Source of the DNA: a virus
Strand: one strand, 5' to 3'
Length of the DNA: 64,000 nucleotides
Virus record (IMG/VR): IMGVR_UViG_3300036828_000363
Coordinates: 1 to 64,000 of that record
Shown here: one piece after another, positions 1 through 64,000 of the stretch
Numbering within the stretch: the stretch's first letter is position 1
Layout: every line of letters begins with the position of its first letter
Made by a program: the position numbers and the translations under genes
The notes under the pieces: generated by a model
Database searches by the model: none
What the model was told of the DNA's origin: nothing
What the model saw: the letters and a program-made list of their open reading frames with translations, nothing else

Positions 1-11
1 ACACGCTCATT

Positions 12-332
12 TTGCTTTCCAAGTTGAGGCAAGACGGTTGGTTGGTTGCAGTTCACAATGACTATCGACTTCGCGATGAGTTAAGAACGTTTTGGCTTTT
101 CGCGAAAGGAAACGAATGTGTCAAGGGCGAGGGTAGGACGGATGAAGAAGCGCTTCAGGAAGTAGTGCGAGAGTTGGTTGCTCGTGTTTCTGAAACTGGC
201 TGTGAAACTACCAGACTTGCATTTTCCGTGAACAAAGTTGAAAATCACGCGCCCGGGGTTATCGGGTTCCGAGGTTCAGACGATGGTACGAAGTTAATTT
301 TGTTTTTACGTAAAAATAATCTTGACTTTTAA
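12..332 (+). CDS. hypothetical protein (start uncertain, may begin upstream of window)
   Basis: ORF track, 106 aa, no motif recognised. Confidence 0.4.
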   Translation: MLSKLRQDGWLVAVHNDYRLRDELRTFWLFAKGNECVKGEGRTDEEALQEVVRELVARVSETGCETTRLAFSVNKVENHAPGVIGFRGSDDGTKLILFLRKNNLDF

Positions 333-492
333 CCGTGAATCGAGCAGACTGGGTAGAACAACCCGAGCGGGGTTTTTGACATCTGAGTATCGGAAAGATC
401 AAAAGTCGAACCCTTGACATCCGGGTAGGATTTTTATAACATGTAACATGGGTATTTTAGAAATTTGGGTATAATAAAAAGGAATTGGGACT

Positions 493-798
493 ATGTTATT
501 CACGCAAAAGCAGCTTGAACACAGGTTGGGAATGACAGCAATGACCATTCACAATTGGAGAAAAGGGTACGAAAATCTGCCACCTTTCCCGTGTACGATT
601 GCCAAGCGTGGTGAGAAGGGTACTCGGGTTATATTCGACTTTTCGGAAGTGAAGAAGTGGCTTCACGCAAACCGTCCGAAGTTGGAGGAACTCCTTGAGA
701 AAAACGAATGTAACTGCCGCAGTTGTCGGACAGGAGAAATGCCAAGAGTTGTTCTTGAGAGCGCTCCGCGCCGTGTTGCCCTTTACACGCAGGTATAG
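493..798 (+). CDS. excisionase/AlpA-like helix-turn-helix DNA-binding protein
   Basis: LEHRLGMTAMTIHNWRKG...PPFP...FDFSEVKKWL pattern; paralog at 41227-41586. Confidence 0.6.
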   Translation: MLFTQKQLEHRLGMTAMTIHNWRKGYENLPPFPCTIAKRGEKGTRVIFDFSEVKKWLHANRPKLEELLEKNECNCRSCRTGEMPRVVLESAPRRVALYTQV

Positions 799-1117
799 TG
801 ATACTGCGCTTGCGACAAAGATTGGAATTGGAAAGCTCGAAGACGCGATTTTCTTTTCTTTCGACTATTTGGAATCGGGCATCGTAGGGGAACTTTCCGA
901 CACCGAGACCTACGCGTTACTTGTTCAGATGTTCAAATGTTTGGATCGCTATTTGAAAGTGATTCAGGTTCCGGTAACGCTCAACACCTTTGTTTCACAT
1001 TTAAACTTGCTTGGTCACGCGGTTGATCAGTCTTTTCCGTATTACGCGCAATCCGGTTTACTCCGGTTCGTAATAAATCCGAAAAATGGATTCAAGGAAG
1101 TGACTTCCGCAGTATAA
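695..1117 (+). CDS. hypothetical protein
   Basis: ORF track; followed by a hairpin and T-run. Confidence 0.5.
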   Translation: MRKTNVTAAVVGQEKCQELFLRALRAVLPFTRRYSDTALATKIGIGKLEDAIFFSFDYLESGIVGELSDTETYALLVQMFKCLDRYLKVIQVPVTLNTFVSHLNLLGHAVDQSFPYYAQSGLLRFVINPKNGFKEVTSAV

Positions 1118-1160
1118 ACATGTAACGAAGGGTATTCGTTTTGTCTTTTTGTCAGTCTGA

Positions 1161-1192
1161 GTGGGGAGTGTTATCTTGCTCCCCACATTTTT
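1161..1192 (+). terminator. putative intrinsic terminator
   Basis: GTGGGGAG...CTCCCCAC stem followed by ATTTTT. Confidence 0.5.
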
Positions 1193-1203
1193 AAAAAGTT
1201 CAC

Positions 1204-1331
1204 GGTACAGGCCGTTCGATTTAGGTTATCTCACTGCTAATGAGGCGATGTAGGGTTCGAATCCCTGCCGAGTTGTAAGATTCGTAGTTTAATGGTAGAA
1301 CACCATATCTAGATCATTTTTTGCTTGTACC
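1204..1331 (+). ncRNA. Y-RNA-like unit 1 (anticodon arm GCT, T arm, closed acceptor hairpin, D arm)
   Basis: GGTACAGGCCG...TTGCTTGTACC terminal stem; GGTTATC; CTCA-CTGCTAA-TGAG; GGTTCGAATCC; TAGTTTAATGGTAGAAC; upstream of Ro60 gene. Confidence 0.8.
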
Positions 1332-1340
1332 TAAATTTAT

Positions 1341-1415
1341 CGCGGGGTAGCCTAGTGGTTAGGTGCTTGGCCCATAACCAAGATGACACGGGTTCGAATC
1401 CCGTCCCCGCAACCA
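1341..1415 (+). tRNA. tRNA-Met(CAT), initiator-like
   Basis: Full cloverleaf CGCGGGG...CCCCGCA-A-CCA with C1:A72 mismatch, anticodon loop CCCATAA, T loop TTCGAAT, encoded CCA. Confidence 0.9.
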
Positions 1416-1434
1416 TTTTAGAAGTAGAAAGTTC

Positions 1435-1535
1435 GGTACAGGCCGTGAGTTTTGGTTATCGTTGGTTCGACTCCAATCGAATCGAAAGATTCGTAGCTCA
1501 GTGGTAGAGCGCCCAAGACCATTTTTGCTTGTACC
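1435..1535 (+). ncRNA. Y-RNA-like unit 2 (YrlA-type order: T arm, acceptor hairpin, D arm)
   Basis: GGTACAGGCCG...TTGCTTGTACC; GTTGG-TTCGACT-CCAAT; CGAATC-GAAA-GATTCG; TAGCTCAGTGGTAGAGC. Confidence 0.85.
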
Positions 1536-1541
1536 CAAAAT

Positions 1542-1612
1542 TTCCGTGAGCCGTTTGGTTTGGGTTACCCTATCATTCTGGAAAATACCCAGATCGCCTT
1601 TTGCCCACGGAA
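1542..1612 (+). ncRNA. Y-RNA-like unit 3 (minimal, no clear tRNA module)
   Basis: TTCCGTGAGCCG...TTGCCCACGGAA stem; inner GGTTTGGGT/ACCCAGATC stem; GGTTACC variant motif. Confidence 0.65.
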
Positions 1613-1619
1613 CGAATTT

Positions 1620-1695
1620 GACGTAGGCCGGATTCGCTCGGTTATCTTTCACTCGTAATGAAAACAGACCCGAGCAAAAAACTTTTGCTTACGTC
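1620..1695 (+). ncRNA. Y-RNA-like unit 4 (anticodon arm only, CGT)
   Basis: GACGTAGGCCG...TTGCTTACGTC (compensatory changes); GGTTATC; TTTCA-CTCGTAA-TGAAA. Confidence 0.75.
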
Positions 1696-1705
1696 TTAAA
1701 TTTTA

Positions 1706-1769
1706 TACACTGGTAGGGCTGTCCGACACTAATCGGAGCCAGCTAAAGGATCATAACCTTTCCAGTGTG
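1706..1769 (+). ncRNA. small structured RNA, three-way junction, family unknown
   Basis: TACACTGG/CCAGTGTG closing stem enclosing GGCT-GTCCGA..TCGGA-GCC and AAAGG-ATCATAA-CCTTT hairpins. Confidence 0.45.
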
Positions 1770-1794
1770 CCAGTTCTTTGACAATTCGATTCAC

Positions 1795-1918
1795 GGTACA
1801 GGCCGAGGGTTTGGGTTATCCGAATCGTAGATTCGTAGCTTAATGGTAAAGCGCCTCACTGCAAATGGGGAGAGTGTGGGTTCGAATCCCTATCCAGATT
1901 ACATTTTTTGCTTGTACC
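1795..1918 (+). ncRNA. Y-RNA-like unit 5 (acceptor hairpin, D arm, anticodon arm GCA, T arm)
   Basis: GGTACAGGCCG...TTGCTTGTACC; CGAATC-GTA-GATTCG; TAGCTTAATGGTAAAGC; CCTCA-CTGCAAA-TGGGG; GGGTTCGAATCCC. Confidence 0.8.
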
Positions 1919-1927
1919 TAAATTCAC

Positions 1928-2069
1928 GGTGTAGGCCGGAAGATTTGGGTTATCCTCACCATCCTAGAGGAAGTAGCTCAGTTGGTTAGAGCGTCAACTT
2001 GCGAAAGCAAGGAGAAGGTCATTGGTTCGAATCCAATCTTCACATCCAGATCAAATATTTGCTTACACT
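1928..2069 (+). ncRNA. Y-RNA-like unit 6 (unpermuted D arm, GNRA hairpin, T arm)
   Basis: GGTGTAGGCCG...TTGCTTACACT; TAGCTCAGTTGGTTAGAGC; CTTGC-GAAA-GCAAG in place of anticodon arm; ATTGG-TTCGAAT-CCAAT. Confidence 0.8.
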
Positions 2070-2078
2070 ATAATTCAC

Positions 2079-2240
2079 GGTACAGGCCGGTTTAATTGGG
2101 TTATCAAAACGCCGTATGTCGCGGGTTCGAGTCCCGTCACTTCTTACCACTTCTTTTGACATGAGAGAAGTAATAGAGGTGTAGTTCAGTTGGTAGAACA
2201 ACAGCCTAAAAAACACCCAGTTTAGTTTTTTGCTTGTACC
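2079..2240 (+). ncRNA. Y-RNA-like unit 7 (T arm, extended acceptor hairpin, D arm)
   Basis: GGTACAGGCCG...TTGCTTGTACC; GCGGG-TTCGAGT-CCCGT; CACTTCT...AGAGGTG with inner ACTTCT/AGAAGT; TAGTTCAGTTGGTAGAAC. Confidence 0.8.
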
Positions 2241-2250
2241 TAATTTCAAT

Positions 2251-2318
2251 CCGTGGGCCGGACGATTAGCGTTATCCTTGGCGATAAAAATGGCTGATCA
2301 GTAGTATTTTGCTCACGG
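2251..2318 (+). ncRNA. Y-RNA-like unit 8 (minimal)
   Basis: CCGTGGGCCG...TTGCTCACGG; GATTAGC/GCTGATC inner stem; GTTATC. Confidence 0.7.
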
Positions 2319-2347
2319 TAAATCTCTCTCCCAACAGAGAGGCAAAC

Positions 2348-2401
2348 CACACTGAGGGGAAGTGGTTTTGCTACACCCCTATAACCACTTCCTACAGTGT
2401 G
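2348..2401 (+). other. long hairpin in the Ro60 leader
   Basis: CACACTG..GGAAGTGGTT / AACCACTTCC..CAGTGTG. Confidence 0.5.
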
Positions 2402-2429
2402 ATCATCATTAACTACCGGAGGCACGACA

Positions 2430-4118
2430 ATGGCACGTTCATATTTGACTGAATCGCTTGATCCCAAGAAAATTCCTCAGTCCGAACCCGTTTCAAAAAT
2501 CCAAGTTCCCAACTCCGCTGGTGGATTCTCTTTCCAACTGGACAAGTGGAGTCGCCTTGAACGTTTCTTGATTCTGGGCGCAGAGAGCGGAACCTATTAC
2601 ATCAACGAGCGTTCTCTGGTTAAAGAGAATGTTTCCTGCTTGGAAGAGTGCATCAAGGAAGATGGTGTCAAAACCGTCAACGTCATCGCCTCAATTTCTG
2701 ACGATGGACGCGCTCCCAAGAATGATCCTGCGCTATTTGCGCTCGCCATGTGTTTCAAAAAGGGTGACCTGAAAACCAAGAGAGAAGCTGCAAATTCGCT
2801 TCCGTTGGTTGCTCGTATTGGTACTCACCTCTTTCATTTCGCGCAATTCATGGACGCGCTGAAAGTCGGTTGGGGGCCAGTGGTGAGACGCGCAGTTTCT
2901 GAGTGGTACATCGCTCGTGATGTAGACAAGCTCGCGTATCAGCTTGTCAAGTACCAGTCTCGCGATGGATGGTCACACCGTGACTTGATTCGTCTTTCTC
3001 ACCCGAAGCCGATTGATCAGAAACAAACTCATGCTTTGGGTTGGGCGACGGGTTCTGTGCGAGGTGAATTCAACGCTCAGTATTTGCCTTCTCTGCTCGC
3101 CGCGTTTGACGAAGCGAAGACTGCAACGGCACAACGGACAATCGAATTGATCAGGGAGCACAATCTTCCCCGTGAGTGTGTCAAGACGGAATATTTGAAT
3201 GACACGTCAGTGTGGGAAGCACTGCTCGAAAAGATGCCCGTGGGCGCGATGATTCGCAACCTTGGAAACATGACGAAGAACGGATTGATCGCTCCGAATT
3301 CCGAAGGTCTCCGGAAGGTCATTTCTCTTCTTGGTAACCGGGACGCGCTCAAAAAGGCACGTATTCACCCGTTGAACGTTTTTCTGGCACAAGCAACCTA
3401 TAAGACGGGCCGTGGTATGAAGGGTTCGAACACTTGGACGCCCGTTATGGGGGTTCTGGACGCGCTGGAAGGCGCCTTCTACACGACTTTTGACTTGGTT
3501 GAACCGACCAATAAGCGGTACTTTTTGGGACTGGACGTGTCCGGTTCTATGGGTTCCGCGATTGGCAGTTTTCCTATCACTTGTCGTGAAGGAACTGCTC
3601 TGATGGCGATGGTGACCATGAGAACCGAGAAGATTCATTTCACTGGTGGTTTCACTGCTGGGCGTGGTGCTTCACGGTGGTCAAGTTCTGGAATTGGTTC
3701 AGGTTTTACTCCGCTGAACATTTCAGCGACACAAACCCTTGATGCCGTGGTAAAGGTGACTTCTAGCCTAGAATTTGGTGGAACTGATTGTGCTCTTCCG
3801 ATGTTGTTCGCAATGGAGCACAAAATTCCTGCTGATGTCTTTGTGATCTACACAGATAGCGAGACTTGGGCAGGACACGTTCACCCTCATATCGCGCTCG
3901 AAGATTACCGTCAGAAAATGGGAATTCCCGCGAAGCTGGTAGTTGTGGGAATGACATCGAACGGTTTCACGATTGCGAATCCGAACGATGCTGGGATGCT
4001 TGATATCGCGGGATTCGACACTACTGTTCCGTCAGTTCTTGCGGACTTCGCGACTGACGGAAAAAATAAAGAAAATAAATCCGGGGAACCCCTTGAAGAA
4101 TCGTCCCCGGAGTTGTAG
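2430..4118 (+). CDS. rsr: Ro60-related TROVE + vWA RNA-binding protein
   Basis: NSAGGFSF, RLERFLILG..GTYY, KYQSRDGWSHRDLIRLSHPKP, LDVSGSM (MIDAS), GGTDCALPM, YTDSETW. Confidence 0.95.
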   Translation: MARSYLTESLDPKKIPQSEPVSKIQVPNSAGGFSFQLDKWSRLERFLILGAESGTYYINERSLVKENVSCLEECIKEDGVKTVNVIASISDDGRAPKNDPALFALAMCFKKGDLKTKREAANSLPLVARIGTHLFHFAQFMDALKVGWGPVVRRAVSEWYIARDVDKLAYQLVKYQSRDGWSHRDLIRLSHPKPIDQKQTHALGWATGSVRGEFNAQYLPSLLAAFDEAKTATAQRTIELIREHNLPRECVKTEYLNDTSVWEALLEKMPVGAMIRNLGNMTKNGLIAPNSEGLRKVISLLGNRDALKKARIHPLNVFLAQATYKTGRGMKGSNTWTPVMGVLDALEGAFYTTFDLVEPTNKRYFLGLDVSGSMGSAIGSFPITCREGTALMAMVTMRTEKIHFTGGFTAGRGASRWSSSGIGSGFTPLNISATQTLDAVVKVTSSLEFGGTDCALPMLFAMEHKIPADVFVIYTDSETWAGHVHPHIALEDYRQKMGIPAKLVVVGMTSNGFTIANPNDAGMLDIAGFDTTVPSVLADFATDGKNKENKSGEPLEESSPEL

Positions 4119-4121
4119 ACT
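4093..4121 (+). promoter_or_regulatory. sigma70-like promoter upstream of primase
   Basis: TTGAAG-N17-TAGACT. Confidence 0.4.
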
Positions 4122-4173
4122 TTTCTAAACTTGATGAACTGACTCGTATCCTAGTCTGAATGATGGGTGACTG

Positions 4174-5199
4174 ATGGGTTTTCAGTCACCCAGTTTTAAT
4201 TTCCCTGAAAAGCTAAAAACTTTGAACATACGAACCATTTTGGATCGAGAACGAATACATTGGCGTGATAAGGGAAAAAACTGTAGTAAGGGGAACGTCA
4301 ACATCTCCTGCCCATTTTGTGGAGTTGACCCGTCAGAACATTTATCGATATCAGAAGACGGTCTTCGTGGTTATTACTGCTTCAGAAATCCTGCACAGCA
4401 CTCCGGTAAGAACATCTCTTTCCTGTTTCAAAAATTAGGCATAAAAGTGGACAAGCAACTTCTTGAGGATATCAAGAAGGCTGGACTCTACGTTTCGCAC
4501 ACTCCGGTTCTCAAAGATAATTCTGTTTATAACCAGTGGCGATGGTTTAATCCAGCGGAAGAATCACAAGAAGCGGTTGATTATCTTTTTGACCGTCAAT
4601 TTTTATTCCCGGTTGAGATTTGTAAGAAATTCAATTTGCGGGTTACTCCGGATGGACGTTGGGCAGGTAGGCTTTTGATTCCTCTGACAGTCGGTTGGAC
4701 TGGACGTTCGATGCGTAAGCATATCGAACCACGATACTTTTCAGAAACGGATGAAACGGGGTTGTTCATTCACGGTAGGGGGAGAACGGCAATCATCTTT
4801 GAAGGCCCGATAGACGCGCTTCGAGTCGCGTCAGTAACCGATGAGACCACGGTAATAGGTGGACTGGGCGGAAGAATTTCGTCAACGCTTATTTATATTC
4901 TCAGGGAGAGAAATTTCCTTGACATTTATAACTGTCCGGATTCTACTGTACCATTCGATCAATCAGAATACAATCGACGGCAACTGGTGTCATACTGTAC
5001 GAGTAGTAATGTGCATGCAGCAAAACTCCCGAACGGTAAAAAAGACGCGGGAGAATTGAACGAGGTTGAGGTAAGACAATGGCTGACAACGTTGGGTACG
5101 TCAAGCGAATTGTCCCTCTCCCTGCGTGGCCCGGCCCGTGGGAGAAGTGGGCGAGAAGATACTGTGTTCAAAATCTTTGGAGACTCAAAGTCGAGTTAG
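4174..5199 (+). CDS. DNA primase (Zn finger + TOPRIM)
   Basis: CPFC..H......YYC, RLLIP, IFEGPIDA, KDAGE. Confidence 0.75.
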   Translation: MGFQSPSFNFPEKLKTLNIRTILDRERIHWRDKGKNCSKGNVNISCPFCGVDPSEHLSISEDGLRGYYCFRNPAQHSGKNISFLFQKLGIKVDKQLLEDIKKAGLYVSHTPVLKDNSVYNQWRWFNPAEESQEAVDYLFDRQFLFPVEICKKFNLRVTPDGRWAGRLLIPLTVGWTGRSMRKHIEPRYFSETDETGLFIHGRGRTAIIFEGPIDALRVASVTDETTVIGGLGGRISSTLIYILRERNFLDIYNCPDSTVPFDQSEYNRRQLVSYCTSSNVHAAKLPNGKKDAGELNEVEVRQWLTTLGTSSELSLSLRGPARGRSGREDTVFKIFGDSKSS

Positions 5200-6422
5200 G
5201 GGATATTGAGGATTTGCTTTCTGTTTGCGCGATAGCGTATTTGGATACGCGTAGACGGTATGAAGGGACGATAAATTCTCAATCTCACTTCATGAGTTTG
5301 TATAAAACCACGGTCACAAACCGTTTTAACGACCTTTCCCGGAAAGACTACCAGAAGCGAGCAGTTGCAGATGGTTCTTCGACTGAAGAACCCTTGACGT
5401 ATCATGAGGGGGAATTGTTGGTCACCCTAGACCAACTTTCACAGGAAACCAAGTTGGTTTTGACCCTTTTATGGAACGCGCCAGTGGAAATTTTACACAC
5501 CATTGAAAAAGATTTTTCGTGTCCCGGCATTTTTTTGAAGAAAGTCGCGCTTTTCTGTGGTATACCTGTTACCAGAGCAGAGAGAATTGCTCGAAACCTA
5601 CGTAAACTACTGAAAAGAGGAGAACCAATGAAAAGTGTGTATCAAGAGCTGATCGACGCGGCAAAGACTGCGCCGGGATATGTGGAACCCCGTCCGGGTG
5701 ATTCCAAGGAATCAATTATCACTAACCTGCTCACCAAAATCGGTGATGTAGCAGAAGACGTTTGGAAGGGACTGAGCGCGCCAGCAATTGTCTGGTACAA
5801 TGCCGCCGCGGAAGTCTTCAACGCGAACGCCAAAGTTCAGAATCCCGATGAGATGAAACCGATTCCGGAAATCCCCGGATATCAGGCACCAGTGGTGGTT
5901 GCTCCGCCTACTGCGGAAAAGCCTGCTAAGGTAAAGAAGGAAAAGGTTGCAAAAGCTCCGAAGGAACCGAAAGCACCGAAGCCGCCCAAAGTTGCAAAGG
6001 TCAAGGCGCCGCCGGCTGAAGGCGAGGATGACACCCCGGATCGTCCGAAAGAATCCCGTCCCGGAGTCACCCTTGTTATCCGTGAAATGCTCGTGGTCAA
6101 CCCGAACGTCTCAGTCGCAGATGTCGCGGCAGAGTTGAAAAATCAGGGTTTTCAGACTGAGCATCAGAGCGGCATCGTCACCGAGCGTCACATCATTCGC
6201 TCCGCCGTCCGCCTGGCAATGAAGAACGGTCTCTGGAACGGAATCGCGGTTGTGGAAGATGAGAGAAAACCCCGCGCTCCGCGCAAGGTGACTTCGAACG
6301 AAACCGCTCCAACCGGAACCGAAACTGAAACCGCGACTGTCGCGGAAACCGAAACCGCTACCGTCACTGAGCCGGCCGCGCCCGTACCCGCACCTGAAAC
6401 TCAGGTGGAGCAGGGTGTATAA
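5079..6422 (+). CDS. sigma-factor-like N-terminal domain in frame with a Pro/Lys/Thr-rich protein (second RBS + ATG at 5628)
   Basis: DIEDLLS...YLD...Y...SHFMSLY...TNRFNDLSRK resembles sigma70 region 2; internal AGAGGAG + ATG. Confidence 0.5.
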   Translation: MADNVGYVKRIVPLPAWPGPWEKWARRYCVQNLWRLKVELGDIEDLLSVCAIAYLDTRRRYEGTINSQSHFMSLYKTTVTNRFNDLSRKDYQKRAVADGSSTEEPLTYHEGELLVTLDQLSQETKLVLTLLWNAPVEILHTIEKDFSCPGIFLKKVALFCGIPVTRAERIARNLRKLLKRGEPMKSVYQELIDAAKTAPGYVEPRPGDSKESIITNLLTKIGDVAEDVWKGLSAPAIVWYNAAAEVFNANAKVQNPDEMKPIPEIPGYQAPVVVAPPTAEKPAKVKKEKVAKAPKEPKAPKPPKVAKVKAPPAEGEDDTPDRPKESRPGVTLVIREMLVVNPNVSVADVAAELKNQGFQTEHQSGIVTERHIIRSAVRLAMKNGLWNGIAVVEDERKPRAPRKVTSNETAPTGTETETATVAETETATVTEPAAPVPAPETQVEQGV

Positions 6423-6450
6423 CTAACCCAGCAGTACACACAAAAAGTTA

Positions 6451-6481
6451 AGGGGTAGAGATAATTCTCTACCCTCTTTTT
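6451..6481 (+). terminator. intrinsic terminator
   Basis: AGGGGTAGAG/CTCTACCCTCT stem plus T-run. Confidence 0.6.
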
Positions 6482-7015
6482 GTGTATATACTTGTAGTCA
6501 CGAGTTGGTGTGGGAACCTGTCGATGCGCCAATTTAGAAACCTAGTCAACCAACAATTCGGCAGACTAACCGCTGTAAAATCTGTTGGAAAGACTAGGCG
6601 TGGTAATTATGTATGGTTTTGTAGGTGTGAGTGTGGTACAGGAATAGAAGTAAGAAGCGGCAGTCTTACTAGTGGTAATACAAAAAGTTGTGGTTGCCTA
6701 AGTAGAAATAGAAAGAGAAGAATAACTCACGGCCTTTCCCGCACGTCAGAGTATCGGTGCTGGTTAAACATGCTTGAGAGGTGTTCGAATCCTACTTATA
6801 AAAACTATAAACACTACGGCGGACGTGGAATCAAAGTTTGTGACCGATGGCTGAATTCTTTTGAGAACTTTATTTCAGACATGGGAATGAAACCATCTCC
6901 AGAACTTTCAATTGAAAGAATGGATAACAACGGTAACTATGAGCCTACTAACTGCAAGTGGGCCACAAAAAAAGAACAGCGGAACAATCAGAAAAGACTC
7001 GTGGTTAAAAGATGA
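6482..7015 (+). CDS. free-standing HNH homing endonuclease (probable start about 6524)
   Basis: CRCECG, TKSCGC, YGGRGIKVCDRW, SIERMDNNGNYEPTNCKWAT. Confidence 0.85.
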   Translation: MYILVVTSWCGNLSMRQFRNLVNQQFGRLTAVKSVGKTRRGNYVWFCRCECGTGIEVRSGSLTSGNTKSCGCLSRNRKRRITHGLSRTSEYRCWLNMLERCSNPTYKNYKHYGGRGIKVCDRWLNSFENFISDMGMKPSPELSIERMDNNGNYEPTNCKWATKKEQRNNQKRLVVKR

Positions 7016-7635
7016 AAATTCATACCGATGATGTCGCGAAAATAAAACCGAGCAGAGAAGAGGCACTACGCGCTGTCAGAACCGTGATTGCCTTTCTCGG
7101 TGATGACCCGGATAGGGAAGGTCTCATCAAGACCCCGGAACGGGTTTTAAACGCGTGGGAGAGTGACTGGGGAGTTGGTTTATCATCAGTGTACGTAAAA
7201 GAACAGGAAGAATCTATTCGCAACGGTGTGTTCGATGACGGGGGAGAACACTATGACGCGATGATCATGCTGCGACGAATTCATTTTGTTAGTCACTGCG
7301 AACATCATATGGCGATGTTCACTGGCACGGCGGATGTTGCATACATCCCAAGTCCGCAAGGGAAGATAATCGGGCTATCCAAAATTGCAAGGGTGGTAGA
7401 ACTGTTTTCGCGCCGTCTTCAAGTACAGGAACGGCTCACGACTCAGATTGCGGATTTTATCATGGATGAGTGTAACGCAGTTGGTGTAGGGGTTGTGGTT
7501 CGAGCAATTCATACCTGTATGCTTACCCGTGGAATTCGTCAACCGGAAGTTGAAACGATAACTTCTGCGCTCCGTGGTGAATTATTCAGTGATCCCAGTG
7601 CTCGGTCTGAGTTTTTCAACTTGGTTACTAAGTGA
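7012..7635 (+). CDS. folE: GTP cyclohydrolase I
   Basis: REGLIKTPERV, SHCEHH, GLSKIARVV...RRLQVQERLT, HTCM..RG. Confidence 0.95.
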   Translation: MKIHTDDVAKIKPSREEALRAVRTVIAFLGDDPDREGLIKTPERVLNAWESDWGVGLSSVYVKEQEESIRNGVFDDGGEHYDAMIMLRRIHFVSHCEHHMAMFTGTADVAYIPSPQGKIIGLSKIARVVELFSRRLQVQERLTTQIADFIMDECNAVGVGVVVRAIHTCMLTRGIRQPEVETITSALRGELFSDPSARSEFFNLVTK

Positions 7636-7846
7636 GCAAGATACCTGTATGACTGACGAAGAAAAAACCATTAAGGAAAATGTTCGATTCGGCCAAAGAA
7701 TACAGGTAAGGAAAAACGCTCCTTTCTTTAGAGAACATTTTGCTTACATTGCTTACATTGGTGAGTCCGGAGTTTCTGTCTACTTAGAAGATTCCTCATT
7801 CGATGATTGCATTCCTTTGAAGTGGGATGAGTTTCTTCTAGTGTGA
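7574..7846 (+). CDS. hypothetical protein (probable start about 7649)
   Basis: fills the gap between folE and queC. Confidence 0.4.
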   Translation: MVNYSVIPVLGLSFSTWLLSEQDTCMTDEEKTIKENVRFGQRIQVRKNAPFFREHFAYIAYIGESGVSVYLEDSSFDDCIPLKWDEFLLV

Positions 7847-7853
7847 GGTTTTT

Positions 7854-9116
7854 ATGTGCAGTATATTCGGTGCTTTTGGTTCTGACATTGATCTAAAAGT
7901 CCTGCAAAGTATCCGTGTGAATGCTGGAGACAGAGGCAGAGACGGTGGTCAAATGGAGATGTATCTCACCTTCGATGATCGTAAATGTTTTCTTGGTAAC
8001 TGGCGAGCAACTCCTACCACGGAAGTACAAAGCGGAAGACTTCAACCGTATGATGGCATCGTTCACAATGGCACGATTGCGAATGACAAAGACATCGGCG
8101 GTTTACCCGGTGAAATAGACTCTGAAGTTCTCCCACGGGTGATAGATCGCACTGACGTGTACACCGTCGCTACAAGTCTCGCGAAGATAAAAGGTTCTTA
8201 TGCTCTCGCTATTGTTAATGATAAGACTTGTTTTCTCGCCGCGAATTACAAACCGATTTACTATTACATCAAAGGCGGAACGGTTTACTTCTCTTCGATG
8301 GCTAGGCACTTTAAAAGTATTGTGCTTCGTGGAACCGCTCCGGTGAAGGTGGAACCGTATTCTGTCCTAGACCTTCGTACATTTGAAAGCTGCCCACTTA
8401 AACGGATTTACAATAACCGTGCCATTGTTATAGCTTCAGGTGGACTAGATTCGACGGTAGTCGCGTCTTACCTGAAATCAAGAGGCATGGAAATAACACT
8501 TGTCCATTACCGTTACGGTTGTGTCGCGGAGATGAACGAGGCGACACGTATTCCACAAATAGCACAAGCTCTCGGTTGCGACTTCCGTATTTTTGATCTT
8601 CCCTATACCGATATGGCAGGTGACTCACCGTTGCTTGATTGTAAGCGATACATTGAAGGTGCGATACCCGGAGCAGAGTTTGCCTATGAGTGGGTTCCTG
8701 CTCGTAATCTAGTCATGCTAGCTCATGCTACCGCCTTTGCTGAGGCGAATGACTATCACACAATCGCGCTCGGTAATAACTTGGAAGAAGCGGGTGCCTA
8801 TCCTGACAACGAAGAAGAGTTCACGGGTTTATTCAACGAGCTATTGTCAAACGCAGTTCGAGATGGATTCAAACTTAATCTAGTCTCTCCCGTGGGCAAC
8901 CTCATGAAACATGAAATAGTCGCGCTTGGTCACAAACTGAATACACCGTTTGGGTTGACGTGGTCATGTTATCGAGACGGTGAAATCTCCTGTGGTGAGT
9001 GTGGGCCGGACTTCATGCGAAGAACTGCGTTTGAGCGAAATGGTCTGAGTGATCCACTTGAATATAAGGCACCGTTGAAAAGAACGAAGGAGCAAAATGA
9101 GAAAGCTACTACGTGA
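7854..9116 (+). CDS. queC: glutamine amidotransferase-QueC fusion (Gat-QueC)
   Basis: N-terminal MCSIFG, RGRDG, HNGTIAN, DSE (class II GAT); C-terminal SGGLDS, VPARN, YPD, TWSCY, CGEC. Confidence 0.9.
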   Translation: MCSIFGAFGSDIDLKVLQSIRVNAGDRGRDGGQMEMYLTFDDRKCFLGNWRATPTTEVQSGRLQPYDGIVHNGTIANDKDIGGLPGEIDSEVLPRVIDRTDVYTVATSLAKIKGSYALAIVNDKTCFLAANYKPIYYYIKGGTVYFSSMARHFKSIVLRGTAPVKVEPYSVLDLRTFESCPLKRIYNNRAIVIASGGLDSTVVASYLKSRGMEITLVHYRYGCVAEMNEATRIPQIAQALGCDFRIFDLPYTDMAGDSPLLDCKRYIEGAIPGAEFAYEWVPARNLVMLAHATAFAEANDYHTIALGNNLEEAGAYPDNEEEFTGLFNELLSNAVRDGFKLNLVSPVGNLMKHEIVALGHKLNTPFGLTWSCYRDGEISCGECGPDFMRRTAFERNGLSDPLEYKAPLKRTKEQNEKATT

Positions 9117-9378
9117 GATTTGGCAGCAGATAGTTTGGATTCACGAAGATATAATCGATGTCATAAACAGTGCTTTGAACGAAATGTTCTAAAGGAATTG
9201 TGATGAAAAAAATAGCATACTATGCGAATCTGCTCAAAGGTAAGCTACAAATATTGAGCAGAGAACTACTAAGTTTGAGAAAGTTGTTGCGACCATTCAA
9301 CAAGTTGTTGTCATCTGTAGGTGGGTTGCTACGTGCACTACTACGTGCTACAAAATATAACGCGATGGCTTCATAGCT

Positions 9379-10440
9379 ATGACTCCAAAAATCAAGCTCA
9401 TACTGGATTCCGGTGCCTTCTCTGCCTATACACGCAAGAAGACGATTAACATCAAAGAGTACGCAGACTTCATCCTTGCGAACCGGGATGTAATCGATAA
9501 GGCAGTAAACCTTGATGTGATATCTCCGGATGACCCGGAAGGCGCGGCAAAATCCAGTTGGGATAACTATTGCTATCTTCGTGACCGTGGAATCGATGTC
9601 CTGCCCGTTTATCACTCGCGTGAGAATTTGAAGTGGTTGGACAAAATACTTGAGGTGACCAACTACATTGGACTAGGCGCGAGTTCATTGCGTCATGCTC
9701 AAGAAGCGGGTGGTTGGTATGATCTAGTTTTTAATTATGCGACGGATATAAAGGGGAGACCAATAGCTGACTTTCATGTCTTTGGTGACACCACGCCCAA
9801 TACCCTGATTCGATATCCTTGGAAAAGTGCTGATAGTAACACCGCGATTCGACTTTCTCGGGGTGGTGGATGTATGTTACTATCACCGACTGAGAACCAC
9901 TTTGCACATAACTACGAGTTCAATACGAACAAACATAGACAGGGTTCCAATGTAATTCGTCAGGAAACGGATGACCTTCTTAAACGGGGTGCTTTTGACG
10001 ATATCCTTCGTCGTCACGGACTCAACCCAAAAGTGATAGGGAAAACCCTTTCAAAAAATGAATCTATCCTTTTGCGTAGCTTCGTGAATTGTTCCTACCT
10101 ACTTGAGCTACGGATGATTGCTGCGAATACTACAACGTTTAAGCGGACTACGAATTTACTGGATATCAAGGCGAAGAAGGAAGGTAAGGAACGTATAGGC
10201 CCGCCTGACATTTACTTTATTTCTGTCCCAAACACATTCAAGACAGACTTGACGGTGTACGCGCACATTAAAGGCGCAGATCATCTTCTATTGAGCTATT
10301 TCTATTTGTGCAAAGATGCACCCCGCTGGCAGATAGCCCGGAGTTTTGTTTTTGACCCGGTGGGGACGTGTGAGAAGGTTCCCGATTTTTCACCGATGTA
10401 TAATTTTTTGGCAGAAAATCTTTTAGAGGTTGCTAAATGA
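9379..10440 (+). CDS. DpdA/TGT-like transglycosylase (putative DNA 7-deazaguanine insertase)
   Basis: LILDSGAFSA, NLDVI, PVYH, HVFG, SADS; next to folE and gat-queC. Confidence 0.65.
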   Translation: MTPKIKLILDSGAFSAYTRKKTINIKEYADFILANRDVIDKAVNLDVISPDDPEGAAKSSWDNYCYLRDRGIDVLPVYHSRENLKWLDKILEVTNYIGLGASSLRHAQEAGGWYDLVFNYATDIKGRPIADFHVFGDTTPNTLIRYPWKSADSNTAIRLSRGGGCMLLSPTENHFAHNYEFNTNKHRQGSNVIRQETDDLLKRGAFDDILRRHGLNPKVIGKTLSKNESILLRSFVNCSYLLELRMIAANTTTFKRTTNLLDIKAKKEGKERIGPPDIYFISVPNTFKTDLTVYAHIKGADHLLLSYFYLCKDAPRWQIARSFVFDPVGTCEKVPDFSPMYNFLAENLLEVAK

Positions 10441-11531
10441 TCAAGGCAGGGATGTTGTCCGATGCAAGTAAAATCGCGAACCTAATCGCGAATCCCACTT
10501 CGCTTACTCCTACTTATAAGAGCATGGAGATATGTGCTGATGAGGATTTAGGCGACGGTCAAAAAGCCAGCACTATTTTGGTGAATAGTGACTACGGTAA
10601 TTTGGAGCTTCTCTTACCGGACATGGGTATTACCCAGTCCTGCTTGATCGATGCTACTCAGATATCCGCAGTCGCGGATTCTCTTCCCAAAGACAAAGAC
10701 ATCGAATTCACGCCCAAAGAAGGTGCCGTCGCGTGGAAATGTGGTGACGCTCGGGGCCAGTGGACTAACATCGCTCACGATAAAAGTCTGAACCGGGTTA
10801 CTCATGCGGATTTTCCGTGGAAACCACCACAAGACTTCGCTCGTGCTCTTAGACTCGCAGCATCAGCGTGTCAAGCAGCTACGGTGTCAGTCGGGTTGTA
10901 CGGTGTAGTGCTTGAACCCAACGGAATTAACCTTGCTTTGATGTCATCCAATTCTACCGCACTTGCCTATGTTGAAGTAGTGAAGGGGAACTATCCTGCA
11001 CAACTGATTACCCTTCGTCCACCAACACCGACATGTATCGCGGCGTTGATTGAGAAATGTCCGAATTGCATGATGGACTTCACGAGCGAAGGTGTGTTCA
11101 TTCGCGGAGACTGGTTACTTGCGCACCTTCCGCTTGGTCAAAGTTTGGAGCATAACTTGAATGACACGTTCGACAAGTATAAGTCTTCGAGTGAGGTGAT
11201 CAAAATCAATTCAGATGCTATTAGACGGTTTCTTATCAGAGCACGGGCGCTATCTGAGAGACGTGTGGCGCGCTCACTGAACGTAAGACTTCGGGTAGAC
11301 AGTGGTAAGCTTGTGCTTGAACACAGCTCGATGGCTGCGTCTTCTGAGGAATACTTTCTCGCGAGTGGTATCGACTCTACAAAGAGCTATGCAACCGTGG
11401 AACTTCCGGTTGAAATGTTGTTAGTCCCGCTTGAACATGTACAGGAAGCGATTCTTGATTATCTTCCTGAAAACGTCATGGTCATGAGAGGGAAGAACCC
11501 GGACTTTAAGTTCATATTAGGTGGTGCCTGA
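10437..11531 (+). CDS. putative DNA polymerase beta-type sliding clamp
   Basis: 364 aa, DFP motif, three-domain-sized alpha/beta pattern; clamp loader present at 17392. Confidence 0.55.
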   Translation: MIKAGMLSDASKIANLIANPTSLTPTYKSMEICADEDLGDGQKASTILVNSDYGNLELLLPDMGITQSCLIDATQISAVADSLPKDKDIEFTPKEGAVAWKCGDARGQWTNIAHDKSLNRVTHADFPWKPPQDFARALRLAASACQAATVSVGLYGVVLEPNGINLALMSSNSTALAYVEVVKGNYPAQLITLRPPTPTCIAALIEKCPNCMMDFTSEGVFIRGDWLLAHLPLGQSLEHNLNDTFDKYKSSSEVIKINSDAIRRFLIRARALSERRVARSLNVRLRVDSGKLVLEHSSMAASSEEYFLASGIDSTKSYATVELPVEMLLVPLEHVQEAILDYLPENVMVMRGKNPDFKFILGGA

Positions 11532-12142
11532 TGTCGGATGAAAATCGTTTTGGTACACCGTGGATCGTGGATCATGATGGCCCGTCCCGCCCGATTATTT
11601 TGACGAAAAATCCGATAGGCGACGATAATCATATGCTGACTATCGACGGGTTTAGTAACGGCAGGTGGGGTTCGTTTGCTGACGAAGAAGAGTTGACTAA
11701 GATGGTGGTTAACGCGGTTAACACGGTTAGTTCTAATAAACCAATGCTTCCTGTGGGCGTGTCGGTTCTTTTGGTCAATGAGAAAGAAGGCACCGTACTT
11801 TTAGGTAAAAGGGCTAGTAGTATCCCCGCAGGCGATATGTGGTCTACTCCCGGTGGCAGGATTGAGGTTAATGAAAACATGTATCAGTGTGCCCTGAGAG
11901 AATTTAAGGAAGAGACGGGCGCGGAGCTGGTTTTAGGTAATCTTCATGTCGTTGGTTTCAAAGAGCACTTTCGATATGGTATGCACTACATCATGTTCTA
12001 CATTCGGGCATCTGTATACGAAGGTGAAATCAAAAACACTCAGCCGGATAAATGTGAAGGTTGGCAATGGTGGAAGTTCGAGAATATCGTCTTGGATCAT
12101 TGCACCGAACCGGAAGATATTCTTAGGCAGCTAATGGTTTAA
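11531..12142 (+). CDS. Nudix hydrolase
   Basis: PGGRIEVNENMYQCALREFKEETG Nudix box; PDKCEGWQW. Confidence 0.9.
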   Translation: MSDENRFGTPWIVDHDGPSRPIILTKNPIGDDNHMLTIDGFSNGRWGSFADEEELTKMVVNAVNTVSSNKPMLPVGVSVLLVNEKEGTVLLGKRASSIPAGDMWSTPGGRIEVNENMYQCALREFKEETGAELVLGNLHVVGFKEHFRYGMHYIMFYIRASVYEGEIKNTQPDKCEGWQWWKFENIVLDHCTEPEDILRQLMV

Positions 12143-12144
12143 GT

Positions 12145-12351
12145 ATGAGTGTTCCATGCAAAATGGGCTGCGTGGGCGAATGTAAATGGCCAACAGGTCA
12201 TAAGTTTATTATTGCCCAAACGACTGTCCCTGAGCTTTATGGGTTGTGGTATCCAAACACGGTGTGGCCATTGGTAGGAACCTTTGATGAAGTGGTAGTA
12301 ATGTTGTCGGAAGCTTTGAAGTGGGTAAACTTGAAGTGGGTAAGAATATGA
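12145..12351 (+). CDS. hypothetical protein
   Basis: tight operon packing. Confidence 0.4.
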   Translation: MSVPCKMGCVGECKWPTGHKFIIAQTTVPELYGLWYPNTVWPLVGTFDEVVVMLSEALKWVNLKWVRI

Positions 12352-12548
12352 CCCATTTCGGTTCCATGTCTGAATCCGAGGGTGAATTTAGTAAGCAGGA
12401 CACGACTGTTCGACACTGCTCTAAATGTAATGAAGAGAAAACGTTCAAGGTTCAGACGTGGGAATCAAATGATGGTGCCTACGAAGATTACAAGTACACG
12501 TGTCTGACTTGCGGATACGTATTTTGGATTGACGGGATTGATTCATGA
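12321..12548 (+). CDS. small Zn-ribbon protein
   Basis: CSKC...CLTCG. Confidence 0.5.
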   Translation: MGKLEVGKNMTHFGSMSESEGEFSKQDTTVRHCSKCNEEKTFKVQTWESNDGAYEDYKYTCLTCGYVFWIDGIDS

Positions 12549-13162
12549 GCACAAAAATTTACGGCGCCTATCATGTGAAGAATACCAACGGTATACAGTT
12601 GTGGCCTTTTCTTCGTGACTTGAAAAAGCGGGCAGATAAATCCTGTCATGACAAACTAGTTCAAGTGATTGAAGAACTAATGGCATCGGTAAATCCTGAG
12701 AGTGACGCTTATATCGAAGATGATGACCGTAGTGATACAGCGAAGCGTCTACAAATCGCTCATGATTGCCTCACGAAAGAGTACGAGAAGCAGGCGAATT
12801 CACATCGTAGAAATCCATTCTATCTTGATGTCACTATAAGCATTCATGAGAACAATGATCAGTATTATTTGATTGCTTATTGTGACTTCGCGAGTCTCAT
12901 GAGTGGTTCTCTTGACTTCATGAACGAGATGGAAGAGCTTGAAGATTTTCATTATCAAAATTCAACCGACAAACCAGATGAAATTTCTGAAGAAGACTGG
13001 GAGAACCGGGAGAAGGTTTGGGACGAAATCTATAAGGCTGGTTGGATGATGCAACTAACGTTGGACATTGTTACTAACACTGGCTTCTTTCGCATTGATC
13101 CATATTTTGAATTGTGTGAAAAGTATAAGTCTAAAATTGAAGAAGAAAGAAAAAAGGAGTAG
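12545..13162 (+). CDS. hypothetical phage protein
   Basis: 205-aa ORF, ATGA overlap with upstream gene. Confidence 0.6.
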   Translation: MSTKIYGAYHVKNTNGIQLWPFLRDLKKRADKSCHDKLVQVIEELMASVNPESDAYIEDDDRSDTAKRLQIAHDCLTKEYEKQANSHRRNPFYLDVTISIHENNDQYYLIAYCDFASLMSGSLDFMNEMEELEDFHYQNSTDKPDEISEEDWENREKVWDEIYKAGWMMQLTLDIVTNTGFFRIDPYFELCEKYKSKIEEERKKE

Positions 13163-13166
13163 CTAA

Positions 13167-13478
13167 ATGGCGGTGGATAGACAAGGAATGATACAACGAA
13201 CGGGCGATAAGCAGAACTTGTTTCATGTGATTGACTCATCCGGCGAAGACTACTTTGTCGCGGCGGAGAACTTTGGTGACGCAGAAAAGAAGTTCAAGGC
13301 ATGGGAGAGAACTCAGTTTGATAACCTCGCGCCGGATGAATTGATTGAAGACCCTCAAGCGATCATGGCAGCAGGTTATTTGATTACCGTTCCGGGTGAA
13401 CCGGGCAATGAACCGGAACCGGAAGATGATAAAGTAGTCTTGGAACCTATGCCTAATCTTGTGAGGGAACGTGGGTAG
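13167..13478 (+). CDS. hypothetical protein
   Basis: AAGGAG RBS, operon packing. Confidence 0.5.
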   Translation: MAVDRQGMIQRTGDKQNLFHVIDSSGEDYFVAAENFGDAEKKFKAWERTQFDNLAPDELIEDPQAIMAAGYLITVPGEPGNEPEPEDDKVVLEPMPNLVRERG

Positions 13479-15961
13479 TGTTTGGCTCACTAATTAAGTT
13501 TTCTGGCTGTGACGCTTGTACACTTAAAAAAGAGTGGAATTTTCTTTCGAATCCCCGGATGCCTGTAAGTTATCCCCAAGAAAAATCTGAAGTAAGAATT
13601 TTGGTGATAGGTGAGGCACCGGGTGAGAACGAGGACAAACAAGGTATACCGTTTGTCGGTCTCACAGGTCAGTTTTTACGTGAGTGTATACCGCCTCAGT
13701 GGCGTAAGAAACTTTACTGGACAAATTCCGCTCGGTGTAGACCGCCCAAAAATCGAACTCCGGAAGTTCAGGAACTACTCTGCTGCTCAAAGTACTTAGA
13801 AGAAGACTTAGCTAAGATTCAACCTCACGTCATACTCGGCGTAGGTAGTGTCCCTCTTTCATATTTTCTTCCTGAGCATAACATTACTCAGATGAGAGGA
13901 ACACCGTTTCCGATTACTTTGAATAATGGGCTTACTTGTTGGTACTATCCTATTTTTCATCCGTCCTATGTCATGCAGTCTGGTGGGAAAGATGAAAAAG
14001 AAAATGCCATAGTTCCGACATTCAAGTCGGATATCCGTCGCCTATTCAGCAAGCTGGATTTTTACTCTCAACGTCCTGTAGTAGAACCGCTCCCAAAAAA
14101 GATTCACTTCCCGAAAACAAAAAATGAAGCATGGCACCTGTTTAATAGTTTGGTACGTTCGCCTGCCATAGATATTGAGACATTCAAAAAGAAGCCGTAT
14201 CTGCGTGATGCCCGTATTCTAACCGCGTCTTTCAGTGACGGATACACTACTTTCGCGTTTCCTGTCGGTTGGCCCGGACTCATAGACAATTGGGGGGAAG
14301 AATTTTTAGTCGAAGCTATTCAAAAGTGCGAGTTTTGGATAGCTCACTCAGCCCCGTTTGAACTAGTGTGGTTGTGGTACAAGACTCAAAATCCACGGAT
14401 GGCCTTTGAAGATACGATGGCTATAGGAAGGTATTACCACGAGCGATACGGTATACTTTCACTTGAAGATCAATCTATAGTACATTTAGGCAGGAATTTT
14501 AAGACTGGATTCCAAGCTGAGGATGGTGACAGTAAGCGTTTGCTTGAATACCCGTTGGAAAAAGCGCTCACCTATAACGCTTTGGACTCTTATCCTACCG
14601 CGCTTCTTTACTACAAAAACCTTCTACCATCCGGACAAGAAGTAAACTATAAGCGAACACTTGAGACCATTCGTTCTACCGTGGCTATGGAGCTAATGGG
14701 ATTGCCCGTAAACCTCGAAGCTAGTGTCGCGATGAAGCAACATCTAGCAGCAAAGATGGATGACTACGAATCTAAAGCTAAAGGAATTTCTGAAGTAATC
14801 AGCTATGAGAAAAAAGAAGGTAAGAAATTCGCTATTTCAGCACCGCTTGATGTCGCAGAAGTACTTGCTAACTACTGCGGTTTTAAACTTCCGGTTACAG
14901 AGAAATCGAAGCAATTTTCCACGGATGCAGGTGACCTCGAAAAGTTCGCGGGAGAGCATCCGTTAGTCGATTTGACATTAGACTGGCGTGAAGTATCGAA
15001 GTTGCTTTCTACTTATGTATTACCTATTCTTAAAGGTGAGCTACTGGGAATAGACGGTCTTCTACATGCGGCGTACACCGTAGTATTGACCAAAACTGGA
15101 CGATTATCTTCCGAAGACCCGAACATTCAAAATTTCCCTAAGCGGAAGCATAGCGAGATAAGAAAGCAGATAGTTGCGCCATTCGGGATGGTGATGGTTG
15201 CTTATGACTACGGTCAACTTGAAGCGCGTACTCTGGTGATGGCGAGTGGCGACAAACGGTTCAAGAAAGCTATTTTGCTTAAAGAAGACCTTCACTCAAA
15301 ATGGCGTGATCGAATTATTCAAGTTTACCCGCCATACCTTGACCGTCTCAGGAGTAAGACGGGTGAGACTGAGCTAGAAAAGATTTTAAAGTCTGGCAGG
15401 GATATCATCAAGTCTGACTTTGTCTTTGCGTCACTATACGGTTCAGTGGTAGAATCAGTTGCGAAACGTACCATGCTTCCACTTGAAGTAGCTCGTAAAG
15501 TACAGGGTGAGCTATGGGAAGAATATTCAGAAGCGAAGTTGTGGATAAATGAATGCTTCAAGGGATATCAACAGACGGGTAAAGTGATTACCCTTACGGA
15601 TAGGATTCGCGATACAGTATGTCCCGGCAACGAACCAGTCAACACCGTGATTCAAGGAACCGCCGCAGACATAGTGTTTGAAGCTCAAAACGCTTTGTTC
15701 AACTTAGCTATGGAGCTAAACGACCCTTGTTACGTGCCTAGAGTTAATATTCACGATGATTTAATTTTCTTCCTTCCCGACAATGATGAGTTGTTAGATC
15801 AGTATATACCTAAGATCGGACATGAGATTGTCAAAGTACGCTTTCCATTTATCACCGTGCCTTTAATGACTGAATGTCGCGTAGGCTATGACTGGGATGA
15901 CTTAGAAAAAGTGACGTTGTTCACCGGACAATACTATAGCGATGGTGTGTTAGTTTCGTAG
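13478..15961 (+). CDS. family A DNA polymerase with N-terminal family-4 uracil-DNA glycosylase-like domain
   Basis: [28 protein letters not shown]; DIET exonuclease; [33 protein letters not shown]. Confidence 0.9.
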
Positions 15962-15968
15962 GAATGAA

Positions 15969-16496
15969 ATGGGACGATTCAACGATTTAACTGGCAAACA
16001 GTTTGAGAGACTAACCGCTCTGAGACCTACCGGAGTTAATAATTGTGGAAGTCACATCTGGTCTTGTCTTTGTAGCTGTGGAAAAGAAATTGAAGTGCTA
16101 GGTATTAGTCTAACTAGCGGAAATACTAGAAGTTGTGGATGTCTTAAAAAAGAAAAACCCGCATTTACAAAACATGGGTTATGGAAGACGCGAGAATACG
16201 ATGTTTGGAAAACCATGAAGCAGCGTTGTTTGAATCCTAAAAATAATGGCTACAAATATTATGGTGGACGTGGGATTCAGGTTTGTGAACGCTGGCTAAA
16301 TTCTTTTGAGAATTTCATTTCTGATATGGGCATGAGACCTGCCCCAGAACTTTCCATTGAAAGAATCGACAATGACGGTAACTACGAACCCGGAAATTGT
16401 AGATGGGCAACTCAGAAAGAACAAGCACATAACAGAAGACCTGTTAGAAGAAGGGTTATACCCGCTAGAGTAGTTTTGATTCATAAGGAATATTAG
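15969..16496 (+). CDS. free-standing HNH homing endonuclease (paralog of 6482-7015)
   Basis: [45 protein letters not shown]. Confidence 0.85.
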
Positions 16497-16504
16497 TTAA
16501 TTAA

Positions 16505-16771
16505 ATGAGTGTATACGTAGACCCAATTGCAAAATGGGGTGGAAGTGATACTTTCCACTGGAAAAGCTCATGTCATATGTATGCTGATACGTTGGCAGAG
16601 CTTCACAAAATGGCAATTTCTATTGGACTGAAGCGAGAATGGTTTCAGGACAAAAAGATGCCTCACTATGATTTGGTTCCAGCGAAACGTGTGCTTGCGG
16701 TTAGAAAAGGTGCTATCGAACAAGACTTTCAACAGGCTGTCGTTACTTGGCGGGATAGGGGTTGGCTATGA
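16505..16771 (+). CDS. DUF4031-like protein
   Basis: MSVYVD...CHMYADTLAELH.MA..IGLKREWFQ....HYDL. Confidence 0.75.
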   Translation: MSVYVDPIAKWGGSDTFHWKSSCHMYADTLAELHKMAISIGLKREWFQDKKMPHYDLVPAKRVLAVRKGAIEQDFQQAVVTWRDRGWL

Positions 16772-16945
16772 GAATGTGTGAGATAAAAGATTGTACTTGC
16801 GAAGAATCACGTGAGAAGTGGTTCCACAAAGTTATCTTGTCCGGAACCCGTGTCATCCGTTCCGGGTTTAGAATCAGACTCAGAGTTTGTTGTTTTCACG
16901 CGAAGATGGACGATGTGATCCTATCGCCATGAACTAGGAGTTACT

Positions 16946-17392
16946 ATGGAATGCTTGGATAAAGGTCATCTATACCGAGTCGAAGGTTATGACGGTGGCG
17001 AACCGCAGACAATTCGTTTTCTGAAACGGGTTGGCGAAGGCTATCCGGGTAATGAAGAACCATCGTATGGCGGGACTAACTGCCAAGACGTAATCAGAGT
17101 GTTGATTGACCGGGTAGAATATCTTGATGGTCAGATTCCTTGTGATGAGAATAAACTGATTATCAAGTCACTTGCAAACGCGTTCTGGCAGTTTGAGAAG
17201 CGAGCAGCGGCGCGTCACGGTATCGACTTTCCGTACTCGATTTTCCATCCTGATGACGCCTACAGATTCCCTGTCCAAGAAGACGGTCACATCTACACGC
17301 AGTCACCTATCTTTCAAGCTCTGATTAAAGAAGCTGAGTTTCAACCTTGGAAATGGGATTCTGATGCCGAAAAAGGAAAAGAGAAAACATAA
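16946..17392 (+). CDS. Tad1-like putative immune-signal sponge protein
   Basis: H.Y.V...TIRF.K...G...QDVI.VLIDR...PCDEN...L..A....EKR...R resembles Tad1 family layout. Confidence 0.5.
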   Translation: MECLDKGHLYRVEGYDGGEPQTIRFLKRVGEGYPGNEEPSYGGTNCQDVIRVLIDRVEYLDGQIPCDENKLIIKSLANAFWQFEKRAAARHGIDFPYSIFHPDDAYRFPVQEDGHIYTQSPIFQALIKEAEFQPWKWDSDAEKGKEKT

Positions 17393-18315
17393 TGTCGCTA
17401 CCGTTGATAACCAAGTACCGTCCCATTGACTTCGATGAAATTTACGGTAACAAAGAAGCTATTGCGTCTTTGAAGGAAATAGTTTCCAGTGATGATCGCC
17501 AACATTCTTATTTGTTCACCGGGCCAACCGGAGTGGGAAAGACAACCCTCGCTCGTATTATAGCGGGTAAGGTAGATGCGTCTATATTGGAGATAGACGC
17601 GGCGTCTCATTCAGGTGTGGATGACATTCGCGGTTTGGTGGAGATGGCGACGTTTCAGCCTATCACGGTACAAAAGAATCGGATGTACATCATTGATGAG
17701 TGCCAAGCTTTGTCGAAGCAGGCGTGGCAAGCTTTGTTGAAACTTTTGGAAGACCCGCCGAAATATTTGTTCATTGCTCTCTGTACCACGGAAACCAGTA
17801 AAGTTCCGGATACGATCAAGACAAGATGTCACCCGTGTACACTAAAAGCAGTCGATGTAAACGACCTTTCCAGACTTTTGGAAGATGTGTGTTCAATTGA
17901 GGGATGGACGGTTGTAGATGACGTTTTTAACGCGATTGTGGTCGCGTCATCCGGGAGTCCACGGAGAGCTTTGGGTATTCTTCAAGCAGGACATTCAGTC
18001 GCGACTCGCGATGAACTTTCAAAGATCATTGTCGGTGTGGATGTAGACAGCACGGCTGTGATTGTGTTGTGTAAGTATCTCATGGCAGGTGGCAAAGACT
18101 GGAAACAGATTCAGGTTCAGCTCGCGGAACTTGCGGACGATGAGGAAGCAATCTATCAGGCCATGAGATATCTAGCGACTTCCGCCATGAAGTCAGAAAA
18201 AGAAGAAGTAGCTAAGAGATACTGGGATTTGTTGGAAGCTTTCTTAGCTAGTGAGAGTACAGAACTTAGATCGAGAATTATGTCCGCAGTTGGTAAAATT
18301 TTGTGGTGGAAGTGA
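17392..18315 (+). CDS. clamp loader AAA+ subunit (DnaX-like)
   Basis: KYRP..FDEI.G, GPTGVGKTT, EIDAAS..GVDDIR, IIDEC, ALLKLLEDPP, TIKTRC. Confidence 0.9.
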   Translation: MSLPLITKYRPIDFDEIYGNKEAIASLKEIVSSDDRQHSYLFTGPTGVGKTTLARIIAGKVDASILEIDAASHSGVDDIRGLVEMATFQPITVQKNRMYIIDECQALSKQAWQALLKLLEDPPKYLFIALCTTETSKVPDTIKTRCHPCTLKAVDVNDLSRLLEDVCSIEGWTVVDDVFNAIVVASSGSPRRALGILQAGHSVATRDELSKIIVGVDVDSTAVIVLCKYLMAGGKDWKQIQVQLAELADDEEAIYQAMRYLATSAMKSEKEEVAKRYWDLLEAFLASESTELRSRIMSAVGKILWWK

Positions 18316-18336
18316 TTTTCGGAGTATATACTTTCA

Positions 18337-18562
18337 GAGGTATTTATAGTTGGGGATTGAAGTCCGGCGCGCTAGTCCCGACGCCGTAGACCTATCGTGA
18401 AGTAAGGAAAGTTAAGTGAATCACGAGAGTGGTTTGCTGAACGGAGAATGGGAAGACTGCTCATGCGGGTAGTGTGAGTGGTTAGATACCTCACCGGCTT
18501 CACGGTAAAATAATGGGTACATCGGGATCGGTAGTCCCGTTTAATCAGACGTGATATGTACC
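18337..18562 (+). ncRNA. candidate structured intergenic RNA
   Basis: two crossing 10-bp helices (18337-46/18483-92 and 18394-403/18497-506) plus several local hairpins. Confidence 0.45.
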
Positions 18563-19134
18563 TTCGGGAAGTGAGGTGGCTACCATATGACTTCAATCTC
18601 CTTCAATCTCCTACTATGAGTACTGACAACGATTTTATAGAACCGTTTTTTGACACTCAGAGGTATCGATGGCTACGTGTTAAGTTGAACATTGATTTTC
18701 TGCGTATCGATGACGAACTTGCGGAAATCGGTATGTTAATTCAAGAAGCAGGGGAACGTGCGTGTTCTGCGATTGAAGCACGTGATGCTGCAAAAGATGA
18801 GTTAGAACGGGTGAAAGCGAAAGTAGCTGATGATCTTCGTAAACCTATAATTGAGCCGGAGAGTAAACCGGAATATAGATCGGAGGCGAGAATAGCATCT
18901 GAACTTCCTTTAGATGACCGTATACTACAAGCTCAAACTATACTGGGGAAAGCGAAGTTTGACGCCTCACTTTGGGAGAAGCTTACTAGTAATCTTATTA
19001 CGAAATCTTCTTCAATCCGTGCTGCAGCGGACTTAGTTCAAGCGGGATTTTTGACACCGAGCTTCGTCTTGGATAAGAGACGTAGAGAGTTACGGCAACG
19101 TCCGGTTAATCAGTCAGGTGAGACAAGCGGGTAG
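18556..19134 (+). CDS. helical protein, possibly UvsY-like recombination mediator
   Basis: coiled-coil character; upstream of SSB and RecA. Confidence 0.4.
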   Translation: MYLREVRWLPYDFNLLQSPTMSTDNDFIEPFFDTQRYRWLRVKLNIDFLRIDDELAEIGMLIQEAGERACSAIEARDAAKDELERVKAKVADDLRKPIIEPESKPEYRSEARIASELPLDDRILQAQTILGKAKFDASLWEKLTSNLITKSSSIRAAADLVQAGFLTPSFVLDKRRRELRQRPVNQSGETSG

Positions 19135-19261
19135 GTTATGTCTTCTTTTTTACATTTGGGTGACGTTTGGCATTTCTTCGTAATAATAATTAGCTTTGTT
19201 TTTCTGTTTTGGGTGGGGCCGAGATTAGCTTCCGCCGCATTCTTTAAGAGTAAAAAGGAGT

Positions 19262-20425
19262 TTGAAGATGGTAAACGGAACTAGTCGGTTCCAGTACAGA
19301 GCACGTTCTACTACTGCTTGGGAAAAGAGAGCAGATCAGCAAGCAGGTGCGTTCATAGGTTTCGTTAAAGATCAGTACAAGCAACTTGAAGTCAGTGACG
19401 ATAACTATGGAAGAATCTTACCGCCCACATGGACAGACCCGGTTCCGGAACATTACGGGTTGGACATCTGGGTTCACTTCAGTGTCGGCCCGCTCAACGC
19501 GACTGTTTTGTGTCCTCTAAAAATGAGGATGAAGCCATGTCCTATCTGTCATGACAGACAGCTCAAAGAAGAGTCAGGCCGTGAAGATGTCAGTGAGTTG
19601 AAACCAAAGCGTCGTGTTTTGGTTTGGTGGTTAGATCGCAAGAATGAATCCCTTGGCGCGCAATATGTTGCTTTACCGTGGACTCTTGATCGTGATATCG
19701 CGGTAGTTTGCCAAGACCCCGGCACGGGCGAGCTGTACTACATCGATGACCCGTACAATGGGTACAATGTTTTCTTCAAGCGTGAAGGAAAGGGACTGAA
19801 TACCAAGTACATCGGTATCCAGCTTGACCGTAAACCGTCAGAAGTTTCTGATGCTGTTTTGAATTACATTATCGAGAATCCGCTTCCAGAAATTCTTCTG
19901 TGGAGAGATTACAACGAGTTGAAAGACTTGTACTCTGGCGCAGAAGCTGCGGCACCACCAGTAGGAACTGGCCAACCCGAGAGACCCTTACAGACTCAGT
20001 TCGCGCCTCAAGGTCAACCTGTACAGGAGCAACCCGCGGCACCTCAGCCGGCACCTGTGGTTCGCCAGCGTGTCGCGATACAACCACGTCCTGAGGCAGC
20101 TCCCGCTCCTACTCCTGCTCCAGCACCCGTGGCAGTGAGACCTATGCCCGCTCCCGCTCCACGACCTGCTCCACCACCGCCACCGCCACCGCAACAAATG
20201 GAGATGGCTGGATTCTGTCCAAAGACACTTGTCTTTGAAGGCAACCGTCTCGGATGTGGGTATGAACCTCATGATGATTCAGTCGAATGTAACTTCGTCA
20301 GAAACCTTGGCCCAGTTGCAGTGAGAGGTAATGGAGGCGCGAGTCCCGCTGCTGTGGCTGCTCAAGCTGGTTCTCCTGCTGAAACGAGAGCGAGTGGACT
20401 TAGAGCACGCTTCGGAAGCAAATAA
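19262..20425 (+). CDS. gp32-like single-stranded DNA-binding protein with Pro-rich tail
   Basis: RILPP, HF..., CP......CPIC, DPYNGY.V...REGKGLNTKY. Confidence 0.65.
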   Translation: MKMVNGTSRFQYRARSTTAWEKRADQQAGAFIGFVKDQYKQLEVSDDNYGRILPPTWTDPVPEHYGLDIWVHFSVGPLNATVLCPLKMRMKPCPICHDRQLKEESGREDVSELKPKRRVLVWWLDRKNESLGAQYVALPWTLDRDIAVVCQDPGTGELYYIDDPYNGYNVFFKREGKGLNTKYIGIQLDRKPSEVSDAVLNYIIENPLPEILLWRDYNELKDLYSGAEAAAPPVGTGQPERPLQTQFAPQGQPVQEQPAAPQPAPVVRQRVAIQPRPEAAPAPTPAPAPVAVRPMPAPAPRPAPPPPPPPQQMEMAGFCPKTLVFEGNRLGCGYEPHDDSVECNFVRNLGPVAVRGNGGASPAAVAAQAGSPAETRASGLRARFGSK

Positions 20426-20490
20426 CTGAAAATCGAAAGGTGATCTATCGCATCCCATAGGTCACCTTTTAGATTTTTTGGGGAGTACCA

Positions 20491-21690
20491 ATGCAACAGC
20501 AAGAGACCGAATTTTTTTCTTCTGGCTCAACGCTTTTGAATTGTGCGCTTGGTGGTGGTTGGGCACGTAGACGTGTATTTAACATAGTGGGCGATAAGAG
20601 TACGGGCAAGACTCTTATTGCGATTGAAAGCTTCGCTAACTTCGTTCAATCAGTTCCTAAACCACGGATGAGATACGGTGAAGCAGAAGCCGCTTTGGAT
20701 GAAATCTTTGCATCCAACTTAGGTCTACCGATGGAAGTAGAAAGGCCAGAAAAGAGACTGGACACGGTAGAAGAATTTCATCAGGACTTGAAGGTATTTC
20801 AAAATAGTTTGAAGGAAGGCGAGTCTGGGTTGTACATCCTCGACTCTCTTGATTCTTTGAGTTCCGACGCCGAGAAAGAAGACAAAGATGCCTACGGTGC
20901 TGGTAAGGCAAAAGAGATGTCTGCTTTCTTTCGTGATATCGTTCGTGAGAATGAGTTATTGGATTGTTCTCTTGGGATTATCTCTCAGATTCGTGATCGG
21001 TTGAACGTTCAATTCGGAGAGCGATATACCCGTTCTGGTGGTCACGCGCTCGACTTCTACTCTTCTCAAATTCTATGGTTAGCTGAAACTGGAAAGATTG
21101 AGAAGACAGTTTTTAACTTGAAGCGAGCGATAGGTGTCAACATTGAAGCTAAGGTTAAAAAATCGAAGGTAGGATTACCTCTTCGCAAGGTAGAATTCCC
21201 TGTCATTTTTAACTATGGTATCGATGACGAAAAAAGCATGATTAACTTTCTCAGTGACATCGGCGTTCTTTCCGCGAAGAAGAAAAAAGCGAAAGTCAAA
21301 AAAGGTGGTAAGGAAGTAAAAGAGGAAGCGGAAGAAGAAGAGGAAGATGATACTGCTGATCCTAAAGATAACAGACCAAAGGCTAGAGACATTATCGCTA
21401 GGGTAGAAAAGGGACGTGAGGATCGTAACTGGAATGACTTAGCTTTATTGAGGGTTGAACTTCGTAATTCTACAAAAAATGCGTGGAAAGAAATTGAAGA
21501 TCGCATCGCTCCGCCTATTCGTAAGTACGATGTTCAGAATCAAATTACACCGATGAAAGTACCAGCTAAACCAGTACCAGTTAGAGCCGCTACTCCTACT
21601 CCTGCCCCGGCCCCTGCCCCGGCTCCAGTCAAGAGAGTGACAATTGCAGCGAGACCACCCGTTAGCGAATTGGTGGAAACCAAAAAGTAA
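20491..21690 (+). CDS. RecA/UvsX-like recombinase
   Basis: SSGS..LN.ALGGG, GDKSTGKT, ILDSLDSL, ISQIR, SGGHALDFYSS, K.KV..P. Confidence 0.9.
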   Translation: MQQQETEFFSSGSTLLNCALGGGWARRRVFNIVGDKSTGKTLIAIESFANFVQSVPKPRMRYGEAEAALDEIFASNLGLPMEVERPEKRLDTVEEFHQDLKVFQNSLKEGESGLYILDSLDSLSSDAEKEDKDAYGAGKAKEMSAFFRDIVRENELLDCSLGIISQIRDRLNVQFGERYTRSGGHALDFYSSQILWLAETGKIEKTVFNLKRAIGVNIEAKVKKSKVGLPLRKVEFPVIFNYGIDDEKSMINFLSDIGVLSAKKKKAKVKKGGKEVKEEAEEEEEDDTADPKDNRPKARDIIARVEKGREDRNWNDLALLRVELRNSTKNAWKEIEDRIAPPIRKYDVQNQITPMKVPAKPVPVRAATPTPAPAPAPAPVKRVTIAARPPVSELVETKK

Positions 21691-21697
21691 GTAGCTT

Positions 21698-22282
21698 ATG
21701 CCTAAAAGCACAGGCCCGCCAAAAGGTGCGGGTTTTGAGTTAGAAGTCGGTCGCCTTTTAAGTCGTTGGATAACCTCTAAAGAGCGGGATGACCTATTCG
21801 CTCGCTGTGGTGGTTCTGGTGGTACTTATACTCAATACCTCAAAAAAGGTAAGTCAAAAAAAGCTCAACCGGGAGATTTAGTCGCCGTTCGTTCAGAAGG
21901 ATTTGAGATGACATCCCGGTTCATGATCGAATGTAAATTTTGGAAAAACTTGGGGTTTGCGGACTTGCTGCTTGGACTAGGCCCGTGTTTCGAAGAGATG
22001 TCAAAGGCCATGAGACTTGCCCGGTCATCCGGTAAGTTTTGGATGTATGTAATAAAGCAGAATAATTGTCCGATTGTTTTGCTTATGCCTACCGACGCTT
22101 TTTGTGTAGCTATACCGGATAGTATTCGCCACACTAAGATATTTAATGGAACTGTTTACTTGATGCGCTTCAGAGAGTTTATGGATTCTATGACGGTGGA
22201 GAATTTCTTTTCTATTACCAATAAGCAAACTACCTTTACTCAAAGAGTGCCCCTTGTAATCCAAGAGAGGAATACAAGATGA
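21698..22282 (+). CDS. PD-(D/E)XK Holliday junction resolvase-like nuclease
   Basis: KGAGFE.EV...LS, GD, IECK. Confidence 0.7.
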   Translation: MPKSTGPPKGAGFELEVGRLLSRWITSKERDDLFARCGGSGGTYTQYLKKGKSKKAQPGDLVAVRSEGFEMTSRFMIECKFWKNLGFADLLLGLGPCFEEMSKAMRLARSSGKFWMYVIKQNNCPIVLLMPTDAFCVAIPDSIRHTKIFNGTVYLMRFREFMDSMTVENFFSITNKQTTFTQRVPLVIQERNTR

Positions 22283-24651
22283 GCGCGCCACGAGTTCAAT
22301 TAGTTCGTCCCGGTTCCGATACCCCACGGGGGTTAATGGTAAAAGAGCTTATATCTCAGGAAATTTCTATTGAGATTTGGAAGGATAAGTATCGCAACGA
22401 AGAGGAACCAACTATAGCTGATTCTCAGATTCGTGTGATCAAAGGGGTGTACGAAAAAGACCTGAATTCACGGGCGAGACTTGACGCCATGGAAGCCTTG
22501 GAGAACATGGAATGGCTTCCCGGTGGACGGATAAATGCAGGTGCTGGAACCAATAAGAGAGTCACGCTTATTAACTGCTTCGTCTCGGATACTATTCATG
22601 ATTCTATGGAAGGTATCATGCAGGCACTAACTATCGCAGCTTTGACTCAACAGCAGGGTGGTGGCATAGGAATGGATTTTAGCACCCTCAGACCGTGTGG
22701 CGCGATAGTTCGACGGACTGGTTCTGTTAGTACTGGGCCGCTTCCTTTCATGGATATGTGGAATTCCATGTGTGGAACAATCAAGTCATCGGGCGCGAGA
22801 CGTGGAGCCATGATGGGCGTGATGTCTGATTGGCATCCGGATATCATGAAGTTCATTGTGGCAAAGCGTGAAGAGAAACGGTTGACCAATTTTAACGTGT
22901 CCGTGTTGGTGTCTGACGCTTTGATGGATGCGGTCAAACGTGGGCTGGACTGGGAACTTGGATTTAGTCAACCGCTTGCTGATCCTTCAAAAACAGTCGA
23001 AGTGAAAGAGCGTGATGGACGCCCGTGGTATGTTTACGAAAGGTTTCCTGCAAAGAAGTTGTGGGATTCTATCATTTCAAATACATACGACTGGGCGGAA
23101 CCCGGAGTCATCTTCATTGATCGTATTAACCAGTTGAACAATCTAAACTACTGTGAAGTCATACGTGCGACGAATCCGTGTGGAGAACAACCACTACCGC
23201 CTAACGGGGATTGCAACCTTGGACACGTAAACTTAGCGGGAATGGTGATGAAGCCATTTACCAATGATGCTGAGTGGAACCGGAAGAGAGTCGAAGAAGT
23301 TACCCGGATAGGTGTTCGCTTCCTTGATAACGTGCTCGACGTGTCAAACTTTCCCACGGAAGAACAAAGACAGGAAGCATTGAACAAGAGAAGGACTGGG
23401 CTAGGATACACTGCTATCGCTAATCTCATGCAGCAGATGAAAATCAAGTACGGTAGCCGGAAGTCTACCGACCTGACTTCTGAAATTACCCAGGCGATTG
23501 CATTAGCTGCCTATAGCACGTCTTGTGATCTTGCGAAGGAACGTGGGCCGTTTCCTTTTTACAACAAAGATAAGTTTCTTTCCGCGCCATTCATTAAGAA
23601 ATTACCTTCATGGTTGAAAGACAAGATAGCACAATACGGTGTGCGTAACGGAGTCTTGTTGACTATCGCGCCTGTTGGTACAGGTTCAGTTCTCTATGGG
23701 AATCTTAGTAGCGGTATTGAACCGACTATCTTTCATGTGTCTGATCGGAAGGTGCTAAATCCGGATGGTTCATTCAGGAAATTCGAGCGAATTGAAGAAT
23801 ACGGCTATAAGCTATTTAAGCACTACCATCCCGGAGTAGAAGAGGTTGAAGGTCAGCCCGTTAATCTTCCGTCTTACATGGTCACCGCGAATGATCTTTC
23901 GGTGGAAGAGCATTTGAAAGTTCAAGCTGCTGCTCAGAAGTGGATTGATAGCTCAATCTCAAAAACTATCAACTGCCCAAAAGATATCACCTACCAAGAT
24001 TTTGAGAAGGTATACTTGCAGGCATGGGACATGGGTTTGAAGGGGTGTACTACCTATCGGCCCTCAGATGTGAGGGGCGCAGTTATTACCGCGTCAGGTA
24101 CGGAAAAAACCAATGGTAGCAACGGTCATGGTGAGATTTTAATTCCCCCGCGCCCAGAGTCGCTTGAATCGAAGACTTACAAGGTGAAATGGCCACAAGC
24201 TCCGGATGCTTTTTACATTACTATTTCTGACATCGTGGAAGAAGGTAAGAAAAGGCCATTTGAGATTTTCATTAATTCAAAATCAGTCAAACATCAAGAG
24301 TGGATTACCGCGCTCACACGTTGTATCTCAGCTATATTTCGTCGTGGTGGTGATGTGACTTTCATCGTGGAAGAGTTGATGCAAGTCTACAGTATCAACG
24401 AAGGTTGCTGGGTGGATCAGGAGTATACTCCTTCACTTGTCGCCCGCATCGGTAAGGTGATCAAACAACACATGGCAGACAGTGGAGAAGGTTTTATTAG
24501 TATTCCTATTAGTGCAATTGCAGAGGCTACTGCGGTAACTCAGGTTTTAGACGGCTTGGGTGAATTCTGTAATCAGTGTGGGAATCCAACTGTCTACAAG
24601 CAGGAAGGTTGTCGGGTGTGTCGGAACTGTGGGTTTTCCACATGTGATTGA
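22279..24651 (+). CDS. nrdJ: class II (adenosylcobalamin-dependent) ribonucleotide reductase
   Basis: PGGRI, NCFV, GGGIG.DFS.LRP, ATNPCGEQPL, CNLG, TIAPVGT, ISKTIN, KGCTTYR; C-terminal TSCPD-like domain and Zn ribbon; no nrdB seen. Confidence 0.9.
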   Translation: MSAPRVQLVRPGSDTPRGLMVKELISQEISIEIWKDKYRNEEEPTIADSQIRVIKGVYEKDLNSRARLDAMEALENMEWLPGGRINAGAGTNKRVTLINCFVSDTIHDSMEGIMQALTIAALTQQQGGGIGMDFSTLRPCGAIVRRTGSVSTGPLPFMDMWNSMCGTIKSSGARRGAMMGVMSDWHPDIMKFIVAKREEKRLTNFNVSVLVSDALMDAVKRGLDWELGFSQPLADPSKTVEVKERDGRPWYVYERFPAKKLWDSIISNTYDWAEPGVIFIDRINQLNNLNYCEVIRATNPCGEQPLPPNGDCNLGHVNLAGMVMKPFTNDAEWNRKRVEEVTRIGVRFLDNVLDVSNFPTEEQRQEALNKRRTGLGYTAIANLMQQMKIKYGSRKSTDLTSEITQAIALAAYSTSCDLAKERGPFPFYNKDKFLSAPFIKKLPSWLKDKIAQYGVRNGVLLTIAPVGTGSVLYGNLSSGIEPTIFHVSDRKVLNPDGSFRKFERIEEYGYKLFKHYHPGVEEVEGQPVNLPSYMVTANDLSVEEHLKVQAAAQKWIDSSISKTINCPKDITYQDFEKVYLQAWDMGLKGCTTYRPSDVRGAVITASGTEKTNGSNGHGEILIPPRPESLESKTYKVKWPQAPDAFYITISDIVEEGKKRPFEIFINSKSVKHQEWITALTRCISAIFRRGGDVTFIVEELMQVYSINEGCWVDQEYTPSLVARIGKVIKQHMADSGEGFISIPISAIAEATAVTQVLDGLGEFCNQCGNPTVYKQEGCRVCRNCGFSTCD

Positions 24652-25287
24652 GTGGTATATGTTTTTGTGAAGAGAAGATCAATGATTTTATTTGCTCGAC
24701 TTTTGAATCTACTGACGGACTCTGTTTTTTACTGTCATGCCATGCCGTTAATGCCTATAACACGTGAAGACTTAGAGCTAGTCGCGTGGGAAGTTCGTGA
24801 AATTTCGAAAGAAATGGGGTTAAAAGAAGACTATGGGTTTAGGTTCGGCGAAAGGTAAAAAGCTAGTAGTTGAGTTTCCCCTTTCTGGAAATGATCTTGA
24901 CCAAGGGGATTTAGAACTTTTCAAAGATGAATGCGACGCTGATGGCGCGGTCATTACATTGTTCGTTGAGCGAGCAATTGGAGAAACTGGAGAGGAAGCT
25001 AAACTATCACGGTCATTTTCAATTGGCGGTGAATACTTCTTAGTTAGTATTCAAGAGGTGCCGGAATGAGCGACGGTACGAGTGACACTAACGGTAATGG
25101 AAACGGTGACGGTCACATTGAACCTGACAAGAAGCAACGGCACTCTATAATTCAATCTCATCCAATGGGTGAAGAACTAGAAAAGCTCATAGATGAAATT
25201 ATCAAACCAAAAAAAGTTGGTAAGTCTCGTTTTCTCGCAGCACTTTTGACCAACTATAGTGTTGCAAAAAGGTATAACAAACGATGA
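24652..25287 (+). other. three short hypothetical ORFs (24652-24858, 24833-25069, 25066-25287)
   Basis: overlapping operon-like packing. Confidence 0.4.
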
Positions 25288-26300
25288 CTGGACTTCTCAC
25301 GGGTGATTGGCATTTGACGGATAATCCAGTTGAGGAATATCGGTGGGATACCTTTGACTTAGTGGAGAAGATTGCTATTCAGTACCACGTTTCTCATATC
25401 TACCTGCTCGGTGACATATTCGATAGGAAAGATCGTCATAGCAAGGAACTGGTGAATGAAGGTACAGCTTCTTTGGGAAAGTTGCAGGTAAACACTGACG
25501 CGGATATTTTGATCACTATGGGAAACCACGATAAACCTATCAGCGGGGTTCCCTATTGGTCATTTCTGAATGGGTTGATGCCTAGGGTTAGATACATAAC
25601 TGAGCCGGAGATGATTGGAAACGTTCTCTTGTTGCCATTTTCATCGAACCCGGTTGAAGAGTGGAAAGGTCTACCGTTCTCCAACGTCAAGATGATTCTT
25701 ATGCACCAGACGGTAGAAGGTTCTTTGTCTGCTGAAGGTAGACCTATTCCGTCTTCCGATACCATGCCAGTCTTTCCTCAGGGTATCCCGATTTATTCCG
25801 GGGATGTTCACCGTCCACAAAGAGTCATGGGAGTTGAATACATCGGTGTTCCTCATCCGGTTCGCTTCAATGAAACGTGGCCCAACCGTGTTCTAGTGGT
25901 AGATGACAAAGACTTCAGCAAGTTCATATCTATTCCTTTGTTGACTACTCACAGAGCGATCTTGGACATTGATAGTTCTACTGATCTTAGCACTATTCAA
26001 ACTAATCCGGGGGATCAGGTTCGAATTCGGTATAAGTTGAATAGTGAAAAGATGACACAATGGCCAGTTGAAGAAGAAGCGTGTAGACAGTGGGCGATGG
26101 ACAGGAGTATATTTCTCGCGTCTCTTGAAGGTGTCTTCACGGAAGACATAGGCATATCCAAAGATAAATCTACCGCTGAGTCTTCCGGTATTGAGTTGAT
26201 GAGTTCCGAGGATGTTCTGCAAATGTTCTGCAAGGAAGAAAATCTAGCTCAGGAAATAATTGATGTAGGCATGGATATATTGAAGAGCGTGAGGAAGTAG
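25284..26300 (+). CDS. SbcD/Mre11-like metallophosphoesterase nuclease
   Basis: GDWH, LGDIFD, GNHD, MHQ, SGDVH. Confidence 0.85.
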   Translation: MTGLLTGDWHLTDNPVEEYRWDTFDLVEKIAIQYHVSHIYLLGDIFDRKDRHSKELVNEGTASLGKLQVNTDADILITMGNHDKPISGVPYWSFLNGLMPRVRYITEPEMIGNVLLLPFSSNPVEEWKGLPFSNVKMILMHQTVEGSLSAEGRPIPSSDTMPVFPQGIPIYSGDVHRPQRVMGVEYIGVPHPVRFNETWPNRVLVVDDKDFSKFISIPLLTTHRAILDIDSSTDLSTIQTNPGDQVRIRYKLNSEKMTQWPVEEEACRQWAMDRSIFLASLEGVFTEDIGISKDKSTAESSGIELMSSEDVLQMFCKEENLAQEIIDVGMDILKSVRK

Positions 26301-26301
26301 A

Positions 26302-26778
26302 ATGTCTTATTGTAAATTTGAAGATAAGAACAACGTGATTCACATGCCTGAGTTGTATTTAGGGCCTGCTCCGGGGTTTGATGGTGAAATGGTGGCTGCA
26401 CAACTTAATGAATTTCTACTTTGCATGAGAAGAGGTATTCGTGTCCATTTGGAATGGTACTACAAAGTAGTATCTGAGGTTAGTATAGATGCTATATGGG
26501 CAGAAGAACCTACCAATAAATTTGATGGTAGATTGCAGAAGCTCGAAGATGAGTTTCGTCTACATCCAGAAATTGATGCTATTTTGATGGGAGCGGAAGC
26601 TCTAAATCAGTTTCTTTCAAGGTTGGTGCAAAATACTCAACCGAACATAGGTTCATCTGTTAATTCTATCAGATCACGCATGTCGGATATAACTTATCGT
26701 AATCCTAATAGGCTTTATCATGTTTACCAGAGACCAATTCAATCTAAACTAGTTCAGCTTGTAAGTTGGAAGGGTTAA
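26302..26778 (+). CDS. hypothetical protein
   Basis: 158-aa ORF in operon. Confidence 0.5.
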   Translation: MSYCKFEDKNNVIHMPELYLGPAPGFDGEMVAAQLNEFLLCMRRGIRVHLEWYYKVVSEVSIDAIWAEEPTNKFDGRLQKLEDEFRLHPEIDAILMGAEALNQFLSRLVQNTQPNIGSSVNSIRSRMSDITYRNPNRLYHVYQRPIQSKLVQLVSWKG

Positions 26779-26793
26779 AGGAGTATACAAAGA

Positions 26794-27315
26794 ATGTCAT
26801 CAGCTACACAAGCGAAGTTTATAGAGTACCCTCAGGAAATTCATCCGGAGAGATTGATCGCTGTCAAATTTTTGGAAGAGAATCACTACCGGGGAAAGAC
26901 AGTTCTCGATATCGGTTGTGGATTGAAAAAGACCGTCCCAGAAATTATCGGCGTGGATATCAGACCCGTGTCTGATGTGGTTTGCAGTGGGGACATGATT
27001 CAGTTTCCGAACAATAGCGTAGACTTGATTATATCTCGCCATTCCTTTGAGCACATGCTTAATCCAGTTAAAACTTTGTGGGAGTGGATTCGTGTGTTGA
27101 AGACGAACGGCGGAATATGTTTGGTTTTGCCTGATCATGAGAAGATCAATACCATGCTTCCTATGTATACCGGGCCGAACTACGCGCATCTTCACGCCTA
27201 CACCAGAGAAACCTTCGCAGACTTAATCGCATTGTTCCCGAAGCTGAGAGTTTCGGATTACGGTACGGTCATCCCGGATTGGAGCTTCTACTTTATTCTA
27301 GTTAAGGAATTCTGA
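26794..27315 (+). CDS. class I SAM-dependent methyltransferase
   Basis: VLDIGCG, VDLIISRHSFEH, RVLKTNGG. Confidence 0.85.
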   Translation: MSSATQAKFIEYPQEIHPERLIAVKFLEENHYRGKTVLDIGCGLKKTVPEIIGVDIRPVSDVVCSGDMIQFPNNSVDLIISRHSFEHMLNPVKTLWEWIRVLKTNGGICLVLPDHEKINTMLPMYTGPNYAHLHAYTRETFADLIALFPKLRVSDYGTVIPDWSFYFILVKEF

Positions 27316-29297
27316 TGCTTGCTATAACTATTCATTCGGTTGTCATCCACAACTTTCGTTCATTCGTTGACGAAGAGTTAGTTTTCCCGTTGACTGATGG
27401 ACTGAAGTTTCTGGGCGGCGATAACCGGGTGGAACCGAGACTGGGCGCGAACGCTGCGGGTAAGACCACCTTGCTCGACGCGATTCACTGGTGTTTTTTT
27501 GGAGTAGGCATCAAGGGAACTAGAACTTCGGATTTAATTTCATGGGGTGCAAAAAAGGCAGAAGTGACCGTGAAGTTACTGCGTGGTGATGAGACTTACG
27601 ATATCACTCGTTTTGGCCCGCCTACTAAAGTCAAGCTTAATGGTGAGTTGGTCGAGCAGGTTGTCATCAACCGTCTATTAGGACTCACCATGTTACGGTT
27701 CGCTCATTCTGTTTTGTTTGGACAGGGAGAAGAGTTATTCCCAGACCTTGACGGGCCGAAGCGTGCGGAACTATTCGATCAAGTGCTTGACCTATCGGTT
27801 TGGGTGAATTGTCTGGACGCCGCGTCTTCCCAGATCACTAAGCTGGAAAACCAAGTCAATGAGTATAAGCAAGACATTTCTTTTCTCAATGGAAGTCTCG
27901 CGCAATTACCTACCGATGAGCAACTTCAAAAAGAAATAGCTAACTGGGAAGTAACCCGCCAAAATTCGATAGTACAGCTTGAAGAAAGTCTTTCTTCTTG
28001 GGATATTAAAAATGCTCAGAATATTTCTGAGTTGGAACAACGAGCGAGTGAGTGGAAAGTGACTCAAAATAAGAAGGGGGAAGGACTCGCGGCGCAGTTG
28101 GAAAAACTTGAGGTTGAACATACTTCTATAGTCACTGCTCGTCAGAGAACTTTAGACCGTAATAGCGGAGCGAAGGTCAGTAGCAACGGAAACCTTGCGA
28201 GAGACTTGTCAGACTGGGAAGTGAAGGGTTACCGGATAGAAGCTGCAATAAAACAGGTAAGGGATCAGCTTAGGTTCTGGGAAAAGAACAATACCTGTCC
28301 GACTTGTGGACAGATTATCACCGATGAACTGAAGCGAGAGAAAGAACAACAAGCGTTTTCTGTGATTACCAAACAAGAGGGATTGGAGAAGGAAGCACGT
28401 GAAAAGATTGCTCAGTTTCGAACAGCGACAGTTGCGGCTGATAAAGCAGAGAAAGAACAAATCAAAGCGAGAGCAGAGCAAGAGTCTATTGAGCGAGACC
28501 TATCCCGTCTCCAAAAACAGATGGCAGGAATTGAGGAGCAGGCTACTCTTCTACTTGCAGAGATTGAGGATGATAATAACCCCTACAATTCTCAAATAGC
28601 TTCGTTGAAGAAAACGGTTAATCCATTCTATCTGCAAATATCACAGGAGCGGGAGAAGATAAATCCTTATGTAGCGAAATTAGAGTCTGTCCGTAGGGAA
28701 CGAATTGAAGCTGAGCTAAAGCTAGAGACAATTGTGAATGAAAGTAAGAGTGTAGAGGGAAAGATACTTGCGATTGACTATTGGCATAAGCATGGTTTCA
28801 AACGGATACGTCTCTTCTTTGTGCAACGGATACTAACCGCTTTGGAGATTGAAATCGCAGGTGCCATTTCTGCATCGGGGTTGGTGGGTTGGGGAGTTAC
28901 ACTCGCGACTGAATCAGAAACCAAGTCTGGTACGGTCAAACTTGGTGTAGCAATTAAAGTCAAGTCACCGACATCAGAAGGCCCGTGGGAAGGGTGGTCG
29001 GGTGGAGAGTCTCAACGGTTGAGGATCGCACTTGCCAAAGGTGTCGCGGGTCTGATACAAAGGGCTGCGGGTGTTTTTTGGACTCAAGAATTTTTAGACG
29101 AACCTACAAGCTGGCTATCTTCGGAAGGTATCGAAGACTTACTAGAATCGCTGCGCTATCGTGCCGAGATATTGAACAAGCAAATTTGGATTGCAGACCA
29201 TCGGGCTCTTACTTTCTCCGGCTTTAGCGAAATCTTTGTAGTTCGGAAAGACGTTGATGGTAGCAAGGTTCTTCGGGTAGCAGGGATGGCGAATTGA
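27315..29297 (+). CDS. SbcC/Rad50-like SMC ATPase
   Basis: NFRSF, GANAAGKTT, CPTCGQ zinc hook, SGGESQR, LDEP, DH. Confidence 0.9.
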   Translation: MLAITIHSVVIHNFRSFVDEELVFPLTDGLKFLGGDNRVEPRLGANAAGKTTLLDAIHWCFFGVGIKGTRTSDLISWGAKKAEVTVKLLRGDETYDITRFGPPTKVKLNGELVEQVVINRLLGLTMLRFAHSVLFGQGEELFPDLDGPKRAELFDQVLDLSVWVNCLDAASSQITKLENQVNEYKQDISFLNGSLAQLPTDEQLQKEIANWEVTRQNSIVQLEESLSSWDIKNAQNISELEQRASEWKVTQNKKGEGLAAQLEKLEVEHTSIVTARQRTLDRNSGAKVSSNGNLARDLSDWEVKGYRIEAAIKQVRDQLRFWEKNNTCPTCGQIITDELKREKEQQAFSVITKQEGLEKEAREKIAQFRTATVAADKAEKEQIKARAEQESIERDLSRLQKQMAGIEEQATLLLAEIEDDNNPYNSQIASLKKTVNPFYLQISQEREKINPYVAKLESVRRERIEAELKLETIVNESKSVEGKILAIDYWHKHGFKRIRLFFVQRILTALEIEIAGAISASGLVGWGVTLATESETKSGTVKLGVAIKVKSPTSEGPWEGWSGGESQRLRIALAKGVAGLIQRAAGVFWTQEFLDEPTSWLSSEGIEDLLESLRYRAEILNKQIWIADHRALTFSGFSEIFVVRKDVDGSKVLRVAGMAN

Positions 29298-29746
29298 TTC
29301 AACTATTTGCTATTCGATTGAAGGGGACGGAAGATTATCTACCTGCGCTTCCTGTCAGGCGTAAGCATGGTTATAGTTTCACCGTTCCTATGTCGATGAG
29401 TAAGAACATGCCACGATGGTTCACAGATCGTGAATCTGCGGAGCGTGCTTTGACTTCGTGGTTGCAGGGTGAACACGTGGTTCATAGAAAATTTGGTGTT
29501 AGCTATTTTGGTGATGATGAGTCTGAAGAGTACGCAGTCAAAACCCGGAAACCAGAACGTAAGCGCGAGCTAATGGAGATAGTTGCGTTTGATCTAACTG
29601 AAGTTGAAGAGCGGGAACCTGTACCATGTTTGAATTGTGCTCAAAGGCAGGAAAATCACCGTGACGGGAAATATTGTTTCCCCGAGAATTTTTATTTTAT
29701 GTATACTCCTGTGAACCATGAAATACATTCAAGAGTTGGTCGATGA
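29294..29746 (+). CDS. hypothetical protein
   Basis: operon packing. Confidence 0.45.
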   Translation: MIQLFAIRLKGTEDYLPALPVRRKHGYSFTVPMSMSKNMPRWFTDRESAERALTSWLQGEHVVHRKFGVSYFGDDESEEYAVKTRKPERKRELMEIVAFDLTEVEEREPVPCLNCAQRQENHRDGKYCFPENFYFMYTPVNHEIHSRVGR

Positions 29747-30224
29747 CAAGTCGGAAGCGATCTTTAGGTTTGAAGGGAAGTGGGACTTCCTATCAAATTT
29801 TTATATCGATCCTTTTGATGGCTATTGTGCCGAGATGGACTATCAGTCTCGCAAGGCCATGAACGAAGTTGATCGAGAAAGAATTCTCACTCAATTTGAT
29901 CCGCGTGAGGCCAAGAAGATAGGTAACAAGATACGTTGCAGGCCCGACTGGGAGTCGATAAGGGTTGATGAGATGGAGAAGGTCATCGACAGGAAGTTCT
30001 CTTCATTAGTCATGCAAAAGCTGTTACTGACGACTTTAAATCGGATACTGATTGAGGGTAACTGGTGGCATGATGTCTTCTGGGGAATTTGTACCGGGAG
30101 TGGACGAACCAAAAAATGTCACGGTAAGCACGAACCATTTGGAAATAACCACTTGGGAATTGCTCTGATGAAAAAGCGAACATACTTAGAGCAGATACCC
30201 GATAGAGTTTGGTTGCTCAAATGA
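29718..30224 (+). CDS. NADAR (YbiA-like) family protein
   Basis: FLSNFY, AKKIG....RPDWE, KF, LIEGNWWHDVFWG, GNNHLG..LM. Confidence 0.85.
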   Translation: MKYIQELVDDKSEAIFRFEGKWDFLSNFYIDPFDGYCAEMDYQSRKAMNEVDRERILTQFDPREAKKIGNKIRCRPDWESIRVDEMEKVIDRKFSSLVMQKLLLTTLNRILIEGNWWHDVFWGICTGSGRTKKCHGKHEPFGNNHLGIALMKKRTYLEQIPDRVWLLK

Positions 30225-30419
30225 TGAGGACAGAGAGAGACTGCGTTTACTTATCTTCGGTTATGGCTGAACTGAATGAGACGCAAGCTTTTCTACTCTT
30301 GGGTTTGCTTTTAGGCACGTATACGAAACATCCCGACGCTTTATTTTGGGATGTCATGATCGATTTTTCGAAGAATCATCTTCACGCTAACAGAATAATA
30401 AAACCATAGGAGATTAGTC

Positions 30420-30674
30420 ATGGCAACTTCTTCACTGGAAATTGGTACTGGCTGGCTTCACGCGATGGATAAAACCGGGGATACCAAAGTCATGTGGGAT
30501 CGTAGCAAACCGGATGAGGTCGCAACCGCTCGTGAGATGTATGACAAGCTCAGGAAAAAAGGTTACCGTGGTTATTCGGTGACCGGGAAAGATGGGGAGA
30601 AGGGAACCGTCTTGAATGAGTTTGACCCGAGCGCAGAACGTATCATCATGGCGCTTCCGGTAGTTGGGGGTTAG
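30420..30674 (+). CDS. small protein with C-terminal di-glycine
   Basis: GGAG RBS; ends ALPVVGG. Confidence 0.6.
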   Translation: MATSSLEIGTGWLHAMDKTGDTKVMWDRSKPDEVATAREMYDKLRKKGYRGYSVTGKDGEKGTVLNEFDPSAERIIMALPVVGG

Positions 30675-30676
30675 TC

Positions 30677-31312
30677 ATGACGATGACTATGAATGGCACA
30701 GGCGTGACTAACTGTGACGCTTGGTTTATGTGGAATGACGTGTACGTCAATCAGACGGCTACTACTATTACCACGTATCCGAATAACCTTGTTTGGGCGA
30801 ATTGGTACGCGAATTCCATTGGTACTGGTGATGATCAACTTGCCATGCAGCAAAAAGCGAGGGAGCAAGAAGCGAGTTGGTACGGTACTGGTACTGGCTG
30901 TGTGACTTATTGCTGGAGAGTTTGGAATGCAGACTACCAAGTTAAAACTGAGGTAATTACTCAGGAAGCAATTGAACTTGCTCGCCAACGTGCCGCGGAG
31001 CTAGAGAAGAAGAAAAAAGACGCTTTGGATAATGCTGAAGCTCTGCTTTTCCTTTGTCTCACCGCGACTCAAAAAGCACAGTACAAGGAACACGGCTACT
31101 TTGAAACGGTAGTCAATGATCGTATCTTTCGCATAACCAAAGGTTGGGCAGGAAACGTCCATGAGTACAAGGACGGTAAGAAGATCAAAAGCTATTGTAT
31201 TCATCCGATGGAAGATGTGCCATTGCAGGATAACATGCTCACGCAAAAACTATTGCTTGAGACACAACTAGACGTGTTTTTGAGAACTGCGAACATGACT
31301 ACATACAACTAA
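30677..31312 (+). CDS. hypothetical protein with C-terminal CxHP domain
   Basis: YCIHP...PLQDNML.QKLLL....FLRTAN; related to 33650-34435. Confidence 0.6.
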   Translation: MTMTMNGTGVTNCDAWFMWNDVYVNQTATTITTYPNNLVWANWYANSIGTGDDQLAMQQKAREQEASWYGTGTGCVTYCWRVWNADYQVKTEVITQEAIELARQRAAELEKKKKDALDNAEALLFLCLTATQKAQYKEHGYFETVVNDRIFRITKGWAGNVHEYKDGKKIKSYCIHPMEDVPLQDNMLTQKLLLETQLDVFLRTANMTTYN

Positions 31313-31342
31313 TTTTTGGGGAGAATAGAATAGGAGAGAGCA

Positions 31343-32071
31343 GTGAGCATTAATAATATTGACGTGGAACCGGAGACAGACATGGAGCGGGAAGAGAGAC
31401 TTAGTAGCGCAATTGTTATACATCCTGAGTATAAATTGCGCGATGGTCTGCCACCGTTACCTGTCCGTATTCAGCGACTTCCTATAGACGAACGTGGTTA
31501 CCCGGTGCCATGGTTCGTCTCATGGGTGAATGGGAAGCCAGAGTTTCGGGCGATGGACGGGAGAAAGCTAAAACGAGCGGTTGAAGAGTCCCGGTGCTGG
31601 GTGTGTGGTGATTTACTGGGAAAGTTCAAAACGTTCGTTATAGGGCCAATGTGTGCGATTAATCGCATATCCTCTGAGCCGTCATCTCACTTTGACTGCG
31701 CTGAATTTTCCACCAAAGCTTGCCCGTTTTTGACCAAACCTCAGATGGTTCGCAGAGAGAATGACCTGCCGGAAGGAATTAAAGACCCGGTTGGTGTTGG
31801 CGTAAGACGGAACCCCGGTGTCACCCTGCTGTGGACTACCTATAGCTTTACTATTAAACGGGTAGACGGCGGAGTTCTTTTTGAGATTGGAGAACCTACT
31901 CGTGTTCTCTGTTACCGTGAAGGTCGCCTCGCGACTAAACGTGAGATTGAGGAAAGCATCGTGTCCGGTTTACCACTTCTTGAGGACTACGCGGCTATCG
32001 ATGGTGGTAACGCGATGATAGAACTTAAATCGAAGACCAAAGACGCGTATAAACTTTTAGGGTTGACCTGA
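31343..32071 (+). CDS. Cys-containing hypothetical phage protein
   Basis: RGYPVPWFV, CWVCG, H.DCA.F...ACPFL. Confidence 0.6.
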   Translation: MSINNIDVEPETDMEREERLSSAIVIHPEYKLRDGLPPLPVRIQRLPIDERGYPVPWFVSWVNGKPEFRAMDGRKLKRAVEESRCWVCGDLLGKFKTFVIGPMCAINRISSEPSSHFDCAEFSTKACPFLTKPQMVRRENDLPEGIKDPVGVGVRRNPGVTLLWTTYSFTIKRVDGGVLFEIGEPTRVLCYREGRLATKREIEESIVSGLPLLEDYAAIDGGNAMIELKSKTKDAYKLLGLT

Positions 32072-32505
32072 TGAAACCTGTGCGCACTACCATAACCAGA
32101 CTACACGATATATCGTGTGGCCATCGGGTATTTGGTCATGAGGGTGCCTGCTCTCGCCTTCATGGACATAACTATCGTGTGAAGATGGTGTGCGCGTCAT
32201 TGAATAACAAGTTAGACGATGTTGGCCGAGTGATTGATTTTTCCGAAATTAAAGATCGTCTTTGTAAGTGGTTGGATGACTGTTGGGATCATCGCTTTTT
32301 GGTATGGTGCGATGACCCGCTTGCTTTGAAGCTTCAGTCTCTTGATCACACGGTAGTTGTCGTTCCGTTTAACCCTACAGCAGAGAATTTGGCAATGCAT
32401 CTTGTAAAGGTGGTCGCACCAGAAAGATTTGTCGGAACAGGAGTCGAGCTAGTCGCGTGTGAAGTTCAAGAGACGCGTAAGTGTTCGGCGTGGTACACGA
32501 TATGA
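32071..32505 (+). CDS. queD: 6-carboxy-5,6,7,8-tetrahydropterin synthase
   Basis: GHR....G.CSRLHGHNY, VIDF..IK, WDH, NPTAENLA, ET. Confidence 0.9.
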   Translation: MKPVRTTITRLHDISCGHRVFGHEGACSRLHGHNYRVKMVCASLNNKLDDVGRVIDFSEIKDRLCKWLDDCWDHRFLVWCDDPLALKLQSLDHTVVVVPFNPTAENLAMHLVKVVAPERFVGTGVELVACEVQETRKCSAWYTI

Positions 32506-32690
32506 TGGACGAAAAAACTTTTAGGAAAATTCAGACTCAGCTCGAAGTAGTTGAGGAAGAACTTGACCGTCTCACCGAATGGGAGCGGGAAGAATTCATC
32601 CCCAGTATTTCAGATCAGTTCACCCGGAACGGTACGTTGACGGTGCCTCAGCAGGATAAGCTGCAACAGATATATGACAAGGTTGCTTGA
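32481..32690 (+). CDS. hypothetical protein
   Basis: LTEWEREEFI.SI......TLT..Q...L. Confidence 0.5.
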   Translation: MFGVVHDMMDEKTFRKIQTQLEVVEEELDRLTEWEREEFIPSISDQFTRNGTLTVPQQDKLQQIYDKVA

Positions 32691-32717
32691 TGGATTATCC
32701 TCAATATTGCCCGACTT

Positions 32718-33092
32718 GTGGCGGTGAGCATAACAATCCAAAGTTCATGCCGGACTATGGTGCAATGGGGCAGGGATTCGGGGAAGTTCACGGTTCAACT
32801 TGTACAGACAAATTTCACGATAGGCGCGACAATGACTAAAGCAGAAGCGGAACGCCTTGTTCTTCTAGTTGAAGAAATGGGTGAGTCGATACAAGCTGCA
32901 AGTAAAATCCTGCGCCACGGGTATGAATCTAGTGGTTACGATAACCGTGGTGAGCTTGAAAAGGAACTTGGGCATGTACTTTTTTCAATCGGCCTATTGG
33001 ATTTGAGCAATGACATTAATCTCGATAGGATAGTTAAGCATAAGAACGAAAAGGCAGATACTATCGCGCCTTATTTGCATCATCAAGGTTGA
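32718..33092 (+). CDS. MazG-like NTP pyrophosphohydrolase (probable start about 32832)
   Basis: LVEEMGE.IQA.SK.LRHG...LEKELGHV. Confidence 0.6.
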   Translation: MAVSITIQSSCRTMVQWGRDSGKFTVQLVQTNFTIGATMTKAEAERLVLLVEEMGESIQAASKILRHGYESSGYDNRGELEKELGHVLFSIGLLDLSNDINLDRIVKHKNEKADTIAPYLHHQG

Positions 33093-33150
33093 GTCATGAA
33101 ATTCGTGGAGTTCATGGATTTAATAGGGTTGTTCTTCCCGAGGAAACGCA

Positions 33151-33453
33151 ATGATATACGCGATGGAAGTGCTCAATAATTTTGACGGTGATAAAAGCAT
33201 TCAACTCGATCCGGACACCGACGAAGGTAAACAGAAAATCGCGGAGTTATTTCATAGCCTGCTTCTACAGGGTACGGCTGTATTCTTTGAGCGTGGTAAC
33301 GAAACGTACAAGGTCAAGGGATATGACCCGAAGGAATACAAGTTGCGTATCGAAGTTCCCGCGAAGCGCGGACGGAAGAGAAAAGTTGTAGCGGTTCATC
33401 CTCAACAACAAAGAGACAGAGTTACCGCAGTTGCTCCGCGCTCAGGTGGATAG
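33151..33453 (+). CDS. small protein with C-terminal di-glycine
   Basis: ends AVAPRSGG; GD...D...YDP pattern like 30420-30674. Confidence 0.55.
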   Translation: MIYAMEVLNNFDGDKSIQLDPDTDEGKQKIAELFHSLLLQGTAVFFERGNETYKVKGYDPKEYKLRIEVPAKRGRKRKVVAVHPQQQRDRVTAVAPRSGG

Positions 33454-33464
33454 GAAGGTCAATT

Positions 33465-33647
33465 ATGGATGTAGATACATCTAACGCTCAGTTAGTGGGT
33501 GTGAATGCCGGGGACATTGTCATTCTAGTACCAAAGCGAAGAATGACGAAGGATGAAGCTATAGCTCACGCAGCTTGGTTGATCGCCTTAGCTGATCCAC
33601 ATAAAGAAAAGTTTGATGACGTTCTTCAAGCGATATTGAATTCGTAG
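33465..33647 (+). CDS. hypothetical protein
   Basis: 60-aa ORF with RBS. Confidence 0.5.
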   Translation: MDVDTSNAQLVGVNAGDIVILVPKRRMTKDEAIAHAAWLIALADPHKEKFDDVLQAILNS

Positions 33648-33649
33648 TT

Positions 33650-34435
33650 ATGACAAACGGACATCCAATTCATGAACCGATACCACCTCACAAAGAGATA
33701 ACCCATGAGCAACTATGTCGGGGATTATCCAGATGGGCGGAATCTCAGGGATGGCCTTTCGGTTGTCCGATACCATCCATTGGCGCAGTTAAATGTCGTC
33801 TAGTCATAGCTAAACGTGCTCCGTTCGGTGACCGTGAAGTTCCTATTCTTTCCATGCCAGAACTACTTGGTGAGATTCCTATCCGGGAGATAAAAGAAGA
33901 AGCAGACAGGAAAGCTAATCCGAATTTGAAATTAATAAATTCGTGGTATCAAACCAATGGTATACTTGTCGGGATCATTCAAGATGACGATGGAAAAAGG
34001 TTCGCCTGTCAACTAAGTCATCCTATTTTGGAGCGACTACCTAGATTAATTGAAACCGCAGCTTGTAGGTATGGTGCGGTAACAGCCCGAGCAGAAGCAA
34101 GAGCAATGATGAATCTAGCTGATCGTTTGTCCGAAGTACAAGCAGACAGTTACGTTCTCAATGGTTCTTTTGTTGAAACTAGCAAAAGAAGTAAAGTCAA
34201 ATACATTTTTCGTAAAGGTTATCCTACTATTGCGATGGTGCAAAAGGGTGAGCTTATGCAGTTTCTAGCCGCGCTTTGTATGCACCCTTTAGCTTACTAC
34301 GAAAACACTCATTGTGGCGCGATGACACCGTCAGATGACGTACTCGCTCACTTGTTGTTCATGAGAGCGGACGAACATGGATTTTGGAAAAACAGTAACC
34401 AGCATCCACTTTGGGATACCCGGAGCGGGATATAA
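33650..34435 (+). CDS. hypothetical protein with C-terminal CxHP domain
   Basis: LCMHP...PSDDVLAHLL...DE..FWK.SN. Confidence 0.6.
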   Translation: MTNGHPIHEPIPPHKEITHEQLCRGLSRWAESQGWPFGCPIPSIGAVKCRLVIAKRAPFGDREVPILSMPELLGEIPIREIKEEADRKANPNLKLINSWYQTNGILVGIIQDDDGKRFACQLSHPILERLPRLIETAACRYGAVTARAEARAMMNLADRLSEVQADSYVLNGSFVETSKRSKVKYIFRKGYPTIAMVQKGELMQFLAALCMHPLAYYENTHCGAMTPSDDVLAHLLFMRADEHGFWKNSNQHPLWDTRSGI

Positions 34436-35151
34436 GAGGGAACATGGACATCTACCCGGTAGCTGAGTGCTTCGATAGTCTGCAAGGTGAAGGTGTTTAC
34501 GCCGGACAAAGGCAATTCTTCATCAGGTTGGCGGGTTGTTCGGTTGGGAAACCGTTTCCGAAAGAACGGTACAGTGTAAATAGCGAAGGTTCTAAAGCAC
34601 TCCCGATATACACGGAGCAGTGTACAACTTGGGATGGTAGAAAATTCGAGTGCGATACTGACTATCGCGTGAAGCAACATTTGAGTGTGGAAGAGTTGGT
34701 TGCACTGGTGCCTGAGGATTGTTACAACGTTTGTCTGACTGGTGGGGAACCGTTCATTCACGATTTGGTTCCGTTGGTCTACGCGCTTTGGATGAAGCAA
34801 ATAAAAACCCACATTGAAACATCGGGAACCCGTCATCTGAATGATGCATTTCCCAGTAGTAACAATGACCACGTTGAAAGAGACGTGTGGATTACCGTTA
34901 GTCCTAAGCTAAACGTTCTCGATGGAATGTTGAGACGAGCGGATGAAATCAAGTTGCTGGTGGACGTGAACTTCCCAGTGAAGAATGATCTTCTGAAAAA
35001 ACTTGCTAACAAGAAGAATGTATTCTTGCAGCCGATAAACCATGAGAACACCGTGGACTCGCGCAACCTGAAAGTTTGCCACGAGCTTTTGAAAAATTAT
35101 CCTGACTGGAAACTATCCATTCAGTTGCACAAGGTGATGGGAATTCGATGA
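34411..35151 (+). CDS. queE: 7-carboxy-7-deazaguanine synthase, radical SAM (probable start 34444)
   Basis: E.FDSLQGEG, FIRLAGC, CDTDY, LTGGEP, IETSG, ITVSPK, FLQP, LSIQLHK. Confidence 0.9.
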   Translation: MGYPERDIRGNMDIYPVAECFDSLQGEGVYAGQRQFFIRLAGCSVGKPFPKERYSVNSEGSKALPIYTEQCTTWDGRKFECDTDYRVKQHLSVEELVALVPEDCYNVCLTGGEPFIHDLVPLVYALWMKQIKTHIETSGTRHLNDAFPSSNNDHVERDVWITVSPKLNVLDGMLRRADEIKLLVDVNFPVKNDLLKKLANKKNVFLQPINHENTVDSRNLKVCHELLKNYPDWKLSIQLHKVMGIR

Positions 35152-35261
35152 CTAATTAAGCGGTAGAAAGGTTTGGGTGCCTTATCATAAGCGTTGGAGC
35201 TTTAGAGGAAGGTGTACTGACTCTACTGGTTCATTCCAAAGAAAATGCCTCTCTAATAGCG

Positions 35262-36566
35262 ATGAAAGTAGAGCCCGCTCTATTTACTAACCGTGTAAAC
35301 CAACTCATAGCGAAAACAGCGTTAGCCTACCTAAAAGAATACCGTGAGCCACCCGGTAATCAAATGGAGTATCTTCTCGAAATGGAGTTGATACGAGGCG
35401 ACGATGGTAAACTTCTCCGTCAAACTTTAGAGATACTAGACAAGCAAAAAGATCAAATTCAACCCGCATTCATACTTAATCAGCTTACCCGTTTTGTCGA
35501 AATCCAGTCACTCTCATCTTCCCTGCAAAGTGCAATAGAATCGTTAGGCAGGGGAGAACTAGAAGACGCAAGAAAAGCAATCTATAGCTCGGCAGTTCCA
35601 GAAGTTGAATCATCCGGTATATGGCTACATGACCCGAAGAAAATGCTTTCGTGGTTGGATGATGAACAAGAAGAGTTTTTCTCATCCGGGATTGGAGTAC
35701 TTGATAGAGCGAAGGTGACACCAGCCCGGAAGACTTTAGTCTTCATGATCGCCGCGGCGAAGAAGGGAAAAACTTGGTGGCTGGTTCAGGTTGGAAAAAG
35801 CAATTTATTGTATCGGCACACCGTCCTGCATATCACTCTTGAAGTCAGTGAAAAAGTAGTTGCTAGACGGTATGTTCAATCGATGTTTTCGCTCACAAAG
35901 AGTCAGGCGCGAGAAATCAAGGTTCCGTATTTCCAGAAGACAGAAACCGGAACCGCGATAGACTTTCAGACCTTCCAACGGGAAGGTGTTCCCAGTAGAC
36001 GCAAAGAGGTCTCAGAACGTCTCGCGTCGATGAAAGGTCGTTACCCCCGTCTACTCATCAAGGAATTCCCTACAGGGGCGTTAACGACTGAGCAATTGGA
36101 TATGTACCTTGATCAGTTGGACAAGACAGAAAACTTCAGGCCAGACGTAATAATTCTTGATTATCCGGACTTGATGAAAATTGATTCTGCTCAAATGAGA
36201 ATCGATACCGGGAGACAGTTTCGTGATCTTCGCGGAATAGCAGTGAAGAGAAATTCTGCAATGGTCGCGGTCACTCAGGGAAACCGGGAAGCGGATACAG
36301 CGAAGGTAGTCGATAAGAGGAACGTTGCTGAAGACTGGAGCAAGATTGGTACGGCTGACGCGGTCTACACGTATAGTCAGACGGAAGCGGAAAAAGCATT
36401 AGGACTCGCCCGGTTCTTTGTCGCAGCAGGCCGAGATGAGGTGGACAGGTTCATGGTGCTTATATCCCAGTCTTACGACATAGGACAATTTTGCATCGAT
36501 TCAATTATGATGTCCGCTGACATTCGTCAGCAGTTGGAAGGTGGAGCACCCAAAGAAGTTGAGTGA
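35262..36566 (+). CDS. DnaB-like replicative helicase
   Basis: AAAKKGKT, HITLE, IKEFPT, IILDYPDLM, TQGNR, AED..K...AD. Confidence 0.8.
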   Translation: MKVEPALFTNRVNQLIAKTALAYLKEYREPPGNQMEYLLEMELIRGDDGKLLRQTLEILDKQKDQIQPAFILNQLTRFVEIQSLSSSLQSAIESLGRGELEDARKAIYSSAVPEVESSGIWLHDPKKMLSWLDDEQEEFFSSGIGVLDRAKVTPARKTLVFMIAAAKKGKTWWLVQVGKSNLLYRHTVLHITLEVSEKVVARRYVQSMFSLTKSQAREIKVPYFQKTETGTAIDFQTFQREGVPSRRKEVSERLASMKGRYPRLLIKEFPTGALTTEQLDMYLDQLDKTENFRPDVIILDYPDLMKIDSAQMRIDTGRQFRDLRGIAVKRNSAMVAVTQGNREADTAKVVDKRNVAEDWSKIGTADAVYTYSQTEAEKALGLARFFVAAGRDEVDRFMVLISQSYDIGQFCIDSIMMSADIRQQLEGGAPKEVE

Positions 36567-36772
36567 CGTTTGCCGGCGTCACGTTTGTCAGCGTCAGCGA
36601 TCGCTCGTTCCAATCCGTTAGCTACGTTGTGATATGTCGCGCAGCGGACGGAATGAGTGATACCTGTTTTGTAGACTTCATACCAGTTGGGTGCTCTTTG
36701 CAGCACCCAGTGTGTGGCATTTTCGTAAGCGATTTGGGATTCGTTATACATTAATTTCTCCGTGGTGACCAC
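36527..36772 (-). CDS. hypothetical protein
   Basis: follows 36776-37633 on the minus strand. Confidence 0.5.
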   Translation of the reverse strand: MVTTEKLMYNESQIAYENATHWVLQRAPNWYEVYKTGITHSVRCATYHNVANGLERAIADADKRDAGKRHSTSLGAPPSNC

Positions 36773-36775
36773 CCT

Positions 36776-37633
36776 TTACAGGGTGACCACCTTTGAGGGC
36801 CGTTTGAAGAATCCGAATTTCGAATCGTCTTTTGAAGGTTCCACGGTTGCCATGAAGGAAAGTCTTGCACCTTTGTCAACGTTTGAACCCGAAGGGCGAG
36901 TTCCCCAGACTTTGAAACCGGAGTCATCTACCACGAGCATCTTAGTACAAGGCCCGTAGAACCCGTCCTGAACCTTCACAGTGAGCACCGTTCCGGTGAT
37001 GGTCACCTTACCAGTCGGAACCGGGGCCGCGGCGTCAGTTGCGGCTTTCTGAGCGGCTTCACGTTCTGCCCGAGTGTCGATTTTTTCCAGAAGCACTTTC
37101 AGGAAGTTTGTGGCCTTAGGTGAGATTGAACCGTATTTCACCAGTTTGCCGACGATATCCGCGATGGTTCTTTCCTCATACTGGTATCCACCACGGTCAC
37201 TGGCGTTGTAGATGTCGTAGCAACTGAGCAACCCGGATTCCTCAAGAGTCGCCTGCGCTTTTTTCTTGCCAGTCATGAATTCGATACCGTTGCGAACCCC
37301 AGTCCGGAAAAGATTCATGTTCCCGATGGACAAGTCCATTTTCTCCGCACAGTCGGAACCCGTCACGATATAGGTGTTTGTTTTCTCGTGGTAGAATTTG
37401 CAGGTATAGGTGACGTTGACACAACCACAAACGTGACAGACTCCACCGTGTTCATGCTGACTGTATTTTCCACCCGTCATTTTCATATGTTCTTGAAACC
37501 GGGCACGTTCAGATGACACCGTCATAATCGCGCCTAGGTCACTTGAACCCAGATAATCGAATGACACAAACGTGTAATCTTCAGGAGTGATCGCTGATGG
37601 GCGGTGGATATCGGTTCTAAGTAAGTTCGTCAT
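36776..37633 (-). CDS. hypothetical protein, Zn-binding N-terminus and probable C-terminal OB fold
   Basis: CHVCG...GSDC; VTITGTVL...KVWG...F.ATV...FKRP; leaderless promoter. Confidence 0.65.
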   Translation of the reverse strand: MTNLLRTDIHRPSAITPEDYTFVSFDYLGSSDLGAIMTVSSERARFQEHMKMTGGKYSQHEHGGVCHVCGCVNVTYTCKFYHEKTNTYIVTGSDCAEKMDLSIGNMNLFRTGVRNGIEFMTGKKKAQATLEESGLLSCYDIYNASDRGGYQYEERTIADIVGKLVKYGSISPKATNFLKVLLEKIDTRAEREAAQKAATDAAAPVPTGKVTITGTVLTVKVQDGFYGPCTKMLVVDDSGFKVWGTRPSGSNVDKGARLSFMATVEPSKDDSKFGFFKRPSKVVTL

Positions 37634-37639
37634 GAGTTA

Positions 37640-37668
37640 ATAATATCAATAGTGCTCATTCAAGTCAA
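37640..37668 (-). promoter_or_regulatory. sigma70-like promoter, leaderless
   Basis: TTGACT-N17-TATTAT, 6 nt before ATG. Confidence 0.75.
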
Positions 37669-37680
37669 GGAAATTATATA

Positions 37681-37740
37681 AAAAAAGGAGCGGAAACCCC
37701 GGATGGTTCCGCTCCTGCCCGGTTTCCCGAGTCTTTAAAC
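37681..37740 (-). terminator. terminator with upstream repeated hairpin (copy 1)
   Basis: GGAGCGGAA/TTCCGCTCC stem with T-run on minus strand; shares CGGTTTCCCGAGTCTTTAAA with 38941-39000. Confidence 0.7.
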
Positions 37741-37741
37741 T

Positions 37742-38179
37742 TTACGCGCTCTTTTCCAGTTGAGCAATCCGCGCCTTCAGTTCGTCATATGTGGGCGTCC
37801 GATTGGTATGGACGAACCCTTTGTCCCATTTCCCGATGTGCATGTGGGCGTAGAAACCAACGTGGAAGTGATCAGTCTGGATATCGCTCTTGTCAAAGTT
37901 CCCGGTATTCAGGGCGTCTTTGATCTTCAGCAGCGTTTTCAGAACTTCGCCCTGATACTGATTTTCGAGGTAATACTCGTTGAGCTGGATGTAATTGCGG
38001 TCACCCTTCCATTGTTCCGCTTGCGCGTGAAGTCCGATGAGGTCAACCGGGGCCGACATGATGGCGATGGTGATTGAAGAGTGATGTTGCACCGTCAGAG
38101 AGTACTTCCAATCTTTCGGAACAACCTTGTCCAGTTCCGCCTTGATGATCGCCTTTTTTTCTTGATTCATGAATGCCAT
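37742..38179 (-). CDS. hypothetical phage early protein
   Basis: GGGGG RBS, own promoter; NFDKSDIQTDHFHVGFY. Confidence 0.65.
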   Translation of the reverse strand: MAFMNQEKKAIIKAELDKVVPKDWKYSLTVQHHSSITIAIMSAPVDLIGLHAQAEQWKGDRNYIQLNEYYLENQYQGEVLKTLLKIKDALNTGNFDKSDIQTDHFHVGFYAHMHIGKWDKGFVHTNRTPTYDELKARIAQLEKSA

Positions 38180-38202
38180 TTTGTGTTCCCCCTATGTCAC
38201 TT

Positions 38203-38230
38203 ATTATATATAACCCGGTGCCGATGTCAA
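38203..38230 (-). promoter_or_regulatory. sigma70-like promoter
   Basis: TTGACA-N16-TATAAT. Confidence 0.75.
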
Positions 38231-38236
38231 GAGTTA

Positions 38237-38485
38237 TTAGGCGGCTTTTAAAACTCCGCCTTTGGATATGATAACCGCCTTGATGGATTCCAGTTCGGCC
38301 AGCAGTTCTGGGGTTTCACCGTGGTCGGACATTTCGTTTTCTATTCCGCACATGTCGTAACACTCGGCACAAAGACCAACGTTTTCGTTGTCGCCACGTC
38401 CGGTGGAGCGCGTCATGCGTTTGCAAACGCCACAGGGATAACAACCGCTTCTCTTTTCAAAACCGCTTCTTTTTGTCGTCTTCAT
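38237..38485 (-). CDS. small Cys-rich hypothetical protein
   Basis: CGVC...LCAEC; leaderless promoter. Confidence 0.6.
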   Translation of the reverse strand: MKTTKRSGFEKRSGCYPCGVCKRMTRSTGRGDNENVGLCAECYDMCGIENEMSDHGETPELLAELESIKAVIISKGGVLKAA

Positions 38486-38492
38486 GTTAATA

Positions 38493-38520
38493 AGTATATA
38501 TAATCTGGAGACAATGTCAA
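38493..38520 (-). promoter_or_regulatory. sigma70-like promoter, leaderless
   Basis: TTGACA-N16-TATACT, 7 nt before ATG. Confidence 0.7.
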
Positions 38521-38534
38521 GAGTTATTTGAGCA

Positions 38535-38705
38535 CTATTTAGCGGGATACCAGAACAAGTCGAACCAGTCGGTCACATCGTCCCAAGCGAACCCGGAGAA
38601 GTCTTTACCGGACAGGAGCGCTTGTTCTTTCCACTGTTGCATGTCCAGTGTATGCAGTTTGACGAAGTTAGCGATTTTGAAGTTCGATGGTGGTGGGTTT
38701 TCCAT
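38535..38705 (-). CDS. 56-aa hypothetical protein (below ORF-track cutoff)
   Basis: MENPPPSNFK...WYPAK; TAATG coupling to the upstream ORF. Confidence 0.45.
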   Translation of the reverse strand: MENPPPSNFKIANFVKLHTLDMQQWKEQALLSGKDFSGFAWDDVTDWFDLFWYPAK

Positions 38706-38902
38706 TAGTTACTCCAAGAGAATCGGAAAGTGGAGAATTCTTCCTTTTTTATCAGGCACTTAGAGTTGTCTTCAAACGTCACGGCACAGTAGTCCGGGCC
38801 TGTCGCGGTCACTGTTAACTCTGCTCCACTGGGAGTGACCCATTTTTGCCCAGCTTTAACCGCCGTTTTGTTTTTTCCTTTTTTGTTCATTCCCTTTGTC
38901 AT
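38705..38902 (-). CDS. hypothetical protein
   Basis: leaderless promoter directly upstream. Confidence 0.55.
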   Translation of the reverse strand: MTKGMNKKGKNKTAVKAGQKWVTPSGAELTVTATGPDYCAVTFEDNSKCLIKKEEFSTFRFSWSN

Positions 38903-38908
38903 ATCTCT

Positions 38909-38936
38909 ATTATATATACTACGGTTGGGATGTCAA
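38909..38936 (-). promoter_or_regulatory. sigma70-like promoter, leaderless
   Basis: TTGACA-N16-TATAAT, 6 nt before ATG. Confidence 0.75.
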
Positions 38937-38940
38937 GCAA

Positions 38941-39000
38941 AAAAGAAAAGGAACGGAACCCCCCGATTCCGTCCCCGCTCGGTTTCCCGAGTCTTTAAAA
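38941..39000 (-). terminator. terminator with upstream repeated hairpin (copy 2)
   Basis: ACGGAA/TTCCGT stem, T-rich tail on minus strand, shared 20-bp motif with copy 1. Confidence 0.6.
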
Positions 39001-39015
39001 TTTGAGGTAACCCCT

Positions 39016-39255
39016 TTATTTTGAGGCTTTTACCATTGCTTTCAGTTCCAACTTCACTCGTTTCGCGACTTCACCCTTCCAAGATGAAGCGTTGGACAGG
39101 AAGTACAGAACCACTGACTGACCCGAGTCGGCGAAATAATTTTCGCTCACTGAGTTCAAAGAATCCATGGCGTCCAAGTAAGGAGCGGCTGCGTAGTTGA
39201 CTTTCTTCCAATCTTTTCTTATTTCGGCGACGACTTCAGGTAAAGTTCTCGGCAT
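39016..39255 (-). CDS. hypothetical phage early protein
   Basis: GGGGG RBS, own promoter; PYLDAM...YFLSNA..WKGE.A. Confidence 0.65.
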   Translation of the reverse strand: MPRTLPEVVAEIRKDWKKVNYAAAPYLDAMDSLNSVSENYFADSGQSVVLYFLSNASSWKGEVAKRVKLELKAMVKASK

Positions 39256-39278
39256 CTTTGTTTCCCCCTATGTTTTAA

Positions 39279-39307
39279 ATAATAGACTAAGCAGAAAATT
39301 TTGTCAA
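39279..39307 (-). promoter_or_regulatory. sigma70-like promoter
   Basis: TTGACA-N17-TATTAT. Confidence 0.7.
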
Positions 39308-39386
39308 CAGTTTTTTATATATAATCGTGATTTTTGATAAAATGCTGTCCCGGTAACCTGTTGATAACAAAGGTGATAAATAGGTA

Positions 39387-39415
39387 TTGACATTACCCAA
39401 AATTTTATATATGAT
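39387..39415 (+). promoter_or_regulatory. sigma70-like promoter, leaderless, divergent
   Basis: TTGACA-N17-TATGAT, 6 nt before ATG 39422. Confidence 0.75.
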
Positions 39416-39421
39416 AGTAGT

Positions 39422-39721
39422 ATGAATAAAGGTCTCACAAGAAAACAATTCATGACTGAGGTCTCCCGGTATCCCGGAGTGAGTTTAGACCTTGAGTCTG
39501 AAAATGACGGCGATACCCTTATACTGGATTCAGCCGCTGGTAAGATATTCGCCGCGAATGATTGTCATTGTTTGGTTGAGCAGTACCGTAACTGGGGTGG
39601 CCAGTCGTGGAAACCGGAAGCTTACAAATTGATGACTGAGCGACTGTCATATGGGTTGCGCGAATGCAATGACCCGGAGTGTGATACATGCCATCCGGTG
39701 GATGAGGTGGAAAATGGTTGA
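39422..39721 (+). CDS. hypothetical protein
   Basis: leaderless start; C-terminal C....CDTC. Confidence 0.6.
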   Translation: MNKGLTRKQFMTEVSRYPGVSLDLESENDGDTLILDSAAGKIFAANDCHCLVEQYRNWGGQSWKPEAYKLMTERLSYGLRECNDPECDTCHPVDEVENG

Positions 39722-41252
39722 AAGAGTCAAGCTAGTCCCTGCGCGGGTGAAGTTGGTGACCGTACCCGTCCCGGAACGGGTGAAGTTGGTGAAGTTGGTG
39801 ACCACGGTTCCGGTTCCAGTCCCAGCTCCGGTGAAGAAACCGCGAAGTAAAAAAGCGAAAGAACATGTCGTGGAGCACCCACCAATCCCGGTCAATTCCC
39901 TTGTCCACTACTACACCGCATCCGACAAAAAGGGTAACCAGTATGGTGAGCACTTTGGACGCGTACTGAGCTTTGATGGTTACCAGTACCATGTCACTCG
40001 CCCCAAGTACAAGAAAAATTCTGTCATCAAACTGTACCCGAGCGAAATTGAGATGATCATTCAACCTGTGAAGAGAGTAGAGTTAAAAATTTCTGTTGAC
40101 AAGTAATGTTTCTTTGGTTTATAAGAAATACCATGTCGAAATCTATTAGTCGGTATGGGAAGGTGCTGTTCAAAAATTCAATCGAGGTAACTCCCGCCAA
40201 GAGTGTATCATCTGTGCAATACATGTTGGCTGCGAACACTCAGGCACAGAAAATGTACAAGAAGGATTATGATCGCCTGAATGATAAGCAGAAACAAGCG
40301 GTTCACTATGCTCTTCGCACCAAAGAAGAGTTAGAGACGCGCAAAAACCAAGAGAGGTTTTAATGTTTCCTGTCCATGACTTCACTGATGTTGATGTCGC
40401 TTTCCCCGCTCGTGTTGTCCAGTTCATGCCTGCCTACAAAGATATCCCGGATGAATTCAGGACAGGTAATCATAAGTATGCCCAGTTCTTCCACGATTCG
40501 TTTTACTTCGGGCTGAGCAAACTTGAAATGAAACCGAGACCCGGTGTTGACCCGGAGAAGGCATTCAAACACATTCGGTGTGTCATGGGCAGTTTTGAAC
40601 CTGCTCATGAACACAAAGAAGCATCCGTCGCGTTTCTCGTGAACGAATGGTTTGAAGACGTGGTATGGGAGAGACGCCCGCGTGCTTAAATTTAAAGTGG
40701 GGCAAGTTGTGTACGTCATCGAAGATCGTGTATATGATCGTGTTCGAGCAGTGGACGCTACTAGCGAATATCCCTACAGCATGGACGGGGAGATTGGTGT
40801 GGAACACGAAGAATCTGATTTACGCGCTCTGACGGATCAGGAGAAGGGTAATGTTTGACGCGAGACAAAGCAATACTTTTACGGGAGATGACCGGGTAAC
40901 GTTTGATTGGCTGTATGAAGTTACCCGCGATGGTAGCACCTCAACCTTGATTCATGGTATGGCTTTACGTGAAGCTGAAGAGTCTCCTGCGGATTCTTAC
41001 ATGAAGATTATGGCACGTGTACGCGACTTCATGAAAGCACACTTACGTATTGTTCACGCGCCTAGTCCGAAAGACAAAGTAGAAGGATTCCTTGAAGTCG
41101 GGGTAGAGGGTAACGAAATAGTAATCAATCACCCGGATTTGAAACCTGACGAAAATGGAGTCGGCCACATTGTTTTTTCACCGAATCAGGCGCGTGGTCT
41201 CGCAACTCTCTTGTTGAAGCACGCAGATGCCGCGGAGAAGAATCGAAGCTAG
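39651..41252 (+). other. run of five short hypothetical ORFs (39651-40106, 40106-40363, 40363-40689, 40652-40858, 40851-41252)
   Basis: tightly packed + strand ORFs; TTGACA-N18-TATAAG promoter at 40096-40125. Confidence 0.5.
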
Positions 41253-41586
41253 TCAAGTTTGTTTGTTAATCAAAGAGAGGATAAAAATGTCAGTTCACCC
41301 TGCTTTTAAAGTCATGGCAAGACGGATTGGTCGCGGTTCACAACAAGTATCTTTGAGACCGTTGGTCGTGTCTCTTCAGGCGTTATTGAAAAAGTTGGAT
41401 GTAACGCCCATGACTGTTTATAATTGGCGGTGTGGAGATGTAAGTTTTCCACCCCTGCCAATAGTTAAAATTTCCCAGTATCATGTTCGCTACAACCTTT
41501 TGGAAGTCAAAAATTGGCTTTTAAAGTATCGACCTAAACGTGAACGTGTCAAATCCTTTGGATCACCTTTTTTCATTGACCGCTAA
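41227..41586 (+). CDS. excisionase/AlpA-like HTH protein (paralog of 493-798; probable start 41287)
   Basis: LDVTPMTVYNWR.G...FPPLP...YNLLEVKNWLLKYRPK. Confidence 0.6.
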   Translation: MPRRRIEASQVCLLIKERIKMSVHPAFKVMARRIGRGSQQVSLRPLVVSLQALLKKLDVTPMTVYNWRCGDVSFPPLPIVKISQYHVRYNLLEVKNWLLKYRPKRERVKSFGSPFFIDR

Positions 41587-41638
41587 GTACAAGCAACGGT
41601 TTGTTTGTTAGTAAACAATCAGCAGAAGGAGTACCTTT

Positions 41639-42307
41639 ATGGTTAAAGTTCAAGTCGCTTTTAATTTCAACGGTTCCGGTTACATCGGATTGCCTTACTG
41701 GCCCGAGCGGAACACAATCATCGACATCGGAAAAGACGTTCATCCTAAACTGGGCGCGACGAAGAAAGAGCAAGCTCTGCTCGCGGCTCTCGAAAAGCGC
41801 GGTCTCAACAAAGAGCAGTACGAAGAGATGCAGAAGAAAGCTGAGCGTCCTTTCTACACCGTGGACGGTTCCCGTGAAGGCACCATCGCCATTCCGGAAC
41901 GAATCATTCAGAGCTTCATTAACAATGCATCTATGCAGGCACCCAAAGCAATTCCGCGTGTGTCTGACAAGGGTTTGACTTTCATCGGAGTCAAGATTGC
42001 AGACAAAATGATGGTCACTGAGAAGACTATCACCGACGCGAAACTCTTCGAGCGGTTTGTCAAAATGGAAACGTCCAACCAGCGCAACTGGTGCTCCAGT
42101 TTCTACATCGATGACTTCATTGCCCGGGGCATATTCTCCGTCGATGAGGAAATCATCATGCCCGACGATTTGAAAAAGTTGATCGAGTGGGGCGGGAAAC
42201 AAATTGGTATTGGTTCCGCTCGTCCTCAGGGATATGGACGGTTTCAAGTTGCTGGCTGGGATTATCTGACTCCCGTGCCTGTGACCAAACCGATTGAAGA
42301 AGAATAA
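41639..42307 (+). CDS. solo RAMP/Cas7-like RNA-binding protein
   Basis: AGGAG RBS; N-terminal beta strand + YIG; IAIPERIIQSFINNA; C-terminal Gly-rich loop GIGSARPQGYGRFQV typical of RAMPs. Confidence 0.7.
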   Translation: MVKVQVAFNFNGSGYIGLPYWPERNTIIDIGKDVHPKLGATKKEQALLAALEKRGLNKEQYEEMQKKAERPFYTVDGSREGTIAIPERIIQSFINNASMQAPKAIPRVSDKGLTFIGVKIADKMMVTEKTITDAKLFERFVKMETSNQRNWCSSFYIDDFIARGIFSVDEEIIMPDDLKKLIEWGGKQIGIGSARPQGYGRFQVAGWDYLTPVPVTKPIEEE

Positions 42308-42353
42308 AGCCCGAGTCGGAGTCCCTGTCCCGGTTGAAGTTACAGTCAAAGAG
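42306..42353 (+). repeat. single hexamer-periodic unit directly after the RAMP stop codon
   Basis: gcc cga gtc gga gtc cct gtc ccg gtt gaa gtt aca gtc aaa. Confidence 0.75.
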
Positions 42354-42683
42354 TAAACTATGAATTATAGGCTAGCTACTTTTGCGATTATGTCTTCGAG
42401 CTTAACTTCTTCCCAGAAGGCGAAAGCACTGATGAGGTTGATGAAGCAGGCAAACCGCAAAAAGAAAAATAAATTTATACACTTGACATCCGTTTCAGAA
42501 ATTGATTAGGATGTCAGACTAGAACGTATTTCCGCGTTTTCTTTGACATCCAAGTAAACTGCCTCATGGGTAGTTCACGTTCCTTTTGTCGGTGTCGTAA
42601 CGAAGGGAACTGTAGAGAGAAAACCTGATACGTTGGGGAGCGGGGGAAATTCGACCGCCTCTGCTCCCACCAATTTTCCTACC

Positions 42684-42731
42684 AAAGCCACAGCCACAGA
42701 CTCAGTTTAAGTCGCAGACTACGCCGATGAA
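42684..42731 (+). repeat. single hexamer-periodic unit
   Basis: aaa gcc aca gcc aca gac tca gtt taa gtc gca gac tac gcc gat gaa. Confidence 0.65.
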
Positions 42732-43623
42732 ATGGTATGAGTTCGATATCGAGAACGAGACACCAGCAGAAGCGCGTGATAGACGACTGATGCAGTGTCC
42801 GCCACTTAACCACGGTGAGCTAGAAGTCCTTCGCCAATGTAAAACTACGGTATGGGATGGCTACGTTATTAGTAAACAAGCGCGAGATAATCTATATAAG
42901 CGTGGGTTGATCCTTCGCTGGAACGGTTGGCAGATAATCACGCTTGAAGGACTCGCTGTCCTTCATACACTTGGTGAGCTACGTGTCTGATTATGTGAGC
43001 TACATGTCTGACTTTTGTAGAATCGAACGAGTCAAAGCGCGTAAGCGTTATCGGTGTATTGGTTGCTATGGCCCGATTCTCAAAGGTGAAATCCACCCGT
43101 ATTATGTCGGTGTCTGGGAAGGTGACTGGGGAACGTGGAGAATGCACGAAGAGTGTTTTCAAGTCCAAGCAGATGACGATGACAGTCTTATTGCTGAAGG
43201 TGAGTTTCCTATACCACCACGGGTTAGAGTGATAATGGATAAAGAACGAGCAGGTGTACCTATTTCCCCTCATGAATTGGTGAGTCAACTATGAAAACAG
43301 AAACTAGAATTAGGAAAAGAGAAACTAAAATTAGCGACCTTCGTAGCTCTATGGAGTGGTCTAACCTTAGGTATGGCCGTAATAGTCCCGATAGTAGGAG
43401 ACTTCGTAGTGAACTACGCTCACTAGGTGTTAGTAGTGGGCTGTACGTGAGTCGCGAAAGTAAGATCAAAAATCTTCTTGATGCTCTTGATTGGTCTAAT
43501 CATATCTACGGTTGCAGGAGCAACATCAGTAGAAGGTTCCGTATAGAGCTTCGTTCACTAGGTCACTGGGGTGGCCTATACAAGTTGAACCGTTTCAAAA
43601 AGCGGAGACAAAAACAAAGATGA
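42727..43623 (+). other. three short hypothetical ORFs (42727-42990, 42944-43294 Zn-ribbon-like, 43291-43623 with internal duplication)
   Basis: operon packing; WSN..YG...SRR.R.ELRSLG..GLY occurs twice in the last ORF. Confidence 0.5.
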
Positions 43624-43818
43624 AACTTTCACTCGCCGCGCAACAACTAGAGCAAATAAAGGCTGAGCGTAATCTTTTCGGGCCTATCCGGTCATATTTG
43701 AACTGGTGTTTGCATATGTCAAAGGCGGTTGATCTATACGACCTGATTTGACATTTTCGCGAAGTTGTATCAACGTAGTAGTACCCACGGAAGAATCCGT
43801 GAACAAAGGAGTACCACA

Positions 43819-44910
43819 ATGGCAGCTAAAACTCTTAGTAAAGAGGCAGTTCTTCTGGCAGTAGCAGAAGAGAAGTTGGGTTTCTCATTCGGAAAACCAG
43901 ATCGTCCATCCGAGAAATCTTTAGCTTGTATCCTTCCTATCCTTCGGGAAACCACATTTGTCCGTCAGTATGTCACCATGCCAGAGACAGAAAACGTTCT
44001 GGTGACCGACAGTGGAATGATCAACAAAATCAATATCAAAAACACTGGGAAAGAAAACGTCTTCCTTCGCTCAGGTACTATCTTCGAAGGTAAAGGAACC
44101 CAGTCCAGAATTATTACCCGGAGCGCGGTATTGTTCCCCGGTTCGGAAGTCGCGCTCGATGCCCGGTGTGTTCACGCGAGTCATGGGATTCGTACTGGAA
44201 GCAATTTCAAGTACAGTGGCACCGTTCCAATGGATGTTGAGAACGCGAGCTACACAGCAGGTTTCACTCCAGCAGATCAACACACGGTGTGGTCAAACGT
44301 CACCAGAACTACCACGGCCATGAATGCCATGCTGGGTGGTAAAAGAGTAAGCGCGGATATTTCAGGACGTATTCCCGGTGTTCGTCACACATTCACCTCA
44401 AGTCACGGTATGTTCGGTGCTTCAATATCTACTCCGCAAGAGGAACAAGGGGAACAAGAAAGAAGCTGGCCCGGATTCGCGCAAGACAACCTAAAAAAGA
44501 ATTTTGATGAGTTCGCAGAGAACTTTGATGACATTCTTTCCAAGGCGCGCTTGCATGACAATCAGTGTGGGTTGTCTCTGATCACCGATACCGGATGCAA
44601 GACCATCGAATTGTTTGATGTCCCGTTGTCATGGGAGTCACTCCACAAAGACGCGGTCAAACGTATGGGCACAGAACTACTGAGAGGCGAAGACAAAACC
44701 AGTGTGTTCGAGTACAAACCCGAGCACGCAGTCAACGCCGTCAAAAAAGTTCTGACGATGGACTTCAAAGCAAATATGATCTACGAGCACAAACCAGCAA
44801 ACGGTGAACCACATGTCGCAATCTTCGGACTAACCTCGAAGCAGTACGTTGGTGAGGTGGTGGAGATGAGCGGGCAGATGATTCACTTGACCATTTTAGA
44901 AATGGCATAG
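43819..44910 (+). CDS. ARPP-1/DUF6569-like protein
   Basis: AAGGAG RBS; N.G...VFL..G.IFEG...Q.RII......V..RCVH...Q..VW..V. Confidence 0.55.
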   Translation: MAAKTLSKEAVLLAVAEEKLGFSFGKPDRPSEKSLACILPILRETTFVRQYVTMPETENVLVTDSGMINKINIKNTGKENVFLRSGTIFEGKGTQSRIITRSAVLFPGSEVALDARCVHASHGIRTGSNFKYSGTVPMDVENASYTAGFTPADQHTVWSNVTRTTTAMNAMLGGKRVSADISGRIPGVRHTFTSSHGMFGASISTPQEEQGEQERSWPGFAQDNLKKNFDEFAENFDDILSKARLHDNQCGLSLITDTGCKTIELFDVPLSWESLHKDAVKRMGTELLRGEDKTSVFEYKPEHAVNAVKKVLTMDFKANMIYEHKPANGEPHVAIFGLTSKQYVGEVVEMSGQMIHLTILEMA

Positions 44911-45404
44911 TCCAAGTCATTGACATGGTCAAAGTTGAAGCCGAAGTCCAAGAAGCCGGAGTCCCAGTTTTAGTTTAAGTCATTGCCAAAGTCGAAGTTT
45001 AAGAAGCCGAAGTTGAAGACGCAGTTTTAGTCCAAGTCTGGGCGCAGTCATAGAAGCCGAAGTCGCGGTCTATGTCGAAGTTATAGCCTTAGTCAAAGAA
45101 GCCGCAGTCAAAGTTTGAGTCCTTAGCAATGACAAGGTTTAAGTCGAAGTCTGAGAAGCCTGAGTCCGAGTCAAAGCTTGAGCTATGGTTGATGTTTAAG
45201 TCTGAGCTTAAGTCGAAGCAGCCGTAGTCTAAGTCCTAGCTAGGTCTAGGTTCTAGTCGAAGTCAAGGTCGTAGAAGCCGAAGTCGGAGTCACAGTTGCA
45301 GTTGAAGTCATAGCATGGACATAGACGAAGTCTAGGTTTGAGTCTAAGAAGCTAGTGTCAAAGTTCTAGTTGTAGTCGAAGTCGTAGTCTAAGTTGAAGT
45401 CGCA
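44905..45404 (+). repeat. non-coding hexamer-periodic array 1 (about 9 units)
   Basis: units of GAA + (GYY-NN-A)n; stop codons in all six frames. Confidence 0.9.
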
Positions 45405-45422
45405 AAATCAGGAGTTTTTTTA

Positions 45423-45587
45423 ATGATCATGGATTTTACTGCAACTAAAAGATTTTTGGAATTGCTTCGTAAGCAAAATATGGATGGCAAGGTGTCCAAG
45501 TTGCAATTCGAACTTGAAGCATTACTTCTGCTTGCTGATGCTCAGAACAGTAAAAATTCCCAGCCCAAGTCGTGGTTAAAGTCATAG
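45423..45587 (+). CDS. 54-aa ORF embedded between the arrays
   Basis: GGAG RBS; MIMDFTATKRFLELLRKQ...SWLKS. Confidence 0.5.
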   Translation: MIMDFTATKRFLELLRKQNMDGKVSKLQFELEALLLLADAQNSKNSQPKSWLKS

Positions 45588-46712
45588 TTACAGTCAAAGA
45601 AGCCATAGCCGAAGTCCGAGTTCAAGACAAAGCAATGACTAAGTCTTAGAAGCCGGAGCGCGGTCACAGTTCATGTTTAAGCCGTAGTCACAGAAGTCGT
45701 AGTCGGTGTCAAAGTTTCAGGCACAGTCCTAGTTTTAGTCGAAGAAGCCGGAGTCGCAGTTATAGACCCAGACATAGACGTAGTCGAAGGAAAAGTCGAA
45801 GCATAGTCGTAGACTAAGCAAAGTCGAAGTAGCCGAAGTCAAAGCTTCAGTGGAGTCGAAGTCCAAGTCATAGTCTTTGGCGTTGTCATAGTCTCAGAAG
45901 CTGCTGTCCCAGTCTAAGTTGAAGACGTTGTCTAAGTCGTAGAAGCTTGAGTCACAGTCGAAGTTGCTGTTCTAGTCGGAGTCGTAGTCAGAGTCAAAGA
46001 AGCCAAAGTCTTTGCTTAAGTCTCGTTCCATGTCTAAGTCGTGGAAGCTGAAGTCGTAGTCGAAGTCAAGGCAATGTCGCGGTTATAGTCTTAGTCAAAG
46101 GCGCGGAAGTCGTAGCCGCAGTTGAAGACCGAGTCCCAGACTACGTTAAAGTCAAAGAAGCTGAAGTCAAAGCCTAGTCGTGGTCGTAGCTCAAGTCACA
46201 GTCGTAGTCAAAGAAGCCATAGTCGCAGTTGAAGTCGAAGTTCAAGTCACAGTCATAGAAGCCAAAGTCTGAGTCAAAGTTAGGGACGATGTTCAGGTCA
46301 ATGTTTAAGAAGCTTAAGTCACAGTTATAGTCGAAGCTCAGTCAAGATCACTGTCCTAGTCAAAGAAGCCGAAGTCATAGTTGGAGTCGAAGTTATAGTT
46401 GAAGTCGTAGCTAGGTCATAGTCTCAGAAGCCATAGTCGAAGACAGAGACATGGTCGTAGTCTTAGTCGCAGTTGAAGTCGAAGAAGCCATAGCCAAAGT
46501 TCAAGTCGCGGATTCAGTCGAAGTCGAAGTTCTAGCACAGTTGCAGTCAAAGGCATAGTCCAAGAAGTCTAAGTCAAAGTCAAGGCCTTAGTCGAAGTCG
46601 AAGTCCTAGAAGTCTCAGTCTCAGTTAATGTTGCAGTCTATGGCTACGTCTCAGAAGCTGAAGTCACGGTCATAGTTCAAGTCAAAGTCTTAGTCATAGC
46701 CGAAGTCATGGA
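45559..46712 (+). repeat. non-coding hexamer-periodic array 2 (about 21 units)
   Basis: same grammar; units about 45-80 nt; ends at the stop codon of the convergent gene. Confidence 0.9.
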
Positions 46713-47389
46713 AAAGTAATTTGTGTTCTAGCACCATCTTCTGCCCATTTGATGATCGATGGTAGTCTGGATTCCAGTTTGAAATGTGATACCCATTTCA
46801 GCATTTTTTCTAACGTGTCCAGTACCCGAAGAGTATTCTCTTCCGTCCTGTCCAGATGATGAGAACATAGCCCACCACGTGTTTTCATATCTGCTTGCAT
46901 CATATTCCTAACTCCAGCTTTTTCCTGTCCACCACTCAAAGTGAAAAATTCTTTCGGAACCATGAAATGCCTAAACCGAATACCTGCTGGATAGCTACAG
47001 TGAAATGGAATAGTAGTTGAGTATAGCTCACATCCATAGTTTTCCCTGTTCAAATACTTGCAGTGTTCCTTTCCCGGTAAGCAGTTATCCATTACTGAGA
47101 TAATAGGAAATTTCTCCCCGTTGAATTCAATCTGACGTTCTACCCCGCCTTCGTGTTTCTCTCCCGGTAGCCAGTCCAGTGTCGCTCTACTACAACATGC
47201 TCCACACCCCAACTTACATTCAAAGCGAAGAAATAAATCCGGTTTGACGATTAGTTCCACTGGTTGAAAAGTTCTACCCGCATATCGAAATGGTTTTACT
47301 GCTAGCGCATGAAACCATACTTCAATCATTGATGCCACCATGTCGGATGGTTTACTGCCACCATTTCGAATTTGAATAAGTTCTAGCAT
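46706..47389 (-). CDS. Cys-cluster (YkgJ/CxxCxxCC-like) protein
   Basis: FECKLGCGACC...CKYL....CELY...P..C..YP. Confidence 0.55.
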   Translation of the reverse strand: MLELIQIRNGGSKPSDMVASMIEVWFHALAVKPFRYAGRTFQPVELIVKPDLFLRFECKLGCGACCSRATLDWLPGEKHEGGVERQIEFNGEKFPIISVMDNCLPGKEHCKYLNRENYGCELYSTTIPFHCSYPAGIRFRHFMVPKEFFTLSGGQEKAGVRNMMQADMKTRGGLCSHHLDRTEENTLRVLDTLEKMLKWVSHFKLESRLPSIIKWAEDGARTQITFP

Positions 47390-47576
47390 AGTTAAATCTT
47401 AGAATACTACCATTCTAAAACTAAGGTAATTTATTTTACCAGACACCCTCACTCGCACTTGACATCCCCTACGATCCGAGTACCATAATCTTCATCTAGA
47501 CTTGTGTTTATTCACAATTATGTCTGGTTACAGACATAGCCAGATAATAGTTGGTTTATGAGCACTATCGGATTCT

Positions 47577-48482
47577 ATGGACAATTCGCCTCAAGAAACA
47601 AGATTTATTCCTCGTCGTGTCCCATTAGTCTTCTCGACTGAAAAACCAGTTACACCTCAAAAACAAGAGAAGTTCAAAAAATCCCGTCAAAATAGCATTA
47701 AGAAGGCGAGCGAGAAAAAGAGAGAAGCACGGAAAAAGCAAGAAATTTCAAATCAGTTTCTCTCAGTAGGTCAGGTTACCCAGTCCGGGAAGCTCACAGT
47801 TAGGCAATCTCTATTTGTCAGATACTTAGTTGAAGACCCCAAGTTTTCAGCTACAGCTGCAGCAGAAAAAGTTGGCTATGCCAATCCAGCCGCAGTAGGT
47901 TCGAATCTACTTAAGCATCCCATAGTATCAGCAGAGATAAAACGCTTACTTAAGATCACCTCAAGGCATCTTGAAATCTCCGCTGAGAAAACCCTTTCAG
48001 AGATTGCTAATATCGCTTATTCCAATGTCTATGATTACCTTTCGGTTAACCCAGATGGATCATGGACATTTGACCTGAAGAACATAAATCGTAATCAGGC
48101 ATCGGCTATTCAGGAGATAGTTACAGAGGAAGAGATACTCCGGGAACCCGTTACGATTGATGGAGTTAAACGATATACGAAGGTGCGCCGAACCAAGTTT
48201 AAACTCCATGACAAGCTGTCCGCGCTCAATACGTTGACTAAGTTCCAGCAACTCATGCCAAAAGAGGAACCTGAGTCTACCACCAACGTTACTATTAATG
48301 TACTAGACGCGATTATCAATGGCACAATCGGGAGCATGAATGTCCAACAGTTGACAGAGGGAAGCGATCATCCAGCAAGGAAGTTGCCTAATGGTTTTGG
48401 TGCTCAAGCTCAGGCAGCTAGAAGAGCGATAGTTAATGGAAGCAATGGTAATCCTCAGACTATCGAAGGTAGCTTACCATGA
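47577..48482 (+). CDS. terminase small subunit
   Basis: LTVRQSLFV.Y......ATAAAEKVGY.......LLK.P.V...I; KLHDKLSAL..L. Confidence 0.8.
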   Translation: MDNSPQETRFIPRRVPLVFSTEKPVTPQKQEKFKKSRQNSIKKASEKKREARKKQEISNQFLSVGQVTQSGKLTVRQSLFVRYLVEDPKFSATAAAEKVGYANPAAVGSNLLKHPIVSAEIKRLLKITSRHLEISAEKTLSEIANIAYSNVYDYLSVNPDGSWTFDLKNINRNQASAIQEIVTEEEILREPVTIDGVKRYTKVRRTKFKLHDKLSALNTLTKFQQLMPKEEPESTTNVTINVLDAIINGTIGSMNVQQLTEGSDHPARKLPNGFGAQAQAARRAIVNGSNGNPQTIEGSLP

Positions 48483-48541
48483 GCGTGACTTGTAAATTAA
48501 ATGGCTATCATATTTTCGGTTTTACCCGGATAACCTCAATC

Positions 48542-48671
48542 TTCCACGGGGGGAAAATCAACGAAACGACAAATTTCCGAAATTTTGGACTGCTTATTAA
48601 CTTTTTGGAGTAAGCAGTCATTTTTCGGACGATTTTCCAGATCAGAAACGGAAATTTTCCCCCCGGTGGAA
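48542..48671. repeat. nested inverted repeat (about 130 bp)
   Basis: TTCCAC-GGGGGGAAAAT / ATTTTCCCCCC-G-GTGGAA enclosing GACTGCTTA / TAAGCAGTC. Confidence 0.7.
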
Positions 48672-48704
48672 CTTTAACTTCGAAGTGATTTTTCGGAATT
48701 TATC

Positions 48705-48998
48705 ATGAGCAACGATGTAGTACTAAAAAGGCGACCACTATGGAAACGAATACTTTCCATGCCCAGAATATTCCGGATGCACTACAGAGAATTTCGTCGC
48801 TATGGAAATGGAAGATGGGAAGCAGTAAAGATTGCGCGTAGACTAGCGTTCGACATACTGAAAGTTCCTAAGCCGTCTACTATTCCAGCAAAAGAAGTTG
48901 CTCAGATGAATGCAATAAGTTCTGGTGCAATGCAACAAGTACCGAAACCTAATGGTCTCGATACAGAACATTTAAAATCGAGGAGTAACGTCACGTAG
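48705..48998 (+). CDS. hypothetical protein
   Basis: 97-aa ORF. Confidence 0.4.
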   Translation: MSNDVVLKRRPLWKRILSMPRIFRMHYREFRRYGNGRWEAVKIARRLAFDILKVPKPSTIPAKEVAQMNAISSGAMQQVPKPNGLDTEHLKSRSNVT

Positions 48999-49113
48999 AG
49001 TCGTGGTTGTTGGTGATTGCTTGTCTCTCTGACGCGTTTGTAGGTATCGGGACATTAGGTAACATGGGGAAATTGACCACGATGAAGTAAAGGAAAAGAA
49101 AAGGAGAAAAAAG

Positions 49114-49737
49114 ATGCAACCATTCTTAGCCTTGATAACTCCGATTGGTGGTGGTGGTGAGGGTGCTCATCCAGAACATCCGATTGCTTGGCCACCTTGG
49201 TGGCCCGGACACCCGGAACATCCAATTCCACCTACTGTCTGGCCTACGCCGCCACCTTCTGGTGGTGGTGGTGTGCCGCCTTATCCGTCTCATCCTATTT
49301 ACTATCCCGGCGCACGTCCGGAGCATCCAATCGCACAACCGCCGTGGTGGCCCGGTTTCCCTGCCCATCCAATTCCACCCGGCATCTGGCCAACACCGCC
49401 TGAAGGTGGTGGTGGTGGTGGAGAGCCACCGCTCGGTTTCTGGGGCGGCTCATCTCCTTGGCCGGGGTATGCAACTCCGCCAATCTTTATTCCAATGCCA
49501 AATCCGCCTTGGTATCCCGGACATCCGGAACATCCAATCCCGCCAACCGTTTGGCCTAATCCCCCAGAGGGTGGCACACCGCCAGATGGTGGTGGCACAC
49601 CTACAAGACCCCTCTTTGAGTGGAAAGTTGGATGGACTCCAGCTACTGGCTGGGTTGTTGTTGCAGTTCCGAAGTTTGACGTTCCGACTCCGTCGAAACC
49701 CGCCGCGGCTGGCGAAGAAGAAGAAGCAGCAAGGTAA
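49114..49737 (+). CDS. Pro/Gly/Trp-rich repeat protein (PxHPI repeats)
   Basis: AAGGAG RBS; six P[ESA]HPI repeats; terminator-like hairpin after the stop. Confidence 0.7.
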   Translation: MQPFLALITPIGGGGEGAHPEHPIAWPPWWPGHPEHPIPPTVWPTPPPSGGGGVPPYPSHPIYYPGARPEHPIAQPPWWPGFPAHPIPPGIWPTPPEGGGGGGEPPLGFWGGSSPWPGYATPPIFIPMPNPPWYPGHPEHPIPPTVWPNPPEGGTPPDGGGTPTRPLFEWKVGWTPATGWVVVAVPKFDVPTPSKPAAAGEEEEAAR

Positions 49738-49891
49738 GTCTATCGGGACGCGCCAGACTATCGGCGCGTCTTTATTTTAAATTTTTTTGGGAAAGTAAGC
49801 AGGTAAGATTAATACTGGAATAAAACTACTGCGTAGTTTTACACTTTTTTTCGGGACTTGTCAAGAGAAAAATGTAAGATAGTTTAACGTC

Positions 49892-51658
49892 ATGAGCATA
49901 CTTGAGAACTACATCCGAGCCGGAGCTTCAATGAATGGTGGAGACACTGGTAATGCTCATCCCGACCATCAACACTTCGATGAATGCGCGCCTGATACAG
50001 AACAACAGTTTCATGAAGCTGCAAGCGCGTCTACTGATCAGGAGCACGAGAACGCGGCAAGCTATCATGACAGGGAAGCGAATATGTATGCGATTCGTCC
50101 CGGACTTAGTGCCGCAGAAAGACAAAGACAAAACGCTCATGAGAACGCGGCAGCACTTCATAGGCGTGTTATCACAGAAGGCACAAAGTATCCTCAGCTT
50201 AGACCGGGACTATCTAGTGACGCGAATAGTGCTTCTTTAGGAGTTCATGCTTTCCTAGTTAAACCTAAAGTGGAACCAACACAACTAAAACCCAGCGTGG
50301 TAGATAAGGCAGAGAAGGGGGAACGGAAAATGTCAAGTTTCGTTGAGCAATTCGTTAAATACTCTGGTGGCAATGCAAAAAAGTATGCGCCCGATCAACC
50401 CCGTACCGACGCTGGAAGCTTCCAAGCAGATCAAGTCGCGGCAGAGAATGCTCAGACAATCGATGCTCATAAGCGAGCGGGAAAATATCATCGAAGAGTA
50501 GGCGCGACACTTCAGACAGAAGGACATGAAGCTGACGCGCAACAACACTTCAACGCAGCACACGCGCATGAAAGAGCAGTATCACTTGGTTCGGAAGGCG
50601 CGCAACCGCCTTCTTCACTCGCTCGACAAGCAAGTGCATCTGCTCATGGTAAGAAACCTACTCAAACATTCATGCAACAATGTTCAACGCCAGAAGTAAG
50701 TCTGGTGAAAGACTTCGTGAATGGCGAGAGGACTAATCCATCGATTCCTTACAAGTCAGATGTTGAGCGATTCGTTCGAGCGGACAATATTCCTGCTGGA
50801 ATCTCAGTTGAGAACATCGGAACTGGAATGTCGAAGGGTGGCCCCGGTTCCGGTAGATATCCTGCTGGAAGTGGTGGTAGTTCATCAGCGGGAGAAGCTG
50901 CGAGAGAACGAGTGATTCATAACGCCTTGGGCGCAGATAGCGCCAAAGCACATGCTGATGCCGCGCAACACCATCAGATCATGGCACGTGGTTCGCGGCA
51001 AATCGCAGAACGTACTGGGATGAAAGCATACAATGACGCGGCTGATGCTCATCAAAATGCAGCCGATCTTCATGCCGCTGCCTACAAGGCACATTTAAAA
51101 ACTGGAGCGGACACGCCTTCAAAAGATGAACTTGGTTCGATGAGTGAGAAGGCACGTGTCGCGTCAAGAGTCGCGCATGATTCATCATGGGATGCCCGCG
51201 ACAAAGAACAATCTTCGCTCAAAGTGCAAACAGACAACCTCGACAAAGGTGGCCCCGGAAGTGGACGATATCCTGCCGGAAGTGGTGGTAACTCTGAAAG
51301 CTCCGGAGATACCAAGCATGATTACTATGGTGAGCATGGTATCCATCTCACCATGACACGTGACCAAGCGGACAGTGTCAGTGGCAGCGGTAAGCAGGAT
51401 GAGAACGTTGCTGCGCTCGCGAGACATCCGGACATCAAACCGCAACTGGACAACATTGACCCGGAGAAACTCCGCTCCGAGTTGAAAGGTTATGGTGCTT
51501 GGGACAAGTCGGAACTCGCAGACCATGACCAAAACCTACATAGGATGCTTTGGCTCGCGGGTGGTCATATCAGTGATGAAGCAAAATCATCTGACAAAGC
51601 ACAAGATGCGACTACTCTCTACAAGGCATCGACTGGCAAGGAAGAATTGGTGAAGTGA
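49892..51658 (+). CDS. His/Ala-rich modular protein, probably virion-associated
   Basis: H..AA..H repeats; KYAPDQPR and two KGGPGSGRYPAGSGG motifs. Confidence 0.65.
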   Translation: MSILENYIRAGASMNGGDTGNAHPDHQHFDECAPDTEQQFHEAASASTDQEHENAASYHDREANMYAIRPGLSAAERQRQNAHENAAALHRRVITEGTKYPQLRPGLSSDANSASLGVHAFLVKPKVEPTQLKPSVVDKAEKGERKMSSFVEQFVKYSGGNAKKYAPDQPRTDAGSFQADQVAAENAQTIDAHKRAGKYHRRVGATLQTEGHEADAQQHFNAAHAHERAVSLGSEGAQPPSSLARQASASAHGKKPTQTFMQQCSTPEVSLVKDFVNGERTNPSIPYKSDVERFVRADNIPAGISVENIGTGMSKGGPGSGRYPAGSGGSSSAGEAARERVIHNALGADSAKAHADAAQHHQIMARGSRQIAERTGMKAYNDAADAHQNAADLHAAAYKAHLKTGADTPSKDELGSMSEKARVASRVAHDSSWDARDKEQSSLKVQTDNLDKGGPGSGRYPAGSGGNSESSGDTKHDYYGEHGIHLTMTRDQADSVSGSGKQDENVAALARHPDIKPQLDNIDPEKLRSELKGYGAWDKSELADHDQNLHRMLWLAGGHISDEAKSSDKAQDATTLYKASTGKEELVK

Positions 51659-51679
51659 TCGCATAGTTTCACATAGTAG

Positions 51680-51901
51680 GTGATCGCCATGAGAGCAATT
51701 GTTACCATAGCCGACCCGGATCAGATCAACTTCAATTCTATTCTCGCCCTGAAGTTGAATGAGTTTGAAGCGGTAACGCAAAGAGCACTAAATGTGTGGG
51801 GAATTCTAGCTTCACACGTTCGTGATGGTGGAACCATTATCTTGAGGGACAAGTATGGCTATCCAAGAGAGGTTCGACTTGAAGACTTAGCAAGGGATTA
51901 G
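51680..51901 (+). CDS. hypothetical protein
   Basis: 73-aa ORF. Confidence 0.4.
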   Translation: MIAMRAIVTIADPDQINFNSILALKLNEFEAVTQRALNVWGILASHVRDGGTIILRDKYGYPREVRLEDLARD

Positions 51902-52187
51902 TGAATACTAGCTTAGGTTATTGGGATTCTACCTGAGCTAGTTGATGCTGAGATAACTTCTGCACCACGGCAGAAGTAAGTCCGCATCAGGAAAGGGGGT
52001 TTGGACAAGACGACACACCTTGTTACAAACCCCTTTCTACTTTTGGAGAAGAAGAAAATGGAACAAACTGATATAGAAATTTTGATGAATGATGTCAGAC
52101 TTTCCCTCTTCCAGATTCTTGTAGAGATGTACAACGAAGTAAAGCGACAAGAAGCTGTGACCAACTTGTACGCCGAGGCATTGAGTA

Positions 52188-54095
52188 TTGGCTATAGGTG
52201 ATCAATACGTCAGAACGCAGTTAACACCAAACGGCGCGCCTATTCCTGCTCTAACCACGCCCATTGATCCCACCAAGATAACACCAGAACAAGCAGACAA
52301 AGTAAGAGAAACGCTTGTTGACTCAGTCCAGTTTAGTCGTGTGTGGCTAGATTCCGAACTATGGGAAAAGCAAGAAGAGATACTACGTTCCATCGACACG
52401 AATCGTAAGACTGCGGTACGCGCTTGTCACTCATCCGGAAAAACTTTTGTTGCTGCGCTTGCGACTCTTCACTTCTTAGCTAGATGGGAAGAAGCAATAG
52501 TAATCACTACTGCGCCTACGAAAAATCAAGTCGAAAAGTTACTTTGGGCAGAAATACATTCTGCGGTAGGCAGAAGTAAGTATCCGTTCCCCAAACCGAT
52601 TCTTACTCAGCTAAAGATAGGGCCGAAACGCTACGCCTTAGGATTCACCACTAACATTGAGCATCAGGACGAAGGCGTTAAGTTCCAAGGTTTCCACGCA
52701 AAGAACATATTAGTCATCCTTGATGAAGCACCCGGAGTCGCGACTAAGATATGGAAAGCGATTGAAGGGTTGATGGCATCAGGTAATGTAAGACTGCTTG
52801 CTATCGGTAATCCGACAATCGTAGGCGGAGACTTCTACAACGCGTTTCACTCTGATCGTGAATTCTGGGATGCAAAGCTTACCATCTCTGCGTTTGACAC
52901 GCCGAATCTATTAGGTATTACTCCTGCTCAACTAATCAAGATGACACCAGACGAGCTAGATTACTGTCCGGTGCCACATCTGATATCCAGACGTTGGGTG
53001 TATCAGATGATCAAATCGCTGGGGATGAGTAATCCGTTTGTTCAGTCAAGAGTGTTTGGCGAATTCCCGGAACAAGCTGAAGACTCGCTCATATTCTTGT
53101 CATGGTTAGATCAAGCATCGAATCGTGAAGTAGACAAGGACAAAGTCTGGGAGCAACTAAAAGCAGGGAAAATAAAGGCGAGTGCAGGTATTGATGTCGC
53201 TGGGCCGGGTGAGGACGAAACGACATTATGTATTCGAGCAGGAAACGATATCATGTTGTTGAAGGCGTGGCCTGATCCTGATCCACGTGGTGAACTGATA
53301 CAGGAATTGATGCCATTTAAACCGTACCTCGATAACGTCAATGTGGACTCAGCAGGAATTGGTTATTATCTAGCACGTCATCTTGAAGACGAAGGTTACC
53401 CGGTCTCAGATGTCAATGTAGGAGAATCGCCAGAAGACAAAGAGCATTTCTTTTTACTCAAGGCAGAATTGTACTGGGGACTTCGTCTACGCTTTGAAGA
53501 AGGCGACGTTAATGGATTGGATGACGATGTCGCGAAAGGCCAGTTGACTACAATACGTTGGAAGCCGAATCCACGTGGTCAAACAGTGATTGAGTCGAAG
53601 GCGGACGCGAAAGCACGTGGCATTAAATCTCCGGATAGAGCGGAAGGTGTAATGTTGGCATTTGCAAAAAGTGGTATGCATGGATTGATTGAGTTGTGGG
53701 GACAGGACGCAGAGAAGATTAAGGACGAAGAACAAAGACAGGAAGCGAGAATTAAAGAAGCACACTCTGCTATTCAACCTGAGCATAACTTAGACCCGAG
53801 TGAACGCAGCACGGAACTAGCTAATTTGCAAAAGAATGATGCTGGTGGCTGGATTGAAAAAATGGCAATAAGAGACAAAGAAGAAAGAGACAAAAACAAA
53901 GAAGCGTTACAAGCAAAGACTGGAATCAAATCTTTGGGCAAGGTGACTACGTCGAAAGAGCAACCTGATGTTTGTCCGAGATGTCCGAATAAGTTCCTGT
54001 CACAGTATGCAGACAACAGTTGGAAGTGTAACGCGTGTGGCGCGAGTGGTGTAGGCATGACTATTAAGGTTGGTAGCGATCTAATACCAATTTAG
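52188..54095 (+). CDS. terminase large subunit
   Basis: ACHSSGKT, TAPT..Q, ILDEA, GNP, GEFP, GIDVA..GED, D..GIG, SPDRAE. Confidence 0.9.
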   Translation: MAIGDQYVRTQLTPNGAPIPALTTPIDPTKITPEQADKVRETLVDSVQFSRVWLDSELWEKQEEILRSIDTNRKTAVRACHSSGKTFVAALATLHFLARWEEAIVITTAPTKNQVEKLLWAEIHSAVGRSKYPFPKPILTQLKIGPKRYALGFTTNIEHQDEGVKFQGFHAKNILVILDEAPGVATKIWKAIEGLMASGNVRLLAIGNPTIVGGDFYNAFHSDREFWDAKLTISAFDTPNLLGITPAQLIKMTPDELDYCPVPHLISRRWVYQMIKSLGMSNPFVQSRVFGEFPEQAEDSLIFLSWLDQASNREVDKDKVWEQLKAGKIKASAGIDVAGPGEDETTLCIRAGNDIMLLKAWPDPDPRGELIQELMPFKPYLDNVNVDSAGIGYYLARHLEDEGYPVSDVNVGESPEDKEHFFLLKAELYWGLRLRFEEGDVNGLDDDVAKGQLTTIRWKPNPRGQTVIESKADAKARGIKSPDRAEGVMLAFAKSGMHGLIELWGQDAEKIKDEEQRQEARIKEAHSAIQPEHNLDPSERSTELANLQKNDAGGWIEKMAIRDKEERDKNKEALQAKTGIKSLGKVTTSKEQPDVCPRCPNKFLSQYADNSWKCNACGASGVGMTIKVGSDLIPI

Positions 54096-54370
54096 TTTTA
54101 ATTCAAGTCGCTTATTATTGACTCTAAACTAGCGACTTAGGTTTGAAGTAATACGTCTATGTAGCAGATGTAAACCAGCTACTCTTAGAGTCTGCTGGTG
54201 ACTTCGTTTGTCGCCGAATGTAGGATTAGTGTCTAATACAATGAACGTACACATTGACCCAGTGCGTTTAGAGAGAATCATGCTTCTACTTGACGGAATA
54301 GAAAGCTATCTCATTAGACAACAGGTTCCCCCGGTTGAATGGGTTCGAGAAATCAAAGAGTTGATGACTG

Positions 54371-55674
54371 ATGCGACTTACTCTACTTGAACCCCGGTAT
54401 CTCAAAATTAGTTCTGATATAGGTATTAGCAGCGAGAATGTATCAAAAGAAGAATCAGATGGCATGTGGTTTTTCTGTCCGGTGTGTTACCTGAAAAATA
54501 GAGGGCCGGAAGGAACCCATATGATTATCGTATGGCGACCAAAGATTCAACCCGCGTCAAATCGTTCCGGCCCCGGTAGATGGGAACTGAGGGGCAATGG
54601 CTTTGAAGACATGACTTTGATAGGCAGTGACTCGAATTCAATTATGTGTAAGGGTGGCTGCAACGCGCACTTTAGCATCGTTGATGGTGAGGTGATCATT
54701 CATGACTGAAGCTAAGAGAAAAAAGAAGTCTGAGCTTATGATGATTCTCAATCGTATGTCCATCGAGCGACGTTTTGGCTTCGAGTTTGAATTTCCTAAG
54801 GAGTGGAGAGCGTCACAGAAACCAATTGAGGAATTGACTACCGGAGAAATGCAACAGCTCATCGATGAAGGAAGACGCCAACTAAAATTAGTTGATGTGG
54901 AAGACGAAGAATTGAAATGTCAGTCTGTAAACTAAGGCATCGGGACATCAGACGTTGGGATACAACGGGTAGCTATCCAAACTGTCTTCACCACCATCAT
55001 TGCAATCGTAATGAAGCAGATCAACTAGTCAGGAGTAATGACGCCTTTCCTATCGCGGGTAAATCTGCAATTGTGTTGTTTGATTCTAATTTCTACCAGT
55101 GGGCGAAGGTAGTAGATATAACTGGCATATCTGTATTACAAATGGTGCCTATAACGGATTAATCATGATTCCCCCTTCAAGATACGATTACGAAGCAATG
55201 TCAATACCGTTTATAATTCGTGTGAAAGATCGTGTGAAAGAATGGCGCGAGAAGACGTGGGAATATATCTGGCCTGTCTTAATATTTCTGCTTAGTCCAT
55301 TTTTGTGGATCGCTCGTTTATTTCTTTCTATCTACGTTCGAGTCTATATCCGCTTTTTTGCGATTCGTAGAGCGTCGGATAGAGCGACATGTCCCGCGTG
55401 TGGTATTCGTATGCCCCACAAGATGGCATACGATGGATTGTTTGAGCGATTGATCCATACATGTGCTAGATGTAATGCAGATTGGCCCGAAGCACCAGTA
55501 CTACCCGCAGACAAGTGGAGAGTCGCTCGTCCAGATTCGTTAATTCAAGCTCGTAGGCCAGATGTCCCAGAAATACCTTGGGGCACTAGTTCCCCAGAAC
55601 CAGTTTCGATGACTACAACAAATGGTAGCTCGACAAATGGTACAGTGCCAAAGGTGGAAATTAAAGTCAACTAG
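54371..55674 (+). other. four short hypothetical ORFs (54371-54709, 54702-54935, 54917-55162, 55099-55674)
   Basis: operon packing; Cys motifs in several. Confidence 0.45.
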
Positions 55675-55698
55675 AAGTGAAGAAGTAAAGGAGATTAC

Positions 55699-55951
55699 TA
55701 TGCCCGTTCTCGTTAACTTGCTGATTTACTTTGTGATTGCGGTGATCATCTTCGCCGTGGCTTTCTACTGCCTGCGTTTGCTGCCAGCAGAAGTTCAAAA
55801 CATAGGTCGCATTGTTCTGTATGTAGTCGCGGCGATAGTCGTGATCATACTTCTTTTGCAACTTGTGAATGGTGGCGGTGGTGCTTTGGGTGGTGCCCAC
55901 CGAAAATTAGGACTAGTTTTAGAGTCGTGTGCTACGTTACCTCTCACTTAG
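55699..55951 (+). CDS. small two-TM membrane protein
   Basis: GGAG RBS; two hydrophobic helices. Confidence 0.6.
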
Positions 55952-56044
55952 GATTGCCATGGACGTAGCATCGATAAAGGGTGGGATAATCGGCATGGGA
56001 AAAGGCCTCTCACCCTTTCTTCTTTTCAAAAGAATTGAGACCAT

Positions 56045-58936
56045 ATGGGCAAGAGTAATTTCAAAGACGCAGTCAAACAGCGACTGACTCCACAGGTACG
56101 CAGTCTGGGCGCTGCTCCCCCCGTAAGTGTACCTGCGAGCGCGCAACTCCTCGGGTTAGGGGAGATACTTGCGCCGGGCGGTAGCCAGACGGTTGAAGAT
56201 ATTGCGAATGAGTACTGGTTCTCCGCGCTTCAACCTATTAGGCCAATGGCGCCTACTAGCTACCGCCCAAGACAACGAGCGTTTACTCCCGGTGAAAATA
56301 TCATTTGGACTCCGGGTGATGACAAAGGCGGAATTGACTACGACATTCTCAGAGTGCTCGCGGATTCTTGGGATATACTTCGCCTAGTTATCGAGACGCG
56401 TAAAGATCAGCTAGCTCGTGCTCCTTGGGAGATTCGTCTAAAGACTAAACCCGGAGATATGAAGGCAGACATAGAGAAAGCCGCTCAGACTGACAAAAAC
56501 ATTATAGCGTTGTCTCAATTCTTCGCGTGCCCAGATGGTTACCACAACTATAGACAGTGGCAAAGAATGTGGATGGAAGATAGCTTTGTGATTGACGCAG
56601 TCGCGCTATATCTTGAACGGGATAAAAGCAAAAAGATTGCTTCAGTCCATCCATTGGATGGTGGAACCATCAATCGTATCATTACCGATCAAGGTTTCAC
56701 ACCACCAGCACCAGATGTAGCATATCAGCAAGTCGTCTATGGCACGCCTGCATGTAATCTGTCTACAGATGACATGTTATATGTCATGCACAATGAGCGG
56801 ACTCATCGTAGATATGGTTACAGCCCAGTTGAGCAGATACTTATTACCATTGGTCTCGCGTTAAAGAGGCAAGAGTTTCTAACCAAGTATTACACGGATG
56901 GCAATATACCAGAGGCGTTGTGTTTTCTTCCTGCATCTCTTAATCCGAACCGCATTCGTGAGATTCAAGAATGGTTCGATTCCATCATGGTTGGTGACAT
57001 AGCGAAGCGTAGGCGGTTAACCTTCCTTCCCGGCTACGGTTCAGGACTACATGACGCTCATCCTAACCTAGTCTTCTCAAAAGAGACTTTGCTTAAAGAC
57101 CCGATGGATGAGTGGCTAGCTCAGATAGTTTGCTACGCGTTTTCTGTATCGGCACAAGCGTTCCAGAAAATGATGAATAGAGCAACTGCTCAAGTCGCGT
57201 CAGACAGCGCGTCAGAAGAAGGATTGGAACCCGCTTTAAACTTTGTCGCGGACGTTAACAACGACATCATTGCGAAAATGGGATTAGGGGATAAGTATGA
57301 GTTTGCCTACAAAGACAAACGGGAGACTGATCCACTAAAGCAAGCACAGATCGATGGACTGCTAACTGGAAAGATCAACACCATAAACGAAACCAGAAAA
57401 AGACGTGGTGATGATCCATACAACAGTCCAAACGCGGATAAGCTCGGGGTGTTTGGAGTCAATGGTTTTATCCCATTAGATACTCCGCCACCACAACCAC
57501 AACCGGGAGTGCCCGGTTCGTCTCCATTTGGTGGTCAACCGGGTAAACCCGGTGATCAACAACAAGAACAACAAGGTAAACAAGGTTCTGCGCCAAACCA
57601 ACAAGGGGCTGGCTCAGATAAGGGGAAGAATCCAAAAGCGATATCCGGCGCAGATGGTTCTTCCCCTAAACAGCCCCAGAACGGTAAGCAGAAACAACCG
57701 CCACAACTTCAAGCTCCGGGGAAGAAACAACAGACGCCCGGTGCAAATGTCAATGTAAATGTCAACGTTAAACATAAGCAGGAGAAAGTAGAAGGTATCG
57801 AACTATTCTCTGCATTCTCTGGTGCCTATGAACCACTGATGAAATACTCCGAAGATGAAGCACGCGATGAACATGGCATGTGGACATCAGATGGTAGTAG
57901 TGGTGGAAGCAGTGAAGGTGAAGGTTCTTACGCCGCGTCTTACCATAATGAAGCAGACTTTCAATCGACTGAACCCGGTTCGCGTAGCAATCCAATCGCG
58001 TGTGGCGATGACATAGGAAAAGCGCAGCAGCTTATATCTGAAGGTAAACACGTCACCCTGAATCAACCAGATCAAATAGCGTCATTGGTTGAGAAGATGA
58101 AAACAGAAGGTGATGCTGCAAAAGCCGCAGGTAAGCCAGTTCCTAACTGGAATATAGCAGACGTTTCAGTTCCGGGAACCAACCTATTCGCGCAAGAAAA
58201 CTTGGGGATTCCAAGAGTCAACATGCCTCAGTTTTCGGGACTCGCAGAACCCGGTTCACGTGCTGCGGCGCTTTTGCCTAAAGGCGCGGATATAAAGACT
58301 GCTCAAATTGATGTATCCTCTCAGTTCATCAAGTCGCTTGAAGATGAAGGAATCAAGTCCACTGATGAAACCGTGCTTGCGTCTCATCTTAGAGCGACAC
58401 AAGGAGAATTGGATGGTTGGAAGGTTGGTTCAATTGCAGCTAGGATACAAGCAGGTCAACTACCAGAAGCACCTATCTTCGTAACCAAAGACAATTACAT
58501 TCTTGATGGGCATCATAGGTGGGCTGCAATCATTGTCAATGACGTAAGGTCAAAATTTGGCACTACGACTATGCCAGTCCATCGCTTAAACATTGACATA
58601 GGTACTGCGCTAACTAAGTCGATGGACTTTCAGAAGGAATGGGGAATTGGTGCTAAAGGAATGGGACAGGTGATGAAGCGGTACGTTCTACAGAGTGATG
58701 GATCAGTCTTAGTAGAAGACTTCAGCACGAGGCACATGACCAAAATTATTCGGGTGAACGGCAACATGGAAAAAGGAAAATTTGTTCATCCTGAGTTAGG
58801 TGACCTAGCTAACTTTGAAAAGTTTTGTGCCTATGACCCGGAGACAGGAACGATTTACATTCGAGGCGATGTTGATGAGAGAATTGCTTTCTCTCAACTA
58901 AAAACCGCTTATCCTCAATTGAATATTGAACTATGA
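56045..58936 (+). CDS. portal protein with Gln/Pro-rich linker and C-terminal ParB-like domain
   Basis: YGYSPVEQI, YYTDGNIP, NRATA, TINE.R; then KYSEDEARDEHGMWT and IFVTKDNYILDGHHRWAA. Confidence 0.85.
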   Translation: MGKSNFKDAVKQRLTPQVRSLGAAPPVSVPASAQLLGLGEILAPGGSQTVEDIANEYWFSALQPIRPMAPTSYRPRQRAFTPGENIIWTPGDDKGGIDYDILRVLADSWDILRLVIETRKDQLARAPWEIRLKTKPGDMKADIEKAAQTDKNIIALSQFFACPDGYHNYRQWQRMWMEDSFVIDAVALYLERDKSKKIASVHPLDGGTINRIITDQGFTPPAPDVAYQQVVYGTPACNLSTDDMLYVMHNERTHRRYGYSPVEQILITIGLALKRQEFLTKYYTDGNIPEALCFLPASLNPNRIREIQEWFDSIMVGDIAKRRRLTFLPGYGSGLHDAHPNLVFSKETLLKDPMDEWLAQIVCYAFSVSAQAFQKMMNRATAQVASDSASEEGLEPALNFVADVNNDIIAKMGLGDKYEFAYKDKRETDPLKQAQIDGLLTGKINTINETRKRRGDDPYNSPNADKLGVFGVNGFIPLDTPPPQPQPGVPGSSPFGGQPGKPGDQQQEQQGKQGSAPNQQGAGSDKGKNPKAISGADGSSPKQPQNGKQKQPPQLQAPGKKQQTPGANVNVNVNVKHKQEKVEGIELFSAFSGAYEPLMKYSEDEARDEHGMWTSDGSSGGSSEGEGSYAASYHNEADFQSTEPGSRSNPIACGDDIGKAQQLISEGKHVTLNQPDQIASLVEKMKTEGDAAKAAGKPVPNWNIADVSVPGTNLFAQENLGIPRVNMPQFSGLAEPGSRAAALLPKGADIKTAQIDVSSQFIKSLEDEGIKSTDETVLASHLRATQGELDGWKVGSIAARIQAGQLPEAPIFVTKDNYILDGHHRWAAIIVNDVRSKFGTTTMPVHRLNIDIGTALTKSMDFQKEWGIGAKGMGQVMKRYVLQSDGSVLVEDFSTRHMTKIIRVNGNMEKGKFVHPELGDLANFEKFCAYDPETGTIYIRGDVDERIAFSQLKTAYPQLNIEL

Positions 58937-61900
58937 GTTTATTCGCCGTCAATCTCGATTCTAAGGTTGTACCGTTTGCGGTAGCTTTGCATGAAGGTCT
59001 AGAGACAGTTGAAGGTTTAAAGGCAAGGACTAAAGCAATGTGCTTTAGGATTGTTGCGAAAGATTACAATGAAGATGAAGCACGTGATGAGCAAGGTAGA
59101 TGGACATCGACTGGTTCGGTTGAACTGTATAGTCCTAATGTAGAGGAAAACCTGACATTTGCTGACGCTCAAAAACGTTTGGGTGGCGCAGATCAAGCAC
59201 GTTTTCGCTCTATCGCGAATGGCATTGATAAACAGTTAGGACTTCAAACGAAGTCACAGAATGCGATTGGTGATTGGAAAGATGGTGCAGAGAATTCTGT
59301 AGTCACTTACGTGAAACCGGGAATGGACTTTGACACCGTTCGGTATTCAACTGTCATCAAGGGACTATCAGCAAACCAAAAAGCAGTCGTCGCGTTCAAC
59401 GTTCAACCCGGTGGTGAGGATTCCATATACCACTTTCACACAGACGGGAAAGCAAACGATGTACGGAACGTTTTAGATGTTAATGGATTGAGTTTCCGCA
59501 CATTGGTTCCGGTAGAGAGTGGAACTGATGTTGTGATCTTTGATCCCGGAAGAAAACTACAAGCGAATGTAGAGAAGGTAGCAGAGCATTATGGGACGCA
59601 AGTTGATCAATACGACGGAAAAGGCGAATACATCGGCGGAGACACCAGAGCAGAAGGTGCAAAGCAGTTTAAAGGAATCATCAAGTCCTACGAGCAGTCG
59701 CATACGCAACGTTACGTCGAACCAAAAGGGCGCCGCATGGCAGCTCTTAGGCGTGCCTACGACGAAGCCCGACTCCAAAAGCGACAGCTAATCATTCTCG
59801 GTAAATACTCCGAAGAGCAAGAGCGAGTACCCGCAGGTTCACCAGAAGGTGGACAGTTCGGTGCTGCGTGGGCGATGAGTCGCGATGAATACACGGGTGG
59901 ATGGAAACCCGATGAGACGGATGATCAAAGACAGGAACGGCGCGACAAAGAACAAGTCTGGGAACAAAAAACACTTGCCGCAGTTTCAGAAGGGAAACTA
60001 GACCCAGCAATGGCGGAGGCGCGTGGTGCAGGTCTCAATGTATCCGGGAAAGTTTTTCAACCACTTCCTGATGTGCCTTTGTATCACGTTACTACTGCCG
60101 CAGATGCTGTTATAGCAGACGGTCTCAAGTCTAGGTTCGAACTAAACATGGGACAAGGAACCGGATTAGGTGGTGGTGATGACAAGAGCATAAGTTTCGC
60201 AGCTGATCCAAAAATTGGTGGTGAAATTCGTGATGCTATGTTAGAAGCTCACGATGTCGCGAATGGAAAAATCTCAGTTCAGGACATGCTAGATCAAGCA
60301 GCGAAAGGTGAAGGCACGCCTAGTCCTTATTTGACGAATACTGTTCGTTGGGGTAGTGCTAATCTTGCTGGTAGTCCTGATTGGAATCCGGGTGATCCAT
60401 ATCCAATGGGATTAGACGCTTTGATTCATGGTAATGAATTGAGTCCAACTAAATTTGGTGGATACTCAGAAGAAGATATGCCCGGTTGGACTCCGCGCAA
60501 AGACAGTTATAGTTGGATGGGTGGCGATGGTAAGATGCGCTACAATACTTTCGAACGACCAATGAGCGCAGAACAATTACGCAGTGATACATTCGACTTC
60601 TACAAAACGTTTTCCGCAGTCAGAGAAGACGCGGGTGGCAGACTTAATCCACTTTTCTTTTCCTCAGACCTAAAGGCGTTTGCCGCGACTCCCAAAGATC
60701 AAATTCAGCTATTGGAGTTCAAAAAGCAACCCGGTGCTATGGGTGTTAGTTTGTCTGCTGGTGGTTTGGGTGAATGGCGTACTTATAGTGGTAAGGCAGT
60801 CAAGTATGTAGGTCGGGTGACTAAAGCATCGTTACCAGAATTAGTCAAAAAGTTCAACGAGCGTTTCTTGATGGAGTTCGGAAAGGCGTTCGTATTTCTA
60901 CCTGAGCTATCAAAATACTCAGAAGATCAAGCACGAGTACCAGCGGGTTCACCAGATGGCGGACAGTTCACCAGTGGTGAGGGTGGAGTTAGCTTTGACC
61001 CGAAGTCAGATCAGAAGACTATTGAAGCATACAAGAAAGAAAGTGGTTGGGTTCCATCCCGCTCAACGCTTCATGAGAAAATCATCAATAGTGATTTAGC
61101 TGGAAAGGAACCTATAAGTGATCCACCAGTCGCGACAATCTTAGGTGGTGGAACCGCGTCAGGCAAATCTAGCTTATTTAGGGAGATGAGTAAAAACCCG
61201 AATGTAGTTCACATCGATTCTGATGACGTGATCAAGCAATTACCAGAGTGGGAAAAGCTTAGGATGGTTGATCCTCAGAACGCGGCACCCCGTTTGTATG
61301 ATGAAGCGAAAGTCGTGTCCAAAGACTTGCTTGGGCGATCAGTTTCTCGGAACTTAGACTTGATCTATAACGGAGTGGGTTCAAAACCTACTACTTTAGC
61401 GATGGTGAAGACACTTAATGATGAAGGGTACAAAGTCAATGTCGCATATGTTGACCTTCCGGTAGATACTGCTATAGAGAGAATGTTTAGTAGGGCAGCT
61501 AATCCAAACGATGCGGATTTTGGTCGTCTCGTTCCACTGGAATTAGTCAGATCGAGCAATCAGGGTGCTGCGGAAAACTTCATGAGGTTGAAAAACATGA
61601 ATGAAGTCAGTTCCGCGACTCTGTATAGCAATATCAATAGACCCCGGACTCTAGTCTTCACCAAAGAAAATGGCAAAGAGACTATTCACGATCAGAAGCT
61701 ATGGGATGACTTCGTCAAGAAGACATCGGGGATGAAAAAGGCTGCTGACAATCGGAAGTACGAAGATGAGCACGACATTTTCTCTGAACCAGAAGATGTA
61801 GAGGACTTGAAGCGTTATATCGAAAAAGAAAAGCAAAGACTAAAAGACAAAAAAGACAAAGGCAAAGAAAAAGAAGCGAAGAAAGTTTACAAGTCAGTTG

Positions 61901-64000
61901 ATCCTGCTACCGGAGAGGTAACACACAAGTTCGGACTAGTTCAGGTGATCATCCCGCAGGATTCGGACGTAGCACTTGGACTAAAAACGATTCAAGAACT
62001 AATTCCGGATAGCGACCTAATGGGTGAAGGGAAAGAAGACGAACCACATGTAACCGTTCGCTATGGAATACTACCCGGTGCTGACATATCTAAGCTACGT
62101 GATTACCTTGCTTCAGTTCAACCGTTTGAAGTGACCACTGGTAAAATCACTGCCTTTTCCCCTAGTAAGAATTCAGACTGGGCGTGTCCATTAGTAGTTG
62201 AGATAGATTCCAGTCCGACGCTCACTAAGTACTCCGAAGATCAAGCAAGAGATGATCATGGTAGATTCGCAAGTGAAGACGGAGCGCCATCGACAGATAA
62301 ACCAGTTACGCTGGTATTCAGTGGCACTTTCAATCCGCCTCATATGGGACACGTACAAGCTGTCACCGACGCGCTCAATCACATGAAAGACAATGGCTAT
62401 GATGTCAAGAATGTGGTTGTGGTTCCCGCGCCACAGAGATTAGTCGATAAGAAGTTAGGTGATAAAGCGTATCCATTGGATGAACGTGTAGAGCTTGCTC
62501 GTCGTACATTTACAACTGACACGGTCAACCATCCTAACGTTACTGTAACTGGGGAACCATCTGATGCCGCAGACAAGTTGGAAGGAAAACTAAAGCGTAC
62601 ACACACCGCAGATTTTCTGCAATCGAAATACCCAGATACTTCCGTGGTCACTATCACTGGTGAGGATTCCGCGCCAGGCGCGAATCCACCAAAGGCACCA
62701 GCTCTATACTCCGGTGACAAAGGAACGAGTCACGAAGGGCACTATTACTTCAACGCGCCACGCGCAACAGAAGGCGGTTTCAGTTCAACTGCAATTCGTA
62801 ATGCAATCCGCGAAGGTAAAGAGTTACCAGCGGGTACAATGCATCCCAACGCGGTTAGCTATCTTCCGTCTCTCTTTGAGCACCACCCCGGTATCAAGAA
62901 GGTTCTCAAATACTCGGAAGATCAAGCACGAGATGATCATGGAAGGTTCGCGAGCGAAGGTATTGCCATAGACAAAGTCTCTGAGTTGAATAGTAGTCAC
63001 GCACGTGGCCCGGAAGACAAAGAATTGAAGGGATGGGCAGAAACTTATGCTCACTTTCAAAACTCGAAAGACCCGAGAGAACAAAATGCCTACAACGCAA
63101 GTATACTCGGTGAGCATATTTCCGAAGAATTGATGGAACAACAACATTGGGAAGATGAGCATCCCGGCCCGCGTGGTACACACGTTCTGATTCTCAAGGA
63201 TGATAAAAATACCATTGTAGGCGCGCTACAAACATATGATGGTAAGAGGGACGAACCATATACCGTGTCTTACCTCGCAACTAATCCTAAAATTATCATG
63301 GGCGATATGGCATACAAAGGTGTTGGTACTACACTCATGATTAAAGCTGCAAATGACGCAGCCGCATTAGGTAAGGGAGTAGAGCTTTATGCGCTTGAAG
63401 GTGCCGAAAGCTTTTATTCCAAACTGGGTATGGCGCGTAGCGTGACTAACATTGGACAGGTTAAGTTTAATTGGACACCGGAACAAGCTGCGTCTTTTGC
63501 GAAGCATGGTATGACTAAGTTCACGCAAGATGAAGTTAGGAAAATGATAGCTGCGGCAATAAAAGAGGAAGAGACTACACCGCCACTCGCGTCGATTCCG
63601 GAATCTAAAAAACTTGGTAAGTACTCCGAAGATCAAGCGAGAGACTATCATGGAAGGTTTGCGAGTGAAGACGCGACTCCAGAAGAGCATGACAATCATT
63701 TAGCATCCACTCCAATAAAAACCATCTCTACTCTGGGCGGTGGAGTCACTGACACTCGCATGGTTAATTTTGAAGATGGTACCAAAGGTGTATTTAAACC
63801 GGACAGTGGCGAGTCTAAAGGTCAACGCTTTGACATCATGGAAGGTTATCAGTCAGCGCGTGAGGCGGGAGCATGGGAAGTCGCGAAGGCGGTTGGGTTA
63901 ACTGATCTAGTTACGCCTGCTATCGTTCGTACCATTGATGGAGAAAAAGGTGTGGTACTGGAATGGCAGAATGGAGATATAGCTCGGAACTTGACCAACA
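58933..64000 (+). CDS. giant polyvalent protein (at least 1689 codons, runs off window): ART-like, zeta-toxin-like kinase, partial 2H phosphoesterase, NadD-like nucleotidyltransferase, GNAT, PI3/4-kinase-like
   Basis: hand translation shows no stop from ATG 58933; LYHVT..GL..GEWR; GGGTASGKS..IDSDD..GRLVP; PHVTVRYG; SGTFNPPHMGH..GED..SSTAIR; YKGVGT.LM..FYSKLGM; LGGG..GVFKP..RE..AW. Confidence 0.85.
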   Translation, partial: MSLFAVNLDSKVVPFAVALHEGLETVEGLKARTKAMCFRIVAKDYNEDEARDEQGRWTSTGSVELYSPNVEENLTFADAQKRLGGADQARFRSIANGIDKQLGLQTKSQNAIGDWKDGAENSVVTYVKPGMDFDTVRYSTVIKGLSANQKAVVAFNVQPGGEDSIYHFHTDGKANDVRNVLDVNGLSFRTLVPVESGTDVVIFDPGRKLQANVEKVAEHYGTQVDQYDGKGEYIGGDTRAEGAKQFKGIIKSYEQSHTQRYVEPKGRRMAALRRAYDEARLQKRQLIILGKYSEEQERVPAGSPEGGQFGAAWAMSRDEYTGGWKPDETDDQRQERRDKEQVWEQKTLAAVSEGKLDPAMAEARGAGLNVSGKVFQPLPDVPLYHVTTAADAVIADGLKSRFELNMGQGTGLGGGDDKSISFAADPKIGGEIRDAMLEAHDVANGKISVQDMLDQAAKGEGTPSPYLTNTVRWGSANLAGSPDWNPGDPYPMGLDALIHGNELSPTKFGGYSEEDMPGWTPRKDSYSWMGGDGKMRYNTFERPMSAEQLRSDTFDFYKTFSAVREDAGGRLNPLFFSSDLKAFAATPKDQIQLLEFKKQPGAMGVSLSAGGLGEWRTYSGKAVKYVGRVTKASLPELVKKFNERFLMEFGKAFVFLPELSKYSEDQARVPAGSPDGGQFTSGEGGVSFDPKSDQKTIEAYKKESGWVPSRSTLHEKIINSDLAGKEPISDPPVATILGGGTASGKSSLFREMSKNPNVVHIDSDDVIKQLPEWEKLRMVDPQNAAPRLYDEAKVVSKDLLGRSVSRNLDLIYNGVGSKPTTLAMVKTLNDEGYKVNVAYVDLPVDTAIERMFSRAANPNDADFGRLVPLELVRSSNQGAAENFMRLKNMNEVSSATLYSNINRPRTLVFTKENGKETIHDQKLWDDFVKKTSGMKKAADNRKYEDEHDIFSEPEDVEDLKRYIEKEKQRLKDKKDKGKEKEAKKVYKSVDPATGEVTHKFGLVQVIIPQDSDVALGLKTIQELIPDSDLMGEGKEDEPHVTVRYGILPGADISKLRDYLASVQPFEVTTGKITAFSPSKNSDWACPLVVEIDSSPTLTKYSEDQARDDHGRFASEDGAPSTDKPVTLVFSGTFNPPHMGHVQAVTDALNHMKDNGYDVKNVVVVPAPQRLVDKKLGDKAYPLDERVELARRTFTTDTVNHPNVTVTGEPSDAADKLEGKLKRTHTADFLQSKYPDTSVVTITGEDSAPGANPPKAPALYSGDKGTSHEGHYYFNAPRATEGGFSSTAIRNAIREGKELPAGTMHPNAVSYLPSLFEHHPGIKKVLKYSEDQARDDHGRFASEGIAIDKVSELNSSHARGPEDKELKGWAETYAHFQNSKDPREQNAYNASILGEHISEELMEQQHWEDEHPGPRGTHVLILKDDKNTIVGALQTYDGKRDEPYTVSYLATNPKIIMGDMAYKGVGTTLMIKAANDAAALGKGVELYALEGAESFYSKLGMARSVTNIGQVKFNWTPEQAASFAKHGMTKFTQDEVRKMIAAAIKEEETTPPLASIPESKKLGKYSEDQARDYHGRFASEDATPEEHDNHLASTPIKTISTLGGGVTDTRMVNFEDGTKGVFKPDSGESKGQRFDIMEGYQSAREAGAWEVAKAVGLTDLVTPAIVRTIDGEKGVVLEWQNGDIARNLTN

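What the first reader, a model, noticed from the sequence alone, without database searches (positions are those of the whole stretch)
41639..46712. Candidate phage RNA-guided system: solo RAMP/Cas7-like protein plus about 32 hexamer-periodic non-coding guide-like units
Seen: a 222-aa protein with the RAMP Gly-rich loop (GIGSARPQGYGRF) and no other cas gene in the window. A periodic unit starts at its stop codon (42306), another lies at 42684, and two arrays follow (44905-45404, about 9 units; 45559-46712, about 21 units). Each unit is a 3-nt phase-breaking punctuation (usually GAA) plus about 6-13 hexamers of near-fixed GTY (GCY in the first; sometimes GAC, GGC or a 2-nt GC), two free bases, and mostly A. 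No two units are alike and all six frames contain stops. Known: Cas7-type RAMPs polymerise on RNA with a 6-nt step. Inference: each unit is a processed guide RNA, one protomer binds each fixed motif and the free bases specify the target. I recall recent descriptions of viral RAMP systems with alternating fixed/NN guides (VIPR, GGY/NN, 5-nt period) but cannot verify this here; this locus would be a distinct 6-nt GTY-NN-A variant.
Basis: partly seen in the sequence, partly recalled or inferred. Interest (0 to 1): 0.97.

Follow-up and report, generated by a model that had tools for sequence, protein, structure and literature searches.

The report
Six-base VIPR-like phage guide arrays
An uncultured phage carries a lone CRISPR-type (Cas7/Vipr-like) RNA-binding protein and about 34 guide-like units built from six-base repeats. 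It is most likely a six-base relative of the VIPR RNA-guided gene silencers described in 2026, which have been reported only with five-base repeats.

Summary
There are 250 in-phase hexamers of consensus G-T-Y-N-N-A: G 99%, pyrimidine 100% and A 82% at the fixed positions, with two free bases. They form about 34 units in two arrays plus two isolated units. Most units are separated by a 3-nt GAA insert followed by a GCY hexamer.

The 222-aa protein folds as a Cas7/Csm3-type RAMP. Its only significant sequence match among solved structures is the SUSP1 Vipr protein.

The link between protein and array is conserved. By one metric, 21 of 22 loci of close homologues and 17 of 17 loci of a distant sister clade have 6 nt as their strongest short period. 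In 63 of 80 loci of a neighbouring Vipr-like clade the strongest period is 5 nt, with canonical GGC/NN repeats.

A phage with a 94%-identical protein shares seven guides with this one, in a different order. The rest of its guides differ.

NN usage matches that of canonical VIPR guides (r 0.84) only on the + strand. It also resembles sense codon positions 1-2.

No target was found, the skip rule is unknown, and RNA expression could not be tested.

The held VIPR literature describes only 5-nt repeats, so I rate this a new variant of a known kind. This scan has noted six-base VIPR-like arrays before on other phage DNA (e1-5802627, e1-5802622).

The parts
41639..42307 (+). vipr-like gene: 222-aa single-RRM RAMP protein with a G-loop at residues 190-202
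   Evidence: AF2 pLDDT 88. RAMP/Cas7 fold. hhalign to SUSP1 Vipr: probability 94.5%, E 7.7e-8. A profile of the family hits only SUSP1 Vipr in the PDB sequence set, E 9e-5. phrog_4652, which is the SUSP1 Vipr family, E 1.6e-6.
42309..42350 (+). isolated guide-like unit: seven hexamers starting with GCC, 1 nt after the stop codon
   Evidence: Parse; sequence.
42687..42728 (+). second isolated guide-like unit of about 7 hexamers, ending at the start codon of the 87-aa ORF
   Evidence: Its NN string is 7/8 identical to a unit at the same relative place in the related phage, L001:10808.
43819..44910 (+). ARPP-1-domain protein gene lying between the vipr-like gene and array A. It is context; it could be a lineage-specific accessory gene
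   Evidence: Pfam PF20208, E 8.9e-22. Shared only with L001 and not conserved across the family.
44904..45404 (+). array A: about 10-11 units. The hexamer phase starts at the stop codon of the upstream gene
45423..45587 (+). 54-aa ORF with its own ribosome-binding site, between the arrays. Its 3' end overlaps the first unit of array B
   Evidence: 74% nt identical to L001:13242-13370. Supports + strand polycistronic transcription (inference).
45557..46712 (+). array B: about 22 units of 6-13 repeats, ending at the stop codon of a convergent gene on the - strand

Best explanation
This is a phage VIPR-type RNA-guided system whose repeat is six bases long instead of five.

Shown:
- A Vipr-related RAMP gene is tightly and conservatively linked to non-coding arrays of G-(T/C)-Y-N-N-(A) repeats on the same strand.
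- Only the NN positions are free.
- Units behave as exchangeable modules between related phages.

Inferred:
- The arrays are transcribed on the + strand together with the flanking genes.
- The protein polymerises on the RNA with one protomer per hexamer. As in SUSP1 Vipr, the G-loop, thumb and helix-1 hold the fixed bases (G and Y, plus the clade-specific bases at positions 2 and 6), and each NN pair is presented for base pairing.
- Each unit of 6-13 repeats is one guide. The 3-nt GAA insert breaks the 6-nt register, so it ends one filament (or marks a cleavage site) and starts the next.
- The roughly 34 guides direct binding to genes of competing phages, satellites or prophages and silence them. 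The NN pairs read codon positions 1-2 of the coding strand, and the target step is a multiple of three. Whether 3 or 6 target bases are read per repeat is open.
For: Repeat grammar and statistics.

Protein: RAMP fold. Three helices (residues 21-68) lie between strand 1 and helix-1, where Vipr has its helical bundle (with the description read). Sequence homology to SUSP1 Vipr. 7 of 23 distant family members also hit the Vipr PHROG, and no other PHROG is hit.

Co-occurrence: 24 of 26 loci showed lag-6 arrays directly downstream of the gene. Closer reading found hexamer units in L012/L013 and L024 as well; L026 is only a weak partial match. All 17 loci of a sister clade (35-45% identity among themselves) have arrays. 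By a common metric the top period is 6 in 21/22 and 17/17 loci, against 5 in 63/80 loci of a neighbouring clade with canonical GGC/NN repeats.

No other gene is conserved next to the vipr-like gene.

Modularity: the phage L001 (94% protein identity; vipr gene 88% nt, ARPP-1 gene 83% nt) shares seven guides with identical or near-identical NN strings, but in a different order. All other guides differ.

Grammar across 19 loci: 126 of 135 unit boundaries are 3-nt inserts.

Strand and function: all 122 canonical pentamer runs lie on the strand of their vipr gene. NN usage of the hexamer arrays correlates with NN usage of canonical pentamer guides at r 0.84, and at r -0.14 when reverse-complemented.

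Codon-likeness: NN frequencies match sense codon positions 1-2, r 0.79, permutation p 5.6e-4, with the other five registers at r 0.19 or less. The same holds for 17 other loci pooled, r 0.68.

Published mechanism of VIPR: papers read.
Against: No target was found. There was no excess of matches over shuffled guides at skip 0-4 in 0.53 Mb and 0.79 Mb of local sequence (both strands counted). Four exact IMG/VR pattern scans gave 0 hits. Four hundred and one Acidobacteriota genomes gave one chance-level hit.

The codon-like signal is ambiguous in the CGCC-NN sister clade. It could partly reflect composition constraints that keep the repeat register.

Homology to Vipr covers only the C-terminal ~57 residues.

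There is no conserved 3' tail or pseudoknot like that of type II vrRNAs, and no conserved vap gene.

Some relatives have a terminator-like hairpin between the gene and the array.
Confidence: 0.72

Rival explanations
1. The functional RNA is the minus strand (repeat R-A-C-T-N-N). Its NN pairs would then be antisense to codon positions 1-2. The system would bind mRNAs, like a type III Cas7 backbone, rather than DNA.
For: The NN pairs look like sense codon positions 1-2, which is what an antisense guide read from the other strand would give. Array B abuts a convergent minus-strand gene at 46706-47389. Some relatives carry a + strand terminator-like hairpin between the vipr-like gene and the array.
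Against: The arrays start at or within a few bases of the stop codon of + strand genes. A + strand ORF with a ribosome-binding site sits between them. In the sister clade the array ends just before the ribosome-binding site of the vipr-like gene. All 122 canonical pentamer runs are co-oriented with their gene. The + strand reading gives G..Y-NN as in GGY/NN, and NN usage matches canonical guides only in the + orientation, r 0.84 against -0.14.
Confidence: 0.06
2. The arrays are RNAs (or DNA) bound by the RAMP protein but are not programmable guides. They could be a scaffold, a storage or decoy RNA that soaks up a rival's Vipr protein, or a cis-regulatory element of the operon.
For: No target was found under any skip rule. 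One unit sits 1 nt after the stop codon of the protein gene, which would suit autoregulation.
Against: A scaffold or decoy needs only the fixed bases. Here the NN positions are hypervariable, every unit is different, whole units are gained, lost and reshuffled between phages whose flanking genes are 83-88% identical, and NN usage matches canonical VIPR guides and codon positions 1-2.
Confidence: 0.08
3. Same mechanism, but not new. The family is already one of the seven published VIPR types, or has been described elsewhere, and its six-base repeat was simply not spelled out in the texts I could read.
For: The VIPR paper speaks of 'GGY/NN motifs, or a related consensus' and of staggered arrays in which one vrRNA ends where the next starts. 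Its figures are not held. At least one family member is in NCBI, a Terracidiphilus MAG protein, so a PSI-BLAST of NR could have reached it.
Against: The methods list only YNNGG, NNNGG, YNNNG and NNNNG repeats, and the legend of fig. S17 says 'pentanucleotide motif across types'. The terms 'hexa', '6-nt', '6 nt' and 'GTY' and 'hexa' do not occur in the VIPR discovery paper; 'hexa', '6-nt' and 'six-nucleotide' do not occur in two further preprints. A systematic periodicity survey reports periods of 5, 18, 60-79, 10, 8 and 7 nt and models VIPR repeats as 5-mers. No cultured phage in the phage collection carries the protein.
Confidence: 0.12
4. The periodic tracts are an ordinary repeat: low-complexity coding sequence or a structural DNA repeat unrelated to the RAMP gene.
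For: Lag-6 periodicity also occurs in a Pro/Ala-rich coding stretch of this window, 20101-20400.
Against: The tracts have stops in all frames and no ORF over 46 aa. There are phase shifts of 3 and 5 nt. Adjacency to the RAMP gene is strict across protein clades as low as about 30-45% identical.
Confidence: 0.02

Closest known systems
VIPR systems (Vipr protein plus vrRNA); type II exemplar Escherichia phage SUSP1 (KT454805.2; PDB 36pp). bioRxiv 10.64898/2026.04.26.720920 and 10.64898/2026.04.26.720927
   Same: Phage-borne minimal locus with no cas genes. A small single-RRM RAMP of about 200-220 aa with a G-loop, thumb and inserted helical bundle. Arrays on the same strand as the gene. Repeats alternate fixed bases (G, then a pyrimidine just before the NN) with two hypervariable bases. 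Several different guides per locus. NN usage is alike (r 0.84). Detectable sequence homology in the C-terminal strand, helix and G-loop region.
   Different: The repeat step is 6 nt, not 5. The fixed part is A-G-T-Y (G-T-Y plus A), not GGY. In the alignments, the G-loop residues that read the two G's in SUSP1 (D177, W178) correspond to S and A here, and the loop is one residue longer. There is no conserved 3' tail or pseudoknot: units abut, separated by a 3-nt insert. There are about 34 guides instead of 4. No conserved vap gene. The skip rule and targets are unknown.
Staggered vrRNA arrays and non-canonical pentamer VIPR repeats (fig. S18 of the VIPR paper; WGT/NN, GAC/NN, CAC/NN and TGH/NN in bioRxiv 10.64898/2026.10.21.760802)
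   Same: Continuous arrays without long tails, in which one guide ends where the next begins. Fixed triplets other than GGY are tolerated; WGT/NN resembles the A-G-T of this repeat.
   Different: All of those are described and modelled as 5-mers. Here a sixth base is present in more than 95% of repeats. 5-nt repeats occur only as rare variants inside units: 12 of 255.
Class 1 CRISPR Cas7 backbones (Csm3, Cmr4, type VII Cas7, Cascade Cas7)
   Same: Best structural matches: Z 10-12.5. One protomer per 6 nt of guide RNA is the Cas7 step.
   Different: No CRISPR repeats or spacers, no Cas5, Cas6, Cas10, Cas1 or Cas2. In Cas7 filaments five of six guide bases pair; here only two of six bases vary.
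TIGR-Tas tandem interspaced guide RNA systems
   Same: Non-CRISPR tandem arrays of short guides found in phages.
   Different: TIGR-Tas arrays have a different periodicity (18 nt) and a different effector (FpTasA); by my own knowledge that effector has a Nop domain and is not a RAMP.

Membership tests
VIPR | Effector is a small single-RRM RAMP with a glycine-rich loop and thumb | tested here: met
   AF2 model pLDDT 88. Foldseek Csm3/type VII Cas7 E 1.7e-6. VIA-align Z 12.5, rmsd 4.2 over 141 residues. G-loop GIGSARPQGYGRF. Beta-hairpin at residues 135-157.
VIPR | Sequence homology to a characterised Vipr protein | tested here: met
   hhalign of the family profile against SUSP1 Vipr: probability 94.5%, E 7.7e-8, 57 columns. 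hmmsearch of the PDB: SUSP1 Vipr is the only hit, E 9e-5. phrog_4652 E 1.6e-6, and that PHROG is SUSP1 Vipr. The homology is limited to the C-terminal third.
VIPR | Alpha-helical bundle built into the protein between strand 1 and helix-1 | tested here: inconclusive
   The model has three helices (21-33, 40-53, 58-68) at that topological place. No superposition on a Vipr structure was possible, because the fold library predates the entry.
VIPR | Minimal, mostly viral locus without cas genes or a CRISPR array | tested here: met
   The record is an IMG/VR virus contig. No Cas1 or Pfam RAMP hit, and no CRISPR-like repeats in 93 kb.
VIPR | Tandem repeats alternating fixed bases and NN, next to the gene and on its strand | tested here: met
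VIPR | Pentanucleotide repeat (GGY/NN or another 5-mer) | tested here: not met
   The period is 6 in this locus and in 38 of 39 related loci. It is 5 in 63 of 80 loci of the neighbouring clade by the same metric. Only 12 of 255 repeats here are 5 nt.
VIPR | Conserved structured 3' tail (type II) or ribozyme between guides (types I and V) | tested here: not met
   Units abut, with only a 3-nt insert between them. No Rfam family, hammerhead included, matches 40000-48000 at E up to 1. The published staggered arrays also lack tails.
VIPR | Associated vap accessory gene | tested here: inconclusive
   No neighbouring gene is conserved across 22 loci. The ARPP-1 gene between the vipr-like gene and array A is shared only with the closest relative.
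VIPR | vrRNA is expressed and bound by the protein as a filament | not testable with these tools
VIPR | Targets read by NN with one skipped base, mostly at codon wobble positions | tested here: inconclusive
   NN usage fits sense codon positions 1-2 and canonical guide usage. No actual target was found at skip 0-4.
Class 1 CRISPR-Cas (Cas7 backbone) | CRISPR repeat-spacer array and partner cas genes | tested here: not met

The most novel reading that the evidence does not exclude
The six-base family is a separate branch of RNA-guided recognition with its own geometry and syntax.

- Six RNA bases are held per protomer, four by the protein and two read out. This would give an RNA-to-DNA step ratio different from the published 5:3, or a target step of 6.
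- Guides are written back to back and delimited only by a 3-nt register shift, which ends one protein filament and starts the next without a repeat handle.
- Guides are taken almost only from the sense strand of coding genes, in codon phase.

With 248 protein clusters at 50% identity, mostly in soil and peat phages, it would be a second, unexplored programmable code beside GGY/NN.
Probability: 0.3. Interest if true: 0.88.

Novelty: new variant of a known kind. Interest (0 to 1): 0.76.

Why it matters
VIPR is a months-old discovery: a non-contiguous RNA code for DNA recognition, proposed as the ancestor of CRISPR effectors. Everything published so far rests on a 5-nt repeat in which one protomer covers GGY plus NN.

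A large sister family (248 clusters at 50% identity) keeps the same G...Y-NN logic but uses a 6-nt step. This shows that the repeat length can evolve together with the protein.

It offers a natural experiment on how the protomer step sets the pairing geometry. It also adds a set of compact effectors with a different guide syntax, including multi-guide arrays punctuated by a 3-nt frameshift.

This locus is a rich example: about 34 guides, and a close relative that allows guide turnover to be seen directly.

Tried and rejected
- Target search in held sequence. All parsed guides were run against the 93-kb record plus all fetched loci with skip 0-4. Best matches did not exceed those of shuffled guides.
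- Exact gapped patterns in IMG/VR. Three guides at skip 1 and one at skip 4 gave 0 hits. Exact matching is far less sensitive than the 80%-match search used in the VIPR paper.
- One guide with up to 2 mismatches in 401 Acidobacteriota genomes. One hit, which is chance level.
More distant relatives were reached through the search for related loci instead.
- Complex prediction with three copies of the protein gave no verdict, score 0.00. This says nothing either way.
- Rfam scan of 40000-48000: nothing.
- The promoter and terminator scan gave counts no higher than in shuffled sequence.
- RNA folding of 291 nt of array B gave z -1.8 on the + strand and -2.5 on the - strand. Uninformative.
- DNA and protein searches of cultured phages found no relative of the locus or the protein.
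- PADLOC gave nothing for the locus proteins.
- The ARPP-1 protein as a conserved accessory: rejected, because it is shared only with the nearest relative.
- The first alignment of distant relatives was too diverse for a locus search.
Full report
**1. What is in the sequence**

The window is the first 64 kb of a 93,235-base IMG/VR virus record with 46% G+C. A small terminase subunit lies just downstream of the locus.

At 41639-42307 on the + strand lies a 222-codon ORF. Two tracts follow, at 44904-45404 and 45557-46712. Their lag-6 base identity is 0.49-0.54, against a window mean of 0.277 and sd of 0.048. The only other window above 0.40 is a Pro/Ala-rich stretch of an ordinary ORF at 20101-20400.

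A phase-tracking parse finds 250 complete in-phase hexamers:

| Position | Composition |
|---|---|
| 1 | G 99% |
| 2 | T 74%, C 16% |
| 3 | C 75%, T 25%; never a purine |
| 4-5 | almost free (0.10 and 0.23 bits) |
| 6 | A 82% |

Other features of the tracts:
- The phase breaks at 3-nt GAA inserts, each followed by a hexamer that usually starts GCY, and at 5-nt repeats within units. The GAA inserts define units of 6-13 repeats.
- Twelve of 255 repeats are 5 nt long. These read G-C-N-N-A and lack position 2.
- No two units have the same NN string.
- No ORF longer than 46 aa lies wholly inside either array.
- Two isolated units exist: 42309-42350, starting 1 nt after the stop codon of the protein gene, and 42687-42728.

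My count is about 34 units.

The layout is compact and all on the + strand:
- Array A begins at the stop codon of an ARPP-1-domain gene at 43819-44910.
- A 54-codon ORF with its own ribosome-binding site separates the arrays.
- Array B runs up to the stop codon of a convergent gene.

**2. The protein**

Pfam and PADLOC find nothing for the protein. An AlphaFold2 model built on 28 homologues has a mean pLDDT of 88.

- Foldseek against the PDB returns Csm3 and type VII Cas7 chains: E 1.7e-6, probability 1.0, TM about 0.5.
- An independent all-against-representatives alignment puts Csm3, Cmr4, Cmr6, type VII Cas7 and gRAMP domains on top, at Z 10-12.5.
- Against viral models, the only three matches at E ≤ 0.001 are viral proteins of about 190-250 aa, one of them named a RAMP superfamily protein.

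The order of elements is strand 1, three helices (21-68), helix-1 (87-100), a beta-hairpin (135-157), helix-2, the G-loop (190-202) and the last strand. This is the order described for Vipr: RRM core, built-in helical bundle, thumb, G-loop.

By sequence:
- A profile of the family finds exactly one PDB sequence, the SUSP1 Vipr protein, at E 9e-5.
- hhalign gives 94.5% probability over the last 57 residues.
- The only meaningful PHROG hit, phrog_4652 at E 1.6e-6, is the SUSP1 Vipr family. It matches the SUSP1 genome at E 2e-98.

In the aligned G-loop, the arginine that contacts the pyrimidine in SUSP1 is kept. The Asp and Trp that read the two guanines are Ser and Ala here, and the loop is one residue longer. 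This fits a changed fixed motif, but it is an inference from a weak alignment.

**3. Is the link between protein and array real?**

The protein has 96 close homologues at E ≤ 0.001, mostly from JGI and ENA metagenomes, with one from a Terracidiphilus MAG.

Close homologues. I fetched 26 loci. Twenty-four show a lag-6 tract that begins at or within some tens of bases of the stop codon. Closer reading finds a single short unit in L012/L013 and an array in L024; L026 is only a weak partial match.

- The grammar is shared across the 19 parsed loci: G-(T/C)-C-N-N-(A, or T in three loci).
- Units are 6-16 repeats long.
- 126 of 135 unit boundaries are 3-nt inserts, mostly GAA.
- No other gene is conserved next to the vipr-like gene.

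Distant relatives. A profile search of 1.84 billion cluster representatives finds 248 clusters at E ≤ 0.001.

- A distant clade with G-loop GIGASRKMGWGRF gave 17 IMG/VR loci. All 17 carry 6-nt arrays, upstream and/or downstream of the gene.
- Their motifs are C-G-C-C-N-N, or T-G-G-C-N-N with an in-phase handle. In-phase runs reach 96 and 109 hexamers (L046 and L050).
- The 3-nt punctuation is therefore specific to the window's own clade.

Control. A neighbouring clade that matches the profile only C-terminally gave 80 loci. These carry canonical GGC/NN pentamers.

| Clade | Loci | Strongest short period |
|---|---|---|
| Window's clade | 22 | 6 nt in 21 |
| Sister clade | 17 | 6 nt in 17 |
| Control clade | 80 | 5 nt in 63 |

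Repeat length tracks protein clade.

**4. Are the units guides?**

L001 comes from a phage whose protein is 94% identical. It is syntenic with this locus: the vipr-like gene is 88% and the ARPP-1 gene 83% identical at the nucleotide level. The arrays align only in short, shuffled patches of 63-79%.

At unit level, seven guides have identical or nearly identical NN strings in both phages but stand in a different order. All other guides are unique to one phage. Units therefore behave as exchangeable modules that turn over faster than the genes. This is expected of specificity elements and not of a scaffold.

**5. Strand and code**

Canonical pentamer runs in the control clade lie without exception on the strand of their vipr gene, 122 of 122.

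Read on the + strand, the hexamer has G at position 1 and a pyrimidine just before the NN, like GGY/NN. NN usage of the hexamer arrays correlates with NN usage of those canonical guides at r 0.84 (r 0.77 for this window alone). The correlation is -0.14 when reverse-complemented. Together with the gene layout, this makes the + strand the likely RNA.

NN frequencies also resemble the first two codon positions of the sense strand:
- This window against the phage's own long ORFs: r 0.79, permutation p 5.6e-4, with the five other registers at r 0.19 or less.
- 1,181 NN pairs from 17 other loci: r 0.68.
- The T-G-G-C-N-N clade: r 0.77.
- The C-G-C-C-N-N clade: ambiguous.

This fits the published finding that VIPR guides read codons and skip the wobble base. 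It is equally compatible with a target step of 3 or 6. It is suggestive only, because constraints that protect the repeat register could bias NN in a similar way.

**6. Targets**

None was found.
- Guides did no better than shuffled guides at skip 0-4 against 0.53 Mb and 0.79 Mb of held sequence (both strands counted).
- Four exact gapped scans of IMG/VR gave nothing.
- 401 Acidobacteriota genomes gave one chance-level hit.

These searches are much less sensitive than the 80%-match profile search of the VIPR paper. The skip rule and the targets stay open. RNA data could not be obtained.

**7. Comparison with what is known**

VIPR systems were described in 2026 preprints. Features in common with this locus:
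- a phage-encoded ancestral RAMP;
- vrRNAs of 9-16 GGY/NN repeats;
- one protomer per repeat;
- the GGY bases flipped out by the thumb and held by two neighbouring protomers;
- the NN bases pairing with DNA, with one target base skipped;
- silencing of rival phages and satellites.

This locus shares the protein kind, the viral minimal context, the same-strand arrays, the fixed/NN alternation and the NN usage. It fails one defining feature as published, the pentanucleotide period:
- The methods list only 5-mers (YNNGG, NNNGG, YNNNG, NNNNG).
- The legend of fig. S17 says 'pentanucleotide motif across types'.
- A later survey of periodic intergenic arrays reports periods of 5, 18, 60-79, 10, 8 and 7 nt and treats all VIPR variants as 5-mers.
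- The satellite-competition paper holds none of 'hexa', '6-nt' or 'six-nucleotide'.

I therefore file it as working like VIPR and being a relative of Vipr, but as a six-base variant rather than a member of a described type. The figures and data files of those papers are not held, so I leave about a 12% chance that the clade is already covered.

Notes of this scan report six-base VIPR-like arrays in two other phage genomes, with the same reading. I treat these as leads, not as evidence.

**8. Verdict**

The most likely mechanism is a Vipr-like filament on + strand array RNA with one protomer per hexamer, the NN bases as the reading positions, and the 3-nt inserts as guide boundaries. Confidence is about 0.7. 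Transcription, processing, binding and targeting are all still inferred.

Noticed in passing
window 20101-20400: The only other lag-6 signal in the window. It lies in the Pro/Ala-rich tail of a 387-aa ORF (19262-20425), and the next ORF has a similar PAPAP tail. This is ordinary low-complexity coding sequence.
   Followed up: yes
window 42483-42560: Between the two isolated units the word TTGACATCC occurs twice (about 42484 and 42544). The first copy is part of a promoter-like site (10 of 12 matches) and of an inverted repeat with GGATGTCA 18 nt downstream. It could be a promoter or operator for the downstream small ORFs and arrays.
   Followed up: partly
window 43819-44910: A protein with an ARPP-1 domain (PF20208, E 8.9e-22), a conflict-system-associated domain, sits between the vipr-like gene and array A. 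It is kept in the 94%-identical phage but not elsewhere in the family.
   Followed up: partly
window 46706-47389 (- strand): A convergent 227-aa gene with a weak CxxCxxCC zinc/iron-chelating domain hit (E 1.6e-4, just under the Pfam cut-off). Its stop codon touches the end of array B.
   Followed up: no
L010:10640-10690 and L016:8801-8850: In some relatives a strong hairpin followed by a T run (terminator-like, + strand) sits between the vipr-like gene and the first repeat. It may set the ratio of protein mRNA to array RNA, or the arrays may have their own start.
   Followed up: no
L046:2318-2893, L048, L050:4624-5277: Sister-clade arrays are uninterrupted in-phase runs of up to 96 (L046) and 109 (L050) hexamers (C-G-C-C-N-N). 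Two loci (L049, L050) use T-G-G-C-N-N, that is GGC/NN plus one T, with a recurring in-phase handle containing GACTTAGCT. Guide boundaries in these clades are marked differently from the 3-nt insert seen here.
   Followed up: partly
L019, L020, L021 versus other close homologues: The three loci whose repeats end in T instead of A have Ser or Cys instead of Ala in the G-loop (GS[S/C]RPQGY), and different thumb residues. This may be protein-RNA co-variation, but it rests on very few independent lineages.
   Followed up: partly
G001:C11:225566-226203 (L031/L032): In an Acidobacteriota MAG the vipr-like gene matches in two pieces in different frames. This is either a frameshifted gene or an assembly error. 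Its array is intact.
   Followed up: no
G000:C1 about 70600-79000 (outside the window): Many 18-mers are repeated three to five times, and the words look like a repeat-rich structural gene (not examined). They are not CRISPR-like.
   Followed up: no

What the first reader, a model, noticed from the sequence alone, without database searches (positions are those of the whole stretch)
44905..46712. The variable positions of the array decode as codons: a gapped, wobble-skipping target code
Seen: removing the fixed motifs and reading the remaining triplets gives protein-like strings. 45693-45743 gives gta ggt aaa tca aca cta tta gaa = VGKSTLLE, the tail of a Walker A motif. 45829-45896 gives EKSGEQIFVIS, resembling the QIFVISH H-loop of SbcC/gp46-type ATPases. 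Others give EAYEILK, EEALQWAI, EVEKNAILKA, ETIQKLIEM and, reading TAN as Tyr and TGN as Cys/Trp, GATHYVT, YKKLEEL and CRKCMDY. The third base is mostly A, which creates TAA/TGA, so only the first two bases appear informative. Inference: guides match NNx-NNx-NNx in coding DNA in frame, ignoring the wobble base, so synonymous mutation gives no escape. If the + strand is the RNA it is mRNA-sense and would pair with the DNA template strand. The phage's own SbcC (AGKTTLLD, QIWIADH) and clamp loader (VGKTTLAR) do not match, consistent with non-self targets such as competing phages. These readings were picked by eye and short strings can look protein-like by chance.
Basis: partly seen in the sequence, partly recalled or inferred. 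Interest (0 to 1): 0.92.

Follow-up and report, generated by a model that had tools for sequence, protein, structure and literature searches.

The report
Six-base VIPR-like phage guide array

Summary
The array (44905-45405, 45555-46712) is about 216 hexamers NN+AGYC and about 31 nine-base marks, so dropping the fixed triplet leaves triplets, and the quoted strings are there.

The RNA triplets are not codons. Stop-like triplets make up 12% and are not depleted, and the third base belongs to the scaffold.

The gapped-code idea matches the published VIPR rule (2026 preprints): only the NN of each repeat pairs with DNA, and one base is skipped, usually the codon wobble base.

Evidence here:
- The 222-aa gene at 41639-42307 is a Cas7/Csm3-like RAMP with distant similarity to SUSP1 Vipr.
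- In about 20 distinct metagenome loci its homologues are followed directly by the same kind of array on the same strand.
- NN composition fits codon positions 1-2 in sense (r 0.75-0.87) and no other register.
- NN strings are kept as shuffled cassettes between two phages while scaffold bases drift.
- One homologous guide spells a conserved vipr motif in frame (p about 0.03).

No natural target of the window's own guides was found.

All VIPR repeats described in the papers I read have a five-base step, so this is a new variant of a known kind. The scan has noted one other six-base array, in another genome.

The parts
41639..42307 (+). vipr-like gene: 222-aa minimal RAMP (Cas7/Csm3-like fold with a C-terminal glycine-rich loop)
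   Evidence: AF2 model pLDDT 87.7. Foldseek E 5e-6 to Csm3 chains. VIA-align Z 12.7, and all top 36 matches are CRISPR RAMPs. The family profile hits the SUSP1 Vipr protein (36pp_D) at E 3.2e-5. 96 homologues found.
42309..42350 (+). mini-array of seven hexamers, starting one base after the stop codon of the vipr-like gene
   Evidence: Sequence read. It is the only other array-like stretch in the 93-kb record. It is absent from the related phage.
44905..45405 (+). array part A: about 10 units of 5-9 hexamers NN+AGYC, each opened by a nine-base mark. It starts on the stop codon of the upstream ARPP-1 gene.
45423..45587 (+). 54-aa ORF with a ribosome-binding site, embedded in the array and conserved in the related phage. 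Its role is unknown, and whether it belongs to the system is uncertain.
   Evidence: No family hit.
45555..46712 (+). array part B: about 21 units. It contains the cassettes shared with the related phage, including the VGKSTL and GAIPIVE readings.

Best explanation
The array is the guide-RNA array of a VIPR-like system whose protein is the RAMP gene at 41639-42307.

Shown here:
- The protein has a Cas7/Csm3-type fold and weak sequence similarity to SUSP1 Vipr.
- Across about 20 distinct loci its homologues are followed at once, on the same strand, by arrays of the same grammar: two free bases, then A or T, G, Y, C, with nine-base marks every 6-14 repeats.
- The free dinucleotides are conserved as cassettes while scaffold bases drift.
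- Their composition is that of codon positions 1-2 in sense.

Inferred by analogy with published VIPR:
- The plus strand is transcribed.
- One protomer binds each six-base repeat, holds the four constrained bases and presents NN.
- The NN of a unit (6-10 dinucleotides) pair with a DNA strand while every third target base is skipped. The guide therefore reads codon positions 1 and 2 and ignores wobble changes.
- Binding silences genes of competing phages or other mobile elements.
- The nine-base marks (a truncated repeat plus a repeat with constant GA) probably delimit the guides, as in the 'staggered' or punctuated VIPR arrays.
- The near-exclusive sense composition suggests that the guides pair with the template strand.
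For: Protein: AF2 pLDDT 87.7; Foldseek E 5.4e-6 to Csm3; VIA-align Z 12.7, rmsd 3.0 over 135 residues, with CRISPR RAMPs filling the top of the list; profile hit to SUSP1 Vipr at E 3.2e-5 over the G-loop region.

Linkage: arrays lie only on the gene's strand, directly after the stop, in L244-L276. The RAMP is the only gene conserved across these loci. Terminator-like hairpins follow several arrays.

Information in NN: 11 shared NN runs of 5-8 between the window and the related phage, in shuffled order, against a null of 0.14 runs of 5 and 0.005 runs of 6. In the five runs of 6 or more, counting hexamer-to-hexamer pairs by hand, NN differ at 0 of 62 sites while the scaffold differs at 34 of 124.

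Codon register: r 0.75, 0.69 and 0.87 with codon positions 1-2 in sense; 0.29 or less for every other register.

Guide example: the first unit of the L249 array matches the conserved vipr motif KMEESNQ at 7 of 7 dinucleotides, in frame and in sense, in L247 and L250. Its own gene uses AGC for that serine. Shuffle p is about 0.03.

Unit at 45750: 6 exact matches in IMG/VR, all in sense, wobble-aligned and inside ORFs of 238-934 codons. The same dinucleotides in reverse order gave 0 matches.

Published mechanism.
Against: No natural target was found for any unit of the window. There was no excess over order-shuffled controls at any skip length in 289 kb of related loci, in 20 vipr genes taken as a set, or in three whole related phage genomes. 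A second conserved cassette gave 23 IMG/VR matches, about the chance number, and none was wobble-aligned. Five of the six hits for unit 45750 are homologues of one another and none extends beyond the nine-dinucleotide seed, so that result is weak. The NN bias (purine first, A or T second) is nearly the same in all arrays and could be a binding preference of the protein rather than an imprint of codons. TA makes up 9-10% of NN here against 3% at codon positions 1-2. Transcription, processing and binding are untested. The repeat step (6) and motif differ from every VIPR type described in the papers I read. The G-loop residues that read GG in SUSP1 Vipr align with S and A here.
Confidence: 0.6

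Rival explanations
1. The array RNA binds the Vipr-like protein but is not a set of working guides. It would act as a scaffold, sponge or decoy, for example to soak up a competitor's Vipr or to regulate its own protein. The NN pattern would then reflect binding preference and shared descent.
For: No targets were found. The NN bias is uniform across arrays. Decoy and 'solo vrRNA' roles are described for VIPR elements. The main array lies 2.6 kb from the gene, behind another gene.
Against: Selective conservation of NN over scaffold in shared cassettes is not expected of a sponge. The codon 1-2 composition and the in-frame vipr-motif guide also argue against it.
Confidence: 0.15
2. The NN are guides but follow another geometry than the published one. 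They might read RNA rather than DNA, use a different skip length (a six-base step on the target also keeps codon phase), or use position 3 as well.
For: The step is 6 rather than 5, and the residues that contact the motif differ. Composition alone cannot separate a skip of 1 from a skip of 4. The sense-only bias differs from SUSP1, which targets both strands.
Against: The L249 guide matches seven consecutive codons, which is a skip of 1. Position 3 changes freely between orthologous cassettes. A skip of 4 gave nothing locally.
Confidence: 0.15
3. A DNA-level repeat unrelated to the RAMP, for example a packaging or recombination element next to the small terminase gene.
For: The array sits just upstream of the small terminase gene in both phages.
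Against: In about 20 other loci the same arrays follow the RAMP gene with no terminase nearby, always on its strand.
Confidence: 0.03
4. A decayed or recoded protein-coding repeat (alternating V-x on the plus strand, or D-x / T-x on the minus strand).
For: Real coding repeats can give similar hexamer patterns (L060, L136, L140, L197).
Against: There are stops of all three kinds in all six frames, and frame-breaking five-base units. The constrained bases are kept while the would-be codons vary. The stretch is non-coding in all homologous loci.
Confidence: 0.02

Closest known systems
VIPR systems (Vipr protein plus vrRNA), type II exemplar Escherichia phage SUSP1; bioRxiv 10.64898/2026.04.26.720920 and 10.64898/2026.04.26.720927
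   Same: A lone minimal RAMP gene, mainly in phages. An adjacent non-coding tandem array on the same strand in which a constrained motif alternates with hypervariable NN. NN composition and one guide are consistent with reading codon positions 1-2 with the wobble base skipped. A guide against another system's vipr gene that spares its own locus.
   Different: The repeat step is 6 (NN + A/T-G-Y-C), not 5 (Y-NN-GG). There is no structured 3' tail (fold z +1.8). One continuous 1.8-kb array of about 250 repeats replaces the roughly 100-nt vrRNAs. No conserved vap partner gene was found. The residues that read GG in SUSP1 Vipr are replaced. Guide composition is sense-only.
VIPR 'staggered' or punctuated arrays and non-canonical repeats (NNNGG, YNNNG, NNNNG; GAC/NN, WGT/NN and others): same preprint, and bioRxiv 10.64898/2026.10.21.760802
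   Same: Long arrays without tails, split into short guide-sized blocks by a regular longer unit. Constant motifs other than GGY.
   Different: All of these are described with a 5-nt period. The periodicity survey names bands at 5, 18 and 60-79 nt, plus odd clusters at 10, 8 and 7, and does not mention 6.
Class 1 CRISPR backbone subunits (Cas7 family: Csm3, Cmr4, type VII Cas7)
   Same: Best structural matches of the protein. Cas7 filaments bind crRNA in 6-nt steps.
   Different: No CRISPR repeat-spacer array and no other cas genes. Here four of six bases are constrained and two are free, whereas Cas7 leaves five of six bases free to pair.
Type III toxin-antitoxin systems (ToxIN and relatives)
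   Same: A protein gene next to a tandem-repeat RNA, sometimes with a hairpin between them. Phages can carry mimic arrays.
   Different: ToxI-type repeats are 36-45 nt, nearly identical and structured, and the toxin is not a RAMP. Considered and rejected.

Membership tests
VIPR | Vipr protein: minimal RAMP with RRM core, glycine-rich loop, thumb and helical bundle | tested here: met
   AF2 model with a three-helix insert at residues 21-68, beta hairpins at 135-168 and a C-terminal G-loop. Csm3/Cmr4/Cas7 are the top fold matches. Profile hit to SUSP1 Vipr at E 3.2e-5.
VIPR | Adjacent non-coding tandem array in which a constrained motif alternates with hypervariable NN | tested here: met
   Position-specific composition. 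Gene-array linkage in about 20 distinct loci.
VIPR | Five-base repeat unit (YNNGG or a related pentamer) | tested here: not met
   The period is 6 in the window and in all homologous arrays. Published alternatives are all pentamers.
VIPR | Conserved structured 3' tail on each vrRNA (type II) | tested here: not met
   No tail between units, only nine-base marks. The array folds less well than shuffles, z +1.8. No Rfam match. Other published types also lack tails.
VIPR | vipr-accessory (vap) gene in the locus | tested here: inconclusive
   No neighbouring gene is conserved across 10 or more loci. The ARPP-1 gene and the embedded 54-aa ORF are shared only with the close relative.
VIPR | NN read the DNA target with one skipped base, mostly at the codon wobble position | tested here: inconclusive
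   For: composition, the L249 guide, unit 45750 against its reversed control. Against: no excess over shuffles and a second cassette at chance level.
VIPR | vrRNA is expressed and co-purifies with Vipr | not testable with these tools
   Requires RNA sequencing and pull-down.
VIPR | Mainly viral or proviral distribution | tested here: met
   The window is a 93-kb virus record. The family was found in 1 of 401 genomes sampled from the phylum of the MAG that carries L276 (an Acidobacteriota MAG by its record title). Most homologues are on metagenome contigs.
CRISPR-Cas class 1 (type III-like) | CRISPR repeat-spacer array and further cas genes (cas10, cas5, cas6, adaptation genes) | tested here: not met
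   No 25-40 nt repeats. No conserved neighbouring genes. Only weak Csm4 hits at E 0.036 for P0001 and 0.0026 for P0093 in PADLOC.

The most novel reading that the evidence does not exclude
This is a separate six-base branch of VIPR in which each protomer holds four RNA bases and presents two. Six RNA bases would then span three DNA bases, giving the same 6-nt protein step as CRISPR Cas7 filaments. It could be an intermediate between five-base VIPR and class 1 CRISPR backbones. Its guides would be cut out of a tail-less mega-array at nine-base marks and would be aimed only at the template strand of genes.
Probability: 0.35. Interest if true: 0.8.

Novelty: new variant of a known kind. Interest (0 to 1): 0.62.

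Why it matters
VIPR was described only in 2026, and always with five-base repeats. A Vipr family that uses a six-base step, a different constant motif and punctuated mega-arrays would widen the known grammar of this non-contiguous RNA code. It would give a natural test of how the RNA-to-DNA step ratio is set (6:3 against 5:3). It also bears on the proposed descent of CRISPR Cas7 filaments, which use a 6-nt step, from Vipr. Finally, it offers about 30 natural guides in one soil phage, and about 150 in related loci, whose targets could reveal who competes with whom in soil and peat viromes.

Tried and rejected
Coding readings: all six frames have stops. No single recoding opens a frame. The S-x frame is open only because the motif cannot form a stop in it.

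Database searches that found nothing:
- blastn of the array and its flank against the phage collection.
- Rfam.
- The promoter and terminator scan showed nothing special inside the array.

Searches for more arrays:
- Generic pattern scans of IMG/VR for more arrays mostly returned chance hits or real coding repeats.
- The RAMP family was found in 1 of 401 genomes sampled from the phylum of the L276 MAG, so no further arrays came from there.

Searches for targets:
- Local gapped-match tests at skips of 0-4 showed no excess over shuffles.
- Vipr genes taken as a set of targets showed no global excess.
- Whole genomes of two related phages and the window's own genome showed no excess, and no self-match with one mismatch or fewer at a skip of 1.
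- The cassette at 45161-45212 gave a chance-level number of IMG/VR hits, none wobble-aligned.
- An 8-dinucleotide match from L255 to L252 is not wobble-aligned and is probably chance.

Other attempts:
- Complex prediction with three copies of the RAMP gave no answer.
- No RNA holder was listed among the sequencing runs.
- No supplementary files are held for the VIPR preprint, so I could not check whether this protein family is among its 667 systems.

Ideas considered and dropped once the RAMP linkage appeared: a terminase pac site or concatemer-junction repeats, arrays of primase recognition sites (GTC/GTT), Chi-like arrays, a TRAP/Hfq/CsrA-type RNA sponge, a ToxIN-like antitoxin array, and a diversity-generating template.
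Full report
WHAT IS THERE

Window 44905-46712 has no ORF of 40 codons or more apart from one 54-aa gene at 45423-45587. It is built from six-base units. Same-base autocorrelation is 0.51-0.52 at lag 6, with a second level at 45/51/57.

A dynamic-programming segmentation gives:
- 216 hexamers with two free bases followed by A (80%), G (99%), T (83%, otherwise C or A) and C (74%) or T (25%);
- 33 nine-base marks (free dinucleotide, then AGAAGCC), one every 5-9 hexamers;
- about 14 five-base units.

All units lie on the plus strand. Elsewhere in the 93-kb virus record the grammar occurs only as seven hexamers at 42309-42350. The plus-strand RNA would be unstructured (z +1.8 against shuffles), and Rfam finds nothing.

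CHECK OF THE OBSERVATION

Read as codons of the RNA they fail:
- 30 of 249 are stop triplets.
- TA and TG occur as often as independence of the two positions predicts.
- All six frames are closed.

The A at position 3 is therefore part of the scaffold. In orthologous units of a related phage it changes freely to T or G.

THE PARTNER PROTEIN

An earlier first-reader note on this genome proposed that the 222-aa gene at 41639-42307 is RAMP-like, so I tested it.
- It has 96 homologues at 50-70% identity, mostly from soil and peat metagenomes.
- An AlphaFold2 model built on 25 of them has pLDDT 87.7.
- Foldseek places it with Csm3 chains (E 5.4e-6).
- The Foldseek-independent search gives Z 12.7 (rmsd 3.0, 135 residues) to a type III Csm chain. 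Only CRISPR RAMPs appear in the top 36.
- A profile search of solved-structure sequences gives one significant hit, the 'SUSP1 Vipr protein' (36pp_D, E 3.2e-5), over the glycine-rich loop.

GENE-ARRAY LINKAGE

I fetched 31 metagenome loci and 2 genome loci that encode homologues.
- Every distinct locus with sequence after the gene (about 20) has the same kind of array. It starts within 0-80 bases of the stop codon and is always on the gene's strand.
- The grammar is conserved: G at position 4 in 89-100% of hexamers, C at position 6 in 71-100%, Y at position 5. One clade (L259-L261) has T instead of A at position 3.
- Nine-base marks occur every 5-14 repeats.
- Several arrays end in terminator-like hairpins, and some have a hairpin between the gene and the array.
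- No other gene is conserved across these loci.
- The family is rare in cellular genomes: 1 of 401 genomes sampled from the phylum of the L276 MAG.
- A close relative of the window's phage (RAMP 94% identical, ARPP-1 protein 87% identical) has a 2-kb array in the same place, between the ARPP-1 gene and the small terminase gene.

WHAT IS KNOWN

The Vipr hit led to four 2026 preprints.
- VIPR systems consist of a minimal RAMP (Vipr) and vrRNAs made of 9-16 five-base repeats, in which a conserved GGY alternates with hypervariable NN.
- One protomer binds each repeat, sequesters GGY and presents NN.
- The NN pair with double-stranded DNA while every third target base is skipped. Most natural targets are coding, with the skipped base at the wobble position.
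- Targets are satellites, prophages and other VIPR loci.

All published repeat variants have a five-base period (NNNGG, YNNNG, NNNNG; GAC/NN, WGT/NN and others). A survey of periodic intergenic arrays names bands at 5, 18 and 60-79 nt, plus odd clusters at 10, 8 and 7, and does not mention 6. No supplementary tables were available to me.

DOES THE CODE HOLD HERE?

1. Composition. NN frequencies correlate with codon positions 1-2 of this phage's 59 long ORFs at r 0.75 (window), 0.69 (relative) and 0.87 (1374 NN from 19 other arrays). Every other register gives r 0.29 or less, and the reverse complement gives -0.1. The codon 1-2 model also has the best likelihood among the codon and genome models.
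   - Caveat: the bias (purine first, A or T second) is nearly the same in all arrays and could be a binding preference. TA is three times too frequent for tyrosine.
2. Conservation. The arrays of the window and its relative share 11 runs of 5-8 identical dinucleotides, in a different order. Shuffles give 0.14 runs of 5 and 0.005 runs of 6. In the five runs of 6 or more, counting hexamer-to-hexamer pairs by hand, NN differ at 0 of 62 sites and the scaffold at 34 of 124. The free bases are thus the conserved information, and the units behave as movable cassettes. The VGKSTL and GAIPIVE readings are two of these cassettes.
3. A guide with a plausible target. The first unit of the L249 array matches, at 7 of 7 dinucleotides, in frame and in sense, the family's most conserved motif (KMEESNQ) in the vipr genes of L247 and L250. 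L249's own gene encodes the same peptide but uses AGC for the serine and so escapes. Order-shuffled units reach such a match in 3% of trials. Guides against other vipr genes that spare their own locus are described for VIPR.
4. Collection scans.
   - Unit 45750 (nine dinucleotides) has 6 exact gapped matches in IMG/VR. All are in sense, wobble-aligned and inside ORFs of 238-934 codons, five of them in one protein family. The same dinucleotides in reverse order have none. The hits do not extend beyond the seed.
   - A second conserved cassette gave 23 hits, about the chance number, and none was wobble-aligned.
5. Shuffle-controlled searches found no excess at any skip length. This held in 289 kb of related loci, for vipr genes as a set, and in the whole genomes of the window's phage, its close relative and a 165-kb phage that shares the ARPP-1 gene. 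No unit matches the window's own genome with one mismatch or fewer. These databases are small and probably lack the true targets.
6. The only in-frame VIGKSTL-type hit (six of eight dinucleotides, spelling VGKSTL) lies in the Walker A motif of a DnaB-like helicase of the 165-kb phage, not in an SbcC gene.

VERDICT

- The array is real, non-coding, and the conserved partner of a Vipr-like RAMP. I put this at about 0.9.
- Its dinucleotides carry selected information (about 0.8).
- That they read DNA as NNx in the codon register rests on analogy with published VIPR plus three supportive but not decisive tests (about 0.6).
- The system works like VIPR and is probably a distant member of that superfamily. 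It fails the five-base step shared by every type described in the papers I read. It also lacks a 3' tail, and no conserved accessory gene was found.
- I file it as a new variant of a known kind.
- Earlier reports of this scan describe many five-base VIPR arrays and one six-base array with a different constant motif in another phage. I did not check those reports.

Noticed in passing
window 45423-45587; L003 7682-7835 and 7250-7513: Small ORFs with ribosome-binding sites sit inside the arrays. The 54-aa one is conserved between the two phages. The relative has a second ORF that runs from unique sequence into the array and stops there. No family hit, so these could be accessory genes or moron-like insertions.
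   Followed up: partly
window 46706-47389 (-): A 227-aa gene with a weak CxxCxxCC zinc/iron-chelating domain hit lies on the opposite strand between the array and the small terminase gene. It is absent from the close relative, where the array runs up to the region upstream of the terminase gene.
   Followed up: partly
window 43765-44910 (+): A gene with an ARPP-1 domain (PF20208, E 1e-21) ends exactly where the array begins. A 52%-identical homologue in a complete 165-kb phage has no array after it.
   Followed up: partly
window 42309-42350 against G404:C1 about 144418 (-): The mini-array's seven dinucleotides match, at 6 of 7 and in frame, the ARPP-1 homologue of the 165-kb phage (RGPDETN). 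The window's own ARPP-1 gene matches at only 2 of 7. About 0.5 such hits are expected by chance in the sequence searched, so this is a lead only.
   Followed up: partly
L276 / G001:C11:225566-226203: In the Acidobacteriota MAG the vipr-like gene is split into two overlapping frames (a frameshift or an assembly error), although a 1.1-kb array of about 160 hexamers follows it.
   Followed up: no
L259-L261 arrays: One clade of the family uses T instead of A at hexamer position 3 and mostly C at position 5 (NN+TGCC), with marks ending in GAAGTC. This suggests the scaffold motif co-varies with the protein.
   Followed up: no
L277-L280, L282 (IMG/VR contigs): Five low-GC viral contigs share a long ORF with a conserved GAIPIVE motif that unit 45750 spells exactly. 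I did not run a family search on this ORF. It is not established as a target.
   Followed up: partly
L060 6100-6230; L136, L140, L197: Real coding repeats (a V/Q/E/A/P linker, and Thr-x repeats on the opposite strand) give similar hexamer patterns. They are the main false positives when such arrays are searched by pattern.
   Followed up: yes
window 1204-4118 and 58933-64000: Other first-reader notes on this genome (a Ro60 gene with a Y-RNA-like array, and a giant polyvalent ORF) were listed by the scan index. I did not examine them.
   Followed up: no
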